Assembly (NCBI GenBank): GCA_965199825.1
Contig: OZ241329.1
Location: forward strand, 864,001-928,000
DNA length: 64,000 nt
Direction of reading: 5' to 3'
From: Bdellovibrionales bacterium
GTDB taxonomy: Bacteria > Bdellovibrionota > Bdellovibrionia > Bdellovibrionales > UBA1609
Below are positions 1 to 64,000 of this stretch, piece after piece (position 1 is the stretch's first letter; each line of letters begins with the position of its first letter). The position numbers were made by a program, and so were the translations under genes. The notes under the pieces are model-generated. The model saw nothing but the letters and a program-made list of their open reading frames with translations, had not been told where the DNA came from and did not search any database.

Positions 1-520
1 ACCTCGACGGGATTCGCGACATGAAAGATGCACCCTCGGTGCTTTTTGTTGTGGATTTAAACAAAGAACATATCGCGGTTGCCGAAGCAAAACGCCTTCA
101 CATTCCAGTGGTGGGCATTGCTGACACAAATACAGATCCCGATATTATTGAATTTCCGATTCCAGGAAATGATGATGCGATTCGCTCAATCAAACTTTTT
201 GCAAATATGGCTGCTGAAGCTTTCTTAGAAGGTGCAAAAGAATATAGCGAATCTGCTCGTGCCCAAGCTGATAAAGAGCCTCGCTTTGAAAAACCAGAAC
301 GCGAAGAGCGTCAACCTCGTGATCGCTCGGCACCTGCGCCAAGCGGACCTGCGGTGGTCAAGGTTTCAAAACGTAAACTCGTTGCAGCCGGAACAGCCGA
401 AGATGTGGAGATCGCAATGGAGCTAGAAACTCCAAGTGATGAAGCCCCTGCGGTTGAAGAAGAAGGAGCTGTGAACGAGGCAAAAACCGAAGCTAAAAAG
501 CCTGCAAAGAAGGTTAAAAA

Positions 521-524
<4 letters not shown>
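1..524 (+). CDS. rpsB: 30S ribosomal protein S2, 5'-truncated by the window edge, with a long charged C-terminal extension
   Basis: S2 signature [21 protein letters not shown]; lies directly upstream of tsf. Confidence 0.97.
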
Positions 525-1902
<1,378 letters not shown>

Positions 1903-1924
1903 TCAAAAACTAAAAGGAGTCTTC

Positions 1925-2482
1925 ATGCTCGATAATGTTAAAAGCGATGCAACCTCAGGCATGGAAAAAGCGATTCAAGGTCTCATCAGCGAACTTAAAA
2001 AAGTGCGCACAGGTCGAGCCCAAGTCTCGATGCTCGATAGCATTCGGGTTAATTACTACGGCACACCCACACCGCTCAACCAAGTTGCCGCCCTCTCAAC
2101 TCCCGATGCAAAATCATTTTTAATTTCCCCTTGGGACACCACCGCTCTCAAAGAGATCGAGCAATCCATTGTTAAGAGCGATATCGGAATGACTCCCCAA
2201 AATGATGGCAAAGTGATCCGACTCAAAGTTCCTGAACTGACCGAACAACGTCGAAAAGATTTGGTCAAAAGCATAAAAAAAATTGTTGAAGACGCGCGCG
2301 TTGCGGTCCGCATGGCCAGACGCGATGCCAACGAGTTATTAAAAAAAGCCTTGAAAGACAAAACCATCTCTGAAGATGATGAGAAAAGATCTGAGACCGA
2401 AATCCAAAAACTCACTGACGACTACATTAAAAAAGTCGACAAGTTGGCAGAGGATAAAGAAAAAGATTTGATGACCATCTAA
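1925..2482 (+). CDS. frr: Ribosome recycling factor
   Basis: RTGRA, YYGTPTPL, PELTEQRRKDLVK; AGGAG Shine-Dalgarno (SD) upstream. Confidence 0.98.
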   Translation: MLDNVKSDATSGMEKAIQGLISELKKVRTGRAQVSMLDSIRVNYYGTPTPLNQVAALSTPDAKSFLISPWDTTALKEIEQSIVKSDIGMTPQNDGKVIRLKVPELTEQRRKDLVKSIKKIVEDARVAVRMARRDANELLKKALKDKTISEDDEKRSETEIQKLTDDYIKKVDKLAEDKEKDLMTI

Positions 2483-2500
2483 GTCCAAAGGATTGCCGCC

Positions 2501-3244
2501 TTGAAGCTTCCCAAACATTTAGCGATAATTATGGATGGTAACGGACGCTGGGCAAAGGCGCGTGGCAAGCAGCGCTTTCATGGTCACAGTCGCGGCGCAA
2601 ATGTTGCCGGCGTAATAATCGAAGAAGCCGCTCGCCTGAATATCCCTCAACTGACTTTATTTACATTTAGTACCGAAAATTGGTTGCGCCCCGAACGCGA
2701 GGTTGCATTTTTGATGATGCTCCTTTCAAGACGGTTAAAAAAAGAGCGCAACACTCTGATGAAAAACAATATTCGATTTCAATGCATTGGAGATCTTGAG
2801 CGACTGCCAAAATCGGTTTTGGATGTGGTGCATGAGACAATCAAAGTCACCGCACAAAACACCGGAATGGAGCTGGTGTTCGCCTTGAGCTACGGCGGAA
2901 GGCAGGATTTAACTTTTGCGATGAAGTCGATTGCTGCCGACATTGCCAGTGGCCAAGTGGAATTAGCCGATGTGGACGAGGCCTTGATTGCCTCACGTCT
3001 TGAAACTCATCAGTTTCATGATCCCGATTTGATTATTCGGACAAGTGGAGAATCACGACTGTCCAATTTCTTTTTATGGCAGGCGGCGTATTCAGAAATT
3101 TATATCACCGACACGCTATGGCCCGATTTTACCAAAGAAGATTTGCTGCAAGCTCTCAACTTTTTTTCCTCCCGCGAGCGTCGCTATGGACGCACCGGAG
3201 AGCAGTTGCGTGAAATGCAGTGGCCTCGCTTTCAACAAGGGTAA
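2501..3244 (+). CDS. uppS: Undecaprenyl diphosphate synthase
   Basis: HLAIIMDGNGRWA, FSTENW, DLIIRTSGESRLSNF. Confidence 0.97.
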   Translation: MKLPKHLAIIMDGNGRWAKARGKQRFHGHSRGANVAGVIIEEAARLNIPQLTLFTFSTENWLRPEREVAFLMMLLSRRLKKERNTLMKNNIRFQCIGDLERLPKSVLDVVHETIKVTAQNTGMELVFALSYGGRQDLTFAMKSIAADIASGQVELADVDEALIASRLETHQFHDPDLIIRTSGESRLSNFFLWQAAYSEIYITDTLWPDFTKEDLLQALNFFSSRERRYGRTGEQLREMQWPRFQQG

Positions 3245-4044
3245 TCTCCGCATTTGGAGCCCTTTTTATTTTATTGGGTGCAACCTATTGGGGTGGCCCC
3301 ACAGCCTTAGTGGCTTTTACTTTCTTGATTATTTTTGCAACCATTTATGAATATGACAAAATCGCCTTTTTATCTTTGGCGGTGGCTCGCCCACTCAGAA
3401 TTTTATTTGTTGTGGCATGTCTTTCGACTCTCTTGGCGCTCACTCTCAGAACTCATGCCTTTGCTTATTATGGGCTGATCAACTGTTTGATGCTCTCGAC
3501 TGGGCTATGGATTGCCCGCAATCGCATGGATAACAATGCCCTGCTCCAAGCCCTTGCCATTTGTTCGGTGGGCATTTTGTATTGTGTGGTTCTTCCTTCG
3601 TTCGCAGCCCAAGTGTTATTTTTAACAAACGGAATTGCTTGGTTTTACTCTCTATTGATTATGGTTTTTATGGGCGACATTTGTGCTTATTTTGGTGGAT
3701 ATTTTTTTGGTAAAACTCCGCTCATGCCCTCCTTAAGTCCTAAAAAAACCATCGAAGGTTCGGTCAGTGGGTTTTTTGGGACTGCATTGAGTGGGTCGGT
3801 GTTTGGATTTTATTTTTTGCCGCATGTTCCAACCGCATTTATGATTTTGATGAGTCTTGTTTTATCTTTTGCGGCTCAAAATGGAGATCTCTTTGCGTCA
3901 CTCGTCAAACGCGTTGCGAAAGTGAAAGATTCTGGTCACATTATGCCCGGCCATGGTGGAGTCCTGGACCGCTTTGATGGGGTTTATTTCGCAGCGCCCA
4001 TCTTATTTACTTTTGCATCTTACTTCGAGACCAGCTCAATTTGA
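3220..4044 (+). CDS. cdsA: Phosphatidate cytidylyltransferase
   Basis: Multi-TM protein with SPKKTIEG and KDSGHIMPGHGGVLDRFD. Confidence 0.96.
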   Translation: MASLSTRVISAFGALFILLGATYWGGPTALVAFTFLIIFATIYEYDKIAFLSLAVARPLRILFVVACLSTLLALTLRTHAFAYYGLINCLMLSTGLWIARNRMDNNALLQALAICSVGILYCVVLPSFAAQVLFLTNGIAWFYSLLIMVFMGDICAYFGGYFFGKTPLMPSLSPKKTIEGSVSGFFGTALSGSVFGFYFLPHVPTAFMILMSLVLSFAAQNGDLFASLVKRVAKVKDSGHIMPGHGGVLDRFDGVYFAAPILFTFASYFETSSI

Positions 4045-4085
4045 GGCGATCAATTTTTTGAAATTGATGATAAAATTTAGCCCAT

Positions 4086-5732
4086 ATGACACAAATTTTA
4101 GTTTGGCTTCAGCATGGTTTTATCACAGTCGGTCCATTTTTTATTTTGCTCGGGATTTTGATTTTCGTCCATGAGCTTGGTCACTTTGCGGTAGCCAAAT
4201 ATTTTAAAGTCCGAGTGGAGACTTTTAGTCTCGGGTTTGGCAAAAAGATTTTTAAATATAAAAAAGGCGATACCACCTATGCGGTCTCGCTGATCCCTGC
4301 GGGCGGCTATGTCAAAATGTATGGCGACGATCCCAATGCCGAAGTTCCTGAACACGAAAAAGCGCATGCGTTTTTGCACAAACCAGTAAGTCAGCGGATC
4401 TGGATTGTTCTTGCTGGCCCCTTGATGAATTTCTTTTTCGCGGTGCTTTTGCTTTTTGCGATCGGCATGATTGGCGAGCAATTGCCGAGCACCGAACTTG
4501 GCGACATCAATGCGGGCACTGCCGCGGCTCAAGCCGGATTTCAATCGGGCGATAAAGTTTTGAGCATCAATGGTCAAAGCGTTGTGACTTGGTCTCAGCT
4601 TCGCGATCGAGTTGAGAATTCTCCGCAGACCAGCCTTGAATTTCAGGTGCAGCGCGGAGAACAAACAATTGTGGTCAATGCCACACCCACCTTGGGCGAA
4701 AGCGAAAGTCCGCTAAGTCTTAAAAAAAATGTGGGCCGCATTGAGGGTTTAACAAATGAATCGGTGGCTACAGTGGTTGGACTTAGAGACGGTCTGCTTG
4801 CCCATACCGATATGAAAAATTTAAGCCGAATCGTTTCGATTAACGGCAAAGAAGTTCATTATTTTCGTGAGCTTACGCCAGTTCTTTATGACGAAGCCAA
4901 AAAATCTGGAAAATTAGTTTTAAAAGTTCAAGAAGACGAAAAGCCCGAGCAGACCATCCATGTTGAACTTCAGCCCGAGGCCATCGACTCATTGGGAATT
5001 GAAAGTTCGGAGCTCTACTTAGCTCGCATCAAAAGCGATTCTCCCGCACAGCGTGCGGGTTTTATTGTGGGCGATAAAATTTTAAAACTAGGTGATCAGC
5101 CAATCACTCAGTGGAAACAAATTATCGAGCGCGTTTCTGTTTACGACGCCAGCAAAGGCCCATTGAAGTTTCAAATTCTTCGCTCTGGAAAAGTTTTGAA
5201 TCTCGATGTTAACCCTGAGATGACCGACACCATGACTCTTCAAGGAAAGGAAGAAAAACGCTATACCATTGGTGTGCTTCCCGCTTTGGCGATGACGATT
5301 TCTACTCCGGTTTATTTTCGCATTTCCAATCCTATAAAGGCTTTGGAAAATGGTTTTGTTAAAACTTATGAACTCAGCCAAATGGTTGTGATGGGTCTTG
5401 TGAGACTCGTTCAAAATCAAGTTTCATCCAAAAATATTGGCGGCATGATCTCGATCGGGCGTTATGCCAGTCAGAGTTTTGAGATGGGGCTCGTCGCATT
5501 TTTAAAAATGATGGCTTTGATTTCGGTTAATTTATTTTTACTCAATCTTTTACCTGTTCCGGTTCTTGATGGTGGTCACTTGGTGTTTTTTGCGATCGAA
5601 GCCATTAAGGGCAGTCCGTTGAGCCTTAAGAAAATGGAAATCGCACAGCAAATTGGAATCATCTTACTGATGTCGCTTATGGCTTTTGCATTTTTTAACG
5701 ACATTTCAAATTTGATCAAGCCCGCTTGGTGA
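4086..5732 (+). CDS. rseP: RIP metalloprotease RseP with multiple PDZ domains
   Basis: HELGH, NLLPVPVLDGG, PDZ-like AGF..GDKVL repeats. Confidence 0.96.
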   Translation: MTQILVWLQHGFITVGPFFILLGILIFVHELGHFAVAKYFKVRVETFSLGFGKKIFKYKKGDTTYAVSLIPAGGYVKMYGDDPNAEVPEHEKAHAFLHKPVSQRIWIVLAGPLMNFFFAVLLLFAIGMIGEQLPSTELGDINAGTAAAQAGFQSGDKVLSINGQSVVTWSQLRDRVENSPQTSLEFQVQRGEQTIVVNATPTLGESESPLSLKKNVGRIEGLTNESVATVVGLRDGLLAHTDMKNLSRIVSINGKEVHYFRELTPVLYDEAKKSGKLVLKVQEDEKPEQTIHVELQPEAIDSLGIESSELYLARIKSDSPAQRAGFIVGDKILKLGDQPITQWKQIIERVSVYDASKGPLKFQILRSGKVLNLDVNPEMTDTMTLQGKEEKRYTIGVLPALAMTISTPVYFRISNPIKALENGFVKTYELSQMVVMGLVRLVQNQVSSKNIGGMISIGRYASQSFEMGLVAFLKMMALISVNLFLLNLLPVPVLDGGHLVFFAIEAIKGSPLSLKKMEIAQQIGIILLMSLMAFAFFNDISNLIKPAW

Positions 5733-6379
5733 TGCTCGGTTTAAGTATCGAGACCTCTTCGAATTTAGGAAGTGTTGCGCTCTTTGAATCAAATCCGTTT
5801 CGAATTATAAAGAGCTTTGAGTGGGAGCGCACTCAAAGCCATTCCGAGTTGGTGACCGACCACATTCAACAACTGTTTGAACATCATCAGCCGTCTGATC
5901 TCAAGGTCATTGCGGTTGGAATTGGGCCCGGAAGTTTTACCGGAGTCAGAGTTGCGATCAATGTGGCAAAAGCTTTTGGTTATGCCCAAAAAATTCCGAT
6001 CTTTGCCTGCAACTCTCACCAAATTTTGGCCAGCTCAGTTTCAGAAGATTGTGTGGTGATCACAAATGCGTATAAAAATTTATATTTTTTTTCGAGATAC
6101 CAAAATCAGGACGAGACCATTCAACCACGAGTCTTAAGTCTAGAAGAATTAAAAACCGAAATCCAAAATCCAATCCTTAGTCTAGGCCCACTCCCCCAAA
6201 TCTTGCCACAGCTCAAGGTTAACCCCAACCTTCGTCCCTATCCAAAGGCTACGATTTTGGCTCAACACTTTTCTAAAATCGATTCTCCTCAGCTTTTATT
6301 GTGGTCAGAGGTAAAACCCCTTTATCTTCGAGCATCTGCGGCCGAAGAGGTTTTAGAAGCAAGGAAGTCAAAATCGTGA
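5726..6379 (+). CDS. tsaB: tRNA threonylcarbamoyladenosine biosynthesis protein TsaB
   Basis: LSIETS, HSE, GIGPGSFTGVRV, PLYLR. Confidence 0.93.
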   Translation: MVMLGLSIETSSNLGSVALFESNPFRIIKSFEWERTQSHSELVTDHIQQLFEHHQPSDLKVIAVGIGPGSFTGVRVAINVAKAFGYAQKIPIFACNSHQILASSVSEDCVVITNAYKNLYFFSRYQNQDETIQPRVLSLEELKTEIQNPILSLGPLPQILPQLKVNPNLRPYPKATILAQHFSKIDSPQLLLWSEVKPLYLRASAAEEVLEARKSKS

Positions 6380-7344
6380 ACGAACCTATTTCTCTCCAAG
6401 AATTTAGCCTGTTGCGCGGCCAACTCGAGTCGAAGGCAACGATTATCGCCGTGGGTGGCGGAAAGGGCGGCGTGGGGAAATCATTTTTTTCTTCTTCTCT
6501 CGCAATATTTTTGGGTCACCTTGGTCACAAGACTTTGCTTGTTGATATGGATCTTGGCGCCGGAAATGTGCACACCTGTTTAGGCGAAGGTCTTCCTGCA
6601 GTAGGCATCAACGAATTTTTGCGGAATCCAAATTTAAAACTCGAAGACGTTAAGAGCTCAACCAAACTTCCAAATCTTGATATCATCACCGGCTGCTCTG
6701 AGGTTTTTGATACAGCAGCCATCACCGATGACCAAAAGTCGCGGTTAATGTCGGCTCTTTACGCTTATCCCAGTGAATTTATCGTGCTCGATTTGAGTGC
6801 TGGAACTCATCAGTCCACTCTTGATTTCTTTTTGATGGCGCAACGACGCATCGTGGTTGTGACGCCAGAGCCTTCGAGCATCGAAAATGCTTACCGATTT
6901 ATGAAGGCTAGTTTTTATCGCAAGCTTAAGCGCTTCGAATTTCAACTGCAACTTGGCACATTGACCGATGATCTTATGACTGAGCGTCAACAGCTTGGGA
7001 TTCGTAGTCCTGGAGATTTATTACGCGCAATCGAAAAGCGTGCACCACAGGGCGGCGAACGTTTGCGAAACGTGATGGACGATTTGCAATTCGAAATCAT
7101 ATTAAATCAGTCGCGAAGTTTGGCCGACGTCGAGTTAGGTCCACACATTAAAAGTGTTTGTCATAAGTATTTTGGAGTTCCTTGCCATCTTATGGGTCAC
7201 ATAGAGTATGATAATGCTGTCTGGCAGTCGCTGCGCAAAAAGCGACCGTTAGTTATCGAATACCCTTATAGCCGTTTGTATGCGCAACTTTTATCGGTTG
7301 CTCGACGAATCGCAGGATCCCGCTACAAAGCGAAAGCAGGATAA
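6376..7344 (+). CDS. MinD/FlhG-like P-loop ATPase
   Basis: Deviant Walker A GGGKGGVGKS, VDMDLG, VVVTPEPSSIENAY; GTG start overlaps the tsaB stop. Confidence 0.85.
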   Translation: MNEPISLQEFSLLRGQLESKATIIAVGGGKGGVGKSFFSSSLAIFLGHLGHKTLLVDMDLGAGNVHTCLGEGLPAVGINEFLRNPNLKLEDVKSSTKLPNLDIITGCSEVFDTAAITDDQKSRLMSALYAYPSEFIVLDLSAGTHQSTLDFFLMAQRRIVVVTPEPSSIENAYRFMKASFYRKLKRFEFQLQLGTLTDDLMTERQQLGIRSPGDLLRAIEKRAPQGGERLRNVMDDLQFEIILNQSRSLADVELGPHIKSVCHKYFGVPCHLMGHIEYDNAVWQSLRKKRPLVIEYPYSRLYAQLLSVARRIAGSRYKAKAG

Positions 7345-7359
7345 AAGAAGAAGGCAGAA

Positions 7360-8007
7360 ATGAAAAGTGAGCGCTTCGAACAACAAACCTATTACGACAT
7401 TTTAGAAGTGCCCAATACGGCAGCCCCTCAAGAAATTCACGCCGCCTATCAACGCGCAAAACAAACTTACTCAACCGAAAGCCCCGCCCTTTACACCATG
7501 TTCACACAAGAAGAAGCCAAGGCTTTGATTGTGCTGATCGAAGAGGCTTATCTCACGCTGAGCAATCAAGCGCGGCGAAAACTCTACGACCAAAAATTGG
7601 TGAATCGAAGCCAACAGGATCTCCCCGATTTCAAAGTGGCCGAAGTGATTGCACCTCAACGTCCAGTGGCAGCGGGAACCCCAAGCGGAATGGGCAAAAC
7701 AAAATTTGGTCTTTATCCATTACGACCTGAGATGGAAAAAGAAATCACAGAGTGCACAGAATTTGATGGTCCATTTATAAAAAAAGTGCGCTCTTACAAA
7801 AAAATAACTCTTGAGCAAATGTGCGATGAAACTCGCATCAACAAGCCTTATTTAGTGGCTCTCGAAAATAATGATTTCAAACAACTGCCTGCACCCGTTT
7901 TTGTTCGTGGTTTTGTAATACAGCTTGCAAGATTGATGGGCGTTAACGAAAAAAAAATGACCGACAGCTATATTCAAATGATGAAAAAGGCACTTAACAT
8001 CTCGTGA
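7360..8007 (+). CDS. Degenerate J-domain fused to a RodZ-like helix-turn-helix (HTH) domain
   Basis: YYDILEV..AY..LS..R..YD J-like fold without HPD; C-terminal TRI..YL.ALE..LPAPVFVRGFV HTH signature. Confidence 0.8.
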   Translation: MKSERFEQQTYYDILEVPNTAAPQEIHAAYQRAKQTYSTESPALYTMFTQEEAKALIVLIEEAYLTLSNQARRKLYDQKLVNRSQQDLPDFKVAEVIAPQRPVAAGTPSGMGKTKFGLYPLRPEMEKEITECTEFDGPFIKKVRSYKKITLEQMCDETRINKPYLVALENNDFKQLPAPVFVRGFVIQLARLMGVNEKKMTDSYIQMMKKALNIS

Positions 8008-8894
8008 AATTTGAAGTCCCAGCGGCTTGCGTGGGGCTCCGTTTAGACAAAGCCCTCTCTCATGATCAAACTATCTCAACCCGCTCACGTGCCGAAAAAT
8101 TAATTGCCCAAGGTCGTGTGACCTTGAATGGTTTGGTTTTAAGGTCATCTTACAAATGCCGCACTGGAGATGTTTACCACATCGATTGGCCGCTTCCGGT
8201 CTCAAGTGAACTCACCCCCTGGGATTTTAAACTCGATGTGGTCTTTGAAGACAATGAATTGTTGGTAATCGAAAAACCCTCGGGACTCGTAGTCCACCCC
8301 TCTCACGGCCATTCGGAACATACGCTGGTGCATGCTTTGCTGTTTCACACCAAAAATCTTTCGATGGGTTTTAACGAGCTTAGGCCCGGCATTGTTCATC
8401 GATTGGATAAAGACACTTCGGGCTTACTCGTCATCGCAAAAACCGATCATGCTCATAAGGCCTTGGCCGAACAGTTCAAGGCCCACACCGTAAAGCGGCG
8501 CTACTGGGCCATTGTTCACAGCACTCCTCGATTAGCGAGCGGAGTCATCACAACTTTTTTAAATCGCCACCCCTCCGATCGCAAAAAATATGCATCCAGT
8601 ACCAAGGGCAAAAAAGCGGTGACCCACTACCGCGTTTTGAAAACTCACGGTGCATTCTCACTATTGGAATGTCGGCTCGAAACAGGCCGCACTCATCAAA
8701 TTCGGGTTCATCTTTCTGAGATGGGGCATCCGCTAGTTGGCGATGTGATCTATGGACGAAAAGAAAAGTTTAAATCGCGATTGGGTCTTCACGCCTTCGA
8801 GCTGGGATTTGAGCATCCTTTGAGTGGTGAGGGGATGAATTTCAAATCGCAGTGGCCAAAGGATCTTGAGCAGTGGGAGCAATTTCATGTTTGA
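8004..8894 (+). CDS. rluD: RluA-family pseudouridine synthase (RluD-like, S4 domain)
   Basis: RLDKAL, KPSGLVVHP, GIVHRLDKDTSG, LETGRTHQIRVH. Confidence 0.92.
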   Translation: MKFEVPAACVGLRLDKALSHDQTISTRSRAEKLIAQGRVTLNGLVLRSSYKCRTGDVYHIDWPLPVSSELTPWDFKLDVVFEDNELLVIEKPSGLVVHPSHGHSEHTLVHALLFHTKNLSMGFNELRPGIVHRLDKDTSGLLVIAKTDHAHKALAEQFKAHTVKRRYWAIVHSTPRLASGVITTFLNRHPSDRKKYASSTKGKKAVTHYRVLKTHGAFSLLECRLETGRTHQIRVHLSEMGHPLVGDVIYGRKEKFKSRLGLHAFELGFEHPLSGEGMNFKSQWPKDLEQWEQFHV

Positions 8895-9510
8895 GGTTTT
8901 TAAAAACTATCATTTATTGAGATTGGATTCGTGCCTCTATTTTTTTGGCAATCGCTTTTTTGATCGCGGAGATCTTGATCGCGAATTTCCTTTGTTGCGA
9001 TTTTCTTGGCTCAAACAAATTCATAGTGATCTTGCGGTTGAAGCTTCGGATGGCTTTGCGGCTGATGCTCACTATACTTTTGAGCCTCGGCTTGGACTTG
9101 TGATCCAAACTGCCGATTGTGTTCCGATTCTCCTTTATCGTGAAGGATGCGTGGCCAGTGTCCATGCGGGCTGGCGTGGGATTGCCTCAAATATTATTGC
9201 AAAAACAATTTTGCCGCTCGGACTTGGTGATTGGACTGCGGTGATTGGCCCACACATTCACAACTACGAAGTGGGCCAAGAAATTTTGCCGCAACTGGTG
9301 GGTGATTTGACGGCGGCAGTGTCTCCCCATCCTCATCCGGGCAAAGCTCTTGTGAATTTGTCGATGCTGGTGCGTCGCCAACTGGCGGCTTGTGGTGTGG
9401 AGCGAATTGAAGAACTGGACCTTGATACTTATTCTGGAGAAGACCAAGCTTCGTACCGCCGCACCGGGGGTCCGGTACGACAGTTGAGTTTTGTGGCGCG
9501 ACTCGATTAG
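8887..9510 (+). CDS. pgeF: YfiH/PgeF family protein (peptidoglycan editing factor / laccase-like)
   Basis: QIHS, TADCVPILL, HAGWRG, IGPHI, SYRR; typical position after rluD. Confidence 0.92.
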   Translation: MFEVFKNYHLLRLDSCLYFFGNRFFDRGDLDREFPLLRFSWLKQIHSDLAVEASDGFAADAHYTFEPRLGLVIQTADCVPILLYREGCVASVHAGWRGIASNIIAKTILPLGLGDWTAVIGPHIHNYEVGQEILPQLVGDLTAAVSPHPHPGKALVNLSMLVRRQLAACGVERIEELDLDTYSGEDQASYRRTGGPVRQLSFVARLD

Positions 9511-9512
9511 AA
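9479..9512 (+). repeat. 34-bp direct repeat, left copy (3' end of pgeF)
   Basis: GACAGTTGAGTTTTgtGGCGCGACTCGATTAGAA matches 11043-11076 at 32/34 positions. Confidence 0.93.
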
Positions 9513-9513
9513 G

Positions 9514-10953
9514 TTAGATTCGTGATCGAATTAAACGAAATCCAACCGTGGGATAATAATAATTTGGTGGTTTACTAGATATTGCAGCCGATCGTAAATC
9601 GAGTGCGGCATCTTGGTAGGAGCCCCCACGCGTCCCCGTGGTGTAAACGATATCTTTTTCTTTTTCAGGCGCAATGACTTTGGGACGCACGGTTTGGGTC
9701 CATTGAGCAACATTCCCATATATGTCGAACATACCAAAAGGATTATTGTCTTTTTTAGCAACAGGATGAGTGTGATTGTCTGAATTGGCATTGTACCAGG
9801 CGTATTGATCAAGCTTGCTTCGATCGTCTCCAAAGAAATATGCGGTTTGAGTTCCTCCACGTGCCGCAGATTCCCACTCTTCATCACTTGGTAATCGATA
9901 TTGATATTTTAGATCTTGAGAATTTAATTTCGTTATAAAATCTTGAACTTGATTCCAAGAAACTGTTTCTACAGGAAGACTTGGGCAGATGCCGACTCCA
10001 TCTCTCACCGCATAAGTTTCAGGGCAATTTTTAGGCTTTGAAAAATATGAGGGATTTGTTCCCATGATTGACCACCACTGATATTGGGTCACTGCAGTTG
10101 AACCCATTTCAAAGGCCTTTAATATTGTCACATCAAATTGATTTTCGTTATTCCTTCGACCAAGTTCGGTCTTTGGACTACCAACAGTAAAGCTGCCGGC
10201 AGGAATCAAAAATGTGCCCATTTCAAGGTTGTTCTGTGACAGATAGCTCCGAAGAATTTGATAAGCGATGGAGTCGGAGGCATCTGAAAACTTGTAATTT
10301 GTGATTTCCTCTTTGCCGATAACGTTATCAACAAGCTTGTCAATCGACTCATTCATTGACGAGATGAATTCCTCTCCAGGAGAGGCACGATCAATTTTTT
10401 CAACAAGTGTTTTGAATTCCTCCACATCCATATTTTGTGCTGCACAATCGTTTTTGACTGAAACTGTTCCACAATAAAAATTAATAAACCTTAAAATTTT
10501 ATCTTTTTCTTTTTGAAGCTGAACCAAATTAAATCGCTGATCCTGATTGTTGATCGCCTCCTTATACTTGTTCAATTTCGACCTCTCATACGCGCTAACT
10601 AAAGGAAAGTTTTGCATATAGAGAGAGTCTTTCAACCGCTTTTTGAATTGTTCTACCGGCACCTCAACTGCGTGTGTTCCATTAATTGGGGTGCAATCCT
10701 CTTGCATTTGCACCACCGAATAAGGCTCACATTGTTTGATAATAATATTATCGTTTAGCTTAAAAAAGAAAATCACATTACCTTTGGGTTCGATAAGTGC
10801 AATGGATGCTTTCTTGATATTGCGATCGGTTGCCCGCGGAAGCGCAAATGAAGAAAACGATGCAAGGTTGCGCTGTGCTCTTACATTATCTGCCACGCGA
10901 TGGGTTGAGGAACAGCCAACAAAAATTAAACAAAATATGACAAGTCTAAACAT
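9514..10953 (-). CDS. Lipoprotein with a C-terminal formylglycine-generating-enzyme (FGE-sulfatase / C-type lectin fold) domain
   Basis: Lipobox FVGC; IPAGSFTVGS, VTQYQW, PVETVSW, RLPSDEEWE, GMFDIYGNVAQW, RGGSY..RSA..VGFR. Confidence 0.88.
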   Translation of the reverse strand: MFRLVIFCLIFVGCSSTHRVADNVRAQRNLASFSSFALPRATDRNIKKASIALIEPKGNVIFFFKLNDNIIIKQCEPYSVVQMQEDCTPINGTHAVEVPVEQFKKRLKDSLYMQNFPLVSAYERSKLNKYKEAINNQDQRFNLVQLQKEKDKILRFINFYCGTVSVKNDCAAQNMDVEEFKTLVEKIDRASPGEEFISSMNESIDKLVDNVIGKEEITNYKFSDASDSIAYQILRSYLSQNNLEMGTFLIPAGSFTVGSPKTELGRRNNENQFDVTILKAFEMGSTAVTQYQWWSIMGTNPSYFSKPKNCPETYAVRDGVGICPSLPVETVSWNQVQDFITKLNSQDLKYQYRLPSDEEWESAARGGTQTAYFFGDDRSKLDQYAWYNANSDNHTHPVAKKDNNPFGMFDIYGNVAQWTQTVRPKVIAPEKEKDIVYTTGTRGGSYQDAALDLRSAAISSKPPNYYYPTVGFRLIRSRI

Positions 10954-11042
10954 ATTTATTTAGTTATCCTTTGAAGGGGTAAAGCCAGATTTCAAATCAC
11001 TCATCGTTCATTTGCAACTAGACCTTGATACTTTTTGGGGCA

Positions 11043-11076
11043 GACAGTTGAGTTTTAAGGCGCGACTCGATTAGAA
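11043..11076 (+). repeat. 34-bp direct repeat, right copy; overlaps a predicted promoter TTGAGT-N18-TAGAAT (11048-11077)
   Basis: GACAGTTGAGTTTTaaGGCGCGACTCGATTAGAA. Confidence 0.93.
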
Positions 11077-11084
11077 TAAGCATC

Positions 11085-11510
11085 ATGCGACAACTCCAAT
11101 GGGCTTTGACTTCTTTGGCGATCCTTAGTTTGTGTATGGTGCTTCACCCAGGACTTCGCGGCTTTGCCCGCTCGAAGATCTTTCGCCCCCATCGCAAACT
11201 CCTCTCGATGGTGAGCGGCGATGTTTTTCATAATGGCTCAACAGCTTCTGTTTATAAAGTTCAAACCGAACAAGGTTTATTTATCGAAGTTTATGGGCAC
11301 GATCGCCTGCTCTCGCGTTTGCCACTGCCCCACGCCCGAAACGGATTCTACAATTTTGCAGGCAAAATTTCCGATCTTGCATTGCAAGACAACAATGGTG
11401 AATTGGAAATCGTTGCTCCTACTTATGATGAGCATCTTGTGCCCCGTCTTAATATCTTTCATTATAGCCCCCAACGCGCGCGGATTGAACCTGTGGAGAG
11501 CGGGCTTTAG
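11085..11510 (+). CDS. Hypothetical membrane-anchored/exported protein
   Basis: N-terminal hydrophobic segment; LALQDNNGELEIVAPTYD..RLNIF; TAGAAT 7 nt before the ATG. Confidence 0.75.
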   Translation: MRQLQWALTSLAILSLCMVLHPGLRGFARSKIFRPHRKLLSMVSGDVFHNGSTASVYKVQTEQGLFIEVYGHDRLLSRLPLPHARNGFYNFAGKISDLALQDNNGELEIVAPTYDEHLVPRLNIFHYSPQRARIEPVESGL

Positions 11511-11590
11511 CTCGTGGCGATCCAGTTGCAGGTCTAAATCCTAGCGCAGACAAAAACTGTCAAAGCAAGAATCAGACTTGTCTCTCTGAT

Positions 11591-12415
11591 TTATTCGATA
11601 CATCTGTGGTGGGCACGATGATGGCCAGCGCATAATATCGTAAGGTTGTCTTCCTCATGGGTGCCACCTTTTGATTGTGGAATAATGTGATGGATATCAA
11701 GGTGGCGACGTTGAGCACATCGTTCGCCTTTCTCATCGACATGACTGCATTGACTATTGAATTTGTGATGGACTTTTCGCTTAAGATTAATGGTTAACTT
11801 TATCGTGCCCGCAGATTTTTGGCGAATCGGTTTTTCTAATGGGTCAAGCTTTTGATGAAGCTCCTTAAGTGCCGCCAGATGAACATCAGCGATTGAAGCC
11901 GGGCGTTTCAATTTTTGACTTAAGAGATCTTGTGTTCGTTCAAGCATCGCAAATTCTTCCTGGGTCATTGAATATGAAATCACGACTCTCAACGTATCAC
12001 CCGCCTTTTGATATCGTGCCCGCTCAGGAATGACTTTTTCGGGTTGGACCTTTGCAATCTCTTTTTCGAGATGGCGTTTAGTCCCTTTGGCCACATTGAC
12101 CCAGTGATCGACATTTTCTTTGTTAACCACAGCGGTAATTCGATTCACTTTTGAAAGCGACAGCTCCTCCGATTCCATTTTTAATTTAAGCTCGGGGAGT
12201 TCAGTAAATTTTTTTGCAATTTTATTTACGATACTCGCCATCTCTTCCGACAGCTTCAGTTCCTTAGTTGAGTATTCAAACAATGATCGACAGCCGTACT
12301 GAGAAAAGGTTTTATTTTTCCAAACGAGTTCCAAAGCATTGAGCAATTCCATTTCGGTTTGACGATGAGCCGTGGCGGCGCTAACTGCATTGCGATGAAT
12401 TTTTAGATGATCCAT
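11591..12415 (-). CDS. HNH endonuclease with N-terminal helical region (copy 1, 274 aa)
   Basis: C..C..LDIHHIIPQSKGGTHEEDNLTILCAGHHRAHH; AGGAGA SD; near-identical to 40299-41123. Confidence 0.93.
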   Translation of the reverse strand: MDHLKIHRNAVSAATAHRQTEMELLNALELVWKNKTFSQYGCRSLFEYSTKELKLSEEMASIVNKIAKKFTELPELKLKMESEELSLSKVNRITAVVNKENVDHWVNVAKGTKRHLEKEIAKVQPEKVIPERARYQKAGDTLRVVISYSMTQEEFAMLERTQDLLSQKLKRPASIADVHLAALKELHQKLDPLEKPIRQKSAGTIKLTINLKRKVHHKFNSQCSHVDEKGERCAQRRHLDIHHIIPQSKGGTHEEDNLTILCAGHHRAHHRCIE

Positions 12416-12658
12416 AAATATCTCCTATTTAGGAGGAGTGTATCATGGCTTTTTAAAAACCAGATTTACATGATTGTTAGACGCAAACCTCATTGCCGAA
12501 GTTTGTTGGGTTTTTTGGCCTACAATTCATCTTCAATGATCAGCGCAAATAAAAAAGTATTTTGCTTCTTAAAATTCGAATGTAGGCCATCAAAGGCTGC
12601 AACAAAATGTGTCAATAAGAAATCAAAATAAAATACACGCAAACAGGCGGGCACGATA
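12416..12658 (-). other. Conserved non-coding leader of HNH copy 1 (candidate structured RNA or element end)
   Basis: Colinear with 40045-40298; inverted repeats GGCCTACA/TGTAGGCC (12517-24/12581-88) and TTTGTTG/CAACAAA (12502-08/12600-06). Confidence 0.6.
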
Positions 12659-12789
12659 CACCGTCAACCTGGTACTCAACTCAGAATTAAAAAAAAAGCA
12701 TCTCGACAGTGCATTCGAAACACTTGAAGAAATTTACGGCACGATAAACCCATTAAGCTCCAAAGCTCCCTACGCGGGCACGACTAACC
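12647..12789. repeat. Three CGG(G)CACGA motif copies upstream of HNH copy 1
   Basis: GCGGGCACGATA 12647-58, CGGCACGATAAACCCA 12737-52, GCGGGCACGACTAACC 12774-89. Confidence 0.75.
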
Positions 12790-12944
12790 AGCCACCGATG
12801 ACAATTTTTGTTAACCCGGTGGCAGCTACAACTTAAACCCAACTACCTTCGTCCACATCCAGCCAAAGTGACAAAAATAGGCCTCAGCATTCTTTTTTTT
12901 TCAACCCACTTGTGAAGTCTCTTAACCGAAAGTAGAATCCCGAT

Positions 12945-13607
12945 ATGAAATCAATATCTTTAGCTCTTGCCACAATCGTTCTTTCAGCCTGCAGCGGTGG
13001 CGGTAACGCCCTTTATGTTGCGGGTACTCAGTGTGCTCTTAACGAAAAAAGTTTTTATGATCCGCTTCCGGTGGATGTTAAAGATGCGAAGGTGATGAGT
13101 GTTTCGTCTTCTGGCTTGACCGAACTCGAGCCTGGTACCTACAGCTATGTCGGCGCCGAAGCGGTCTTTTCTCAAAAGCTTGAGGCTGATCCACGTGATC
13201 CAAACAAAAATCCAAAAGATTTAATTGTTCATGTTCGTGAAAGTAAACCACTTGGGGCGACCGAAGGATTTCAAGACCGTGTGTGTGTGCGCAACATCAC
13301 TTACGCTCCTCGTAATATCACTAGCAAAATTCGGGTGATCAGCGACATTCTGGTGTCGGATCGTAAAGAAGTGACCTTTAAAACCAAAGAACTCGGTTTT
13401 GAGATTACTCCTGAAAAATTGAATCCTGTGTTTGGTGAAACTCTGAATAAAGATTTTGTGAAGAGTTCCCGCGCTATGGATTCGCGAATCACTGAATACA
13501 ATATCTACCAATTGGATCCGACCGATAAAAATAAATTTGAAATTCGTGGACGCAAGTTCGAAGCGGGTCGACGGGTTGAGTTTTCGGTTCAACTGTTAAA
13601 GCACTAA
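12945..13607 (+). CDS. Hypothetical lipoprotein
   Basis: Lipobox LSAC; TTGTGA-N17-TAGAAT promoter-like sequence ending 6 nt before the ATG. Confidence 0.78.
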   Translation: MKSISLALATIVLSACSGGGNALYVAGTQCALNEKSFYDPLPVDVKDAKVMSVSSSGLTELEPGTYSYVGAEAVFSQKLEADPRDPNKNPKDLIVHVRESKPLGATEGFQDRVCVRNITYAPRNITSKIRVISDILVSDRKEVTFKTKELGFEITPEKLNPVFGETLNKDFVKSSRAMDSRITEYNIYQLDPTDKNKFEIRGRKFEAGRRVEFSVQLLKH

Positions 13608-14410
13608 ATCTCAAAATGAATGATCAGCGGGCTAATATAATATTGACCAAAGCGATCATAGTCTAAATAGATCGACGAATAATTTACGGTTGCTTGATAC
13701 CAATGATAACGAATGCTTAAGCCACTTCCCCAGCGGAAGGGCTTAAGATGTTCATAGACGTCGCTTGCGAAATTGTATCCGCCGTAAACATCTGCCGCAA
13801 AAATTCCCGAAACAAAACTAAAGCGCGTGATAAATGACGACATCACCGCACTGCGAACCACATAATTCATCCACAACAGTTGTGGATCTAGAATCACACC
13901 CGCTCCCAATGTAATGGTAGGCGAATTCAGATGCAGCAAGGCTCCAAAGCGTGTGAGCTCATTGGGTGAGCCGACAAGATTGTGAATCTCATCGTGCACC
14001 GCTGCCCCGCCGTAGTTGCCAAAACTTTCGAGACCTCCGCCAAGTTCAAATTTTAAGGATTCGATTTGATATGAAAAGTCGATTCGGCCTTCGAGCTCAT
14101 CGGCATATAAACCCTGAATCGGAAAAATTTCTTGATTGCGAAAATGGGTTTTGATCACGGGCGTAAACAATCTGCGATTGAGACTAAGAACTTTGGTCCA
14201 CGATGATGTTTTGGGAAAAAAATAACTGATGCTCGTGCTGCCGGTCATCAGCTTGTCGGTGCTTCCTAAGTAATCATCATTTAAGACGCCAATCGAAATG
14301 CCTTCCGAGTTTAAATAAAAATTGCCGGGATCGCCAACCGCGGTGCTTGGCGTGTTGGAATAATCAAAAGGCAATGCCTGACAGAGCGCCAAAAATAAAA
14401 AAATGATCAA
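13604..14410 (-). CDS. Outer-membrane beta-barrel, lipid A deacylase LpxR (DUF2219)-like
   Basis: ND....D..(M)TG, FTP and LYA motifs resemble the LpxR family; alternating beta-strand pattern near the C-terminus. Confidence 0.55.
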   Translation of the reverse strand: MIIFLFLALCQALPFDYSNTPSTAVGDPGNFYLNSEGISIGVLNDDYLGSTDKLMTGSTSISYFFPKTSSWTKVLSLNRRLFTPVIKTHFRNQEIFPIQGLYADELEGRIDFSYQIESLKFELGGGLESFGNYGGAAVHDEIHNLVGSPNELTRFGALLHLNSPTITLGAGVILDPQLLWMNYVVRSAVMSSFITRFSFVSGIFAADVYGGYNFASDVYEHLKPFRWGSGLSIRYHWYQATVNYSSIYLDYDRFGQYYISPLIIHFEI

Positions 14411-14425
14411 TCTAAACTCTTTCGG

Positions 14426-15463
14426 TTATTGGGTGGTGCGTTTGTTGAGATCACGCCAAGATTTGCCCACCCGAGCAGCAGGATCAATCTGAAATTTTCG
14501 AACCGCAGAGGAATGATCGGCATAGGTTTTTGAAAAAACATGGGTGCCATCATTGCGGCTTACAAAATATAAAAAGTCCGAAGTGGCGGGGTGCAAAACC
14601 GCATTAAGGGCTTGGCGGCCTGGATTCGAGATCGGTCCAATCGGTAACGCCTTTACCGTGTAGGTGTTAAAGGGTGTGGGCCTTAAAATATCGGCGTGAT
14701 GAATATTTTCGACCGGCTTTCCTGATTCTTCCATCATACCGTAAATAATGGTGGGGTCGCTTTGCAATTTCATACCTAAACGAAGTCTATTTATAAATAT
14801 TGAGGCGATCAAAGGCCGTTCTTCGGGTGCTCCGGTTTCTTTTTCGACAACACTTGCAAGGGTCACCAACTGTGCTCGGGTCCATGGAATCTTTTGATTC
14901 GCAGTCAGCTCAGAGTAAACGCGCATAAAGTTTTTAACCATCAATGTGATCAACTCAGGAGCGGTTGCAAACTTTGTGATCATATAGGTTTCGGGATAAA
15001 GATATCCTTCGAGGCTTTGGGCTGATTCACCAAGCAAACTTTTGATCAGTTGCGGGTCTTTGCTGGCATTTAAAAATTGGGCTCGGGTTCCATAATTTTG
15101 GGCTTCAAATTCGGCTGCGATATCATATTTGTTGTAACCCTCGGGTACGATAAAAGGCCGAGTAATACTTTTGCCGCTTGAAAGGACCGACAAGATTTCG
15201 AGGGGTCGCATGTTTTGGGCAATGCCATATTCCCCGCGCTTGATTTTAACACCGGTCAAACGGGCTAAAAAATAAAACTGGGTGGAATTTGAAATCAGAT
15301 TTTTTTTGAATAGGGCTTCGGCCACACCTCTTGTGGACGTATGAAGCGGAACTTCGAAGCTGACCGATTGCGAGTCCGACCCCGCGCTTGAAAATATAAA
15401 TTTAAAAGCTAATCCCGAGAAACACAAAATCAAAAAGGTAAATATCAAAAGGATATATTTCAT
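14426..15463 (-). CDS. mltG: Endolytic transglycosylase MltG
   Basis: LEGYLYPETY, LASVVEKET, LQSDPT, LPIGPISNPG, LYFVS. Confidence 0.96.
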   Translation of the reverse strand: MKYILLIFTFLILCFSGLAFKFIFSSAGSDSQSVSFEVPLHTSTRGVAEALFKKNLISNSTQFYFLARLTGVKIKRGEYGIAQNMRPLEILSVLSSGKSITRPFIVPEGYNKYDIAAEFEAQNYGTRAQFLNASKDPQLIKSLLGESAQSLEGYLYPETYMITKFATAPELITLMVKNFMRVYSELTANQKIPWTRAQLVTLASVVEKETGAPEERPLIASIFINRLRLGMKLQSDPTIIYGMMEESGKPVENIHHADILRPTPFNTYTVKALPIGPISNPGRQALNAVLHPATSDFLYFVSRNDGTHVFSKTYADHSSAVRKFQIDPAARVGKSWRDLNKRTTQ

Positions 15464-16966
15464 TTAAAAATTCTCTCTATTTAAACCGGGCAAAAGGGCT
15501 TCGGGGTTATAGGGCTGCTCGTCTTCGAGACTTGCAACTGGGATCGTACAATATTGGATTGCGAAATGGGCCGATGGTCGATCGTTTCCTGATTTGAGTA
15601 GCCCACCAAATGGCAATTTTGAACTTGCACCGTTTGTGGTGCGATTCAAATTTACCAATCCAACTTTGGCGTCGAGTAAACTCTTTTTGTAGAGTTCTTT
15701 TTGTTTGGTAAATAAAGCCATCACCAGTCCAAAACCAGAAGAATTGTTAATCGATAAGGCCTCATCAAAATCTGATACTTTATAGACCGCCACATTCGGA
15801 CCAAAGATTTCGCTTTTTTGATAAACCGATTTTTCGCTCGGCTTTGTAACCAAATGAATACTTGGAGTGACATAATGACCTTGATGCGAAAGCTCGAGCA
15901 CTTTGCCGCGCATCAAACTCTCGGCCCCCTCACGCCGAGCAATCTCTTGAAAGCGCAAATATTTTTCTACCGCATCGGCCGAAATCAATGGCCCCATAAA
16001 CACATCATTTTTCCAGTGACCAATTGATATTTTTTTTGCAGCCTGATGAAACTTATCAAGAAATTGATCATACACTTTTTCGTGTAAAATAATTCGACTC
16101 GTACCCGAGCATCGCTGACCCGTAGTCAAAAAGGATCCAATCAAAGTTTCATAGACCGCTTTGGAGATTTCGCAATCCTCCCAAATGATCGATGCATTTT
16201 TGCCGCCCATTTCGAGAGCCAAAATCTTGCCGAAGTGAGTGAGAGTGTCTTGCTTTATTTTAAGACCCACCTCATAGGAACCTGTAAACAAAATTCCATC
16301 GACCTGTTCATGAACACTGAGCCGTTTTCCGGTTTCGGCTTGGCCTTGCACCATATTAAAAACGCCACTGGGCAGTTCGGCTTTTTGATAAAGCTCTGCC
16401 ATAAACTGCCCAACAGCTGGAGTTTTGTCAGAGGGTTTAAAGATCACGGTGTTGCCCGCAGCAAGTGCAGGAATGATATGACCGTTGGGCAAATGACCCG
16501 GAAAATTAAATGGTCCAAGTACCGCCATCACACCGCGCGGCTTAAAGCGAGTGTAGCCTGTTACACCTGGAATCGCATTTTCGATTCGCTCTTCGGCAAT
16601 CAGCTTTAACGAATGGTTCAAGGTGATGTCGATTTTTGCGATCATCGCTTTGACTTCGGTTTTTGCTTCCCACAACGGTTTGCCCGTTTCGCGCGAAATG
16701 ATTTCGGCATACTGAGATTCATGATCTTGAAAAACTTTGCCAAGTTTTTTTAAGTGAGCACTGCGCTCGTCTTGTGACAGATGACTCCAAGATTTAAAAG
16801 CGGCACGTGCTGCAAAACAGGCTTGATCCACATGAGAAAATTGCACGCTCCCATCGAACACCGTATCCTTGAGATCGGCAGGAGATTCGATTGATAAATC
16901 GTGATCTGGATTTTCGGGAAGTACAAAACGGCCATCAATAAAATCACCGAGAAAAGAAACGGGCAT
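15464..16966 (-). CDS. astD: N-succinylglutamate 5-semialdehyde dehydrogenase
   Basis: GPFNFPGHLPNGH, LALEMGGKN, GQRCS, GASSKLPFGG..SGN.RP; adjacent to astA. Confidence 0.88.
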   Translation of the reverse strand: MPVSFLGDFIDGRFVLPENPDHDLSIESPADLKDTVFDGSVQFSHVDQACFAARAAFKSWSHLSQDERSAHLKKLGKVFQDHESQYAEIISRETGKPLWEAKTEVKAMIAKIDITLNHSLKLIAEERIENAIPGVTGYTRFKPRGVMAVLGPFNFPGHLPNGHIIPALAAGNTVIFKPSDKTPAVGQFMAELYQKAELPSGVFNMVQGQAETGKRLSVHEQVDGILFTGSYEVGLKIKQDTLTHFGKILALEMGGKNASIIWEDCEISKAVYETLIGSFLTTGQRCSGTSRIILHEKVYDQFLDKFHQAAKKISIGHWKNDVFMGPLISADAVEKYLRFQEIARREGAESLMRGKVLELSHQGHYVTPSIHLVTKPSEKSVYQKSEIFGPNVAVYKVSDFDEALSINNSSGFGLVMALFTKQKELYKKSLLDAKVGLVNLNRTTNGASSKLPFGGLLKSGNDRPSAHFAIQYCTIPVASLEDEQPYNPEALLPGLNRENF

Positions 16967-16999
16967 GTCGAGGCTCCTTTCTCACATCTTAAGGGCCTT

Positions 17000-18019
17000 T
17001 TAGCTTAAGGGAGAAATAAAAACTTCTTCACCATCAGACAAATCCAAAAGATTCCACGCTTGGTCTGGGACCGTGAGCTCATGGCCCGAAATATGGTACG
17101 CGGTGCACGCACAACGAAATTGCTGGTCGCGACAAATACTGACAAGCGCCATTCCACGAAATGCAGCATCTTGTTTTCGTGCCTTTAGTTTTCGGCCTTT
17201 TTTAATTGTTGCCACTTCACGCATTTCGCATCCGATATGGGGGCCACCATCAAAGGGATCGACCTCTTCCTTGTATCGAAATCCAATTTTATTGAGCAAA
17301 TGCATTGCGGCCTGAGTCTCTTCGCCCACCCGACCTAAAACAAGTCGAGCTTTGCTGTCGAGCAAACAGAGATAAATATCTTCTTCAGGAAAAAGACTTT
17401 GGATAAATTGATTATTTTGCGACGAAATTTGATCGGCTTCTTTGTAAGGCATGCCGGTAAATCGACGCCCCAAAGATTCCCAAAATTCACTTCGGCCTTC
17501 ATCTGTTAATGGAGGTGCAAGCTCTGCATGAGCCTCGTTTTCGAATCGATCGAAATTTGCGGCCACATAACAAAAGCGCGAGAGGCTAATGACCCTTCCC
17601 AATTTTTCGGGGCGACGTCGATAGCCACGATCAAGCACCAATCCGCCAAATTCGGTGGGTCCATCTGAATTAATATTTAATCGCAAGATTTGATGGATAA
17701 ATCCCACACCCAAATCTCGTGAGAAACGTTCTTTTTTTAAAACCTTGAAACTGTAATTAGGTGATCCGGCTGTTCCGTTTTTGGCAAGGATCATTGCCGA
17801 CCCCGCAACAAAACTATTTTCAACATCTTCTAAAACAAATAAATATTCAGCGTCTTCTTTTGCAAGTTCACCGTTAAAACTGGCCACACTTTTTTCGAGT
17901 TTGCGCGACAGAATACTTTTATCGGCAGGCAAATTCAAAAGGGTAAACTGCCGAGCCAGATCATAAAGTTGACCAAGATCATCAAGCTGAGCATTTCGCA
18001 CTACAAAATTCATATACAA
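17000..18019 (-). CDS. astA: Arginine/ornithine N-succinyltransferase
   Basis: LPAD..L, YLFVLED, FWESLGRRFTGMPYKEAD, VDPFDGGPH. Confidence 0.9.
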   Translation of the reverse strand: MYMNFVVRNAQLDDLGQLYDLARQFTLLNLPADKSILSRKLEKSVASFNGELAKEDAEYLFVLEDVENSFVAGSAMILAKNGTAGSPNYSFKVLKKERFSRDLGVGFIHQILRLNINSDGPTEFGGLVLDRGYRRRPEKLGRVISLSRFCYVAANFDRFENEAHAELAPPLTDEGRSEFWESLGRRFTGMPYKEADQISSQNNQFIQSLFPEEDIYLCLLDSKARLVLGRVGEETQAAMHLLNKIGFRYKEEVDPFDGGPHIGCEMREVATIKKGRKLKARKQDAAFRGMALVSICRDQQFRCACTAYHISGHELTVPDQAWNLLDLSDGEEVFISPLS

Positions 18020-19350
18020 AATCTTTCTATAGCGTGCCGATAAAAGTCGGTGGCTTGTTGAAGTTCACTTAACAAAACACGCTCATTCGGTTCGTGAGAA
18101 TTTCCAAAACTTGTTCCAGGCCCAAAGGCCACACACTCAATGCCTGCTCGACTGAACACGCTGGATTCGGTTGTCGTATTTAAAGCACAAACCTCGGTGG
18201 GAAGCCCCATTTTTTTTGATATTGTTTTAAGGGCTTGAGCAAATTCCGAATCTTGATTCAAAGCAAAAGGCCTTTTTAAATCTTTTAAAGCAAAGTTTGC
18301 ACCTTGCTCAGAGCAGGCCGCCTCAAGTTGCTTCATCCAATTTTCATAAACTTCTTGCGGGACCGAGGGCGGAAATCGGCAGGATCCCAAAATCGAGATG
18401 TGGTCTTCAAAGGTGCGAATCATACCTATGTTCATTGTGGCAAGGGGTTGCTCAAATTGTTGTGCCGGATAATTTTTAAAATCGGCTTCACACACACGAA
18501 TCGCATCGAGCAGCGCTTTAATTTTTGGAACGATCGAATCTCTAAAACCACCCGCAATATCAATCTCCAAAAATGCGGTGCTTGGAACCGTATTAAAACT
18601 GACCCCGCCATTGAGATCCATAATCCCCACGCTCTCAGGAAGCTGACTTAAGTACTCCAACATTTTGATGATGGCATTGTCGCCCATTCCCGGAGCACCT
18701 GAAAGTGCCGATCTCCCATGAAACATTTTGCTCTGGGTGGTGACACTTTCCATCACGTCGTGATTTTTGCGATATTCTTTTTCCTCATCAGAAAATGGAA
18801 GAGTCACTTCGACAACCGCTGTGCCTTGACCCTCGAGCACCAATCGCAGTTCGGTGGGCTCGCCAATCAAAGCCTTTTTTGCATGGATCAAATTTTTGCG
18901 GAGAAGTTTTTGTGCGCCCGTCATTGCCGATTGCGCCCCGAATGTTGCGACCAAAACAAAAGGGCACCTCATCGGTTGACCCAAAAATTGTTTTGCCGCC
19001 TCAAGCTTACATAAAAAATCCAATTTTGAGTCGGCCGATCCTAAACCGTAAATCACATCGCCATAAATACTGGCGTTAAACGGATTACTTTGAGTTTTGG
19101 TCCACAATGCAAAGGGCCCAGGCTCCACCGAATCCAAATGGGTTTGGAGCAAGAATTCATTTTGGGATTTTGGACCAGGCCGAACAATAAGATTTGCGTC
19201 GGTTAAACCCTTTGAAGTCTCGGTGTGGACTTCTGTTTTAAATCCCATTTCGTTTGCGAGCGAAGCTAAATAATTCACAGCTTCTAAACATGTTTGTGAG
19301 GGAGATGAATCCTTGGCAATCAGCTCACGACAACTCTCCCAAAAACTCAA
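18010..19350 (-). CDS. M20/ArgE-like deacylase with a degenerate EE motif
   Basis: THLDSV, GLGSADSK, IGEPT, SHEPNE; the usual EE position reads GAQ. Confidence 0.82.
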   Translation of the reverse strand: MSFWESCRELIAKDSSPSQTCLEAVNYLASLANEMGFKTEVHTETSKGLTDANLIVRPGPKSQNEFLLQTHLDSVEPGPFALWTKTQSNPFNASIYGDVIYGLGSADSKLDFLCKLEAAKQFLGQPMRCPFVLVATFGAQSAMTGAQKLLRKNLIHAKKALIGEPTELRLVLEGQGTAVVEVTLPFSDEEKEYRKNHDVMESVTTQSKMFHGRSALSGAPGMGDNAIIKMLEYLSQLPESVGIMDLNGGVSFNTVPSTAFLEIDIAGGFRDSIVPKIKALLDAIRVCEADFKNYPAQQFEQPLATMNIGMIRTFEDHISILGSCRFPPSVPQEVYENWMKQLEAACSEQGANFALKDLKRPFALNQDSEFAQALKTISKKMGLPTEVCALNTTTESSVFSRAGIECVAFGPGTSFGNSHEPNERVLLSELQQATDFYRHAIERFCI

Positions 19351-20705
19351 GCCAGCTCCAATAAAGATTTTTCGATAATCGATGCGGCCACTTCAATATC
19401 TTTTTGGGTTGCAACCGCAGGAATCAAAAAGCGGATGCGATAAGGATCATGTCCACAACCAAAAGCGATCAACCCATTTTTAAATAATGTTTTTTGAAAT
19501 TTATTTTGTGTTTCTTTTGATCCATCCAAAGGGGTAAAGGCCATCATCAATCCCATGCCTTCGCACTCTTTGATTAATCCTTTGCAAGTGGTGTTGGCGA
19601 GATGATTGATCGCTTTTAAAAATCCATTATGGATCGCCATGACTTTTCCATCTGCACCCATGTAGCCTTGATGATCGAGAATATTTAAAATTTCTAATCC
19701 GGCATTTAATGAAACCGACGAGCCAGAAAATGTTCCGGCAATCAAACCTGGAGCTGGATTCATCGCCTCGGTATAAAGTGTCGCTCCATTTTGTGCCGTT
19801 TTTGCGATGGTACAAATATCAACATATTCACCAAACCCTAAAGTTTCGTAGGCAAAAAAGTTTCCGGTGCGGCTAAAGGTTTGAACCTCATCGGCCCAAA
19901 TCGGAATTTTATGTTCACGCGCAAGCTCTAAGAGAGGAATAAAGTATTCGCGCGGTGCCACCCGAAATCCGCCCTCACCTTGCATGGGCTCAAAAGTAAA
20001 AGTGCAGATCTCATTTTCGGCAATGTGTTGGCGCATAATTTCTAGGGCTTTTTCGCTACTGCGCGCATCGGCCTTTTTGTAAAATGGCAATCGCAAAACT
20101 TCGTTATAGTTGGGTAAGCCCACTTTAAAATCTGGATTGTCGGTGATCTCGGCCATCATGGTAGAGCGGCCCGCAAAGGCCGAACTCATCGCAAGTATCT
20201 TTCGGGCAGGAGTCGTTTTTTGGCGACAAATTTTAAGCGCATTCTCGTTTGCCATTGATCCACATGTGGCAAGCCATGCGTGTCGCATTCGCGAATTTCG
20301 TGAGGCAAGCTCGACCAATTTTTGGGTAAACAAAATATATTCTTTGTTGGGCTGCAGATTTCCCTGCATCACCACGTCTTGAAGTGCACCTTGCAAACTT
20401 GCGGCAAGGACTTGGGGGTGAGAGTGACCAAGAATATGTATTCCGATGCCATTAATAAAATCGAGTTTTACACTTCCATCTTCGAGTTCAACATAGGCAC
20501 CATGACCGATTCCGGAACCCACATAGTCGTAGTACAAGGGCCTTCCCCGAGCGGCCGCAATATTTTTGAGCTCGGCTTCCATCGAGGTTTTTGAGGGTTG
20601 AGGATGATTTAAGTTTTCACCTAATTTTTGAACCTCTGCCAAAATCTCGTCGATTAATTTTTTAATCTTTGGTGAACTTTTTAATTGTGAACCAATCATA
20701 TTCAA
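19347..20705 (-). CDS. Class III PLP aminotransferase (succinyl-/acetylornithine aminotransferase-like)
   Basis: GSMANENALK, FAGRS, EPMQGEGG, WADEVQT, IAK. Confidence 0.88.
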   Translation of the reverse strand: MNMIGSQLKSSPKIKKLIDEILAEVQKLGENLNHPQPSKTSMEAELKNIAAARGRPLYYDYVGSGIGHGAYVELEDGSVKLDFINGIGIHILGHSHPQVLAASLQGALQDVVMQGNLQPNKEYILFTQKLVELASRNSRMRHAWLATCGSMANENALKICRQKTTPARKILAMSSAFAGRSTMMAEITDNPDFKVGLPNYNEVLRLPFYKKADARSSEKALEIMRQHIAENEICTFTFEPMQGEGGFRVAPREYFIPLLELAREHKIPIWADEVQTFSRTGNFFAYETLGFGEYVDICTIAKTAQNGATLYTEAMNPAPGLIAGTFSGSSVSLNAGLEILNILDHQGYMGADGKVMAIHNGFLKAINHLANTTCKGLIKECEGMGLMMAFTPLDGSKETQNKFQKTLFKNGLIAFGCGHDPYRIRFLIPAVATQKDIEVAASIIEKSLLELA

Positions 20706-20774
20706 AACCCTTTCTGATTTTTAGAGACTTGTCCCTAGACAGACTGAAAGCATCTCTCATAGACTCGTGTACTT

Positions 20775-21497
20775 ATGAGATTCTACTTACTCTTTGCATC
20801 GATACTAGCACTCTTGCCTTTATGCGTGCAGGGACAAACTGCCAATTTTGCACAAGGCGTTTCGCAGTTGGAAAGTTCGCACTTTGCCGAGGCCCAAGTC
20901 GAGTTTCAAAAAGCGCTTGATCAGCAGCCCAATAACCCAAAGATCTTATTTAACTTGGGACTTTCGTTTTTTAAACAGAACAAAAAATCTTTGGCCGCAT
21001 CCTATTGGCGCAAAGCATTAGCTCAGCAACCCAATTTAAAAGAGGCCAAAAAAGGGATGACTCTTTTAGAAAAAGATTTGGTTCCCCCAACAGACGAACT
21101 CAGCTTTTTTATGCAAGCTCAGACATCCACAGTCTCAATCCCTTGGCCGCTCATATTCACCGTGGCACTTTTGGTTTTTAATCTTTTAGGATATTTTGGA
21201 TTTAAAAAAAATGTTTTGGCGGTTTGGCTCTTGGCAGCAGCACTCCTGATTGTGATTGCAGTGGGAAGTTTAAAATATCTCGACAGCCAGATTCCACGTG
21301 CAACCGTAATCGAAAACCAAAAACTAAAAGCGGGACCAGATGCCAATGCTCCCGAAGTTTTGGATGTGCTCGAGACTCAAGAGGTTGTGATTTTGCAAAA
21401 GCATGAGGATTGGATTCAAATCAAGATCGGCAATGACACCTTCGGATGGTTACCAAAATCATCTTTGATACAAACAATGGGGCCATCACAATGGTAA
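20775..21497 (+). CDS. TPR + TM + SH3-like protein (BatE-like)
   Basis: Signal peptide, FNLGLSF TPR, two TM helices, WIQIK..GWLP SH3-like end. Confidence 0.75.
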   Translation: MRFYLLFASILALLPLCVQGQTANFAQGVSQLESSHFAEAQVEFQKALDQQPNNPKILFNLGLSFFKQNKKSLAASYWRKALAQQPNLKEAKKGMTLLEKDLVPPTDELSFFMQAQTSTVSIPWPLIFTVALLVFNLLGYFGFKKNVLAVWLLAAALLIVIAVGSLKYLDSQIPRATVIENQKLKAGPDANAPEVLDVLETQEVVILQKHEDWIQIKIGNDTFGWLPKSSLIQTMGPSQW

Positions 21498-22030
21498 AAT
21501 CGATTTGGATCAATCTTTTTCACCGCGATAAAAAAGAAAACGAATTTTTAACCGCGCTCAAGGAATCTTACCTATTTTCAGAACTCAACGCGAGCGAACT
21601 TCATTTTTTAAAAGAGATGGTTCATGTGCGCACCTATCGACCAGGCGAGAGTATTTTTCGCCAAGGTGAACTCGGTCTTGGAATGTACATTATCCATCGC
21701 GGTGCGGTTGATATTTTTGTTGAAGATTTGCAAGTCGAAGACCCGCTCCAACGCTCACTGCTTGTCACCAGATTATTGAGCGGTGATTTTTTTGGCGAGT
21801 CGTCATTGGTCGATGATATTGGGCGACGAACCGCCTCTGCCAACGCGGTGGATGAGTGCACATTGGTGGGATTTTTTAAACCCGATCTGCTAGAAATTGT
21901 GGCGCGCAATCCTGTGACCGGAAATAAAATTTTATTAAAACTTGCCCAAGTCTTATCGCGGAGACTCAAAGAAACCGCCGATCGGGTCAGCGAACTCAAA
22001 CGTGAAATGAAAAACATGAAGGTTGTCTAA
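21491..22030 (+). CDS. Stand-alone cyclic nucleotide-binding domain protein
   Basis: IFRQGE.G..MYII..G.V, GDFFGE, RTASA. Confidence 0.88.
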   Translation: MVKSIWINLFHRDKKENEFLTALKESYLFSELNASELHFLKEMVHVRTYRPGESIFRQGELGLGMYIIHRGAVDIFVEDLQVEDPLQRSLLVTRLLSGDFFGESSLVDDIGRRTASANAVDECTLVGFFKPDLLEIVARNPVTGNKILLKLAQVLSRRLKETADRVSELKREMKNMKVV

Positions 22031-23077
22031 GTGACAATAGGTCTAAAGGCTTTACGTCTCAAACGACTCAGTCAAATTCGGTTAGCATTATTTTTAATTT
22101 TATTAATGCTAAGTTTTGCTTTTATTTTTTTGGTCGACAATATGTTGGTCTCGCTGATTTTGGCCTTTGTCACAACTTACCTTCTTGGTCCTTGGGTCAA
22201 TGCATTTGAGCGAGGCGGCCTTCCCCGCGGACTTGCAACCACTCTCGTATTTTTATTTATAAGCATTTTATTATTTTTGGCAGGCCTGACTTTGTTCCCG
22301 ATGCTGCTGGATCAGATGTCGGGATTAAAAACCGAACTGCCTAAATACTGGGAAGGTCTTAATCGCCTGACCGTGACCATCGAAGATCGCCTGCATGTGC
22401 TCCCCATTGCGCCGATTGATATGAGTGGCCGACTGCAGCGTTTTTTAAGTCAGTGGACCGAAGGTTTTTTTTCGACCTTACCCAATATGCTGTCGCGCCT
22501 CATGACCGTTTTATTTTTGGTGCCGCTCCTGTCATTTTTTATGATCAAAGATGGCCGCAGTCTCACTCGCGGAATGATGGTCTTAGTCCCTAACGGAGTT
22601 TTTGAATTGTGTTTGACCCTGTACCATCAAATCAACGGTCAGTTGGGTCAGTTCGTTCGCGCTCGCTTGCTTGAAGCTTTGATTGTCGGCTTGGTGTGTT
22701 GGATCGGTTTACTGGTGATTCAATTTCCCTACGCCTTCTTATTTGGATTTTTGGCAGGTATTGCCAATCTCATTCCTTACATTGGCCCGATTCTGGGGGC
22801 TGTCCCTCCGCTCGCACTTGCGGCGATTCATGGCTTGAGTTCGCTCGAAATATTTGTTGTGGCGATGATCTATTTGGTGGCTCAGCTCGTGGATATTTTG
22901 TTTATTATTCCATTTGTTGTTGCCCGAATCGTAAATCTTCATCCTTTGGTTGTGATTTTATCTATTTTGGTCGGCGCTCAAACCATGGGGATTTTGGGAA
23001 TGCTGATCTCAATTCCGATGGCGAGCGTGCTGAAAGTCACAAGCAGCGCGGTTTATCAGTATCTTGTGGATCATTGA
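22031..23077 (+). CDS. AI-2E family transporter
   Basis: Multi-TM; NLIPYIGP, LHPLVVILSILVG, G.LGMLISIP. Confidence 0.9.
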   Translation: MTIGLKALRLKRLSQIRLALFLILLMLSFAFIFLVDNMLVSLILAFVTTYLLGPWVNAFERGGLPRGLATTLVFLFISILLFLAGLTLFPMLLDQMSGLKTELPKYWEGLNRLTVTIEDRLHVLPIAPIDMSGRLQRFLSQWTEGFFSTLPNMLSRLMTVLFLVPLLSFFMIKDGRSLTRGMMVLVPNGVFELCLTLYHQINGQLGQFVRARLLEALIVGLVCWIGLLVIQFPYAFLFGFLAGIANLIPYIGPILGAVPPLALAAIHGLSSLEIFVVAMIYLVAQLVDILFIIPFVVARIVNLHPLVVILSILVGAQTMGILGMLISIPMASVLKVTSSAVYQYLVDH

Positions 23078-23103
23078 CTTTTAAATCGCTTAAAACTTAC
23101 ACT
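23074..23103 (+). promoter_or_regulatory. Sigma70-like promoter for bamD (leaderless-type spacing)
   Basis: TTGACT-N18-TACACT ending 6 nt before ATG 23110. Confidence 0.5.
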
Positions 23104-23109
23104 CGCCTG

Positions 23110-23850
23110 ATGTTCAAAGGCTTTGTTGTTTCGCTTTTATTGTTGTTAACCGCTTGTGGATCGACGGCTAAAATCGATCCCGGAACGGCCGAGGGCGCAT
23201 TTGCCTTGGGCGAAAAATACGAAAAAGATGAGCGCTTTGAAGAAGCCTTGGCTCAATTTAGCCAGGTTAAAAATAAGCATCCCTATTCGCATTTTGCGAT
23301 CGAAGCTAAACTCAAGATTGCACAGATTCATTTCGATCGCGAAGATTGGATCGAAGCCCAAAATGCCTATCAGGTTTTTAAAGAGATGCATCCCCGTCAC
23401 CCTAAATCCGATTTTGTGACCTTTCGATTGGCCATGTGCTATTTAAAGCAGCTGCCTGCAACCATCGATCGCGACCTTGCGGTTTCAGAAAAAGCGGTCA
23501 CTTACTTTGACGAGACCATTCAGTCGTTTCCTGAAAGCGAATTTGTGGCTCAGGCTAAAGAGTATCGTGAAAAAACACTTCGCATGCTTGCCGACAAGGA
23601 AGACTATGTTGGCAATTTTTATTTTATTCATGAGCAGTACGATAGCGCCTTAGGACGCTACGAAGAACTGCTCGAAAAATATGCCGGCTTAGGACTTGAT
23701 GAAAAAGCTCTTTACCGCGCAAGCTATAGCGCAATGAAAAGTGATGATTTACCTAAAGCAAAATTTTACTATCAAAAATTGGTGGGCATATACCCTCAAT
23801 CGGAGAGTGCAAAAAAATTAGGTGGAGAAATCAGTCATGATCTCAAATAA
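23110..23850 (+). CDS. bamD: Outer membrane protein assembly factor BamD
   Basis: Lipobox LTAC, HPYS..A, HP.HPK, IDRD, FP.SEF, FY...Y.SA.GRY. Confidence 0.9.
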   Translation: MFKGFVVSLLLLLTACGSTAKIDPGTAEGAFALGEKYEKDERFEEALAQFSQVKNKHPYSHFAIEAKLKIAQIHFDREDWIEAQNAYQVFKEMHPRHPKSDFVTFRLAMCYLKQLPATIDRDLAVSEKAVTYFDETIQSFPESEFVAQAKEYREKTLRMLADKEDYVGNFYFIHEQYDSALGRYEELLEKYAGLGLDEKALYRASYSAMKSDDLPKAKFYYQKLVGIYPQSESAKKLGGEISHDLK

Positions 23851-24571
23851 AACCGAATCAGATCTTTTGATTTCGGCTCGCGAGCACTTTCGCGAAAGCA
23901 AATACTCTTTAGCTGAACCTTTACTGAACCAAATGATTTTGCAAAACGAAAAGACCTCCGAGGTCTTTCACATGCTCGGCACTATTTATTATGATCAGGG
24001 AAAATTTAATAAGGCGATCAAAGCATTTCAACGAGCGCTTGAACTTGACCCCTTGTTTACCGACGCGAGTGTGGGTTTAAGTATTATTCTTAATGATCTT
24101 GGCCGCTACGATGAAGGTCGAAAAGTTTTTGAAGATGCCCAAGCCCTCCTTGCTCGCAAATCTTCAACCGAAGACACCTACACCAATGAAAAATTGGGGC
24201 TCAAACACGACGAGCTTGGAGAAATGTATTATCATAGTGGTCAATTTAATGAAGCCGTCGAGCAGTATCTCAGAGCTTTAAGCCTTTCAAAACGCAAAGC
24301 CGAACTGACAATGAAAATTTCTGAGTGCTACATCAAGTTAAGTGAGCACGATAAAGCCCTTAAAGAACTTCGCGATCTTTGCCGCACCTATCCCGATTTT
24401 ACTGCGGCACGAGTTAAGATCGGCCAGATTTATTACGAGACAGGACATGTTCCCGAAGCGGTTGAAGCTTGGGAATCAGTTCGCCAAGCAGACCCCATGT
24501 ACAACGAAGCACAACGACTTTTGCGCCAAGCCCAATCTGTTCGCCACACATCGATGATGGAGCCCAACTGA
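23837..24571 (+). CDS. Tetratricopeptide repeat protein
   Basis: Repeated LG.IY...G.F..A..AF..AL.LDP units; GGAGA SD. Confidence 0.85.
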   Translation: MISNKTESDLLISAREHFRESKYSLAEPLLNQMILQNEKTSEVFHMLGTIYYDQGKFNKAIKAFQRALELDPLFTDASVGLSIILNDLGRYDEGRKVFEDAQALLARKSSTEDTYTNEKLGLKHDELGEMYYHSGQFNEAVEQYLRALSLSKRKAELTMKISECYIKLSEHDKALKELRDLCRTYPDFTAARVKIGQIYYETGHVPEAVEAWESVRQADPMYNEAQRLLRQAQSVRHTSMMEPN

Positions 24572-25077
24572 TGCATGCTGGTATGATCCCATTTATCACC
24601 GAAGCCGAAATTCAAACATTGGTCAGTCAACTGGCTCGCGATATCGAGCGCGATTATGAAAATAAAGAGATCGTGTTGATCTGCCCTCTCAAGGGATCCA
24701 TTTTATTTTTTGCCGATTTGGTCAGAAAAATAAATTCTCCCGCAATCGTCGACTTCGTTCACGTCAGCTCACCCCGTGGCGAATGTGTGCGGATTTTAAA
24801 AGACATCACCGTCGATATTACCGATAAACATGTTTTGATTGTTGAAGAGATCATAGACGCTGGTCGAACTTTGAGTTTTTTAAAAACTCGCCTTCAAGCC
24901 TCAAACCCACGATCGGTCAAAATCGTAGCTCTGCTTGATAAGCCTGCACGTCGAGAACTTCCGCTTAAACCCGATTATTGTGGACGGACCATCGATGATC
25001 GTTTTGTAATCGGTTATGGACTTGATTCTGAAGAGCGCGGTCGCAATTACCGAAACATTTATAACTTTGCGCAGTAA
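24571..25077 (+). CDS. hpt: Hypoxanthine phosphoribosyltransferase
   Basis: LKGSILFFADL, VLIVEEIIDAGRTL, LLDKP, FVIGYGLD. Confidence 0.92.
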   Translation: MHAGMIPFITEAEIQTLVSQLARDIERDYENKEIVLICPLKGSILFFADLVRKINSPAIVDFVHVSSPRGECVRILKDITVDITDKHVLIVEEIIDAGRTLSFLKTRLQASNPRSVKIVALLDKPARRELPLKPDYCGRTIDDRFVIGYGLDSEERGRNYRNIYNFAQ

Positions 25078-25080
25078 GTA

Positions 25081-25626
25081 ATGAAAAATCAAAACGGTAG
25101 TTTCCTTATCGTTTTTGTTTTTGCACTCTTTATGGTGGCGGTCGGATTTTTTGCGGTTCTTCCCCAAATTTCCCAACCCATCGGTAACTCGATTCAACAA
25201 CTCAATTACGAAGCCCAAATTAAAATCATCCAGTCCAACATCCTTGGCATGTTGAACAATCCAAGATCATGGAAAAATACCTATTCTGCAGCCAGCAACA
25301 CAAATCTTCAGCAGTGTTTTTTAACCCCAACTTATCTGTGTCCTTCAGCACCGCTCCCTTTAGTGATTTATGATTCCAATAATATCATTTATTATGACAG
25401 CACAAATGCGGGCTATGGATTTAAACTCGATGGAACCGTTTGCACGACTTACACCACCGACCCTACCTGTTTATTTCGCTACAACATCACTTGGAATCCG
25501 ATGAACTGTGCACCTGCTCCCTCGTGTGGAGTGCCGACTTTGGCGATCAATCTTAATTTTCAGCTCAAACCCGCAAGTGTCCCAATCAATGCCACAAATT
25601 ATAAATACGTTGTGGTTATCAAGTGA
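25081..25626 (+). CDS. Pilin-like protein (PilX/GspK-type, no Glu5) with a Cys-rich domain
   Basis: MKNQNG|SFLIV.. hydrophobic N-terminus; shares a six-Cys domain with the next two genes. Confidence 0.72.
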   Translation: MKNQNGSFLIVFVFALFMVAVGFFAVLPQISQPIGNSIQQLNYEAQIKIIQSNILGMLNNPRSWKNTYSAASNTNLQQCFLTPTYLCPSAPLPLVIYDSNNIIYYDSTNAGYGFKLDGTVCTTYTTDPTCLFRYNITWNPMNCAPAPSCGVPTLAINLNFQLKPASVPINATNYKYVVVIK

Positions 25627-26705
25627 CCAATCCACGCGGCATGAGTCTTGTTGAAGTCTTAATTGCCCTAGTGATTTTGAGCATCACAGTGGTGGTTGGC
25701 ATGATGCAGGTTGAAATCAACTCAAAAGAACTGACCACAAATAATCTTGCGGTCACTCTGCAAAATCTGAGCACCAATTTATCTTCGACAATTTTAAACG
25801 ATTTAGCTTGGACTTACACTGTGACAGATTCAACCAACTCGTCGATGAGTTGCCTTTCTGGCTATGTGGATTGCTTTGGGCAAACAGGTACATTTCAGCT
25901 GAGAGACTCAACAGGAACTGTTTATTTTAACAGTAACGATGCCACCGCCGGATTTTCGATCTCTGGCCAAGCATGTACTGGCTTTAGCGCAACAGGGTCT
26001 ACGTTATGTCCTATTGGATTGAAATTAAAATGGACTCCCATTTGTATTTCGGGTTCATGCGTGAACCCGATGGTTCAGGTGAGTGGAACATTCACCCTTA
26101 ATTCCACGGTGAAAGTAAACCAAGTTGCTTTAGCCCGAAGAAATTTTAATGTTTTAAGGCAAAGAGTTTATGGCGGAATTCAAACCACACCGATGACCTT
26201 TGGAAATTTTAGTGGCGGCGTGGTTGTCACATCTTCTTCTGTGGCTTCGAGTTCAAATCTTTTGGTTTATCCTGCAGGTACGGGTGTGACTTCGAGTAAC
26301 CTCGAGCCCAATCAGTTTCTTGATGTGATTTATACTTACGATTTGTCCTACACCAATGGCGCAGCCTCAACCGATGCGGCGAACCAAGCGAATTTTTGTT
26401 TTTTTGCCATCGGCGGAAACCCCAACACCGCCCCTTGTATTTATGAGTGGTATCAAAGCAAAGGGAATTGGGTTTTAAGAGCACGTGGTACAATTGTTTA
26501 TACCGCATCTGCCTCAGACGCTATGACCGCAGGTAATCAATTTGAATTTGGCTGGCAAAATGGGCAGATGACTTTTTATTATCAAAACCATCGCCGCTTT
26601 GTTTTTTCTGAAATCTATAGCCTTCCCTTGAGCGTGGCGTTTCATCCTGGGTCGGTTTCTTACAGTCCAACCGGCTTTGCCAACATGGTCTTCAATTTCC
26701 TTTAA
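25623..26705 (+). CDS. Type IV pilin-like protein with a C-terminal beta-rich (lectin-like?) domain
   Basis: Prepilin motif RG|MSLVEVLIAL with Glu5; six-Cys domain. Confidence 0.82.
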   Translation: MTNPRGMSLVEVLIALVILSITVVVGMMQVEINSKELTTNNLAVTLQNLSTNLSSTILNDLAWTYTVTDSTNSSMSCLSGYVDCFGQTGTFQLRDSTGTVYFNSNDATAGFSISGQACTGFSATGSTLCPIGLKLKWTPICISGSCVNPMVQVSGTFTLNSTVKVNQVALARRNFNVLRQRVYGGIQTTPMTFGNFSGGVVVTSSSVASSSNLLVYPAGTGVTSSNLEPNQFLDVIYTYDLSYTNGAASTDAANQANFCFFAIGGNPNTAPCIYEWYQSKGNWVLRARGTIVYTASASDAMTAGNQFEFGWQNGQMTFYYQNHRRFVFSEIYSLPLSVAFHPGSVSYSPTGFANMVFNFL

Positions 26706-26736
26706 GTTCTTTAGACCTTGGTCCGATAAGTAAGAT

Positions 26737-29559
26737 GTGGAACGTTTAAAGGAAAATTCAAAGGGTTTTACCCTACTCGAAGTGATCATAGCATTAGGCA
26801 TCAGCTCTATCGTGATGGTGGCTGCAGTCGACGTCTCATCGTCGATGTTTTCATTCCAAAGCAAAACATCTGCAGAGCAAAAGATCATTGGAATGAAGAC
26901 CGCCATTTTTCAAAATTTGGTGAGCTCCACTTCTATTCTCAACACGATCAATGATACCCAAAACACCGGAATGATTTGTCTAAGAAATCATACCGATTGC
27001 ACAGGCGCCGTGACTACCAGTCCAATGCGCATTCGCGATTTTAATAATAATATTTTGTTTGATTCAGCAGCAACCGGAGCAGGCTTTGATCAGAACGGTG
27101 CTGTGTGTTCGACTTTTAAAAAATCAGTCGGCTCAGCCAATTGTCCTTTTACTTATAATGTTGCTTGGAAGCCAAACTGCAAAGCGGGCAATCCTTGTAT
27201 CGATCCGCCACTTCATTTTAGTGCCACCTTTGATTATAAATTTTCGGGCACTAGTGGTTTTTATCTCAACTCTTCAAAATTCAGTATCCAACTCGATATT
27301 CAAAATCCAGCAAAGGTAACAAAACCAGTTGTTGGCAGCATGAATTTTTATACCAACGTCAATCAACCAGTAACCGCAAATGTTCTGGCAAGTTCGTGGT
27401 CGGGATCCACCAATCCACAACTCAACGTCACCGCGGTTTCGCCCTCAAAAAATGGCGGCACAACCGGAATCAATGGCGATGGCACAGTGACCTACACTCC
27501 ACCCTCAGCATTTCATGGACTTGATCAATATAATTTTACCGCAACAAATGCGTTTGGGGCTTCGCAAACAGTAACCAATTATGTGCGGGTCATGACTCCT
27601 CACACATGGACCGGCAACTCAGGCCTTACCGATTGGAACAATGGCAATAACTGGTGTGGCACTGTCACAGGCGGCGTTTGCCCAGGATCAACCACACCGG
27701 TCAACACGGACCTCACCATTTTTGATAACACCTGTTTTCAAAATTGTAGCGCCGATATCAAAACTGCAGCGGTTGCAGCCGGTGTGGAAGTCGATGCGGG
27801 CTACGGCGGAATCATTACTCAATACAGTAGCAACAACATTACTGTTGGAGCTCTTGGTTGGAATCAATCTGCAGGACAATTTATTGGATCGACTGCTGGA
27901 AACGTCAGTGTTGCAGGCGACTTTGTTTTAAAAAATGCGATCTTTACCGCGCCCGGTGCAACTCTCACTCTGGCCAATGCATTTGGATCATCGGTTAAAG
28001 TCGACATGTCCGCAGGAACTTTTAATCACAATAATGGCAACGTGCTTTTTGACAATCAATTGACCCCCCTCCAATTTATTCCCGGATCAAATGTATTTAA
28101 TAATCTTGGATGGTCTTCGTACGGTGAAGGATCCATCACATCGATGACCGGCACCTTGACTGTTTTAGGAAATTTGGGCGTCGCCCTATATCCCAATCAC
28201 ACCTGTGCCACCGTCAATGGCGGGAGTATTATGGTTGGTGGTAACGTCAATATTAACGGTGATGCGAGTTGCAACTACTCTGGATCAACACCCGTGACTC
28301 TCACCGGAAATGCGGCGGGACAAATTGTTACCGGCACCTCTGGTGGTTTAAGTTCATTGACCATTGCTGCGGGCACAAATGCAGTGAAGCTCGTGGGTAC
28401 AATCACGATCGGAAGTGATGACGGCGCAGTTGGAAATTTCAAATACACTTCAGGGACTCTGAATGTTGGAACCTCAACACTTGTTGCCACAGGTGCAAAC
28501 AACCCCATCAACATCAACGCAGGAACAAATCATCTTTACAATTTTAGTGTGTATTCAAATGGCGATCGAGGAAATGTCGATCTCGGTGGAAGCACTCTTA
28601 ATGTTGATAGTCTTTTGACCTTGGCCCAATCACAGTATCATATGGCAATCGGTATTAATAATGGAACAATTGTTTCGGCAGGTGATGTGAATATCGGCGG
28701 AGACACCGGCGCATACGGAACCGCCACGGTGAAACTGGTCGGAAAATCAAGTGGTGTTCAAACCGTTACGGGAGTGGCCTCCGGCAATGCGGGTTTTGGA
28801 AATCTCACGATTGCTGCTGGATCTAAATCAGTTGTGTTTAAAAATACAATCAACATTTTTGGCTATCTTGCATCCGCTTCGTTTACCAATACTTCAGGCA
28901 ACGTTTCTTGGCCTTCGGGATCAAAACTTCAGTTTGGTGATTACGCAAGTGCGATCAGTTTTTATCCAGGATTAACAAATTATAATGATGTGACCGTTGC
29001 TATCTCAGGTGATGGTGGAAAACTTGATCTTGGTGCAAACCTTCTTGGCGTTTATGGAACATTGACGATCGCAACCCAAGTTCAACACACCTGCCCCATT
29101 ATGGCGGGTGGAACAATAATCGCTATGGGCTCAACGGTTAATTTTAACGGTTGCGGAGTCAACGGCAACACAGTGATCAAACTGCAGGGCAACTCTTCTG
29201 GCGGAACCCAAATTGTGAATGCCACGGCCTCAGCCAATGTTGGCAGCTTGCAAATCAGTTCGACCACTCCAGTGGTTGAAGGCAGCGGCAGCAATCTTTC
29301 GGCGACTTCGGTTACGGTCATGCTCGGTACATTTAATATGCAAGGTTCTAATTTTACTATTAACAGTAACCTTGTAATGCTTCCCCTTACTGATATTCAA
29401 AAATCGGGGGGCACTCTCACAGTGGGTGGAACAACCGTTGCCAATGGGCTTTATAGCTTAGGCGGGTTTATCACCGCGGCTACTGATAAGATGCTTGACC
29501 TGTTTCTGATCGCTCGAAACAATCAGATTCATGAGCGAGCGCCCAACCTGGCTATCTAG
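26737..29559 (+). CDS. 940-aa pilin-like adhesin: prepilin, Cys domain, Ig-like domain and beta-solenoid repeats
   Basis: KG|FTLLEVIIALGI; DGTVTYTP..FHGLDQYNFT Ig-like motif; Gly/Asn/Thr-rich repeats. Confidence 0.82.
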   Translation: MERLKENSKGFTLLEVIIALGISSIVMVAAVDVSSSMFSFQSKTSAEQKIIGMKTAIFQNLVSSTSILNTINDTQNTGMICLRNHTDCTGAVTTSPMRIRDFNNNILFDSAATGAGFDQNGAVCSTFKKSVGSANCPFTYNVAWKPNCKAGNPCIDPPLHFSATFDYKFSGTSGFYLNSSKFSIQLDIQNPAKVTKPVVGSMNFYTNVNQPVTANVLASSWSGSTNPQLNVTAVSPSKNGGTTGINGDGTVTYTPPSAFHGLDQYNFTATNAFGASQTVTNYVRVMTPHTWTGNSGLTDWNNGNNWCGTVTGGVCPGSTTPVNTDLTIFDNTCFQNCSADIKTAAVAAGVEVDAGYGGIITQYSSNNITVGALGWNQSAGQFIGSTAGNVSVAGDFVLKNAIFTAPGATLTLANAFGSSVKVDMSAGTFNHNNGNVLFDNQLTPLQFIPGSNVFNNLGWSSYGEGSITSMTGTLTVLGNLGVALYPNHTCATVNGGSIMVGGNVNINGDASCNYSGSTPVTLTGNAAGQIVTGTSGGLSSLTIAAGTNAVKLVGTITIGSDDGAVGNFKYTSGTLNVGTSTLVATGANNPININAGTNHLYNFSVYSNGDRGNVDLGGSTLNVDSLLTLAQSQYHMAIGINNGTIVSAGDVNIGGDTGAYGTATVKLVGKSSGVQTVTGVASGNAGFGNLTIAAGSKSVVFKNTINIFGYLASASFTNTSGNVSWPSGSKLQFGDYASAISFYPGLTNYNDVTVAISGDGGKLDLGANLLGVYGTLTIATQVQHTCPIMAGGTIIAMGSTVNFNGCGVNGNTVIKLQGNSSGGTQIVNATASANVGSLQISSTTPVVEGSGSNLSATSVTVMLGTFNMQGSNFTINSNLVMLPLTDIQKSGGTLTVGGTTVANGLYSLGGFITAATDKMLDLFLIARNNQIHERAPNLAI

Positions 29560-29917
29560 AAAATTAATTGTTTATCCCAAGCTTCAATTATTTTTGATGG
29601 TCTATCCGCTTTTTACTTTTGCACTCGTGATCACTATTATTCATTTTGGTGTGCAGTATTTGAGTTTTGTAAACTCTTACTTCTTGGTGGCAGGCGTTGC
29701 TGTGATCGTATCTGTTATTGCCCTATTGTCTGGGCTGATATTAACAAACAGAATTTTTGGCCCACTCTTTCGATTGCGTGAGCATATGAATAAGGTCGCA
29801 AACGGCGGCTCACCCGATCCGATTCAGTTTCGGGCAAATGATTGGCTTCCCGACATTGAGGAAAAATATAACAAGATTCTTGAGCGACTTAAAAACAAGG
29901 ATTCGTCAGTTCACTAA
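29531..29917 (+). CDS. Small two-TM protein with a HAMP-like segment
   Basis: Two TM helices then TNRIFGPLFRL..M..V..G...I.FR..D; TTGACC-N17-AACAAT upstream. Confidence 0.72.
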   Translation: MSERPTWLSRKLIVYPKLQLFLMVYPLFTFALVITIIHFGVQYLSFVNSYFLVAGVAVIVSVIALLSGLILTNRIFGPLFRLREHMNKVANGGSPDPIQFRANDWLPDIEEKYNKILERLKNKDSSVH

Positions 29918-29983
29918 GACGTTGACCAAAAAAAAGATCACCACGGACCCGACAAAAAACATCACGACAGGCATTGGTACCAT
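29906..29983 (-). CDS. Putative 25-aa single-pass membrane peptide MVPMPVVMFFVGSVVIFFLVNVLVN
   Basis: GGAGG SD 6 nt before the ATG; wholly hydrophobic; below the ORF-track length cutoff. Confidence 0.6.
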   Translation of the reverse strand: MVPMPVVMFFVGSVVIFFLVNVLVN

Positions 29984-30034
29984 TGTTGTCCTCCATGAAC
30001 TCTTACCTTAGTGCACGATATCTTAGGCTTAATG

Positions 30035-31387
30035 TCAAACAATGTGTCCGACTAGATCATAGTCGTGAGCTTCGGTAATTTTCACTCGAACAATTTCGCC
30101 CACTCGTGCAACGCCGTCGTTAATCAATGTCACTCCATCGATCTCGGGAGCTTGCCAGGAGTTGCGGCCTTGAAGCAGCAAATCGGTTTCTTCGGATTTT
30201 CCTTCAACCAAAACCGGAATCGTTTTTCCGATCATTAATTTTTGCCGCGCTCGCGAAATTTTCTTTTGGGCCAGCATCAATGTGTCGTGGCGACGTTGCT
30301 TGATCTCTTCAGAGATCTGGTTGGGCATGGTTCCCGCTTTAGTATTGTCTTCGGGTGAATATTGAAAGCAACCCACACGATCAAATTTTTGGGTTTTTAC
30401 AAAATCCAAAAGTTCCTCAAACTGCTCTTCGGTTTCGCCAGGAAAGCCCACAATAAATTGGGTGCGAATCACCGCTTCAGGAATTTCTTGGCGAATCAAT
30501 CGAACCGCATTTTCGATTTCAGCACGGGTCATGCGACGATTCATATTTTTTAAAACCTGATTGTTGATATGCTGAAGGGGCATATCGAAATATTTAACCA
30601 AGTTTTGTTTTTCTTTGATGAGCTGAATAATTTCGGGAGTGATGCCATCGGGATAAAGATAAAGCACCCGAATCCACTGCGCTCCAGATTCTTCCGACAA
30701 TCGTTTTAAAATTTCAAAAGAGGATTCTTTGGCGGCGCTATCTTTTTTACGCAAGTCCCATCCGTAGTCGGTAAAATCATGGCTCACCACAATCAGCTCT
30801 TGAGTTCCACCTGCCACCAAAAGTTTTGCTTCTGAAACAACCGCATTGAGAGTCCGACTTTGCAGATTGCCTCGAATCAGTGGGATCGCACAAAAAGCGC
30901 AACGCTTTTTACATCCCTCAGAAATTTTAAGATAGGCACTGTGGCGTGGACCAGAGAGAATTCGGGGCGTATCGATTTCTTGCAAATAGGTGGGTAAATT
31001 AAAAAACTTTTTATTGAGCGAGCCCTGTTTGCGGTCACGCAAAATTTTGGCCAGATTTTGAAATTCACCAGACCCCACAAAAAGATCGGCCTCGGGCAAT
31101 CCATCAACCAAATCATCTTTGTATCTTTGGGTTAAGCAACCCGCCACAACCAGATTTTTTAATTTTCCATTGGCCTTGAGCTCAGCCATTTCCAAAATTG
31201 TATCCACCGATTCTTTTTTGCTTGCCTCAATAAACCCGCAGGTATTGACCACGATGGTGTCTGCAGCTTTTGAGTCATCGACGATCTCGTAGCCATCTTG
31301 AACCAGAGAACCCAGCATCATCTCGGTATCAACCCGGTTTTTGGGACAGCCTAAAGAAATAAAATGTACTTTTTTAGTTTCTAACAT
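30035..31387 (-). CDS. rimO: Ribosomal protein S12 methylthiotransferase
   Basis: SLGCPKNRVD, NTCGFI, CKKRCAFC, APEIDG. Confidence 0.96.
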   Translation of the reverse strand: MLETKKVHFISLGCPKNRVDTEMMLGSLVQDGYEIVDDSKAADTIVVNTCGFIEASKKESVDTILEMAELKANGKLKNLVVAGCLTQRYKDDLVDGLPEADLFVGSGEFQNLAKILRDRKQGSLNKKFFNLPTYLQEIDTPRILSGPRHSAYLKISEGCKKRCAFCAIPLIRGNLQSRTLNAVVSEAKLLVAGGTQELIVVSHDFTDYGWDLRKKDSAAKESSFEILKRLSEESGAQWIRVLYLYPDGITPEIIQLIKEKQNLVKYFDMPLQHINNQVLKNMNRRMTRAEIENAVRLIRQEIPEAVIRTQFIVGFPGETEEQFEELLDFVKTQKFDRVGCFQYSPEDNTKAGTMPNQISEEIKQRRHDTLMLAQKKISRARQKLMIGKTIPVLVEGKSEETDLLLQGRNSWQAPEIDGVTLINDGVARVGEIVRVKITEAHDYDLVGHIV

Positions 31388-32008
31388 TTAAAAAACCGTA
31401 ACTTCTGCTTTTTTGGGAAGCGTAAAATGTAACTTTTCTGGACTGATCGAAGATTTGTAGTCTGTGTTTTTAAAGATATATTTTATTTGGTTATGAAGAC
31501 TATCGCTGTACTTCACACTGATCAGTTCAACATCATCAATCGTAATCAAAAGATTTTCGAAGTCGACACCGTTTAAGTTTTTTGGATTCAATTCAAAAAT
31601 TCTGCGGTTTTCGTCAATTCGAACCGACATCACTTTGAGTTGATCAAGAGCTTTGGCATCACCCAAAAGAGTCGCCAAAATACTATTTGATCTTTTTAAA
31701 CTTGGCGCATTGGTTTTTAAAACGTTCCACATGTCTTCGAATCGAGTGGCGAGCCACAAAGTTTTGCCGTCAAAAACCACCGTGGTGTTTTCATCGTCTT
31801 TTAGATCTAAACGAAATTTATTTTTAGAAAAGTAGAGCATGCCAGAGACCGATTTTTTTTCATTCAGTAAAGGCATCTCGGTTTGTTTTTCGATCTCAGA
31901 AGTGACCCCTTTGGCTTTTTGAAATCGGCCAAGCACCGCTTTTAAAGGAGATTTACTTTCGATTGCAAAAACCGAAGCAGATAAAAACAAACAGATAAAA
32001 AAAGGCAT
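31388..32008 (-). CDS. lolA: LolA-like outer-membrane lipoprotein carrier
   Basis: Signal peptide, G.LYFSKNKFRL, VFDGKTLW, F.LPK; start taken at MPFFICL. Confidence 0.75.
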   Translation of the reverse strand: MPFFICLFLSASVFAIESKSPLKAVLGRFQKAKGVTSEIEKQTEMPLLNEKKSVSGMLYFSKNKFRLDLKDDENTTVVFDGKTLWLATRFEDMWNVLKTNAPSLKRSNSILATLLGDAKALDQLKVMSVRIDENRRIFELNPKNLNGVDFENLLITIDDVELISVKYSDSLHNQIKYIFKNTDYKSSISPEKLHFTLPKKAEVTVF

Positions 32009-32036
32009 GGCGCAAGGTAACAAAACTTGCCCCAAC

Positions 32037-32630
32037 TCACAAGAGCGACCTCCGGGCGATTGTCCAAACTTCAAAGCAAGCTGGACTATTGAGGGCATAA
32101 AATGCAGCCTGCGCGGTTGCGCCACTTGTGATGACATCATCAATAAAGATCACTCTTGGCTCCTGAGCCTGAAATTTTTTAAACTCAAAAGGATTTGGTT
32201 TCAGTTTTAAACGCAGCCGGTCTTGGCGCGATTTTGTTTTTTGCACGCTTGAGCTTTGTTTTTCAAGCAGCGGCCAAATCGCAATCCCAGTCACACCCGC
32301 CACCGCGTGAGCAAAGGTAAAGGCATGGTCAAGAGTGGCCGCAGGGGCCGGTATCAAAACAGCTTCTTGCGGTAAAAATGGCCCAAATTTTAAAAACTCA
32401 AGTGCGAAGCGTTCGAACATTGAAGTTTGGGCTCCACCTTTCAACTTGGATATCAAATACCTCAAGGGCTGATCGTTTTTTTTATTCCAATCAAAAAGGC
32501 TATAAACAGGAACTATGTAGTCAAAACACTCACGCTGCTCGAACGGCAACATGGACTGACAAATCAAATCTTGGCAAACTTGGCAGCGGTAAGCACCGCA
32601 AAGGAAACAAAAGGGCATATCCTCATGCAA
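32037..32630 (-). CDS. comF: ComF family protein (Zn ribbon + phosphoribosyltransferase-like domain)
   Basis: CFLC..CQVC, Q...SR.DR, FIDDVITSGAT. Confidence 0.82.
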   Translation of the reverse strand: MHEDMPFCFLCGAYRCQVCQDLICQSMLPFEQRECFDYIVPVYSLFDWNKKNDQPLRYLISKLKGGAQTSMFERFALEFLKFGPFLPQEAVLIPAPAATLDHAFTFAHAVAGVTGIAIWPLLEKQSSSVQKTKSRQDRLRLKLKPNPFEFKKFQAQEPRVIFIDDVITSGATAQAAFYALNSPACFEVWTIARRSLL

Positions 32631-32677
32631 TCCTCGAGATTTCTATTTTGAGGGAAAGGACTTGAGCTCGCACTCGT

Positions 32678-33163
32678 TCAACCGGCGGAACCCGCATTGT
32701 GATAGGGCAGATTTTTAAGAATGGTAAACCCGCGATAAATTTGCTCAAGCGCAACCGCTACAGCAATCTGATGACTCATTGTTAAGTTGGAAAGCCTAAG
32801 GCTTGCATCAGCCCTTTGGCGCAACAGTGCACCAAAGCCATAGGGCCCACCGATCAAAAAAACCAAACGTGATTTTCCGCTCTCTAAATATGAATTTAAT
32901 TTTTTGGCAAACTGCTCGGAATTTTTAAGGTCTTGGCCCGTTTCATCAAATAAAATGACATAGTCTTTGAGGCTGATCTTTTTTAAAAAAGCGGTGTCAG
33001 ATTTTACGACCGCCTGTTGAGCTTGATCACGCTCACCCGCCTCGACCTTTAAACTTTCGATTATAAAAGGCGAAAACGGGTTGATCTTTTTTTGATAGGT
33101 TTGTTTAAGCTCCTCAAGCCAGCCCGATTTTTTGGTTTGAGCTGTGAGGACAACAATCTTCAA
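32678..33163 (-). CDS. rlmH: 23S rRNA pseudouridine1915 N3-methyltransferase
   Basis: FLIGGPYG, LS.LTMSH, EQIYRGFTI...PYH. Confidence 0.95.
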   Translation of the reverse strand: MKIVVLTAQTKKSGWLEELKQTYQKKINPFSPFIIESLKVEAGERDQAQQAVVKSDTAFLKKISLKDYVILFDETGQDLKNSEQFAKKLNSYLESGKSRLVFLIGGPYGFGALLRQRADASLRLSNLTMSHQIAVAVALEQIYRGFTILKNLPYHNAGSAG

Positions 33164-34203
33164 TTGAGTTTGCCTGTGATCTTTGGCAGCGGCAGCTCCT
33201 CAGCATCGCGCCAGAGCTGTTCGAGACGATATTCATTTCGCACGTAATCGTAAAATAAATGAACAATGAGTGAACCATAATCGATCACCACCCAGCGTCC
33301 CTCTTTTTGTCCCTCTACACTTTGTGGCCAAACTCCGTACTGATCTTTGACCGCCTTCATCACCGATTCGGCAAGGCTCTGGGTTTGACGAGTGCTCGTA
33401 CCCGAACACACCACCGTAAATTCGGAGGGCTGTTGGAGGGAACGTAAATCATAAGCCAAAACTTGGATGCCATTTTTTTCTTTTAAAATTTGGCTACAAA
33501 AGATGGTGAATTTTTCGAAGTCGCCAATGCGAGCACCAAGAGATTCGTACAGCCCTTGAGAACGAATAAATTTCTCAACAGATTCAGAAATCAAATCGGC
33601 AACCGCTTCTTTCGCTCGAAAACGCCTTCGAATTTCGGTAGCCGAAACATCAACATCTTTCAGTTGAATAAACGAAAGCGTTTTTCCGCTCGTAAACTCT
33701 CCTTTTTTGGCACGAAAAGTTTCAACCAATTTTTGTATTGCTACTGGAAAATCTTTTTTGCTTTTGATCAATGTCGAGTTCGGGCGTGAGGTCACAACCA
33801 CATTCACTTTTTTGATGATATCTTGAAAATTACGCCAGCGATCAAAACTTTCGAATTGATCAGATCCAATCACCAAATAAAATTCAGCAGACTTATTGCG
33901 TTTTTGGAGCTCATTCAAAGTTTCAATGGTAAAGCTCGTGCCTTTTTTATCGACTTCAAAACTCTCAACTTGAACCCGCTCATCGAGTTCTTGTGTTGCA
34001 GCCATCACCATTTCAAGGCGCTGCTCGGGAGTTGGCCCCTCGATCACGGGACGATGCGGACTTTGATAAGTGGGCACGATCAAAAACTGATCAAACTTCA
34101 TTTTGTCCAAAACAGTTTTTATTGAGTTCAAATGTCCATTGTGAAATGGATCAAACGTCCCGCCAAAAATTCCTATTTTAAGATTCTTTTTGGCTGCCCG
34201 CAC
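33160..34203 (-). CDS. nadD: NadD (nicotinate-nucleotide adenylyltransferase)-RsfS (ribosome silencing factor) fusion; start uncertain (GTG 34203 or 34272)
   Basis: GIFGGTFDPFHNGH, IGSD, VSATEIR followed in frame by EK....I..YDL..TVVCSG.S.RQ..W.VIDYG.LIVHLF..R..YRLEQLW. Confidence 0.9.
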   Translation of the reverse strand: MRAAKKNLKIGIFGGTFDPFHNGHLNSIKTVLDKMKFDQFLIVPTYQSPHRPVIEGPTPEQRLEMVMAATQELDERVQVESFEVDKKGTSFTIETLNELQKRNKSAEFYLVIGSDQFESFDRWRNFQDIIKKVNVVVTSRPNSTLIKSKKDFPVAIQKLVETFRAKKGEFTSGKTLSFIQLKDVDVSATEIRRRFRAKEAVADLISESVEKFIRSQGLYESLGARIGDFEKFTIFCSQILKEKNGIQVLAYDLRSLQQPSEFTVVCSGTSTRQTQSLAESVMKAVKDQYGVWPQSVEGQKEGRWVVIDYGSLIVHLFYDYVRNEYRLEQLWRDAEELPLPKITGKLN

Positions 34204-35230
34204 TGGCTTTTTGGGCGAAGACTTTTTTGCTGATTTCAAAAGTAAGCTCCTTAATATTTTTTCCTGTGGCACACGAGATTAAAAAAGGATTAACCCCTTT
34301 TTTGATAAATTTCTTTTTCACTTTTTCTAAATCTTTGGCCTCGGAGGAATCAATTTTATTGAGGACAACGATTTGTTGGCGCGAATTTAGGGCAACATAA
34401 CCCTCTTCACCACTCTTTTGTTTGTCGTGAAGCTGAAGTTCCAAATTGATTTGCTCATAGGCTTCGAGTGGATCGAGCTGGGCCATTGAGCTCGCATCAA
34501 TCAGATGCACAAACAAAGATGTGCGCTCGATATGACGCAAAAACTGAGTTCCAAGACCAACACCAAGATGAGCGCCCACCACCAAACCTGGAATGTCGGC
34601 AACCACAAAACTTTGGGCATCTTCAAGTTGGACCACACCCAAATTCGGAATCAATGTTGTAAATGGGTAGTCGGCAATTTTAGGTTTGGCCGCCGAGATG
34701 CGAGAAATAAACGTCGATTTGCCCGCGTTTGGAAATCCAATGATTCCCACGTCCGCAATCAGTTTGAGTTCTAAATGTACATCTTGGGTTTTGCCGGGCA
34801 TTCCCTTTTGGGCAACCGATGGCGCTTGATTGACACTCGTTTTATAAAACGTGTTGCCCTTACCACCAATGCCGCCTTTGAGCAGAATCACACTCTGGCC
34901 AGGCTCACTCAAGTCGGCCAATACCATTCCTTCATCATCTTTGACGATGGTGCCCACAGGTACTCGCATGATCATATCTTCGCCCGCAGAACCCGACGAA
35001 TTGGCTTTTGAACCGGGATCGCCATGAGGAGCTTGATATGTTTTTTTGAATCTCAAATCGAGCAGCGATCCAAGCTGTGGATCCGCCCGAAAGACCACAT
35101 CTCCACCGCGACCCCCATCGCCACCATCAGGTCCACCCCGTGGGGTCATCGCTTCGTGCCTAAAGCTCACACACCCTGGCCCACCGTTGCCGGAGGAGAC
35201 AGTGATACGAACTTCATCAACAAATTTCAT
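34178..35230 (-). CDS. obgE: GTPase ObgE/CgtA
   Basis: MKFVDE, GGPDGGDGGRGG, GFPNAGKST, DIPG, NKID. Confidence 0.98.
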   Translation of the reverse strand: MKFVDEVRITVSSGNGGPGCVSFRHEAMTPRGGPDGGDGGRGGDVVFRADPQLGSLLDLRFKKTYQAPHGDPGSKANSSGSAGEDMIMRVPVGTIVKDDEGMVLADLSEPGQSVILLKGGIGGKGNTFYKTSVNQAPSVAQKGMPGKTQDVHLELKLIADVGIIGFPNAGKSTFISRISAAKPKIADYPFTTLIPNLGVVQLEDAQSFVVADIPGLVVGAHLGVGLGTQFLRHIERTSLFVHLIDASSMAQLDPLEAYEQINLELQLHDKQKSGEEGYVALNSRQQIVVLNKIDSSEAKDLEKVKKKFIKKGVNPFLISCATGKNIKELTFEISKKVFAQKASAGSQKES

Positions 35231-35247
35231 TTATTCCTCAGTTTATT

Positions 35248-35277
35248 AAAAAAAAAGGGCTTAAAAACAAGCCCTTT
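35248..35277 (-). terminator. Intrinsic terminator between rpmA and obgE
   Basis: Minus strand AAAGGGCTT-GTTTTT-AAGCCCTTT followed by a T run. Confidence 0.8.
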
Positions 35278-35306
35278 AGAAATTCCATCTTTTTAAGAAA
35301 ATGGGT

Positions 35307-35576
35307 TTAAGCAGATTTACGATCTTGTGGATAAACACTGATACGAAAACGATGTTTATTGACGCGCTCAAATTTTACCGCGCCTTCGATCACAGAATAA
35401 ATTGTAAAATCACGACCTAATTTAACATTACGACCAACATGAAACTGGGTTCCACGTTGACGAACGATAATTGTGCCTGGCTTTACGGCTTCGCCACCAA
35501 AACGCTTCACACCCAATCGCTGACTGTGACTATCTCGACCGTTTCGGGTACTCCCCGCCGCTTTCTTTGATGCCAT
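35307..35576 (-). CDS. rpmA: 50S ribosomal protein L27
   Basis: [29 protein letters not shown]. Confidence 0.98.
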
Positions 35577-35586
35577 CTAAAAACTC

Positions 35587-36159
35587 CTACTTGCTCGATT
35601 TTTTCTTAACAGTTTTGCCAGCTGCTTTTTTGGCAACTTTTTTTGTGGCTTTCTTTTTGGTTGCGGCACCCGCAGCTTTTTTAGGAGCTGCTTTTTTAGC
35701 CGCTTTTTTCTTAACAGCTACCGGTTGAGTTTCAGTGGGTTGAGCGGCTTGCTTTTGATTTGCACGCCATGCTGCCAACTGCTCTTCACGCTGCTTTTTC
35801 TTTTCTGGATTGTACACTTTTGCCTGAGTTTCGGCCTCAACACTGCCGTCGGCGGTGTAAATACCTTTAACAAAAACTTCGGTATAAAGTTGTCGGTGAC
35901 CTTGCATTTTGCGATAGCCTTGACGACGCTTTTTCTTAAAAACAATCAACTTGGGGGCTTTATCCTGGCGTGTGACAACAACGGTGACCTTCGCATTTTT
36001 CACGGTTGGCTCTCCCACATGAGTCTTGTCGCCGCCCACCATTAGGACGTCGGTCAAATGAAGTTCAGATCCAGGCTCAGCTTGCAGCTTTTCAACACGC
36101 ACGGTGTCGCCCACTTCTACCCGATATTGCTTTCCACCTGTGCGAATAACTGCATACAT
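35587..36159 (-). CDS. rplU: 50S ribosomal protein L21 with a long Lys/Ala-rich C-terminal tail
   Basis: MYAVIRTGGKQYRV, FKKKRRQGY..GHRQ; GGAGG SD. Confidence 0.97.
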   Translation of the reverse strand: MYAVIRTGGKQYRVEVGDTVRVEKLQAEPGSELHLTDVLMVGGDKTHVGEPTVKNAKVTVVVTRQDKAPKLIVFKKKRRQGYRKMQGHRQLYTEVFVKGIYTADGSVEAETQAKVYNPEKKKQREEQLAAWRANQKQAAQPTETQPVAVKKKAAKKAAPKKAAGAATKKKATKKVAKKAAGKTVKKKSSK

Positions 36160-36210
36160 TCTAGTTCGACCTCCAAAAGTGTTTGTAAGTGCCACGCAGC
36201 GGTTCTTGTG

Positions 36211-37722
36211 TCAAGGACGACCACTGATTTCATATTGCTCAATATGAAAACTGGGCTCAATTTTAAATCCAACCGAGCGGTTTAGTTTTTTCTCTACATC
36301 TTCAAGAGCCTCGGCCTCTTCGGCATAAATCCAATCGGCAAGATCTTGGTGACAGCAAACCACCACAGGCTCGGTTGAATTTGAGTTTGAGTGCTCCCGT
36401 TCAAGCTCGGCAAAAATTTCGTTAGCCACGGTGGATTTGCGCCGCACATAGCCCTTGCCATCGCAATAGGGACAAGGCTCACAGAGGGTTGAGACCAAAG
36501 AGGGTCTAATTCTTTTGCGAGTCATTTCGACAAGTCCCAATTCGGACATTGATGTAATTGTTGTGCGAGCCAAGTCTTTTTGGAGTTCTTGAGTAAAGAG
36601 ATTCATCACCTGTTCGCGGTGATACATTTTTTCCATATCGATAAAATCAATGATGATAATTCCGCCGCAATTTCGGATGCGCAATTGATGGGCAACTTCT
36701 TTTACCGCTTCAAGATTTGTCTTTAATATTGTTTCTTCAAGGTCGCGCTTTCCCACATAGCGGCCGGTGTTGACGTCGACCACCACGAGGGCCTCGGCTT
36801 CATCAATCACGATGTAGCCCCCGCTCTTGAGCCAAATTTTCCTATCGAGTGAGCGCGAAATTTCGAGCTCGATATCGTAAAGATCAAACAGAGGGCGCGA
36901 ATCCGTGTAGAGCTCCAAGCGACTTTTGCTCTTGGGCATAAATTGGGTGACAAAGGCTTGGATTTTTCGAAAGGATTTTGCGTCATCGACCACCACGCGC
37001 TCGACACGTTCGCTTAAAAGATCGCGCAGGGCTCTCAACTCCACATCCATTTCGGAATGGATGAGCCCCGAGGTTTTTCTTTTTTCGTAGCCCTTTTCGA
37101 TCTCTTTCCAAAGACGATTGAGATACTCAAGATCGGCCTGCAAAGATTCCTTTGAAGCACCTTCACCCGCGGTGCGAACGATCACACCACCTTTGGGTTT
37201 TAATTCTTCGACTAGGGTTTTGAGCCTCACCTTTTCGTTTTCGTCTTCAATCCGACGAGACACTCCAAGATTTACTAAGGTGGGCATGTAGACAATGTTT
37301 CTGCCAGGGAGAGAAATATGGGTGGTGATTCGAGCGCCCTTGGTGCCAAGCGGATCTTTTGCCACTTGCACCATGAGGATTTGGCCTTCATGAAGTAAAT
37401 CTTGGATCGGAACGCGCTGGTCCTCGATCACCGCTTCTTCTTGTGGCGGCTCTTCTTCTTGTTCCATAAATAAGTTTTTTTCGGAATCAACAAGATCCGC
37501 ACGCACATCGCCGACATAAAGAAAGGCCGCGCGATCAAGCCCAATGTCGACAAAGGCGGCTTGCATGCCCGGAAGAACTCTCGACACACGACCTTTGTAG
37601 ATCGATCCCACCAAGGTCGGTGAGGTTTTGCGCTCAATTTTTAGATCACTCAACGTGCGATCCTCGACGTAAGCCACGCGAGTTTGGTTGGAGCGCACAT
37701 TTATCAGGATCTCTGTGGACAT
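36211..37722 (-). CDS. rng: Ribonuclease G (Rne/Rng family)
   Basis: VLPGMQAAFVDIG, DVNTG, GGIIIIDFIDM, CPYCDG. Confidence 0.95.
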   Translation of the reverse strand: MSTEILINVRSNQTRVAYVEDRTLSDLKIERKTSPTLVGSIYKGRVSRVLPGMQAAFVDIGLDRAAFLYVGDVRADLVDSEKNLFMEQEEEPPQEEAVIEDQRVPIQDLLHEGQILMVQVAKDPLGTKGARITTHISLPGRNIVYMPTLVNLGVSRRIEDENEKVRLKTLVEELKPKGGVIVRTAGEGASKESLQADLEYLNRLWKEIEKGYEKRKTSGLIHSEMDVELRALRDLLSERVERVVVDDAKSFRKIQAFVTQFMPKSKSRLELYTDSRPLFDLYDIELEISRSLDRKIWLKSGGYIVIDEAEALVVVDVNTGRYVGKRDLEETILKTNLEAVKEVAHQLRIRNCGGIIIIDFIDMEKMYHREQVMNLFTQELQKDLARTTITSMSELGLVEMTRKRIRPSLVSTLCEPCPYCDGKGYVRRKSTVANEIFAELEREHSNSNSTEPVVVCCHQDLADWIYAEEAEALEDVEKKLNRSVGFKIEPSFHIEQYEISGRP

Positions 37723-37797
37723 AGTCTGAACAATAGCAAGCGGATCGGCCTGATGTCGAGCTATTGAATCCTTTCAGGTCTGCCGATAGAGCCTTTG

Positions 37798-38964
37798 ATG
37801 GCTGAAATAGATAAGCTTTTTACAATTCAAGTGGCCGAGGGCGCATCCGATCTTCACCTTTCAGCAGGCTCACCGCCTTCGCTGCGACTTCATGGTGAGA
37901 TGCACCGATTGTCCCATCCCTCACTGACAAATGAAAATGTTCAAGCTCTCGTGTTTGAAATCTTAACCGAAAAACAAAAGCGGTTGTTTGTTGAAAACTG
38001 GGAACTCGATTGCAGCTACCAACTTCCTGGTGTTGGCCGATTTCGTTGCAATGTGTTTATGCAACGACGTGGACTGGGCGCGGTCTTCCGAGTGATTCCT
38101 GAAAAAATTAAGAGTGCGAGTGAATTGGGTTTGCCACCCGGCCTTATGGATTTGATCAATGTTCCACGTGGAATGGTTTTGGTTACAGGCCCAACAGGTT
38201 CTGGAAAATCGACCACACTTGCGGCTTTGTTGCACACCATAAATCTTGAGCGCAAAGAACATATTATCACCATCGAAGATCCGATTGAATTTGTGCACGA
38301 AAATAATCAGTGCTTAATCAATCAACGTGAAGTTTCGAGTCACACAAAATCTTTTGCTAATGCGCTCAAAGCCGCACTTCGCGAAGATCCAGATATTATT
38401 TTGGTGGGCGAGATGCGAGATCTTGAAACGATTCATCTCGCAATGACAGCCGCCGAAACAGGGCATTTGGTTTTTGGAACACTCCATACAAACTCTGCTG
38501 CTAAAACGGTAGATCGAATTATCGATGTTTTTCCAGAAGCTCAACAGGCACAAATTCGTGTGATGTTGGCCGAGAGCCTTCGTGGTGTGGTCGCACAAAC
38601 TTTGTTTGCTCGTGAAGACAAACCGGGTCGTGTGGCGGCATTAGAAGTTCTTGTCAACACTCCTGCAGTTGGCAATTTGATTCGCGAGGGTAAAACCTTT
38701 CAGATCCCATCGGCGATGCAAACGGGTGCGGATAGCGGAATGCTGACCTTTGAAACTTCGGTTTCAAAATTGGCGCGTGAAGGTAAAATCAGTCAGGCCA
38801 CTTGCGATAACTTTTTAGGCCGCAAGAAAAAGATCACCGAGAACGTTGAGCCTTTAGCTCGGCCGGTGGACTCATCGATTCGAATCACATCGACCGAATC
38901 CTCCGCTGCCGACATCGGAAAAAATCTGCTCAATAATTTGGGATTCAAAAAGAAATCAGGTTAA
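37798..38964 (+). CDS. pilT: Type IV pilus retraction ATPase PilT family
   Basis: ASDLHL, GPTGSGKSTT, TIEDPIE, ALREDPD, GEMRD, TLHT. Confidence 0.93.
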   Translation: MAEIDKLFTIQVAEGASDLHLSAGSPPSLRLHGEMHRLSHPSLTNENVQALVFEILTEKQKRLFVENWELDCSYQLPGVGRFRCNVFMQRRGLGAVFRVIPEKIKSASELGLPPGLMDLINVPRGMVLVTGPTGSGKSTTLAALLHTINLERKEHIITIEDPIEFVHENNQCLINQREVSSHTKSFANALKAALREDPDIILVGEMRDLETIHLAMTAAETGHLVFGTLHTNSAAKTVDRIIDVFPEAQQAQIRVMLAESLRGVVAQTLFAREDKPGRVAALEVLVNTPAVGNLIREGKTFQIPSAMQTGADSGMLTFETSVSKLAREGKISQATCDNFLGRKKKITENVEPLARPVDSSIRITSTESSAADIGKNLLNNLGFKKKSG

Positions 38965-39216
38965 AATTCGAAAGTCATCATAGACTTGGTCTGTGGTGAT
39001 TTCGTTCACAGTGATGGCCTTAACGTCTCCAGGCCCACTCTTCAATTTTTCGATTTTTTCTTGAGCATTTGCGCCAATAAACAAAGCTTCAACCTCACCG
39101 CTTGGCAGGTTGCGAACAAATCCTTTTATATCCTTCGCAATACTTAAAACATAACGACGAAATCCCACGCCTTGAACTCGGCCGTGCACGATGACATGTA
39201 ACGCTGTTGATGGCAT
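38956..39216 (-). CDS. acyP: Acylphosphatase
   Basis: VHGRVQGVGFR, GFVRNL..G.VE. Confidence 0.92.
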   Translation of the reverse strand: MPSTALHVIVHGRVQGVGFRRYVLSIAKDIKGFVRNLPSGEVEALFIGANAQEKIEKLKSGPGDVKAITVNEITTDQVYDDFRILT

Positions 39217-39225
39217 GCTTGATCA

Positions 39226-39873
39226 ATGACACAAAAATCTGAGCTTGCAAGAGCAATCGATCACACGAATTTAAAACCTCTAAGCGGTGTTGAAGATATC
39301 AACCTCCTGGTGCGCGAGGCGCTTCAGTTGGGAGTGTTTTCGGTCTGTGTGGCTTCGCGCTATGTGGAGCAATGTGCTGCGGCTTTGCGTGGCAGCGACA
39401 CCTGCGTGTGCGCGGTGGTGGGATTTCCGCTGGGCCATCAAAGTTCTGAAATCAAAGCCTTTGAAACCGAGTGGTGTGTGGGGAAAGGTGCGACCGAAAT
39501 TGATATGGTTTTGGATCTTGCCGCAATTAAAGGGCGTGCTGTTTCGCTGATCGAGAAAGATATTTCGGCAGTGGTGCGCGCAGCGCGCGGGCATGTTGTG
39601 AAAGTGATTATTGAAACTTGTTTGCTGACTGATGATGAAAAATGTTTTGTGGTTCCATTGATCGAAAAATGTGGTGCGCAGTTTGTTAAAACTTCTACCG
39701 GATTTTCTGATCACGGCGCTGTGTTGGAAGATGTGCGTTTGTTTAAATCTTTGAGGCCTTCGCTTTTGATTAAGGCCAGTGGCGGTATTCGCGAGCGTTC
39801 GGTGGCGCTTGATTTTATTGCGGCGGGTGCGAGTCGGATTGGGACTTCGAATGCGGTGGGGATTTTGGGTTGA
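39226..39873 (+). CDS. deoC: Deoxyribose-phosphate aldolase
   Basis: IDHT.LKP, VVGFPLG, EIDMV, KVIIET, FVKTSTGF, KASGGIR, RIGTS. Confidence 0.96.
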   Translation: MTQKSELARAIDHTNLKPLSGVEDINLLVREALQLGVFSVCVASRYVEQCAAALRGSDTCVCAVVGFPLGHQSSEIKAFETEWCVGKGATEIDMVLDLAAIKGRAVSLIEKDISAVVRAARGHVVKVIIETCLLTDDEKCFVVPLIEKCGAQFVKTSTGFSDHGAVLEDVRLFKSLRPSLLIKASGGIRERSVALDFIAAGASRIGTSNAVGILG

Positions 39874-39877
39874 GGGT

Positions 39878-40054
39878 TGGGTTTGTCGTGCCCGCTTTGT
39901 TTTTGGGATTGTTCATTGCTTGAGTGGTTTTGGTTCTGGGATTCATATCTGTTCGGTGGGATTGTGGTGCCCGTTTTTTGTTTTTGGGATTGCTCGTTGC
40001 TTGAGTGGTTTTGGTTCTGGGATAATATCTGTGCGGTGGGATTGTCGTGCCCGC
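39878..40054 (+). repeat. Tandem repeat, ~79-80 bp unit, ~2.2 copies, anchored on TGGGWTTGTSGTGCCCG
   Basis: GTGCCCG cores at 39888, 39967 and 40047; the intervening TTTTTGGGATTG..GCTTGAGTGGTTTTGGTTCTGGGAT..TATCTGT.CGG block is repeated. Confidence 0.92.
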
Positions 40055-40298
40055 TGAGTCGGGCGTGCTTTCTCTGCATTTTATTTTCAATTTTCGTTGA
40101 CACATTTTGTTGCAGCTTTAGTTGGCCTACATTTGAATTTTACGAGGCAAAACATTTTTTCTTCTGCGCTGAACATTGCAAATGAATTGTAGAGACAAAG
40201 ACTAAGCAAACAGTGGCGTTGAGCACTCCATCTGACACGCCTTAAAAACTGGTTTTTGAAAAGCCATGATACACTTCTATCATAAACAGGAGATATTT
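40045..40298 (+). other. Conserved non-coding leader of HNH copy 2 (candidate structured RNA or element end)
   Basis: Shares TTGACACATTTTGTTGCAGC, TGGCCTACATT, TGCGCTGA, ATGAATTGTAG and CTGGTTTTT.AAAAGCCATGATACACT with the reverse complement of 12416-12658. Confidence 0.6.
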
Positions 40299-41123
40299 AT
40301 GGATCATTCAAAAATTCATTTTAATGCGGTGACCGCCGCCGCAGCTCATCGCAAAACCGAAATGGAATTGCTCAATGCTTTGGAACTCGTTTGGAAAAAT
40401 AAAACCTTTTCGCAGTATGGCTGTCGTTCAATGTTTGAATACTCAACTAAGGAACTGAAGCTGTCCGAGGAGATGGCGAGTATCGCAAATAAAATCGCAA
40501 AAAAATTTACCGAACTTCCCGAACTTAAATTAAAAATGGAATCGGAGGAGCTGTCCCTTTCAAAAGTGAATCGCATCACCGCAGTCGTTAACAAAGAAAA
40601 TGTCGATCACTGGGTCAATGTGGCCAAAGGGACTAAACGCCATCTCGAAAAAGAGATTGCAAAGGTCCAACCCGAAAAAGTCATTCCTGAGCGGGCACGA
40701 TATCAAAAGGCGGGTGATACGTTGAGAGTCGTGATTTCATATTCAATGACCCAGGAAGAATTTGCGATGCTTGAACGAACACAAGATCTCTTAAGTCAAA
40801 AATTGAAACGCCCGGCTTCAATCGCTGATGTTCATCTGGCGGCACTTAAGGAGCTTCATCAAAAGCTTGACCCATTAGAAAAACCGATTCGCCAAAAATC
40901 TGCGGGCACGATAAAGTTAACCATTAATCTTAAGCGAAAAGTCCATCACAAATTCAATAGTCAATGCAGTCATGTCGATGAGAAAGGCGAACGATGTGCT
41001 CAACGTCGCCACCTTGATATCCATCACATTATTCCACAATCAAAAGGTGGCACCCATGAGGAAGACAACCTTACGATATTATGCGCTGGCCATCATCGTG
41101 CCCACCATCGAAAAGTACACTAA
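40299..41123 (+). CDS. HNH endonuclease with N-terminal helical region (copy 2, 274 aa), between deoC and pdp
   Basis: Same HNH motif as copy 1; AGGAGA SD before ATG 40299. Confidence 0.93.
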   Translation: MDHSKIHFNAVTAAAAHRKTEMELLNALELVWKNKTFSQYGCRSMFEYSTKELKLSEEMASIANKIAKKFTELPELKLKMESEELSLSKVNRITAVVNKENVDHWVNVAKGTKRHLEKEIAKVQPEKVIPERARYQKAGDTLRVVISYSMTQEEFAMLERTQDLLSQKLKRPASIADVHLAALKELHQKLDPLEKPIRQKSAGTIKLTINLKRKVHHKFNSQCSHVDEKGERCAQRRHLDIHHIIPQSKGGTHEEDNLTILCAGHHRAHHRKVH

Positions 41124-41195
41124 GAACACCCGTTAACTCTGAAACAAATCCCAAAACAACTTGAATCTTTCAAAAGACCCACACAAAATCAGCCC

Positions 41196-42500
41196 ATGTA
41201 TCTTGCAACCGAACTCATTCGCAAAAAACGCACGGGTCAGGAGCTGACGCTTCATGAGCTTCAATGGATGATAGGTGCCTATCTCGCCAACGAAGTTAAA
41301 GATTATCAAATCTCGGCATGGCTCATGGCGGTTTGCCTTAAAGGGATGACTCCTCAAGAAACTGTTTACCTCACTCAAGTGATGCGCGACAGTGGTGAGG
41401 TTTTCGACCTCCAATATTTAAACAAATATTGCGTCGACAAACATTCGACCGGTGGCATTGGCGACAAGACAAGCATGATCATTGCTCCGCTTGCGGCCGC
41501 GGCGGGACTGGCAGTCCCCATGGTTGCGGGCCGTGGACTTGGGCACACCGGGGGGACACTTGATAAGCTCGAAAGTATTCCACATTTTTCGACAAGCATT
41601 TCGCCCGAAAAATTTCGCTCGACGCTCGAGTCACTTGGATTTGCTATCGTTGGGCAAACTCCAGAAATGTGTCCGGCGGATAAAAAACTTTATGCCTTAA
41701 GAGATGTGACCAGCACCGTCGATTCAATTCCGCTCATTTGTGCGAGCATCATGTCGAAAAAATTGGCGGAGGGTTTGAACGGATTAGTTCTTGATGTGAA
41801 GTTTGGCAGCGGAGCTTTTATGAAGGATCTTAACTCGGCCCAAACTCTTGCAAGATCTCTGATTGAGATCGGGAATGGTTCGAACGTAAAAACAAAGGCC
41901 CTTCTTACCAATATGAACCAACCTCTCGGTCATAAAATTGGCAATGCTCTCGAGATACAAGAATGTGTGGACATTATGAATAACAAAAAATGCTTGATTG
42001 ACGGTGTCGATTTTTATGCCGACACGCGAGAGCTCAGTCTTGAGCTTTGCGCACATATGCTTCATCTTTCAAAGCCTCAAATTAATTTCGAAGACTGCAA
42101 ACGAGAGGTCACAGAGCTTTTAGAATCCGGAGCGGCATTAAAAAAATTCAACCAGCTTTGCGATGTCCAAGGACAGGGTTATCCTGAAAAATTTGAAATG
42201 CCGTATGCGCCCTACCCGCTGGTTGCAACCAAAGACGGCGTGATCGAAGGTATGGATGTGGAACAAATAGGAATTGCCGCAATTGAAATCGGTGTGGGTC
42301 GCAAAACGGTAGATGGTAAGATTGATTATTGGGCGGGGTTTGAAATGAATGTTAAAGTTGGAAGCCCAATCAAAAAAGGCCAAACCCTTTTAAATATTTT
42401 TGCCAAAAATCCACAAACAATAGAAAAGCAATTGCTCAACGCCATTACGATTGGGACTTCGGCAAAACCGTCACCTTTGATTGCCGAGGTGATGCAATGA
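41196..42500 (+). CDS. pdp: Thymidine/pyrimidine-nucleoside phosphorylase
   Basis: DKHSTGGIGDKTS, GRGLGHTGGTLDKLESIP, SIMSKK, DVKFGSGAFM. Confidence 0.93.
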   Translation: MYLATELIRKKRTGQELTLHELQWMIGAYLANEVKDYQISAWLMAVCLKGMTPQETVYLTQVMRDSGEVFDLQYLNKYCVDKHSTGGIGDKTSMIIAPLAAAAGLAVPMVAGRGLGHTGGTLDKLESIPHFSTSISPEKFRSTLESLGFAIVGQTPEMCPADKKLYALRDVTSTVDSIPLICASIMSKKLAEGLNGLVLDVKFGSGAFMKDLNSAQTLARSLIEIGNGSNVKTKALLTNMNQPLGHKIGNALEIQECVDIMNNKKCLIDGVDFYADTRELSLELCAHMLHLSKPQINFEDCKREVTELLESGAALKKFNQLCDVQGQGYPEKFEMPYAPYPLVATKDGVIEGMDVEQIGIAAIEIGVGRKTVDGKIDYWAGFEMNVKVGSPIKKGQTLLNIFAKNPQTIEKQLLNAITIGTSAKPSPLIAEVMQ

Positions 42501-43333
42501 TGAAGCAACTCCTCGAAGCCAAAGATTTTATCGAGAGCAAATCAAAGTTAAAACCTGTGATTGGACTTACTTTAGGATCTGGTCTTGCCCAAATTGCTAC
42601 AGCAATAAAAATTGAAACCGAAATTGATTTTAAAGATATTCCGCATTTTTCACCTTCGACTGTTGAGGGTCATCCCGGAAAACTTTTGCTTGGCACTCTT
42701 CATGGAATCCCGGTGGCGGCCCTACAAGGTCGCGTGCACTTTTATGAGGGCCATTCCATCCAACAAGTTGTTGTTCCCACTCGGGTACTGGGACTTCTTG
42801 GAGTGCGACTTTTAATTTTGACCAACGCGGCTGGTGGTTTGCTCGACAAAATGACACCTGGCGATTTGATGGTGATCGAAGATCATCTCAATTTCACCGG
42901 GCAAAATCCTTTGATCGGTAAAAACCTCGACGTATTAGGGCCGCGATTCCCTGACATGACAGAAATTTATAGTAGAAAACTCAATCACGAACTCGAAAAA
43001 ATTTTAGAGCAATTGAAACTTAAATTTCATCGTGGTGTGTACTGTGGATTAACGGGGCCTTCCTATGAAACCCCGGCCGAAGTAAAATACCTTCGTTCAT
43101 TAGGCGTAGGTGCGGTCGGAATGAGTACCGTCGCCGAAGCAATTGCCGCACGTCATATGGGACTGCATGTCGTAGGACTTTCTTGCATCACAAATGTTGC
43201 GGCGGGTTTGCCAAATTCAAAAATCTTGTCACATCAAGAAGTTAAAGACGTCGCTGCCCAAGTTGAAAAATCAATTAGCGATGCGCTTGAAACCTTTATC
43301 CAGCAAGTCGCTCGGCAATATTTGCCGCTTTGA
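42497..43333 (+). CDS. punA: Purine nucleoside phosphorylase (trimeric type)
   Basis: LGSGL, GRVHFYEG, TNAAGG, GPSYETPAE, VGMST, TN. Confidence 0.93.
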   Translation: MMKQLLEAKDFIESKSKLKPVIGLTLGSGLAQIATAIKIETEIDFKDIPHFSPSTVEGHPGKLLLGTLHGIPVAALQGRVHFYEGHSIQQVVVPTRVLGLLGVRLLILTNAAGGLLDKMTPGDLMVIEDHLNFTGQNPLIGKNLDVLGPRFPDMTEIYSRKLNHELEKILEQLKLKFHRGVYCGLTGPSYETPAEVKYLRSLGVGAVGMSTVAEAIAARHMGLHVVGLSCITNVAAGLPNSKILSHQEVKDVAAQVEKSISDALETFIQQVARQYLPL

Positions 43334-43398
43334 ATTTCTCGACTAACTTCTTTTAAAAATCTGAATCACAATTAGAGAGTAGCAAAGGGGAGGGCCAC

Positions 43399-44655
43399 AT
43401 GGATGTGGGTCGTTTAGGAATCGTTGCGCTGGCATTGCACATGATTGCATGCTCGTCATCGAAGACAGTATCGGGAGTTTTCCCGGTGATGAAAGAGAGT
43501 TGTGAATCCACCGCGGTTCATAATCAATTTTTGGTTAAGTGGACCAACGGAAGTATCACGACAGAAAAAGCAAATAGTCGCGAAGATTTTATTAGAGAGT
43601 TTGTCGAAAAAAAGCTCGATCAAATAGAATTTGTTGAGCAGGATCAAAACGTGGCAGTGCCCGTTCGACATGCTGCTGCTGTTGATTTGGAGTTTGCCGA
43701 CAATTGGGGTGCTGCGCGCATTCATGCCGATGATGTTTGGACTCAAGGCATTCGAGGGCAAGGAATTAAGATTGCGGTGATCGACACAGGTGTGGATGTC
43801 ACACATCCTCAACTCAAAAATCAAATCGCATACAATCAGGGCGAAATGGGTCTCGATGATCAAGGTCGCGATAAATCATCAAACGGAATTGATGACGATG
43901 CCAATGGCCTGATTGATGATTGGGCGGGTTATCATTTTCTTTTAAAAACCGGCGACGGTGTGGATGCAGCCGATCATGGCACTCATATCTCTGGGATCAT
44001 TGCGGCCGAGCATTATGAAAACACAATCACCAAAGGTTTTGTTCAAGGCGTTGCACCCGATTCAAAAATTATTGCTTCAGGATTTATGGATCATAGCGGA
44101 GGCGGAAAAATCTCAACCGTAATCAAAGCTCTCGATTATGCGGTTTCAAGAGGAGCAAATGTGATCAACGCCTCTTGGGGCAGCTCTTCGTGTTCGGCCA
44201 ATTTAAAAGAAAAGATTGCGAGTCTTTACGATAGAAATATCGCGTTTGTCACCGCCGCTGGAAACGAAACCACCGATATCGATTTCTTTCAGCAATTTCC
44301 TGCTTCTTACAATTTGAAAAATGAATTCACGATTGGAGCCATCGGGCCGTACAATGCAATGGCCGATTTTTCAAATTACGGCGATGCCCTAGCCCATCTT
44401 TTTGCTCCTGGTGTGGACATCTACTCTACCGTTCCTGGTGGAAAAATTGCGGCAATGAGTGGAACAAGTATGGCTGCACCTTTTGTGACAGCTGCAATCG
44501 GTCTTTTGATGTCGCATCGACCAAGTGCAGATCTTGATCAAATTCGACAGGCCATCTACCAAAGTGTTGAGACAAACTCGCTCTACAGAAATTTGACTCA
44601 TGGTCGCCTCAATGTGGCTAAAGCTATCCGTGCTTTAGAGTTGCTGGTTCCGTAA
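43399..44655 (+). CDS. Lipoprotein subtilisin-like serine peptidase (S8)
   Basis: Lipobox MIAC; catalytic triad motifs IDTG, HGTHISG, SGTSMAAP. Confidence 0.93.
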   Translation: MDVGRLGIVALALHMIACSSSKTVSGVFPVMKESCESTAVHNQFLVKWTNGSITTEKANSREDFIREFVEKKLDQIEFVEQDQNVAVPVRHAAAVDLEFADNWGAARIHADDVWTQGIRGQGIKIAVIDTGVDVTHPQLKNQIAYNQGEMGLDDQGRDKSSNGIDDDANGLIDDWAGYHFLLKTGDGVDAADHGTHISGIIAAEHYENTITKGFVQGVAPDSKIIASGFMDHSGGGKISTVIKALDYAVSRGANVINASWGSSSCSANLKEKIASLYDRNIAFVTAAGNETTDIDFFQQFPASYNLKNEFTIGAIGPYNAMADFSNYGDALAHLFAPGVDIYSTVPGGKIAAMSGTSMAAPFVTAAIGLLMSHRPSADLDQIRQAIYQSVETNSLYRNLTHGRLNVAKAIRALELLVP

Positions 44656-44715
44656 CACGCGGCTTCAAATGTTTTACTTTGGCCCACCTACTGATGATGG
44701 TAATCCTGTTAGACT

Positions 44716-46005
44716 ATGGGAATTACAATTTCAGAGTTGGGCTCTCACGTCGGAAATACAGTCGAACTCAAAGGCTGGGTTTATAACTCTCGCTCATCGG
44801 GAAAAATAAAATTTTTGCTTCTGCGCGATGGCAGTGGGATTTGCCAGTGCGTTTTTTTTGGTGGCGACTGTGAGCCCTCGGCTCTTGAGCAATTCGAAAA
44901 GCTCACTCAAGAAACAAGTGTCCGGGTCACCGGAATTGTAAAACAAGAAAAACGAAGTCCCGGCGGCTTTGAACTCAGCGCCAAGTCACTCGAAATTTTG
45001 GGCGACTCACCCGACTACCCGATTTCGCCCAAAGAGCATGGTCCTGATTTTTTGATGAGCAATCGTCATTTATGGATTCGATCAAAAAGGCAGCATGCGA
45101 TACTCAAAATCAGAGCAGAGCTGGTCTCAGCCATTCGTGATTTTTTTGATGGGCGCGGATTTACTCTGACCGATGCGCCAATTTTTACTCCCAGTGCCTG
45201 CGAGGGAACTTCGAATCTTTTTGAAACAAAATATTTTGATGAAAAAGCGTATCTTTCCCAAAGTGGACAACTGTATATCGAAGCCACCGCTGCAGCTCTC
45301 GGCAAAGTCTATTGTTTTGGGCCTACCTTTCGTGCTGAAAAATCAAAGACACGTCGCCATCTGATCGAGTTTTGGATGGTCGAACCCGAAGTCGCATTTG
45401 CAAATCTTTATGACAATATGGAATTGATGGAGCAGTTTGTTGAATACATCGTTCAGCGAACCATAAAAAATCGCGCCGAAGAATTTTTAGCACTCGAGCG
45501 CGACACAACATCTTTAAAAAATGTGATCGGACCTTTTCCAAGAATTCATTATGATGAAGCGGCCGCGATCGTAAAAAAAGAAAATCCCGAATTTGAAGTC
45601 GGCAGTGATTTTGGCGCAACCGACGAAACCATTATCAGTTCAAGATTTGATAAGCCGGTGATGGTTCATCACTACCCTTCAAAAATAAAAGCGTTTTATA
45701 TGAAGGCTGAACCCAAAGATTTAAATTATTCTTTAAGTGTGGATATGCTTGCCACCGAAGGCTACGGTGAAATCATTGGCGGCGGACAGCGCGAAGATAA
45801 TCTTCAACTTTTAGAAACCAAAATTTCAGAACACGGTTTGAATCGAAAAGATTTTGAATGGTATCTCGATCTTCGTAAATATGGCACCTTTGAACATTCT
45901 GGATTTGGCCTTGGACTTGAGCGAACCGTATCGTGGATCTGCGGACTCAATCATGTTCGCGAAACAATTCCGTTCCCAAGACTTTATGGACGTAACTACC
46001 CTTAA
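44716..46005 (+). CDS. asnS: Asparagine--tRNA ligase
   Basis: [46 protein letters not shown]. Confidence 0.95.
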
Positions 46006-46018
46006 TTAAGGCAGGCAT

Positions 46019-47578
46019 ATGACCGAATCTGTGACTCTTAAGCGCATTGCCGATCTTGAAAAACGAAATGATCAGGCTTTTGTTGGCGGCGGCGAAGAGC
46101 GGCTTGCAAAACACAAAGTCGGCACACGATTGACCGCACGCGAACGTCTTGATGTTCTTCTTGATCCGGGAAGTTTTGTTGAGATCGATCGATTTGTCAC
46201 TCATCGCTGTACCAATTTTAAAATGGAAGACACACGCACCCCAGGTGATGGCGTCGTTACAGGTTATGGCCGAGTCAATGGTAAACTGGTTTTTGTTTAT
46301 AGCCAAGATTTTACCGTTTTCGGCGGATCGATGTCGCGCACCCAAGCCAATAAAATTATCAAAATCATGGAGCTTGCATTAAAAAATGGAGCACCCGTCA
46401 TTGGATTGAATGACTCCGGTGGAGCTCGCATTCAAGAAGGGGTCGAAGCTCTTGCCGGCTATGCCGATATCTTTTTAAAAAATGTGATGGCCTCAGGTGT
46501 GGTGCCACAGATCAGCGCGATCATGGGCCCTTGTGCTGGGGGTGCGGTTTATTCTCCTTCACTTACCGATTTTATTTTTATGGTTCGCGACACCTCTTAT
46601 ATGTTTGTGACCGGCCCTGATGTGATCAAAACCGTCACTCACGAAGACGTCACAAAAGAAGAACTCGGCGGAGCAATCACCCACAATCAAAAATCGGGTG
46701 TGGCACATTTTGCGACTGATGATGATCGCAATTGTTTGCTGATGATTCGTGAACTGCTCAATTTTTTGCCCTCAAACAATGTGGACGACTCACCTGTTTT
46801 GCCCACAAGAGACCGACCTGATCGAGTGGAAGAAAGTTTAAATACTCTTATTCCCGACAATCCCCGCAAACCCTATGACATGCTCGATTTGATCGGCAAA
46901 ATTGTGGACGAAGGTTACTTTTTAGAAGTCCAAAAGCATTTTGCCAAAAATATAATTATTGGATTTGCACGTCTCAATGGGCGAAGCATTGGTATCGTGG
47001 CCAATCAGCCCTCTGTTCTTGCCGGATGTTTAGATATCGATGCGAGTCGCAAATCAGCACGATTTGTGAGATTTTGTGATGCTTTTAATATTCCAATTTT
47101 GACTCTGGTTGATGTTCCCGGATTTTTACCCGGCACCAATCAAGAATGGGCCGGCATCATCACCCATGGAGCTAAACTGCTTTACGCCTATGCCGAGGCT
47201 ACCGTTCCAAAAGTCACCTTGATCACGCGCAAGGCTTATGGCGGCGCTTACGATGTGATGTCATCAAAACATTTGCGTGGAGATATTAATCTTGCCTACC
47301 CCACTGCAGAAATTGCGGTGATGGGTGCCGATGGTGCGGTCAGTATTATTTTTCGTAATGAAATCAAACAGGCCACCGATCACAATTCTGAAAAGTTGCG
47401 GCTGACCAAAGATTACGAAGACAAGTTCGCAAATCCCTACGTTGCAGCCGAACTGGGTTACATCGACGAGGTCATTGAGCCTGCAAGTACACGAAAACGT
47501 CTGATTGATTCTTTTGAAATGTTAAAAAATAAGCGCGACACCAATCCGCCGAAAAAACACGGCAATATTCCTTTATAG
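46019..47578 (+). CDS. pccB: Acyl-CoA (propionyl-CoA) carboxylase carboxyltransferase subunit
   Basis: [37 protein letters not shown]. Confidence 0.93.
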
Positions 47579-47587
47579 GAGAGTGCA

Positions 47588-49090
47588 ATGTTTAAAAAAA
47601 TCCTAGTCGCCAACCGCGGTGAGATCGCAATCCGTGTGATGCGCTCATGTCGTGAACTCAACATTCCAAACGTTGCGGTTTATTCAGAGGCGGATCGCAA
47701 CAGTCTGCATGTGCTCTTAGCGGATGAGGCGTATCCCATTGGACCCGCTCCATCAAATCAATCCTATTTAGTTATCGAAAACATTCTCGAGGCCGCAAAA
47801 AAAGCGGGAGCTGATGCCATCCATCCTGGCTATGGGTTTTTGAGCGAATCTGCCGAGTTTGCCGAAGCCTGTGAAACAGCTGGAATCACTTTTATCGGGC
47901 CGACAAAAGAAAATATATTGGCCATGGGAGATAAGCTCGCCTCAAGAGAATTGATGAAAAAAGCGGGTGTGCCCACAGTGCCTGGCAGCGAAGGTGTGAT
48001 TCGCACAGTAGAAGAGGCCGAAGAAGCTTCGCATAAAATTGGCTACCCTGTGATGATCAAAGCCTCGGCGGGTGGTGGCGGTAAAGGGATAAGAGTTGTT
48101 TATGATAAAAAAGGGCTAAGCTCGGCCTTTCGCAGTTGTCAGTCCGAAGGTCTAAATTATTTTAAAGACGACCGAGTTTTTATCGAACGCTTTGTTCAAA
48201 ATCCAAAACACATCGAAGTTCAGGTTTTTGGCGATAAGCATGGCAATGCGGTCCATCTCTACGAGCGCGAATGCTCAATTCAACGACGGCATCAAAAATT
48301 AATTGAGGAGTGCCCCAGTATTTCAGTGCCTCAGGATGTGCGCGAAAAAATGGGAGCCATCGCTGTCAAAGCGGCTCAATCAATAAAATATGTGGGCGCA
48401 GGGACTATCGAATTTATTTTTGATAATTCGACCAAAGAATTTTTCTTTATGGAAATGAACACCCGACTTCAGGTGGAGCATCCCGTAACAGAACAAGTCA
48501 CAGGAATTGATTTGGTCCAAGAACAAATTTTTGTGGCAAGTGGTCGACCTTTGTCTTTTAGTCAAAAAGACATTCAACAAACCGGTCATGCGATTGAGCT
48601 TAGGATTTGTGCCGAAGATCCGGTTACGTTTGTTCCAAGTCCTGGCAAAATTCGTAAGTGCCGAATCCCAACTGGTCCTTTTGTGCGCTTTGATGGCTAC
48701 TGTTATCCCGATTACGAAGTCCCAATTTATTATGATCCCATGCTCGGAAAACTGATCACCTGGGGCCCCACGCGCGAAGTCTGTATTAAAAGAATGCAGC
48801 GAGCCCTCGCCGAATTTATGCTCACCGGGATCAAATCCAATATTGTTCTTCATCGAAATATTTTGATCCATCCCAAATTTTTAGATGGCTCTTACACAAC
48901 CCAATTTGTTGACCAAGAACTTGCGGGCCAAAAGCAAAAACAATTGTTTATGTTTGTGGATGAAAATGTCTTTTTGATTTCGGCAGCAATCACCGCCTAC
49001 AATGATTCAAAATCAAAAGATGTTGCGGGCTACAGTTACACAAGTCGTTGGAAAAACGATGGCCGCTCTAACGCTTTAAGGAAACGCTAA
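47588..49090 (+). CDS. accC: Biotin carboxylase subunit
   Basis: ANRGEIA, HPGYGFLSE, GGGGKG, ERECSIQRRHQK, EMNTRLQVEH. Confidence 0.93.
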   Translation: MFKKILVANRGEIAIRVMRSCRELNIPNVAVYSEADRNSLHVLLADEAYPIGPAPSNQSYLVIENILEAAKKAGADAIHPGYGFLSESAEFAEACETAGITFIGPTKENILAMGDKLASRELMKKAGVPTVPGSEGVIRTVEEAEEASHKIGYPVMIKASAGGGGKGIRVVYDKKGLSSAFRSCQSEGLNYFKDDRVFIERFVQNPKHIEVQVFGDKHGNAVHLYERECSIQRRHQKLIEECPSISVPQDVREKMGAIAVKAAQSIKYVGAGTIEFIFDNSTKEFFFMEMNTRLQVEHPVTEQVTGIDLVQEQIFVASGRPLSFSQKDIQQTGHAIELRICAEDPVTFVPSPGKIRKCRIPTGPFVRFDGYCYPDYEVPIYYDPMLGKLITWGPTREVCIKRMQRALAEFMLTGIKSNIVLHRNILIHPKFLDGSYTTQFVDQELAGQKQKQLFMFVDENVFLISAAITAYNDSKSKDVAGYSYTSRWKNDGRSNALRKR

Positions 49091-49618
49091 ATGTACTTTG
49101 AAGCCACCAGCAACAACATCAATTACGAAATCAATGTGAGCGAAACCGCCCACGGATATCGGGTGAGCCTCAAGGCCGATGGCGAAGAATGGAAGCATCA
49201 CGATATTCTGAGCGACGATTACCAAACTCTTGATAGCGCAATCAGCTTTATTTTTGGCAACTCCAGCTACCTTGTGGATGTTGTTGGGAGTGGCACCGAC
49301 TACACCGTTTACACCCGCGGTACATTTCGGGGTGTTAAAATTTTTAATGAAGAAAAACTTCTTCACGAATCTCTTAAAGGCAAAAACAATTTGGCCTCTG
49401 GCGACACGCTGACATCAGGAATGCCAGGCAAAATCGTCAAGATCATGGTAAACGAAGGTGATGAGGTCGTAGCCGATCATCCACTGATGATTATGGAAGC
49501 GATGAAGATGGAAAACGAAATGCGTGCCTCACATCCAGTAAAAATAAAAAAGATTCATGTCAAAGCGGGCGAAAATGTTGATTCAGGCACATTGCTAATC
49601 ACATTCGAAACTCAATGA
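49091..49618 (+). CDS. Biotin carboxyl carrier protein
   Basis: [14 protein letters not shown] biotinylation motif. Confidence 0.93.
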
Positions 49619-51150
49619 AACCTGTTTATACAGCCAAAGACTGGCAAGGCGACCTAGAACAGCCAGGTGAATTCCCTTTCACTCGCGGTGTACAGGCCAA
49701 CATGTACCGTGGCCAACTTTGGACAATGCGCCAATACGCTGGATTTGGTTCGGCCAAACAAACCAATGAGCGCTACCGCATGCTGCTTGAAAAGGGCACC
49801 ACCGGTTTAAGCGTGGCCTTCGATCTGCCCACCCAAATGGGTTATGACTCCGACCATGTCATGTCTTCTGGTGAGGTGGGTAAGGTGGGAGTTGCCATCT
49901 CTTCGATCGAAGATATGGAAATTTTGTTTGATCAATTGCCACTCGACAAAATTTCAACCTCAATGACCATCAACTCTACCGCAGCAATTCTTTTAAGCTT
50001 TTATATTGCGGTTGCCGAAAAGCGCGGCATCGCACGCACCAAACTCAAAGGCACCATCCAAAACGATTTACTCAAAGAATACATCGCCCGCGGCACTTAC
50101 ATTTACCCACCAAAGCCTTCGCTCAGATTGATCACCGACATCTTTGATTTTTGCACCCAACAAGTCCCTGAGTGGAATACCATTTCGATCTCTGGGTATC
50201 ATATTCGAGAGGCCGGCTCCACAGCGGTTCAAGAAGTGGCTTTCACCTTGGCGAATGCCATCACCTATGTGCAAGCGGCGATCGATCGTGGTCTTAATGT
50301 TAATGAGTTCGGCAAACGCTTGAGCTTTTTTTTCAATGTTCACAATAATTTTTTTGAAGAGGTCGCAAAATTTCGAGCAGCACGCCGGATGTGGGCCCAT
50401 ATTATGAAAGATCGTTTTAAAGCCACAGACCAAAAAGCGATGAAGCTGCGAGTTCACGCCCAAACCGCAGGCTCAACTTTGACCGCTCAGCAGCCCGAAA
50501 CAAATATTGTGCGGGTGAGCCTGCAAGCGCTTGCCGCAGTTCTAGGTGGGACTCAGAGTCTCCATACCAATTCGATGGATGAGGCTTTGGGTCTTCCCAC
50601 CACAAAAGCTGCAACCATTGCATTAAGAACCCAACAGGTTTTGGCTTTTGAAACAGGTGTTGTCGATGTGGTGGACCCCCTGGCGGGATCTTATTTTGTA
50701 GAGTCACTCACCGACCAAATCGAAAAGGAAGCGTATCAGTACATCGAGCGCATCGATTCGCTCGGCGGTGTGACTGCATGTATCGAATCTGGATTTATCC
50801 AAAATGAAATCCAATCGGCGGCCTACAAATTTCAACTCGATGTGGAGTCCAAAAAATCGGTGGTTGTTGGAGTCAATCAATTCGTTGAAGAAGAACTCAC
50901 CCCTCCCGAGGTATTAAGAATTTCAGAAAAGACATCCCAAGACCAAATTGACCGACTCAAAAAATTCAAATCTCAGCGTGATCAAAAAAAGGTCTTAAAC
51001 CACTTACAAATTATTTTATCGGCCTCGCATGGCACTCAAAATTTAATGCCGTTGCTTATCGATGCGGTCAAAGACGGCTGCACGTTAGGCGAAATTTCGG
51101 ATGTGTTACGCAAAAGTTTTGGAACTTACAAAGAGACCGTTAGTCTGTAG
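49615..51150 (+). CDS. Methylmalonyl-CoA mutase substrate-binding subunit (no B12-binding domain)
   Basis: [48 protein letters not shown]; ends without DxHxxG. Confidence 0.92.
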
Positions 51151-51829
51151 TCGGCGGCAAAATCGAATACATCTGGCGGACTTCGGTAAGCGCAGCCGTA
51201 CAGCTTGAACCCATATCAAAGGGCACATCCAAATACTTCGCGATGTCGACCAAGAGCCGAGCCAAGGTCTGCTCTTCAGAGTGAATGACTCGCACTTCAG
51301 GACTGCGAGTGGCAAATCTCCAAAATATTTGACGCATTTTGGATCCCATCACCGCGCTGCTTGTTAAATTTAAATTTTTTGCGGTGAGGTTTATATTGCT
51401 GGTTGTTGATAAAAGATGGGCATCCACAACACGATCCCAAAGACGTTTGGAATGCCAAAACAAACTGACTAATAAAATGGGATAAAACTTTTTAAGTTTC
51501 AACTTTTGATCAGGAGTGATCTGTTGATCTAAACCACTAAACAGTTTTTGTTCAACCGGTATTTCGATCTCATTCGCGATACGAATGGAATAAATTCTTA
51601 ATGCACTCTGATTAAAGATATCATGAAGAAGTGGAACTGCATCTTGGGGGATAAAATTTTGTGAGGCATCAATGTCATTGAGGTGTTGGCCTAGCCGCAT
51701 CACTGCATTTTCGAATGGCTTTACCAGACTCTGGCGGGGTGTATTTTCGGTCTGTAAGATTAAGTGTTTCATCCTCGAAGTCTCTTCGGCTCCGACTACA
51801 AAACAAAAAAATCCCAACAAATAAATCAT
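51140..51829 (-). CDS. Hypothetical secreted protein
   Basis: Short signal-like N-terminus; ATG overlaps the tatC stop. Confidence 0.65.
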
Positions 51830-52563
51830 GTCACCTCGGATATTGTTTGTTTCTTACCCAAATACTTAACCACCCAAATGGAAATCTCGTAAAGAAAAAC
51901 TAAGGGAACAAGCATCATCAACATGCTGATCGCATCCGGGGGCGTTATAATTGCTGAAAGGACCGCCAAACCCACGATCGCATAGCGGCGATAGCGAATC
52001 AGCAATCGATGATCAATGATGCCCATGACGCCAAGTAAACACAAAATCAGCGGCATCTCAAAAGCGAGCCCAAATACCAAGGTGGTGGTGGTGAAAAAAG
52101 AAAGATAAGCCTCAATGGTGATCATCGGCTTGTCTGCGCTGGAGCCAAAGCTCATCAAAAATTTAAAAGCCATCGGAAAAACCAAAAAGTAGGCAAAGCT
52201 AATCCCGATCAAAAAGAGCACGCTACCAAACCCAATAAAGGCCAACGCATATCGACGTTCATGCTTAAACAATCCCGGTGCGATAAATTTCCAAATTTGA
52301 AAAATCCATATCGGGCAAGACAGTATCACCCCAGATAAAAACGAAACTTTGACGTAGGCCAAAAATTTATCCATGGGTGCGGTAAAAACCAAACCTCCCA
52401 CTGGCAAATATTTTTCGATGGGCTGGCGAATCACATCAAAAACTTTTTCGCAAAAAAACCAAGCGACTCCAAAGCCGGCAAACACCGCATAGGCCGAATA
52501 AATCAGTCGTGTTCTCAGTTCGGTTAAATGATCGATTAAGGATTGGGCTGCGGCTTCGGTCAT
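51826..52563 (-). CDS. tatC: Twin-arginine translocase TatC
   Basis: HLTELRTRL, QIWKFIAPGL..E, FEMP, ITPPD. Confidence 0.96.
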   Translation of the reverse strand: MTEAAAQSLIDHLTELRTRLIYSAYAVFAGFGVAWFFCEKVFDVIRQPIEKYLPVGGLVFTAPMDKFLAYVKVSFLSGVILSCPIWIFQIWKFIAPGLFKHERRYALAFIGFGSVLFLIGISFAYFLVFPMAFKFLMSFGSSADKPMITIEAYLSFFTTTTLVFGLAFEMPLILCLLGVMGIIDHRLLIRYRRYAIVGLAVLSAIITPPDAISMLMMLVPLVFLYEISIWVVKYLGKKQTISEVT

Positions 52564-52823
52564 GTGGCAGGATCCACCGGTTTTTTATCTTCTGTTTTTT
52601 TGGTTTCAAGCAAACTCTTGGCAATTGAATCGCGAGTTTCTTTTAAAACATTTTTTGTTTGATCGTGAAGATCCATAACGGATCCGAGATCACCCGTCGC
52701 TCTTTTGAGCTCGTTGATAAAGCGCGCGATTCCACGCGCAACTTCGGGCAATTGTTTTGGTCCAATAAAAATAAGTGCGATTGCACCAAGCAGCAGGAGT
52801 TCAGAAAATCCGATATCAAACAT
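52560..52823 (-). CDS. tatB: Twin-arginine translocase TatB/TatA family
   Basis: MFDIGFSELL....ALIFIGPKQLP. Confidence 0.9.
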   Translation of the reverse strand: MFDIGFSELLLLGAIALIFIGPKQLPEVARGIARFINELKRATGDLGSVMDLHDQTKNVLKETRDSIAKSLLETKKTEDKKPVDPAT

Positions 52824-52856
52824 GATAAAGGAAATAGCTGAGATTAAAGCTAAACT

Positions 52857-53432
52857 CTACTGCTTTTGTTGCTTGGTGGTGGTTTGGCCAACTTGAAGCA
52901 GACCTTTTTTGATCAGCTGTTCCTCGGCCAAACGCGAACCTGTTACCATATAGCGATCATAGAGCCGCAAAAGGTCGGCATCGGTCTGGATCAGAGACTG
53001 CTGGGAAATGTAGGTGAGCACATCGACAAAATCCATAAAGCGTTCTGAAAATTCTTGATACACCGGCGAATTGGCTTCATTCAGTCGGGCAAGATTTCCA
53101 TAAGCAGTGCCGCCCATCCCCACATAGTAATCAATATCGACCACTTTGCGGTTGAGCGAATCGCCAAAAAAACCGCTGATATAAAGACTCAAATCACCTA
53201 ATTTTTTTAACAGATCCATTCGGGCTTGGGTCTGTTCGGTGTTCACAGCCTGGAGGTAAAGTTCGGCTAGCATCGGGCGCTCGAAATTTTTGCTAAAAGC
53301 ATAATGCTCTAACAGCTTCACCAAGTAGGTGGCGGTCAAAGGCGAGGATTTAACCCGACGCTCTTCAAACGCATGAGCCACTTGCTCGCTAAAGAAATCG
53401 CCTATCGTCATCTGAAAGTCCGGCTTAGCCAT
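52857..53432 (-). CDS. Conserved-looking hypothetical protein
   Basis: LGDLSLYISGFF..SL.RK.VD.DYY..MG..AY motif; TGaTACAAT 6 nt before the ATG. Confidence 0.75.
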   Translation of the reverse strand: MAKPDFQMTIGDFFSEQVAHAFEERRVKSSPLTATYLVKLLEHYAFSKNFERPMLAELYLQAVNTEQTQARMDLLKKLGDLSLYISGFFGDSLNRKVVDIDYYVGMGGTAYGNLARLNEANSPVYQEFSERFMDFVDVLTYISQQSLIQTDADLLRLYDRYMVTGSRLAEEQLIKKGLLQVGQTTTKQQKQ

Positions 53433-53503
53433 ACTTCAATTGTATCAATTCGAATGACATCCTTCGACAAAATTTCTTACTCATCGACTCAAATTGAGTC
53501 GAT

Positions 53504-56086
53504 TTAAAATTCAAAGTCGGGCCCAACCACACTTATTATTTCAGGCTGCATAAAAATATTTTGTGCCGCCTTCAAGACCTCTGCCGAGGTCACACTTTCG
53601 ATGCGTTCGGCAAAATGCAGCGACTCATCATATGGCAACCCATAGATCTCATCAAACAAGACGCTTGAACATAAGGCGGAGTTTTTTTGATTGTCGATGT
53701 GCTGTCGTCCAATTAAAAATTGTTTAGCTCGGCTCAGTTCTAAATCTGTCAGTTGGGTCGAGGCTATTTTTTGAAATTCCTCGCGCAACATTTTGAGGGC
53801 CTTATTGGTTTTTTCTGGCGAGCAGCCAATGTACGCCCCGAAGTATCCGCAATCAGTTCCTTCCATTCTTAATGGTGAGACCGAATAAGCTAAAGAGGCT
53901 TTATCGCGCAATTCCAAAAACAAACGTCCTCCTTGGCCAGCAAGTACGGCTTGAACAATCTGAAGCGCATAGCGCTGCGGATCTGTCAGAGACAATCCTG
54001 AATGTCCAATGACGATGTGAGATTGCTCTTTTTCACTTTTTTCGAATCGAACTTTGGGGACCGTCACATTGTTAAATTTGGAGTTGTCTTGAAAACGCTC
54101 TCCACTCGGCAGTTGAGAGTAGATCTGAGATAAACGCTCAAGATGTTTTGTTTGATCAAAAAATCCACTGATCGATAGCACACAATTTTTTTGGTTTAGC
54201 TGCAGCTTTAAAAAATCTTTTAAATCTTGTGCATGATATTTTTCGGGCGTGCCCAAAGGATCAATGCTGTAAGGATGATCCTTAAAAAGCATTTTCATAA
54301 AATTGAGAATCGCCTTTTGCGAGGCATTGTCTTCACGCGTTCTCAAGGCCTCGGTCATCGATTGTTTTTCTCTTTCGATCACTTCGGGATCAAGTGCCGG
54401 TTCAAGCAACACCTCTTCTAAAAGATCAAGCATCGGATCGGCAAATGAGGGCATTGTGGTCAAGCTCAGTCCCACTGTATTGCGGCCCCCGAAGGCATTC
54501 AGGCTTGAAGCCATCCCTTCAACTTTGGAATAGAGTTTTTGTTCTGGTGTCTTCGTTGTGCCAGACACCCAAACTCGCGAGAGCAATTCGGTGAGACCCG
54601 CATTGTTAAAACCTTCAGCCCGAATTCCACCACGAAATCCACAACGCAAACTGATCACGGGCGCATCGTAGTTGGCGCGCGAAAGAATGGTAATTCCTCC
54701 TGGAAGCACCTTCCGATTGAGACCTGTTGAATCTAAAGCTGCGTTTGAAAATTTCGAAAGTTTTGGCATCTTTTGGGGTAAAGCCTTTGAACTTTTGATG
54801 GCCTTCCACTGTCGCTGATAATTTTTTAGCCATTCTTTTATAAGAGGTTCGTCAATTGCGGTTTGACTCATCAAAACCAAGCTCAATTTTTTTGGATCAA
54901 GATATTTTTTTATGATCTTGGTTAAGTCGCTCGAGGTCACTTGACCAACCGCTTTTAAAAATTGTTTTTGATAATTAGGATCATCAAAAAGCAAATTGTA
55001 AGTTCCCACTTTTCTGGCAAGTCCGTCCACTGTTTCAAGCGAATAAGCTTCTTCAGAAGCGATATTCACATGAGCTTTACCCAATTCTGTTTTGGTAGCT
55101 GGATTTTGGAGCATTCCAAAAATCTGCTCGGCGATACCATCGAGCACACTTTTTAAATTCTCAATTTTGATGGAGGCCGATACCGCAAAAAATCCTTGAT
55201 CTTGCGGAGTAAAGGTTGAGCAACCGACGTAATCCACCAGTGCATTCTCGAGTCGCAAGCGCTGATTTAAACGCGAGCTATCGCCTTGCCCCAAAATCAT
55301 CGAAAGCACATCAAGTGCTGGGATATCCTTGTGACGCACACCTGGTACGGGCCACGCGAGATAAAGAAGATTTTCTTGAAAAGTGGTTTGCTCTAAACCC
55401 AAGCGGGTGGATTTTTGGACGATCTCTTTTTTGCGAACAACTTTTTTGAGCGGATGAGAGACGAAGGGATCATAGTATTTTTGAATTTGATTTTTGAGAT
55501 CATCAAATTCAAAATCCCCCGCCACAACAAGGGTCATATTTTTGGGAACATAGCGCGACTGGTAGTAGTTGAGGATTTGCTTTTTTGAAACCTCACGAAT
55601 GATTTTTTCGTATCCAATCACCGGCTTGCCGTAAGGATGTTTTTTATAAACGGTTTCAAAAAGTTTTCGGCTCGCTTGACGATGAAGATTGTCATTGCCC
55701 CGTTTGATTTCTTCGATCACCACTTCGCGCTCATTGTCGATTTCGGTTTCATCAAATTTTGGAAACCCCATCATCTGCGACACTACATTGAGCCCCGTAG
55801 ACAAATAGTTTTTTGAAATGGTCACATAGAATACGGTTTGATCGAATGTGGTGTAGGCGTTGAGCTCTCCGCCCGAGCCTTCTACTGTCGAGGCAATCTG
55901 GCCTAAACCAAACTCGTCGGTGCCTTTAAAAACCAAATGTTCGATAAAATGGCTGATGCCCTGGACCTTTGGATCCTCATCGGCCGAGCCTGTTTTGACC
56001 CACATTTGCACTGAGACCACTGGGCTCTTATTACTTTGAACCGCAATGACCTTTAATCCGTTTTTCAATTGAAATTTCTTAAGCAT
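53504..56086 (-). CDS. M16 family zinc peptidase (fused two-half form)
   Basis: HFIEH inverted zincin, NAYT, RLF.ELRDK..LAY. Confidence 0.93.
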   Translation of the reverse strand: MLKKFQLKNGLKVIAVQSNKSPVVSVQMWVKTGSADEDPKVQGISHFIEHLVFKGTDEFGLGQIASTVEGSGGELNAYTTFDQTVFYVTISKNYLSTGLNVVSQMMGFPKFDETEIDNEREVVIEEIKRGNDNLHRQASRKLFETVYKKHPYGKPVIGYEKIIREVSKKQILNYYQSRYVPKNMTLVVAGDFEFDDLKNQIQKYYDPFVSHPLKKVVRKKEIVQKSTRLGLEQTTFQENLLYLAWPVPGVRHKDIPALDVLSMILGQGDSSRLNQRLRLENALVDYVGCSTFTPQDQGFFAVSASIKIENLKSVLDGIAEQIFGMLQNPATKTELGKAHVNIASEEAYSLETVDGLARKVGTYNLLFDDPNYQKQFLKAVGQVTSSDLTKIIKKYLDPKKLSLVLMSQTAIDEPLIKEWLKNYQRQWKAIKSSKALPQKMPKLSKFSNAALDSTGLNRKVLPGGITILSRANYDAPVISLRCGFRGGIRAEGFNNAGLTELLSRVWVSGTTKTPEQKLYSKVEGMASSLNAFGGRNTVGLSLTTMPSFADPMLDLLEEVLLEPALDPEVIEREKQSMTEALRTREDNASQKAILNFMKMLFKDHPYSIDPLGTPEKYHAQDLKDFLKLQLNQKNCVLSISGFFDQTKHLERLSQIYSQLPSGERFQDNSKFNNVTVPKVRFEKSEKEQSHIVIGHSGLSLTDPQRYALQIVQAVLAGQGGRLFLELRDKASLAYSVSPLRMEGTDCGYFGAYIGCSPEKTNKALKMLREEFQKIASTQLTDLELSRAKQFLIGRQHIDNQKNSALCSSVLFDEIYGLPYDESLHFAERIESVTSAEVLKAAQNIFMQPEIISVVGPDFEF

Positions 56087-56102
56087 ACTTTATGACCCTC
56101 TT

Positions 56103-57290
56103 ATGGCTCTTTCGATCTATGTTCATATTCCCTATTGTCTGCAACGTTGTCGCTACTGTGATTTTACCACTTTTGAATTTTCGCAGATTCTTCCCCCAGA
56201 ACAATATCTGACTCTTTTAAAAAAAGAGATCTCGAGCCGCCATACCGAAGTTCCAACTCAAACGGTTTCCACAATTTATTTTGGTGGCGGCACACCTTCG
56301 CTCGTTCCCTCTGAACATATCGTATCGGTGTTACAAGAATTATCCAATGTTGGATTTCAATTTGATGCTTCAACCGAAATTACCATCGAGATCAATCCCG
56401 CAACAATCGATGAAAAAAAACTCGACCACTATTTGGCCCACGGGGTAAATCGGTTTAGCGTAGGTGCCCAAACATTTAATGATGATCTTTTAAAAATGTG
56501 CGGCCGCAAACATTCAAGCGCTGACACTATTCACACGCTTCAATTATTAAAAAAACGACAAGTGAATTATTCTTTTGATCTTTTGTTTGCTTTACCCGGC
56601 CAAAGCTCGGCCCAGGTAGAGCAAGATGTGATCAAAGCCCTCGAATTCGATCCTCCTCATTTGAGTGCCTACTGCCTCACTGTTCCCGAGGGCCATCCCA
56701 TGGCAAAAGGTCGAGCTCTTGAAGACGAACAAATCAGAATGTTTGAGATCATCGAGAGCCGACTTTATGATGCAGGGATTTATAAATATGAAATTTCTAA
56801 TTTTGCAAAACCAAAGCTCGAGAGTCGACACAACCAATCCTATTGGTCCGATGCCGACTACTGGGGCATTGGATTGAGCAGTCACTCTTATTTTAATTCA
56901 CAACCCTATGGATTGCGTTTTTGGAACCCCAATGATTTTAAAACTTATCAGCAACAAATCGCAAATCCACTTTCACAATTGCCGCCGCAACAAAAAGAGC
57001 ACCTCCTCATGCACGAAGCGGCCACCGATTTTTGCCATATGTTTTTGCGCACCCGAAAAGGTTTATCGATTGAGCGTTTAAGAAAAAAATTTCCCATCAC
57101 GGACCTGATCGAGACTCGACTTGATCAGCTTCAAAAAAACGGGCTCCTCAACCGAACGATTGAGGGTTATACCCTATCCTCACGCGGTGAGCTTTTAAGT
57201 AACTGTGTGTTTGCCGAATTGACATTTTTGGCCCAAGATTTTGCGGCGGTTGACAGTTTTAAATTTGAATCCATATTGGAGAATCTATGA
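56103..57290 (+). CDS. hemW: Radical SAM heme chaperone HemW (HemN-like)
   Basis: YVHIPYC..RC.YCDF, YFGGGTPS, YEISNFA, HN..YW. Confidence 0.9.
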   Translation: MALSIYVHIPYCLQRCRYCDFTTFEFSQILPPEQYLTLLKKEISSRHTEVPTQTVSTIYFGGGTPSLVPSEHIVSVLQELSNVGFQFDASTEITIEINPATIDEKKLDHYLAHGVNRFSVGAQTFNDDLLKMCGRKHSSADTIHTLQLLKKRQVNYSFDLLFALPGQSSAQVEQDVIKALEFDPPHLSAYCLTVPEGHPMAKGRALEDEQIRMFEIIESRLYDAGIYKYEISNFAKPKLESRHNQSYWSDADYWGIGLSSHSYFNSQPYGLRFWNPNDFKTYQQQIANPLSQLPPQQKEHLLMHEAATDFCHMFLRTRKGLSIERLRKKFPITDLIETRLDQLQKNGLLNRTIEGYTLSSRGELLSNCVFAELTFLAQDFAAVDSFKFESILENL

Positions 57291-57811
57291 GTAAAAAAAA
57301 TGAATCCCACGAGGATGTTGAAATCGAAAGTATTGGTGACGAAAAACCCTCAGCCACCGAAGAGCTCGAAAAACAGCTTGAGGCTGCAAAAAAAGATCAT
57401 CTCTATTTAGCAGCTGAGTTTGATAATTTTAAGCGGCAATCCTTAAAAGAACGCTCGGAACTTTTGCGCTACGGCGGCGAACGCTTGGCTCGAGATCTTA
57501 TGGGAGTGATTGATAATTTCGAAAGAGCTTTATCGGTTGAGCCGACTCCTGAGAATGCGGCGTCTTTTCGTCAAGGAATTGAGATGACTGCAAATGAACT
57601 CAAAAACTGTTTGCAAAAATTTGGCATTGTTGAGGTCGAAAGTTTGGGTAAACCCTTTGATCCTTCGTTACACGAAGCCATTGGATCCGAAGAGACCACA
57701 GAGGTGGAGGCCGGCCATGTGGCCCATGTTTTTAAAAAAGGATTTAAAATGCATGATCGACTTATTCGCCCAGGACAAGTGATTGTGGCAAAAGCTCCAA
57801 AGGAGCAATAA
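57287..57811 (+). CDS. grpE: Nucleotide exchange factor GrpE
   Basis: AEFDNFKR, DNFERAL, FDP.LHEA, KG....RLIRP..V.V. Confidence 0.96.
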   Translation: MSKKNESHEDVEIESIGDEKPSATEELEKQLEAAKKDHLYLAAEFDNFKRQSLKERSELLRYGGERLARDLMGVIDNFERALSVEPTPENAASFRQGIEMTANELKNCLQKFGIVEVESLGKPFDPSLHEAIGSEETTEVEAGHVAHVFKKGFKMHDRLIRPGQVIVAKAPKEQ

Positions 57812-58774
57812 TTGGCTAAACAGGATTACTACGGCACCTTAGGGGTCGAACGCGGAGCTTCTGAAGCGGAGCTCAAAAAAGCTTACCGCAAACTTGCAAT
57901 GCGTTATCACCCCGATAAAAATCCAGGTAACAAATCCGCCGAAGAAAAATTTAAAGAGATTAGCGAAGCCTACGAAGTTCTTAAAGATCCTAAGCGCCGC
58001 CAAATGTATGATCAATTTGGTCACACCGCAAATGCGGGTGGCCCTCAGGGTGGCAATCCTTTTGAGGGTTTTGATTACGGCAGCGCCGGGTTTGGTGGAT
58101 ATCAACAACAATCCGGAAATGCCCAAGATATTTTTAGCGAATTTTTTGGCGATGTGTTTCGTCAAGGACCGCGCTCACGCGATTTTCGAAATCAAAAAGG
58201 GGCAGACCTTCGCTACACTCTCACGATCTCACTCGAAGAGGCCGCCACGGGTGCGGAGAAAACAATCAGTTTTTTACGCAAACGCAATGGGCGCGAAGAC
58301 CAATCAAAACTTGCGATCACGGTTCCCGCGGGGGTTCGTGATGGTCAGCGTTTAAAATTAAAAAACGAAGGCGATGCCAGCTCTGGAGGCCAGGGCGATT
58401 TGTATGTGATCATTCACTTCCAAGAACATATTTTATTTAAGCGCAAAGAAAACGAAGTCTACATGGACTTGCCGGTGATTTTTACCGAAGCGATTTTGGG
58501 GGCCACTCTTGAGATCCCCACCCTCACAGGTGTTGCGCAGTTGCGCATTCCTCCAGGCACACATCCGAACCAAGTCTTTCGACTTAAAGGTAAGGGATTT
58601 CCTGACATGAGTGGCTATGGACACGGCGATATGTTGATCAAAATTATTGTCGACATTCCATCGAACCTCACAGAGGATGAAAAAAGAATATTTCAATCGC
58701 TCAGTTCACTAAAATCTCCGTTGGTTTCGGAATTTAAAGATAAAGCGAATCGCATCATCAAAGGTCGAAAATGA
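57812..58774 (+). CDS. dnaJ: DnaJ-class chaperone without zinc finger (type II / CbpA-like)
   Basis: DYY..LGV, YHPDKN, G/F region, C-terminal domain; no CxxCxGxG repeats. Confidence 0.88.
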
Positions 58775-60708
58775 AAAAGCTTGGGTTGTTGATTTTTTTT
58801 GTGTTTCTTGGTTGTACAACGCCACAAAAAAAATCTCAGCCCGCAAAAGCCAGCCCCGACGCTCAACGCGAATTTCAGCGCATACAAATTGAACTCGCCT
58901 CGGGCTCGACCCGCAAAGCAATTCCTCGTCTTAACAAATTTATCAATCAGCACCCCGGAACAGATATCGCAGACGATGCCACTCTACTCTTAGCCAACGC
59001 CCAGTTTAACAATCGCAATTACGATGCAGCGTATTCGAGCTACATGTCTTTAGTGAACTCGAAAAATCTCAACGCCAACGAGGGTGAAGCCCTATTAGGT
59101 GCGGCTCGCTGTTTGACCAAAACCGGTCGTCCAGATGAGGCAATTAGCCTGACAGAAAAAAGCATTCGAATTCCAAATCTAAATTCCAAAACTTTGATCG
59201 AAAATTACCGACTGCGATTTCAGTTGTTTTCCGAAATGAATGATCGAGTGGATGCGCTCAAAGCCGCAGTCGTTTTGGCTGAACGCGAAACCGATTTATC
59301 TGTGAGAGACTCTTACCGCCTTCGCGCAATTGATCTCATCGAATCCCGATTAAATGAAAAAGAAGTCACCTCGATTGCAAACAGTGATTTTGGTTGGTTA
59401 AGAGCCTATGCCTATTTTCGTTTAGGTATGATCGCGGTAGATGAGCGCGATCACGCAAAAGCTCGGAGCGCCTTTGCACGAGTGATTGAGCTCCAGCCCA
59501 CCGGTGAGCTCAACGAACGTGCTCGTCAACGCATGGATCAGCTGGATGCCCGTCGCAAGGTCGAATCCTTTACCATCGGCGCCATTCTTCCGCTCTCGGG
59601 CAAATACGCCAATGTGGGTGCCCGCACATTAAAAGGTCTGCAACTTGGTCTTGGAATTTATGGCTCAGAGCGCTCGGAATTTAAACTCGCTCTGCAAGAC
59701 GAAGAAGGCACAGCAGACTCCTCCCGCCGCGCGGTTGAGCGGCTTGTCACCGAAGATCATGTGATGGCAATTGTCGGAAGTCTATTGAGTCGCACCGCTG
59801 TCAATGTGGCAAGCAAATCCGAAGAGTTGGGAGTGCCATCCATTGGTCTCTCGCAAAAAGCGGGACTGACCGAAATCGGTCCAACCGTTTTTCGTAATGC
59901 GGTGACAAGCCAAATGCAAATTCGTGCACTTGTGCGTGTGGCAATGGAAAATTTAGGTATTAAAAAGTTTGCGGTTCTTTATCCCAATGATGCCTATGGG
60001 GTTGAGTATACAAATTTACTTTGGGACGAAGTCTTATCGCGAGGTGGGCAAATTACCGCAGCCCAAATTTATGAGCCCAACGAAACCGATTTTTCTTCGC
60101 ACGTGGAGCGCTTAGCAAACAAATATTATTTTGAAGACCGCGAAGATGAGTACAAATATATTTTGCGAGACTGGGCAAAAAAACAAAAATCCCTTACCTC
60201 ACGCAAATCTATTCCTGAAGATCTGCTTCCCCCTATCGTAGAATTTCAGGCTTTATTTATTCCCGACGGCATTAAAGCGGTGGGACAGATTGCACCAATG
60301 CTCGCTTTCAAAGATGTTCGCGATGTCAAATTAATGGGAACCAATTTGTGGAACACCGATGCCCTCATTACCCGCGGCGAACGTCATGTGGAGAAGTCGA
60401 TTTTTATCGATAGCTTATTTGCTCAAGATAATGAGTTTCGTAATTCTAAATTTTTTCGTGATTTTCAAAAAGTATTTAACGAAGAGCCCGGTTTGTTTGA
60501 ACTCCTGGGTTACGACACTGGCTTAATTCTAAAACAGTTGATTCTTTCTGGGGAACGTTCGCGAGGGGCTTTGGCCGAAAAACTTGCCAACCTTAAAAAT
60601 TTTCCTGGCGGCGTGAGTTCACTCTCTATGAATGACCGCCGAGAGATCCAGCGCCCTCTTGTTGCGCTCACCGTCCAATCGGGCAAAATTGTCCAACTGA
60701 CTCGCTAA
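58771..60708 (+). CDS. LpoA/LppC-like penicillin-binding protein activator lipoprotein
   Basis: Lipobox FLGC, TPR region, IGAILPLSG, periplasmic-binding-fold C-terminus, GYD, G..F.G. Confidence 0.82.
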
Positions 60709-60746
60709 TTTGGTTGTTGGAATGGATCCTGCTACAAACCAAAGTT

Positions 60747-61145
60747 ATGAAATATCTAGTTTGTCTTAGTTTTATTTTTGTCGCCCACACAAGCTGGGCT
60801 CAATCCTCTCAGCTAAAAAGAGCGAAAGTGATTTGGGTCGACGGCAAGCCCCACTTTGATGTGGAATTTGAGGATGGTGAAGTTTTAACCTATCAAGCCC
60901 CTAGTAAATGGAGTCAGTGGGACATGAACCCCATCGCCCATTTTTTATCCTACTCCGTGGGTTGGACGGTGGCCTCAGGTCTTACCAAATTTTTTAAGGC
61001 TCCCGTGCTCTATCAATTTATTCGAACCGGCGGTGGGGCCTTGGTGATTTATATTGGATTTATTGATGCGATTCGTGTGGGGCGCTCCATTTATCAAAAA
61101 TTCGCAAAGCCCGCACCTCATGAACCCCTCCCTCAAGGGCAATAG
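60747..61145 (+). CDS. Secreted/membrane hypothetical protein, paralog family A (1)
   Basis: Signal peptide (SWA|Q), beta segment, P.I.HF motif, hydrophobic helices. Confidence 0.7.
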   Translation: MKYLVCLSFIFVAHTSWAQSSQLKRAKVIWVDGKPHFDVEFEDGEVLTYQAPSKWSQWDMNPIAHFLSYSVGWTVASGLTKFFKAPVLYQFIRTGGGALVIYIGFIDAIRVGRSIYQKFAKPAPHEPLPQGQ

Positions 61146-61232
61146 CTCGAAAACAGTTCAAAGTAGACTTTTCTTTTACAATTTAAAATCGCTGTTATTT
61201 TGTTTTTAATTAATTTCTGCTAAAAGAAATTT

Positions 61233-61742
61233 ATGAAAATTTTAATCTGTCTTTTTTTGATGATCCCAGCAGTTTCATTTAGCCAAAGCTTAAATGAAGA
61301 AGGCCTTGCTCGGATCACTTATGTTCCTGGCGAAGATCACTACGAAGTTGCGATGAACGAAGTAGATCGCTATCAGGTGGCACTCCCAACATCAGATAAG
61401 GTATCTTCCCTCGCCGATGAGGTCTCAATTTTTTTAACCAAACCAATTGTTGCGCCCTTATTTCGCTTTTTTAAATACTACGCGGTCGTTAAAGGCGGCC
61501 GTTTCGTTGCTGGAAAAGTTGGGCTTTCAGCCACGCGAAGCGTAATTGGGTATGTTGGTTGGCCAACAGTAATTTACGTTGGTATCGCCTCAGCTTTTCA
61601 GTTGGTCGGTGACAGCTTTAATTTAACGGGCCGTGGACTCGGCGCTCTTTATGACTACACTGTCTCGCGACCCACTTTTCATAAAAAGTCTCAGCATCCT
61701 CACTCTCAAGATCAAGCTCCTGCTGAAATTGAAGTTTACTAA
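61233..61742 (+). CDS. Secreted/membrane hypothetical protein, paralog family A (2)
   Basis: Signal peptide (SFS|Q), SIF..PIVAPLF motif. Confidence 0.72.
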   Translation: MKILICLFLMIPAVSFSQSLNEEGLARITYVPGEDHYEVAMNEVDRYQVALPTSDKVSSLADEVSIFLTKPIVAPLFRFFKYYAVVKGGRFVAGKVGLSATRSVIGYVGWPTVIYVGIASAFQLVGDSFNLTGRGLGALYDYTVSRPTFHKKSQHPHSQDQAPAEIEVY

Positions 61743-61775
61743 TTCTAATTAGTTAAACAAATTGGTTAATAAATT

Positions 61776-62237
61776 ATGAAAAATTTGATTTGGATATTTT
61801 TGTTGTTTGGCGCAGTCAGTTTTGCCCAGGCCACTCAGCCTGTTACTGTCAAAGTGACCTACACATTTGGTGATGACCAAATGCAAGTGGCTATGGATGA
61901 CGCCCAAAGTTTTAATGTTGAAATTCCTAAAGAACATCATCGAAAAATTTCGATATTTAAACAACCTATGATTGGCCCAATTGTTCACTTTACCGTTTTT
62001 TATTTAGCAAAAGTTTTAAGTTCCTATCTTGTTCTTCAGTTTGCTTCGGTAAATCCTTATCTGTATCCAATCGTTGCGACCGCAGGCGACATCCTGGTTT
62101 TTTATGCCTTTTTGACTGACGGAACAACTTTGCTGCTGGATTCAATTGATGCAATCAAACCAAAGCTCGACAAACTTCAGCCTCAATCAAAATGGGCCCC
62201 TCGCAGTAATCCCAAATCTTTTCATAGCGTATTGTAA
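61776..62237 (+). CDS. Secreted/membrane hypothetical protein, paralog family A (3)
   Basis: Signal peptide (SFA|Q), F.VEIPK..SIFKQPMIGPIVHFT, NPYLYP. Confidence 0.75.
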   Translation: MKNLIWIFLLFGAVSFAQATQPVTVKVTYTFGDDQMQVAMDDAQSFNVEIPKEHHRKISIFKQPMIGPIVHFTVFYLAKVLSSYLVLQFASVNPYLYPIVATAGDILVFYAFLTDGTTLLLDSIDAIKPKLDKLQPQSKWAPRSNPKSFHSVL

Positions 62238-63235
62238 TGAAACTTTTTTTATTTATTTTTATCTCTGCTTCCTCAAATCTTTTTGCTCAAGTGCCGCCAT
62301 CTGTTTTGAAACTAGAAAAAGATGGGGTCGTGTCTTACATCGTACCTTCACAGTTTATGGCAATCGACAAGATGGGTTTAGCTCCAGAAATCTTAAAGGC
62401 AATTCAGAGTAAACCGAACTATTTGAGTGACACCTCATTACTAAAGACTCCTTCAAGACGGGAATTGCTGCCTCAACTTCACCAGCTGGCATTTTCTCTG
62501 CCGCGTAAAGGCTTAGAAAAAAATGTAGATATAAAAAAATATCTTGGAGCACAAAGTGCCGAATGGAAACTCTATCTCAAATTAATCAATAAGTTTTATT
62601 TAGGTTTTTTTAATTCTAACAATTTAGTCTTCCTAAATGGAATCGGTTTTGTTCAGATGAAGCTTTTGCTTCGTGCTCGTTACCTTTCCCCCGCCCTCAG
62701 TTTCGATGCAATTGTTACGACGTTATTGGCAAACAATAGGAATCTGCAGCACTACATACTTCCGTTGCAATTGGATCAACTTGCCGGTGAAATTTCAGGT
62801 ACCATGGCCATTGAAACAAAGGTTGAACTTAACGAAGTGGTTGTAGAAGACGGCGTCGATATGGCCAATGCGTTTAACCTTCTGATCACCCCTGAATCTT
62901 TAAAAAGTTTTTTAACCTATTTGGTTAGGCATCAAGGCGAAGAGCTCAACTTGACCGAAGCCATTACTGCTTTATTAAAAGCAGCGCCTCGTGAGGCGTA
63001 TATCAGGTATGCCTCGGCTCAACGAGCTTGGATGTTGCGATTAGCAAATCTAATTAACGCAAAACATTTGGGTGGAGGAGTAACCGCGTTGATCACCGTG
63101 ACGACATTGCTTCATCCGAATAAAGTTTTAGCAACTCGATTGGGTCAGCTTGGATTTACCATTACGGATATGACAATAGACCACCAACAGCCCTCGTCTG
63201 AGGGATGTTCTGCACTCGAAATTCATTCAAAATAA
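62237..63235 (+). CDS. Secreted protein, degenerate TraB/GumN-like
   Basis: LKLEKDG.VSY N-terminus and R.W..L / L..LGF.I C-terminus resemble TraB/GumN, but the His motifs are missing. Confidence 0.5.
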   Translation: MKLFLFIFISASSNLFAQVPPSVLKLEKDGVVSYIVPSQFMAIDKMGLAPEILKAIQSKPNYLSDTSLLKTPSRRELLPQLHQLAFSLPRKGLEKNVDIKKYLGAQSAEWKLYLKLINKFYLGFFNSNNLVFLNGIGFVQMKLLLRARYLSPALSFDAIVTTLLANNRNLQHYILPLQLDQLAGEISGTMAIETKVELNEVVVEDGVDMANAFNLLITPESLKSFLTYLVRHQGEELNLTEAITALLKAAPREAYIRYASAQRAWMLRLANLINAKHLGGGVTALITVTTLLHPNKVLATRLGQLGFTITDMTIDHQQPSSEGCSALEIHSK

Positions 63236-63298
63236 TTTTTGATTTTACAAAAGCAAGCTAACTATTTTTATTTTGTTTTTGTTCTGTTAAAGAACAGC

Positions 63299-63784
63299 AT
63301 GAAATTTTTTATCGCACTCTCAATATTATTTGGCCCTCTGTCTTTTTCTCAGACAGGCAACAATGTTTTTTTACCTCAAACCAAAAATCAGTTTGCCCAA
63401 ATTTCGGTACGAGCAGGCGAAAAGACCATGCGCGTGGATCTCGAAAATGGCGAAGCCTTCGAAGTGCCAATACCAAAAAAAATTAGGCCTACCGTTTCGA
63501 TTTTTGAAAGACCAGTGATTGGCCCAGTACTTCACTTTACCGCATTCAATTTGGTTTGGTTTTTAAGCTCAAAGATCGGCTTGGCTCTCGGTGATGCGAA
63601 CCCCTATATTTTCCCGGTGGTTCACACAATCGGCAGTTTAATGGTTGTTTATTTCGGTATTACCGACACCGTTCATTTCACCAGAGATTTAATAAATCAT
63701 TTTTCTGCAAAAAAAATAGTTGATGAACCCCAGTCGCAAAACCCCTTGATCAGCGAGCTCCAACCTAAAGCGGACATACTCTAA
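63299..63784 (+). CDS. Secreted/membrane hypothetical protein, paralog family A (4)
   Basis: Signal peptide (SFS|Q), FEVPIPK..SIFERPVIGPVLHFT, NPYIFP. Confidence 0.75.
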   Translation: MKFFIALSILFGPLSFSQTGNNVFLPQTKNQFAQISVRAGEKTMRVDLENGEAFEVPIPKKIRPTVSIFERPVIGPVLHFTAFNLVWFLSSKIGLALGDANPYIFPVVHTIGSLMVVYFGITDTVHFTRDLINHFSAKKIVDEPQSQNPLISELQPKADIL

Positions 63785-64000
63785 TGAAGGCTTTAGGTCT
63801 TGTCTGCTTGCTTTTTCAGTTGCGAGCTCAAGCGACTCAAAGCCTTCCAGCCTTTAAGCTCACCAAAGGAAAGTCTGCTTCCTATCTCGTCGGAACATCC
63901 ATCGACAGGATAAACGACATCCATTTGCCTGCAGAAACAGTGAAATTGATTTTAGCTCAACCCAATAAATTGAGTGATACCAAGATTCCTGTACCCGAAA
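63784..64000 (+). CDS. 3'-truncated secreted protein, paralog of 62237-63235 (TraB/GumN-like)
   Basis: Translated by hand: MKALGLVCLLFQLRAQA..FKLTKGKSASYLVGTS..LPAETVKLI.AQPNKLSDT; ATG overlaps the previous TAA. Confidence 0.65.
   Translation, partial: MKALGLVCLLFQLRAQATQSLPAFKLTKGKSASYLVGTSIDRINDIHLPAETVKLILAQPNKLSDTKIPVPE

Follow-up and report, generated by a model that had tools for sequence, protein, structure and literature searches.

A multicopy HNH nuclease gene family with its own DNA sites and a two-box leader in a Bdellovibrionales genome

The DNA described here contains a small putative nuclease gene of the HNH type that appears to travel with its own DNA site. In this genome and in its relatives each family of such genes apparently carries a site of its own, placed upstream of the gene, in the part that codes for a linker, at the 3' end of the gene or past it. 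The element is probably a distant relative of the DUF222/13E12 type, with a cis architecture that is apparently undescribed.

Two copies in the window

The window, the whole stretch of DNA that was analysed, is 64 kb long (C1:864001-928000) and belongs to a 2.84-Mb genome that is 100% complete. It holds two 274-residue HNH genes in opposite orientation, at the coordinates given in the initial annotation, and their proteins are 97.4% identical. Copy 2 lies between deoC and pdp, as had been proposed; Pfam domains identify both neighbours.

Copy 2 and its neighbours
39226-39873, plus strand: deoC, host gene, left neighbour (PF01791, E 4e-6)
39886-40054, plus strand: upstream motif array, TCGTGCCCGC at 39886 and 40045, variant at 39966
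40097-40110, plus strand: box A, TTGAC with a T-tract behind it and A/T-rich DNA ahead of it
40111-40258, plus strand: spacer whose length, but not sequence, is conserved, with A- and T-tracts at fixed places
40259-40275, plus strand: box B, AAAA..CaTGnTAnAcT, resembling an extended -10 element, putative promoter
40288-40292, plus strand: Shine-Dalgarno sequence AGGAG
40299-41123, plus strand: HNH gene, 274 aa
40587-41107, plus strand: tract of 521 nt that matches 11607-12127 of copy 1 without a difference and stops at the 3' motif
40691-40700, minus strand (antisense): in-gene motif 1, in the codons for ERAR
40902-40911, minus strand (antisense): in-gene linker motif, found in sense orientation at a nearby position in 13 other copies
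41096-41105, plus strand: 3' motif, in the stretch coding for the metal-binding helix HHRAHH
41196-42500, plus strand: pdp, host gene, right neighbour (PF00591/PF02885/PF07831)

Copy 1
11591-12415, minus strand: HNH gene, 274 aa, with motifs inside the gene at 12014 and 11803 and the 3' motif at 11609-11618
12437-12615, minus strand: leader, box A TTGAC at 12615-12611, box B at 12454-12437, distance 170
12647-12783, minus strand: upstream motif array, motifs at 12774 and 12647, variant at 12737

For copy 2 an ORF finder gives an earlier ATG (40266), which precedes the AGGAG at 40288. The motifs in the array of this copy sit in local duplications of 79-80 bp, and the top strand there is rich in G+T. 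Each of the two genes also contains the motif twice on the opposite strand (40691 and 40902; 12014 and 11803).

As first noted from the sequence, the likeness between the two copies reaches upstream to TCGTGCCCGC (40045-54; 12647-56) and is lost beyond it, and downstream it stops just past TCGTGCCCACCA (41096-41107). The identical tract of 521 nt is the product of recent gene conversion between the window copies. Contig read depth is doubled over it (65.8 against about 35, and 20.3 against about 7-12, in runs X1 and X2 of one study, possibly the source sample), which argues against an assembly artefact. Being an inverted repeat (11607-12127 / 40587-41107), the tract could also serve to invert the intervening 28-kb segment.

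A family of copies

The unit had been described as present twice. In fact, a tblastn search of the genome finds 27 near-full copies, with 44-100% identity, and one fragment. The copies are intergenic, and the frame is intact to HHRAHH in 24 of the 27; the other three have a premature stop, an in-frame deletion and a truncation, respectively. The 25 copies that were aligned form one clade against three homologs from genome G030 (support 100/100). Synonymous sites are unsaturated in only 14 of 300 copy pairs, and the median dN/dS is 0.09. Thus, the expansion is lineage-specific, old and under purifying selection. The elements show no replication strand bias (14 vs 12).

Gene conversion has operated between the copies. 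The longest identical tracts, of 521 and 147 nt, both finish at the 3' motif, and the next-longest, of 138 and 125 nt, lie at the 5' end of the gene. A database protein, P0004, has a front half like the copy at C1:475593 and a back half like the copy at C1:2566095. Read by eye, the switch point is near the first in-gene motif; the protein may be a recombinant or a chimeric assembly.

Of 30 other genomes in the order that were searched with the window query, 15 have homologs, often in many copies, and 15 have none. In the genus g58 they occur in 34 of 44 genomes (0-16 matches per genome) and are missing from 10. The window protein matches 7,263 clusters at 50% identity. Families are genome-specific: for the main family of genome G015, the best likeness in the sister genome G109 is 39%. 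A phage origin was considered and rejected, the two weak matches being limited to the HNH part. A defence system was likewise rejected, PADLOC matches being restricted to the same part. A metagenome scan gave 19 loci, matching the HNH part only.

One way to explain such a family is retention by the host. The gene would then encode an autoregulated nuclease whose sites are plain operators of its helix-turn-helix or ribbon-helix-helix domain, and the copies would stem from ordinary duplication or transfer. The host might use the enzyme to break down prey or foreign DNA, or to promote rearrangement. Low dN/dS and the age and mostly intact state of the copies argue for this explanation, and the available part of one paper proposes that 13E12 genes are kept for the inversions they allow (PMC13157036). 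The gaps in distribution among the 30 relatives and the 44 g58 genomes argue against it, as do the genome-specific families. Overall it is a serious explanation and a rather unlikely one.

The motif and its arrays

The 10-mer TCGTGCCCGC occurs 300 times in the genome, compared with 4.1 expected under an order-3 Markov model and 3 for the reversed control. It reaches at most 50 occurrences in any of 200 other genomes of the order. The motif of this genome, TCGTGCCCRC, is asymmetric, and upstream of the copies it is found 151 times in sense and once in antisense orientation. The 8-mer TCGTGCCC has 522 sites, 427 of which are either within 1.3 kb of a copy (234) or in nine orphan arrays (193). 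Of the other 95, 57 are isolated, about as many as expected (55). These isolated motifs lie mostly within long ORFs (52/57) and show neither skew nor depletion, which makes cutting at a lone site improbable. A genome-wide polar motif of the Chi, KOPS or uptake type is ruled out, since the excess is confined to the HNH copies and the nine arrays.

Arrays are either irregular or made of perfect tandem units of 16-25 bp with local filler. The orphan arrays hold 11-40 TCGTGCCC motifs each, mostly in perfect tandem units of 16-20 bp with locus-specific filler, and have no HNH gene within 1.5 kb:

C1:246215, 484400, 751483, 808687, 953715, 1355531, 1538411, 1575773, 1618395: orphan arrays

A second short element, ACACC(G/T)CCGGA, has 11 matches, 9 of them beside motif arrays when read by eye (sites include C1:246440, 512617, 1133691, 1202961, 1249027, 1566045, 1575874 and 2565798).

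Inside the gene, the 3' motif is exact in 24 of 25 copies. Its codons are nearly fixed: His266 is CAT and Arg267 CGT in 25/25, and Ala268 is GCC in 24/25. In-gene motif 1 is present in 17 of 25 aligned copies, and the codon for Arg134 is CGA in 92%, compared with a share of 0.28-0.62 for the commonest codon in other conserved Arg columns. The linker motif is in sense orientation in 13 of 25 copies, antisense in 10 and neither in 2, and its two orientations encode different peptides. The in-gene motif is thus under constraint at the DNA level, with frozen synonymous sites.

The ends of the unit had been called defined. This holds for the 3' side, where similarity between copies breaks off a few bases past the motif. 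It does not hold for the 5' end, which is a variable motif array. Among the observations named in advance as counting against the unit, only one was made: the 5' end has no single common boundary across copies.

The DNA beside elements and orphan arrays shows a mirror strand skew, G/T-rich on the left and C/A-rich on the right, that tails off within 200 bases. On the left, the 50 bases next to the first motif have a G/T skew of +0.44/+0.36, and right of the orphan arrays it is -0.33/-0.25; controls stay within 0.09. Counted by element, the G skew is positive on the left in 23/26 and negative on the right in 17/26. No such skew was seen at 443 intergenic regions or 57 lone motifs. Nor was it found at the loci of G015, G030 and g58, and in G029 it is weak. 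Exposed single strands are prone to deamination, and the skew may reflect deamination of 3' single strands laid bare at recurring breaks.

Operators of a host-retained gene would account for the upstream sites and for their orientation on one strand. They leave unexplained the nine orphan arrays, the frozen motif in the last codons and the flanking skew.

Y1 transposase genes

The same genome has 17 genes with Y1_Tnp matches, none of them at any HNH copy.

C1:247000-247536, 423043, 1557903, 155843, 853684 and 12 more, outside the window: Y1/HUH transposase-like genes

In 14 of the 17, the gene is preceded by a motif on the same strand, AAATGACA(T/G/C)TGCCCC, with 46 matches in the genome and 1 for the reversed control. 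The flanks of this motif have a similar mirror strand skew. The Y1 family has the same architecture of upstream arrays that is seen at the HNH genes, though its enzyme is unrelated to theirs.

This likeness suggests another explanation, in which the HNH gene is a passenger of the Y1 (HUH) transposases, moved by them in trans, and the arrays are REP-like substrates. The Y1 genes' own upstream motif, TGACA(T/G/C)TGCCC, has TGCCC in common with the HNH motif. One TCGTGCCC array is directly ahead of a Y1 gene (C1:246215-247000), and in g58, by eye, Y1-like and HNH genes share the interval that precedes mutS. Such a passenger is decidedly unlikely, however. The site varies with the HNH family, even within one genome, and is located inside HNH codons. 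It has no hairpin, unlike REPs as treated in the accessible part of 10.1101/279083, and the Y1 genes lack the TTGAC leader pairing.

The protein

The HNH domain of the window protein is matched by PF01844 with 32.1 bits against a cut-off of 21.4. H242, H243, N257, H266 and H270 are invariant in 103 homologs, and the catalytic and zinc residues are invariant or nearly so. The IscB model NF040563 matches residues 207-272, i.e. the HNH part only, with E 6.6e-10 and 38.6 bits against a cut-off of 175. RuvC motifs are absent, as had been stated at the outset.

An AlphaFold2 model of the window protein, built from 103 alignment rows, has a pLDDT of 94. It predicts the following architecture, with the HNH domain on a variable linker:

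Residues 3-34: long helix
Residues 16-125: ParB/KorB-like helical domain
Residues 141-190: ribbon-helix-helix
Between ribbon-helix-helix and HNH domain: linker
Residues 205-274: HNH domain

Structural matches are middling throughout, all with Z below 8. The top row is the HNH domain of IscB (9nvu: Z 7.0, rmsd 2.4, 59 aligned), and the HNH of phage GVE2 has Z 6.7. The remainder of the protein resembles ParB (6s6h: Z 6.5, rmsd 5.1, 101 aligned), KorB (8qa8: Z 6.4, rmsd 3.2, 96 aligned) and the ribbon-helix-helix of TraM (3omy: Z 5.3, rmsd 2.4, 49 aligned). Foldseek gave nothing at E <= 0.001.

A resemblance to DUF222/13E12 proteins, named in the initial annotation, turns out to be a distant likeness. 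Pfam finds DUF222 in 5 of the 103 homologs (E <= 0.05; best 7.8e-7), HTH_ParB in 15 and ParG in 1; the window proteins themselves do not match DUF222 (PF02720). In the Atlas, where the neighbours of the window protein are mostly Bdellovibrionota, a neighbour cluster at 0.94 has DUF222 on 12% of its members, which is a lead only.

The protein is modelled as a homodimer in which each chain has a ParB/KorB-like helix-turn-helix, followed by a ribbon-helix-helix and an HNH domain. The dimer model scores 0.76, compared with 0.00 for the best control, and the mark for this score is reached by 20 of 30 solved pairs and 1 of 23 single chains. Contacts agree to at least 94% between runs, with pLDDT of at least 80, and the predicted interface is formed by helix 1 and the ribbon-helix-helix. 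Ribbon-helix-helix dimers are textbook structures, and the score may owe its pass to likeness with those already known.

The leader

Leader counts cover 25 copies. The two divergent copies left out (C1:805042 and 799110) have a shorter, different leader without a TTGAC box at -200. Box A, TTGAC, is 198-204 bp ahead of the start codon in all 25 copies, and the distance from TTGAC to the TG of the extended -10-like box B is 168-171 bp, again in 25/25. The spacer has a median ungapped identity of 35%. Box B by itself is frequent elsewhere in the genome; the pair of box A and box B at a distance of 168-171 is found solely at HNH copies.

The pairing is not limited to this genome. In nine others both boxes are present in 42 of 60 loci, which were chosen from the top matches listed and not at random, some of the misses being contig ends. 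Nearly all of these pairs are at 166-171, 175-176 or 184-189, and one is at 159. Genome G028 has TTGAC at -227 to -229 and a variant box B. In g58, both boxes were found in 26 of 40 loci from the top matches listed, at 167-169 or 185-188.

A spacer of fixed length suggests a DNA structure that may be bent, looped or wrapped. A helical period of 10.5 bp in its A/T tracts is not clear, the top periods being 12.5 and 11.5. The leader was also considered as a small ORF and rejected, because the frame is open in at most 4 of 25 copies.

Conserved leader length could also point to RNA. In an RNA-associated nuclease of the HEARO/OMEGA kind, a possibility raised in the initial annotation, the leader or the array would be a guide or scaffold RNA, and the HNH domain is indeed IscB-like (NF040563, below its cut-off; 9nvu as the top fold row). 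The 25 leaders, on either strand, have no shared fold, with z-scores from -2.8 to +2.0. For 23 leaders the consensus fold is empty and the covariation excess at most 0.10. No Rfam family matched the leader, one chance row (E 0.28) falling within the coding sequence. Most of the leader lies upstream of the predicted -10 box. Furthermore, RuvC is absent, the rest of the modelled protein resembles binders of double-stranded DNA, and the arrays, made up of irregular or perfect repeats, lack a repeat-spacer organisation. An RNA partner is therefore very improbable.

Sites in other genomes

The site changes with the family. Most families' sites are palindromes or near-palindromes of 12-20 bp. In G029, 3 of 4 copies have two or three occurrences of GTGACCCGCGCCAGCGCGG upstream and a further one in the linker. 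The second family of G030 has a palindrome, TTCTTCACC..GGTGAAGAA, both upstream and in the linker in 2/2 copies. In the main family of G015, a core RTTGCRGC precedes TTGAC by about 35 bp in 12 of 15 copies and is inverted past the stop in 2; this upstream motif was not found in the linker. The first family of G030 and the copies of G028 have linker palindromes that were mostly not found upstream. Among 26 g58 copies, leader and linker share a word of at least 13 bases in 8 (control stretches 0/26), and 18 have no common word of 13 bases.

One comparison relates protein to site. In nine G030 copies, the recognition helix and the linker palindrome fall into three classes that match in 8/9, which shared ancestry could explain; a start offset misaligned one row of this comparison. 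Next to the HNH copies of G030 and G015 (flanks of L013-L021 and L027-L032) there are often short hairpin repeats whose core is CATGGATG.

Occupied and empty loci

The initial annotation had proposed a search for empty deoC-pdp sites. In 29 relatives, all from other genera, deoC adjoins pdp in 21 and the HNH gene is there in none; in the other 8, deoC is absent next to pdp. In a related strain an HNH end is apparently joined to pdp (one contig, depth 4.8).

Pairs of filled and empty loci can be found upstream of mutS in g58, where they may represent either gain or loss. G075 and G150, whose flanks are 95-96% alike, differ by about 1.49 kb, which replaces 7 bases. G133 and G083 differ by about 1.8 kb, which replaces 15 bases. 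Target duplication and terminal repeats were not seen in either pair, nor, by eye, was the cognate family site in the two empty alleles. This pattern suggests neither classical homing nor classical transposition. The indels extend some hundreds of bases past leader and stop. Several filled loci in g58 are orthologous between species, which favours the host-retained explanation.

The g58 interval upstream of mutS (L162-L191) is a hot spot: 3 of 30 loci have the HNH gene, about 8 have Y1-like genes (by eye) and the rest differ. An apparent case of "same site, different family" was rejected here. The G133 copy is about 600 bases further, beyond a small gene, and thus a separate insertion and not a replacement. 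As for excision, a joint skipping the element was absent from contigs, which drop rare variants.

A possible mechanism

The explanation considered best, which might equally well prove right or wrong, is that of a selfish nuclease which would recognise and cleave its own sites and control its own expression, while break repair by the host copies, converts and amplifies it. It is favoured by the 27 copies and their single clade, the excess, placement and orientation of the motif, the frozen codons, the sites that other families have both upstream and in the linker, the differences in occupancy between relatives, the predicted fold and dimer, and the mirror skew. In this model, the dimer would first bind its own site (TCGTGCCCRC in this genome). 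Binding would regulate the box-B promoter, box A, 170 bp away, being perhaps looped or wrapped in phase, and would tether the HNH domains. Next, occasional nicks or breaks at the element's own sites would lead to recombination repair by the host. Repair could convert sister copies from the 3' motif inwards, and duplicate motif-bearing segments to form arrays. Now and then the whole unit would be copied to another intergenic site by imprecise joining. Copies bearing more of their own sites would be copied more often, so that in each lineage the protein and its site would change in step.

Several observations run counter to the selfish-nuclease model. Old, mostly intact copies are as compatible with lasting retention under selection as with turnover. 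Filled loci are shared across g58 species, and the related strain seems to be filled at pdp as well. The empty g58 alleles lack the site by eye, many copies in g58 and some families elsewhere have no common word or site in leader and linker, the skew was not found at the G015, G030 and g58 loci, and lone motifs show neither skew nor depletion. The Y1 family, whose enzyme is unrelated, has upstream arrays of the same kind. The initial annotation had also spoken of a self-propagating unit. Many copies, cis elements of its own and the absence of a transposase from the unit were all found; from these features we infer propagation.

Relation to known systems

A wider and more speculative proposal, somewhat unlikely as it stands, is that the very large DUF222-like HNH superfamily is an undescribed class of transposase-free prokaryotic mobile elements. 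In these, a dimer would recognise a lineage-specific site in its own gene and leader, assemble on a ruler-like leader of 170-190 bp, copy itself by break repair, and leave arrays and strand-skewed scars. If so, each family would be a compact site-specific nickase whose site can be read from its own DNA, and a nuclease-only class of mobile elements would be added, together with a natural library of protein-site pairs. Multicopy HNH genes of the DUF222/13E12 type are common, and their function and mode of spreading are still unexplained, according to the accessible part of PMC13061034. The present genome yields a sharp substrate prediction, a 10-bp site frozen in active-site codons and amplified 70-fold, and the two-box leader at fixed distance is conserved across an order. 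One small protein and an oligonucleotide would thus be enough to address the question directly.

Free-standing HNH homing endonucleases of the I-HmuI type are nuclease-only selfish genes that spread by break repair and co-conversion. They cut the empty cognate allele at one locus. In contrast, the site here is carried by the element, at 27 dispersed loci, and the empty alleles in g58 lack it by eye. Compared with an insertion sequence, the unit has no transposase, and two filled/empty pairs in g58 have no target duplication. IscB/HEARO (OMEGA) proteins have a related HNH domain, but here there is no RuvC and no structured RNA, and the match is far below the family cut-off.

The helix-turn-helix of ParB binds a cognate parS site of 12-16 bp as a dimer. 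A fold likeness to ParB/KorB/Noc domains is predicted at residues 16-125, and to a TraM-type ribbon-helix-helix at 141-190. Unlike ParB, the modelled protein has no CTPase domain and is fused to HNH; there is no partner ParA, and the site is asymmetric in this genome.

RAYT/REPIN (TnpA-REP) systems, as far as the available text of 10.1101/279083 describes them, are similar in being long-lived, often multicopy nuclease genes with cognate short repeats nearby and orphan repeats elsewhere; in RAYT subclass 2.4 cognate repeats are at times inside the gene. They use a HUH transposase and palindromic REP hairpins, whereas here the enzyme is of the HNH type with folds that bind double-stranded DNA, and the repeats are direct and on the same strand.

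The closest known relatives are the 13E12/DUF222-HNH genes of Mycobacterium tuberculosis (REP13E12), which are likewise multicopy and chromosomal and encode an HNH domain at the C terminus after a helical N-terminal region. In the accessible parts of the papers, 13E12 paralogs are gene-conversion hot spots that 'lack defined biological function' (PMC13061034), 13E12 repeats are inversion breakpoints (PMC13157036), and 13E12 genes are largely LexA-controlled (PMC3381160). Dispersed copies and gene conversion are also present here (27 copies; tracts of 521 and 147 nt). The window protein differs in its 274 residues and in having no DUF222 match. Self-sites, arrays and a two-box leader go unmentioned for 13E12 in those parts of the three papers (PMC13061034, PMC3381160, PMC13157036), and a literature search, whose coverage leaves out most subscription journals, gave nothing on self-sites, motif arrays or such a leader.

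A LexA-type box, too, was not found in the 25 leaders. The palindrome of the lexA promoter, GTAC-N3-GTAC, occurs in 0/25 with one mismatch allowed, and four SOS patterns have 0, 0, 2 and 0 matches. This palindrome, just ahead of lexA (L192:1690-1705), has only 3 exact copies in the chromosome and is a candidate LexA operator of the lineage.
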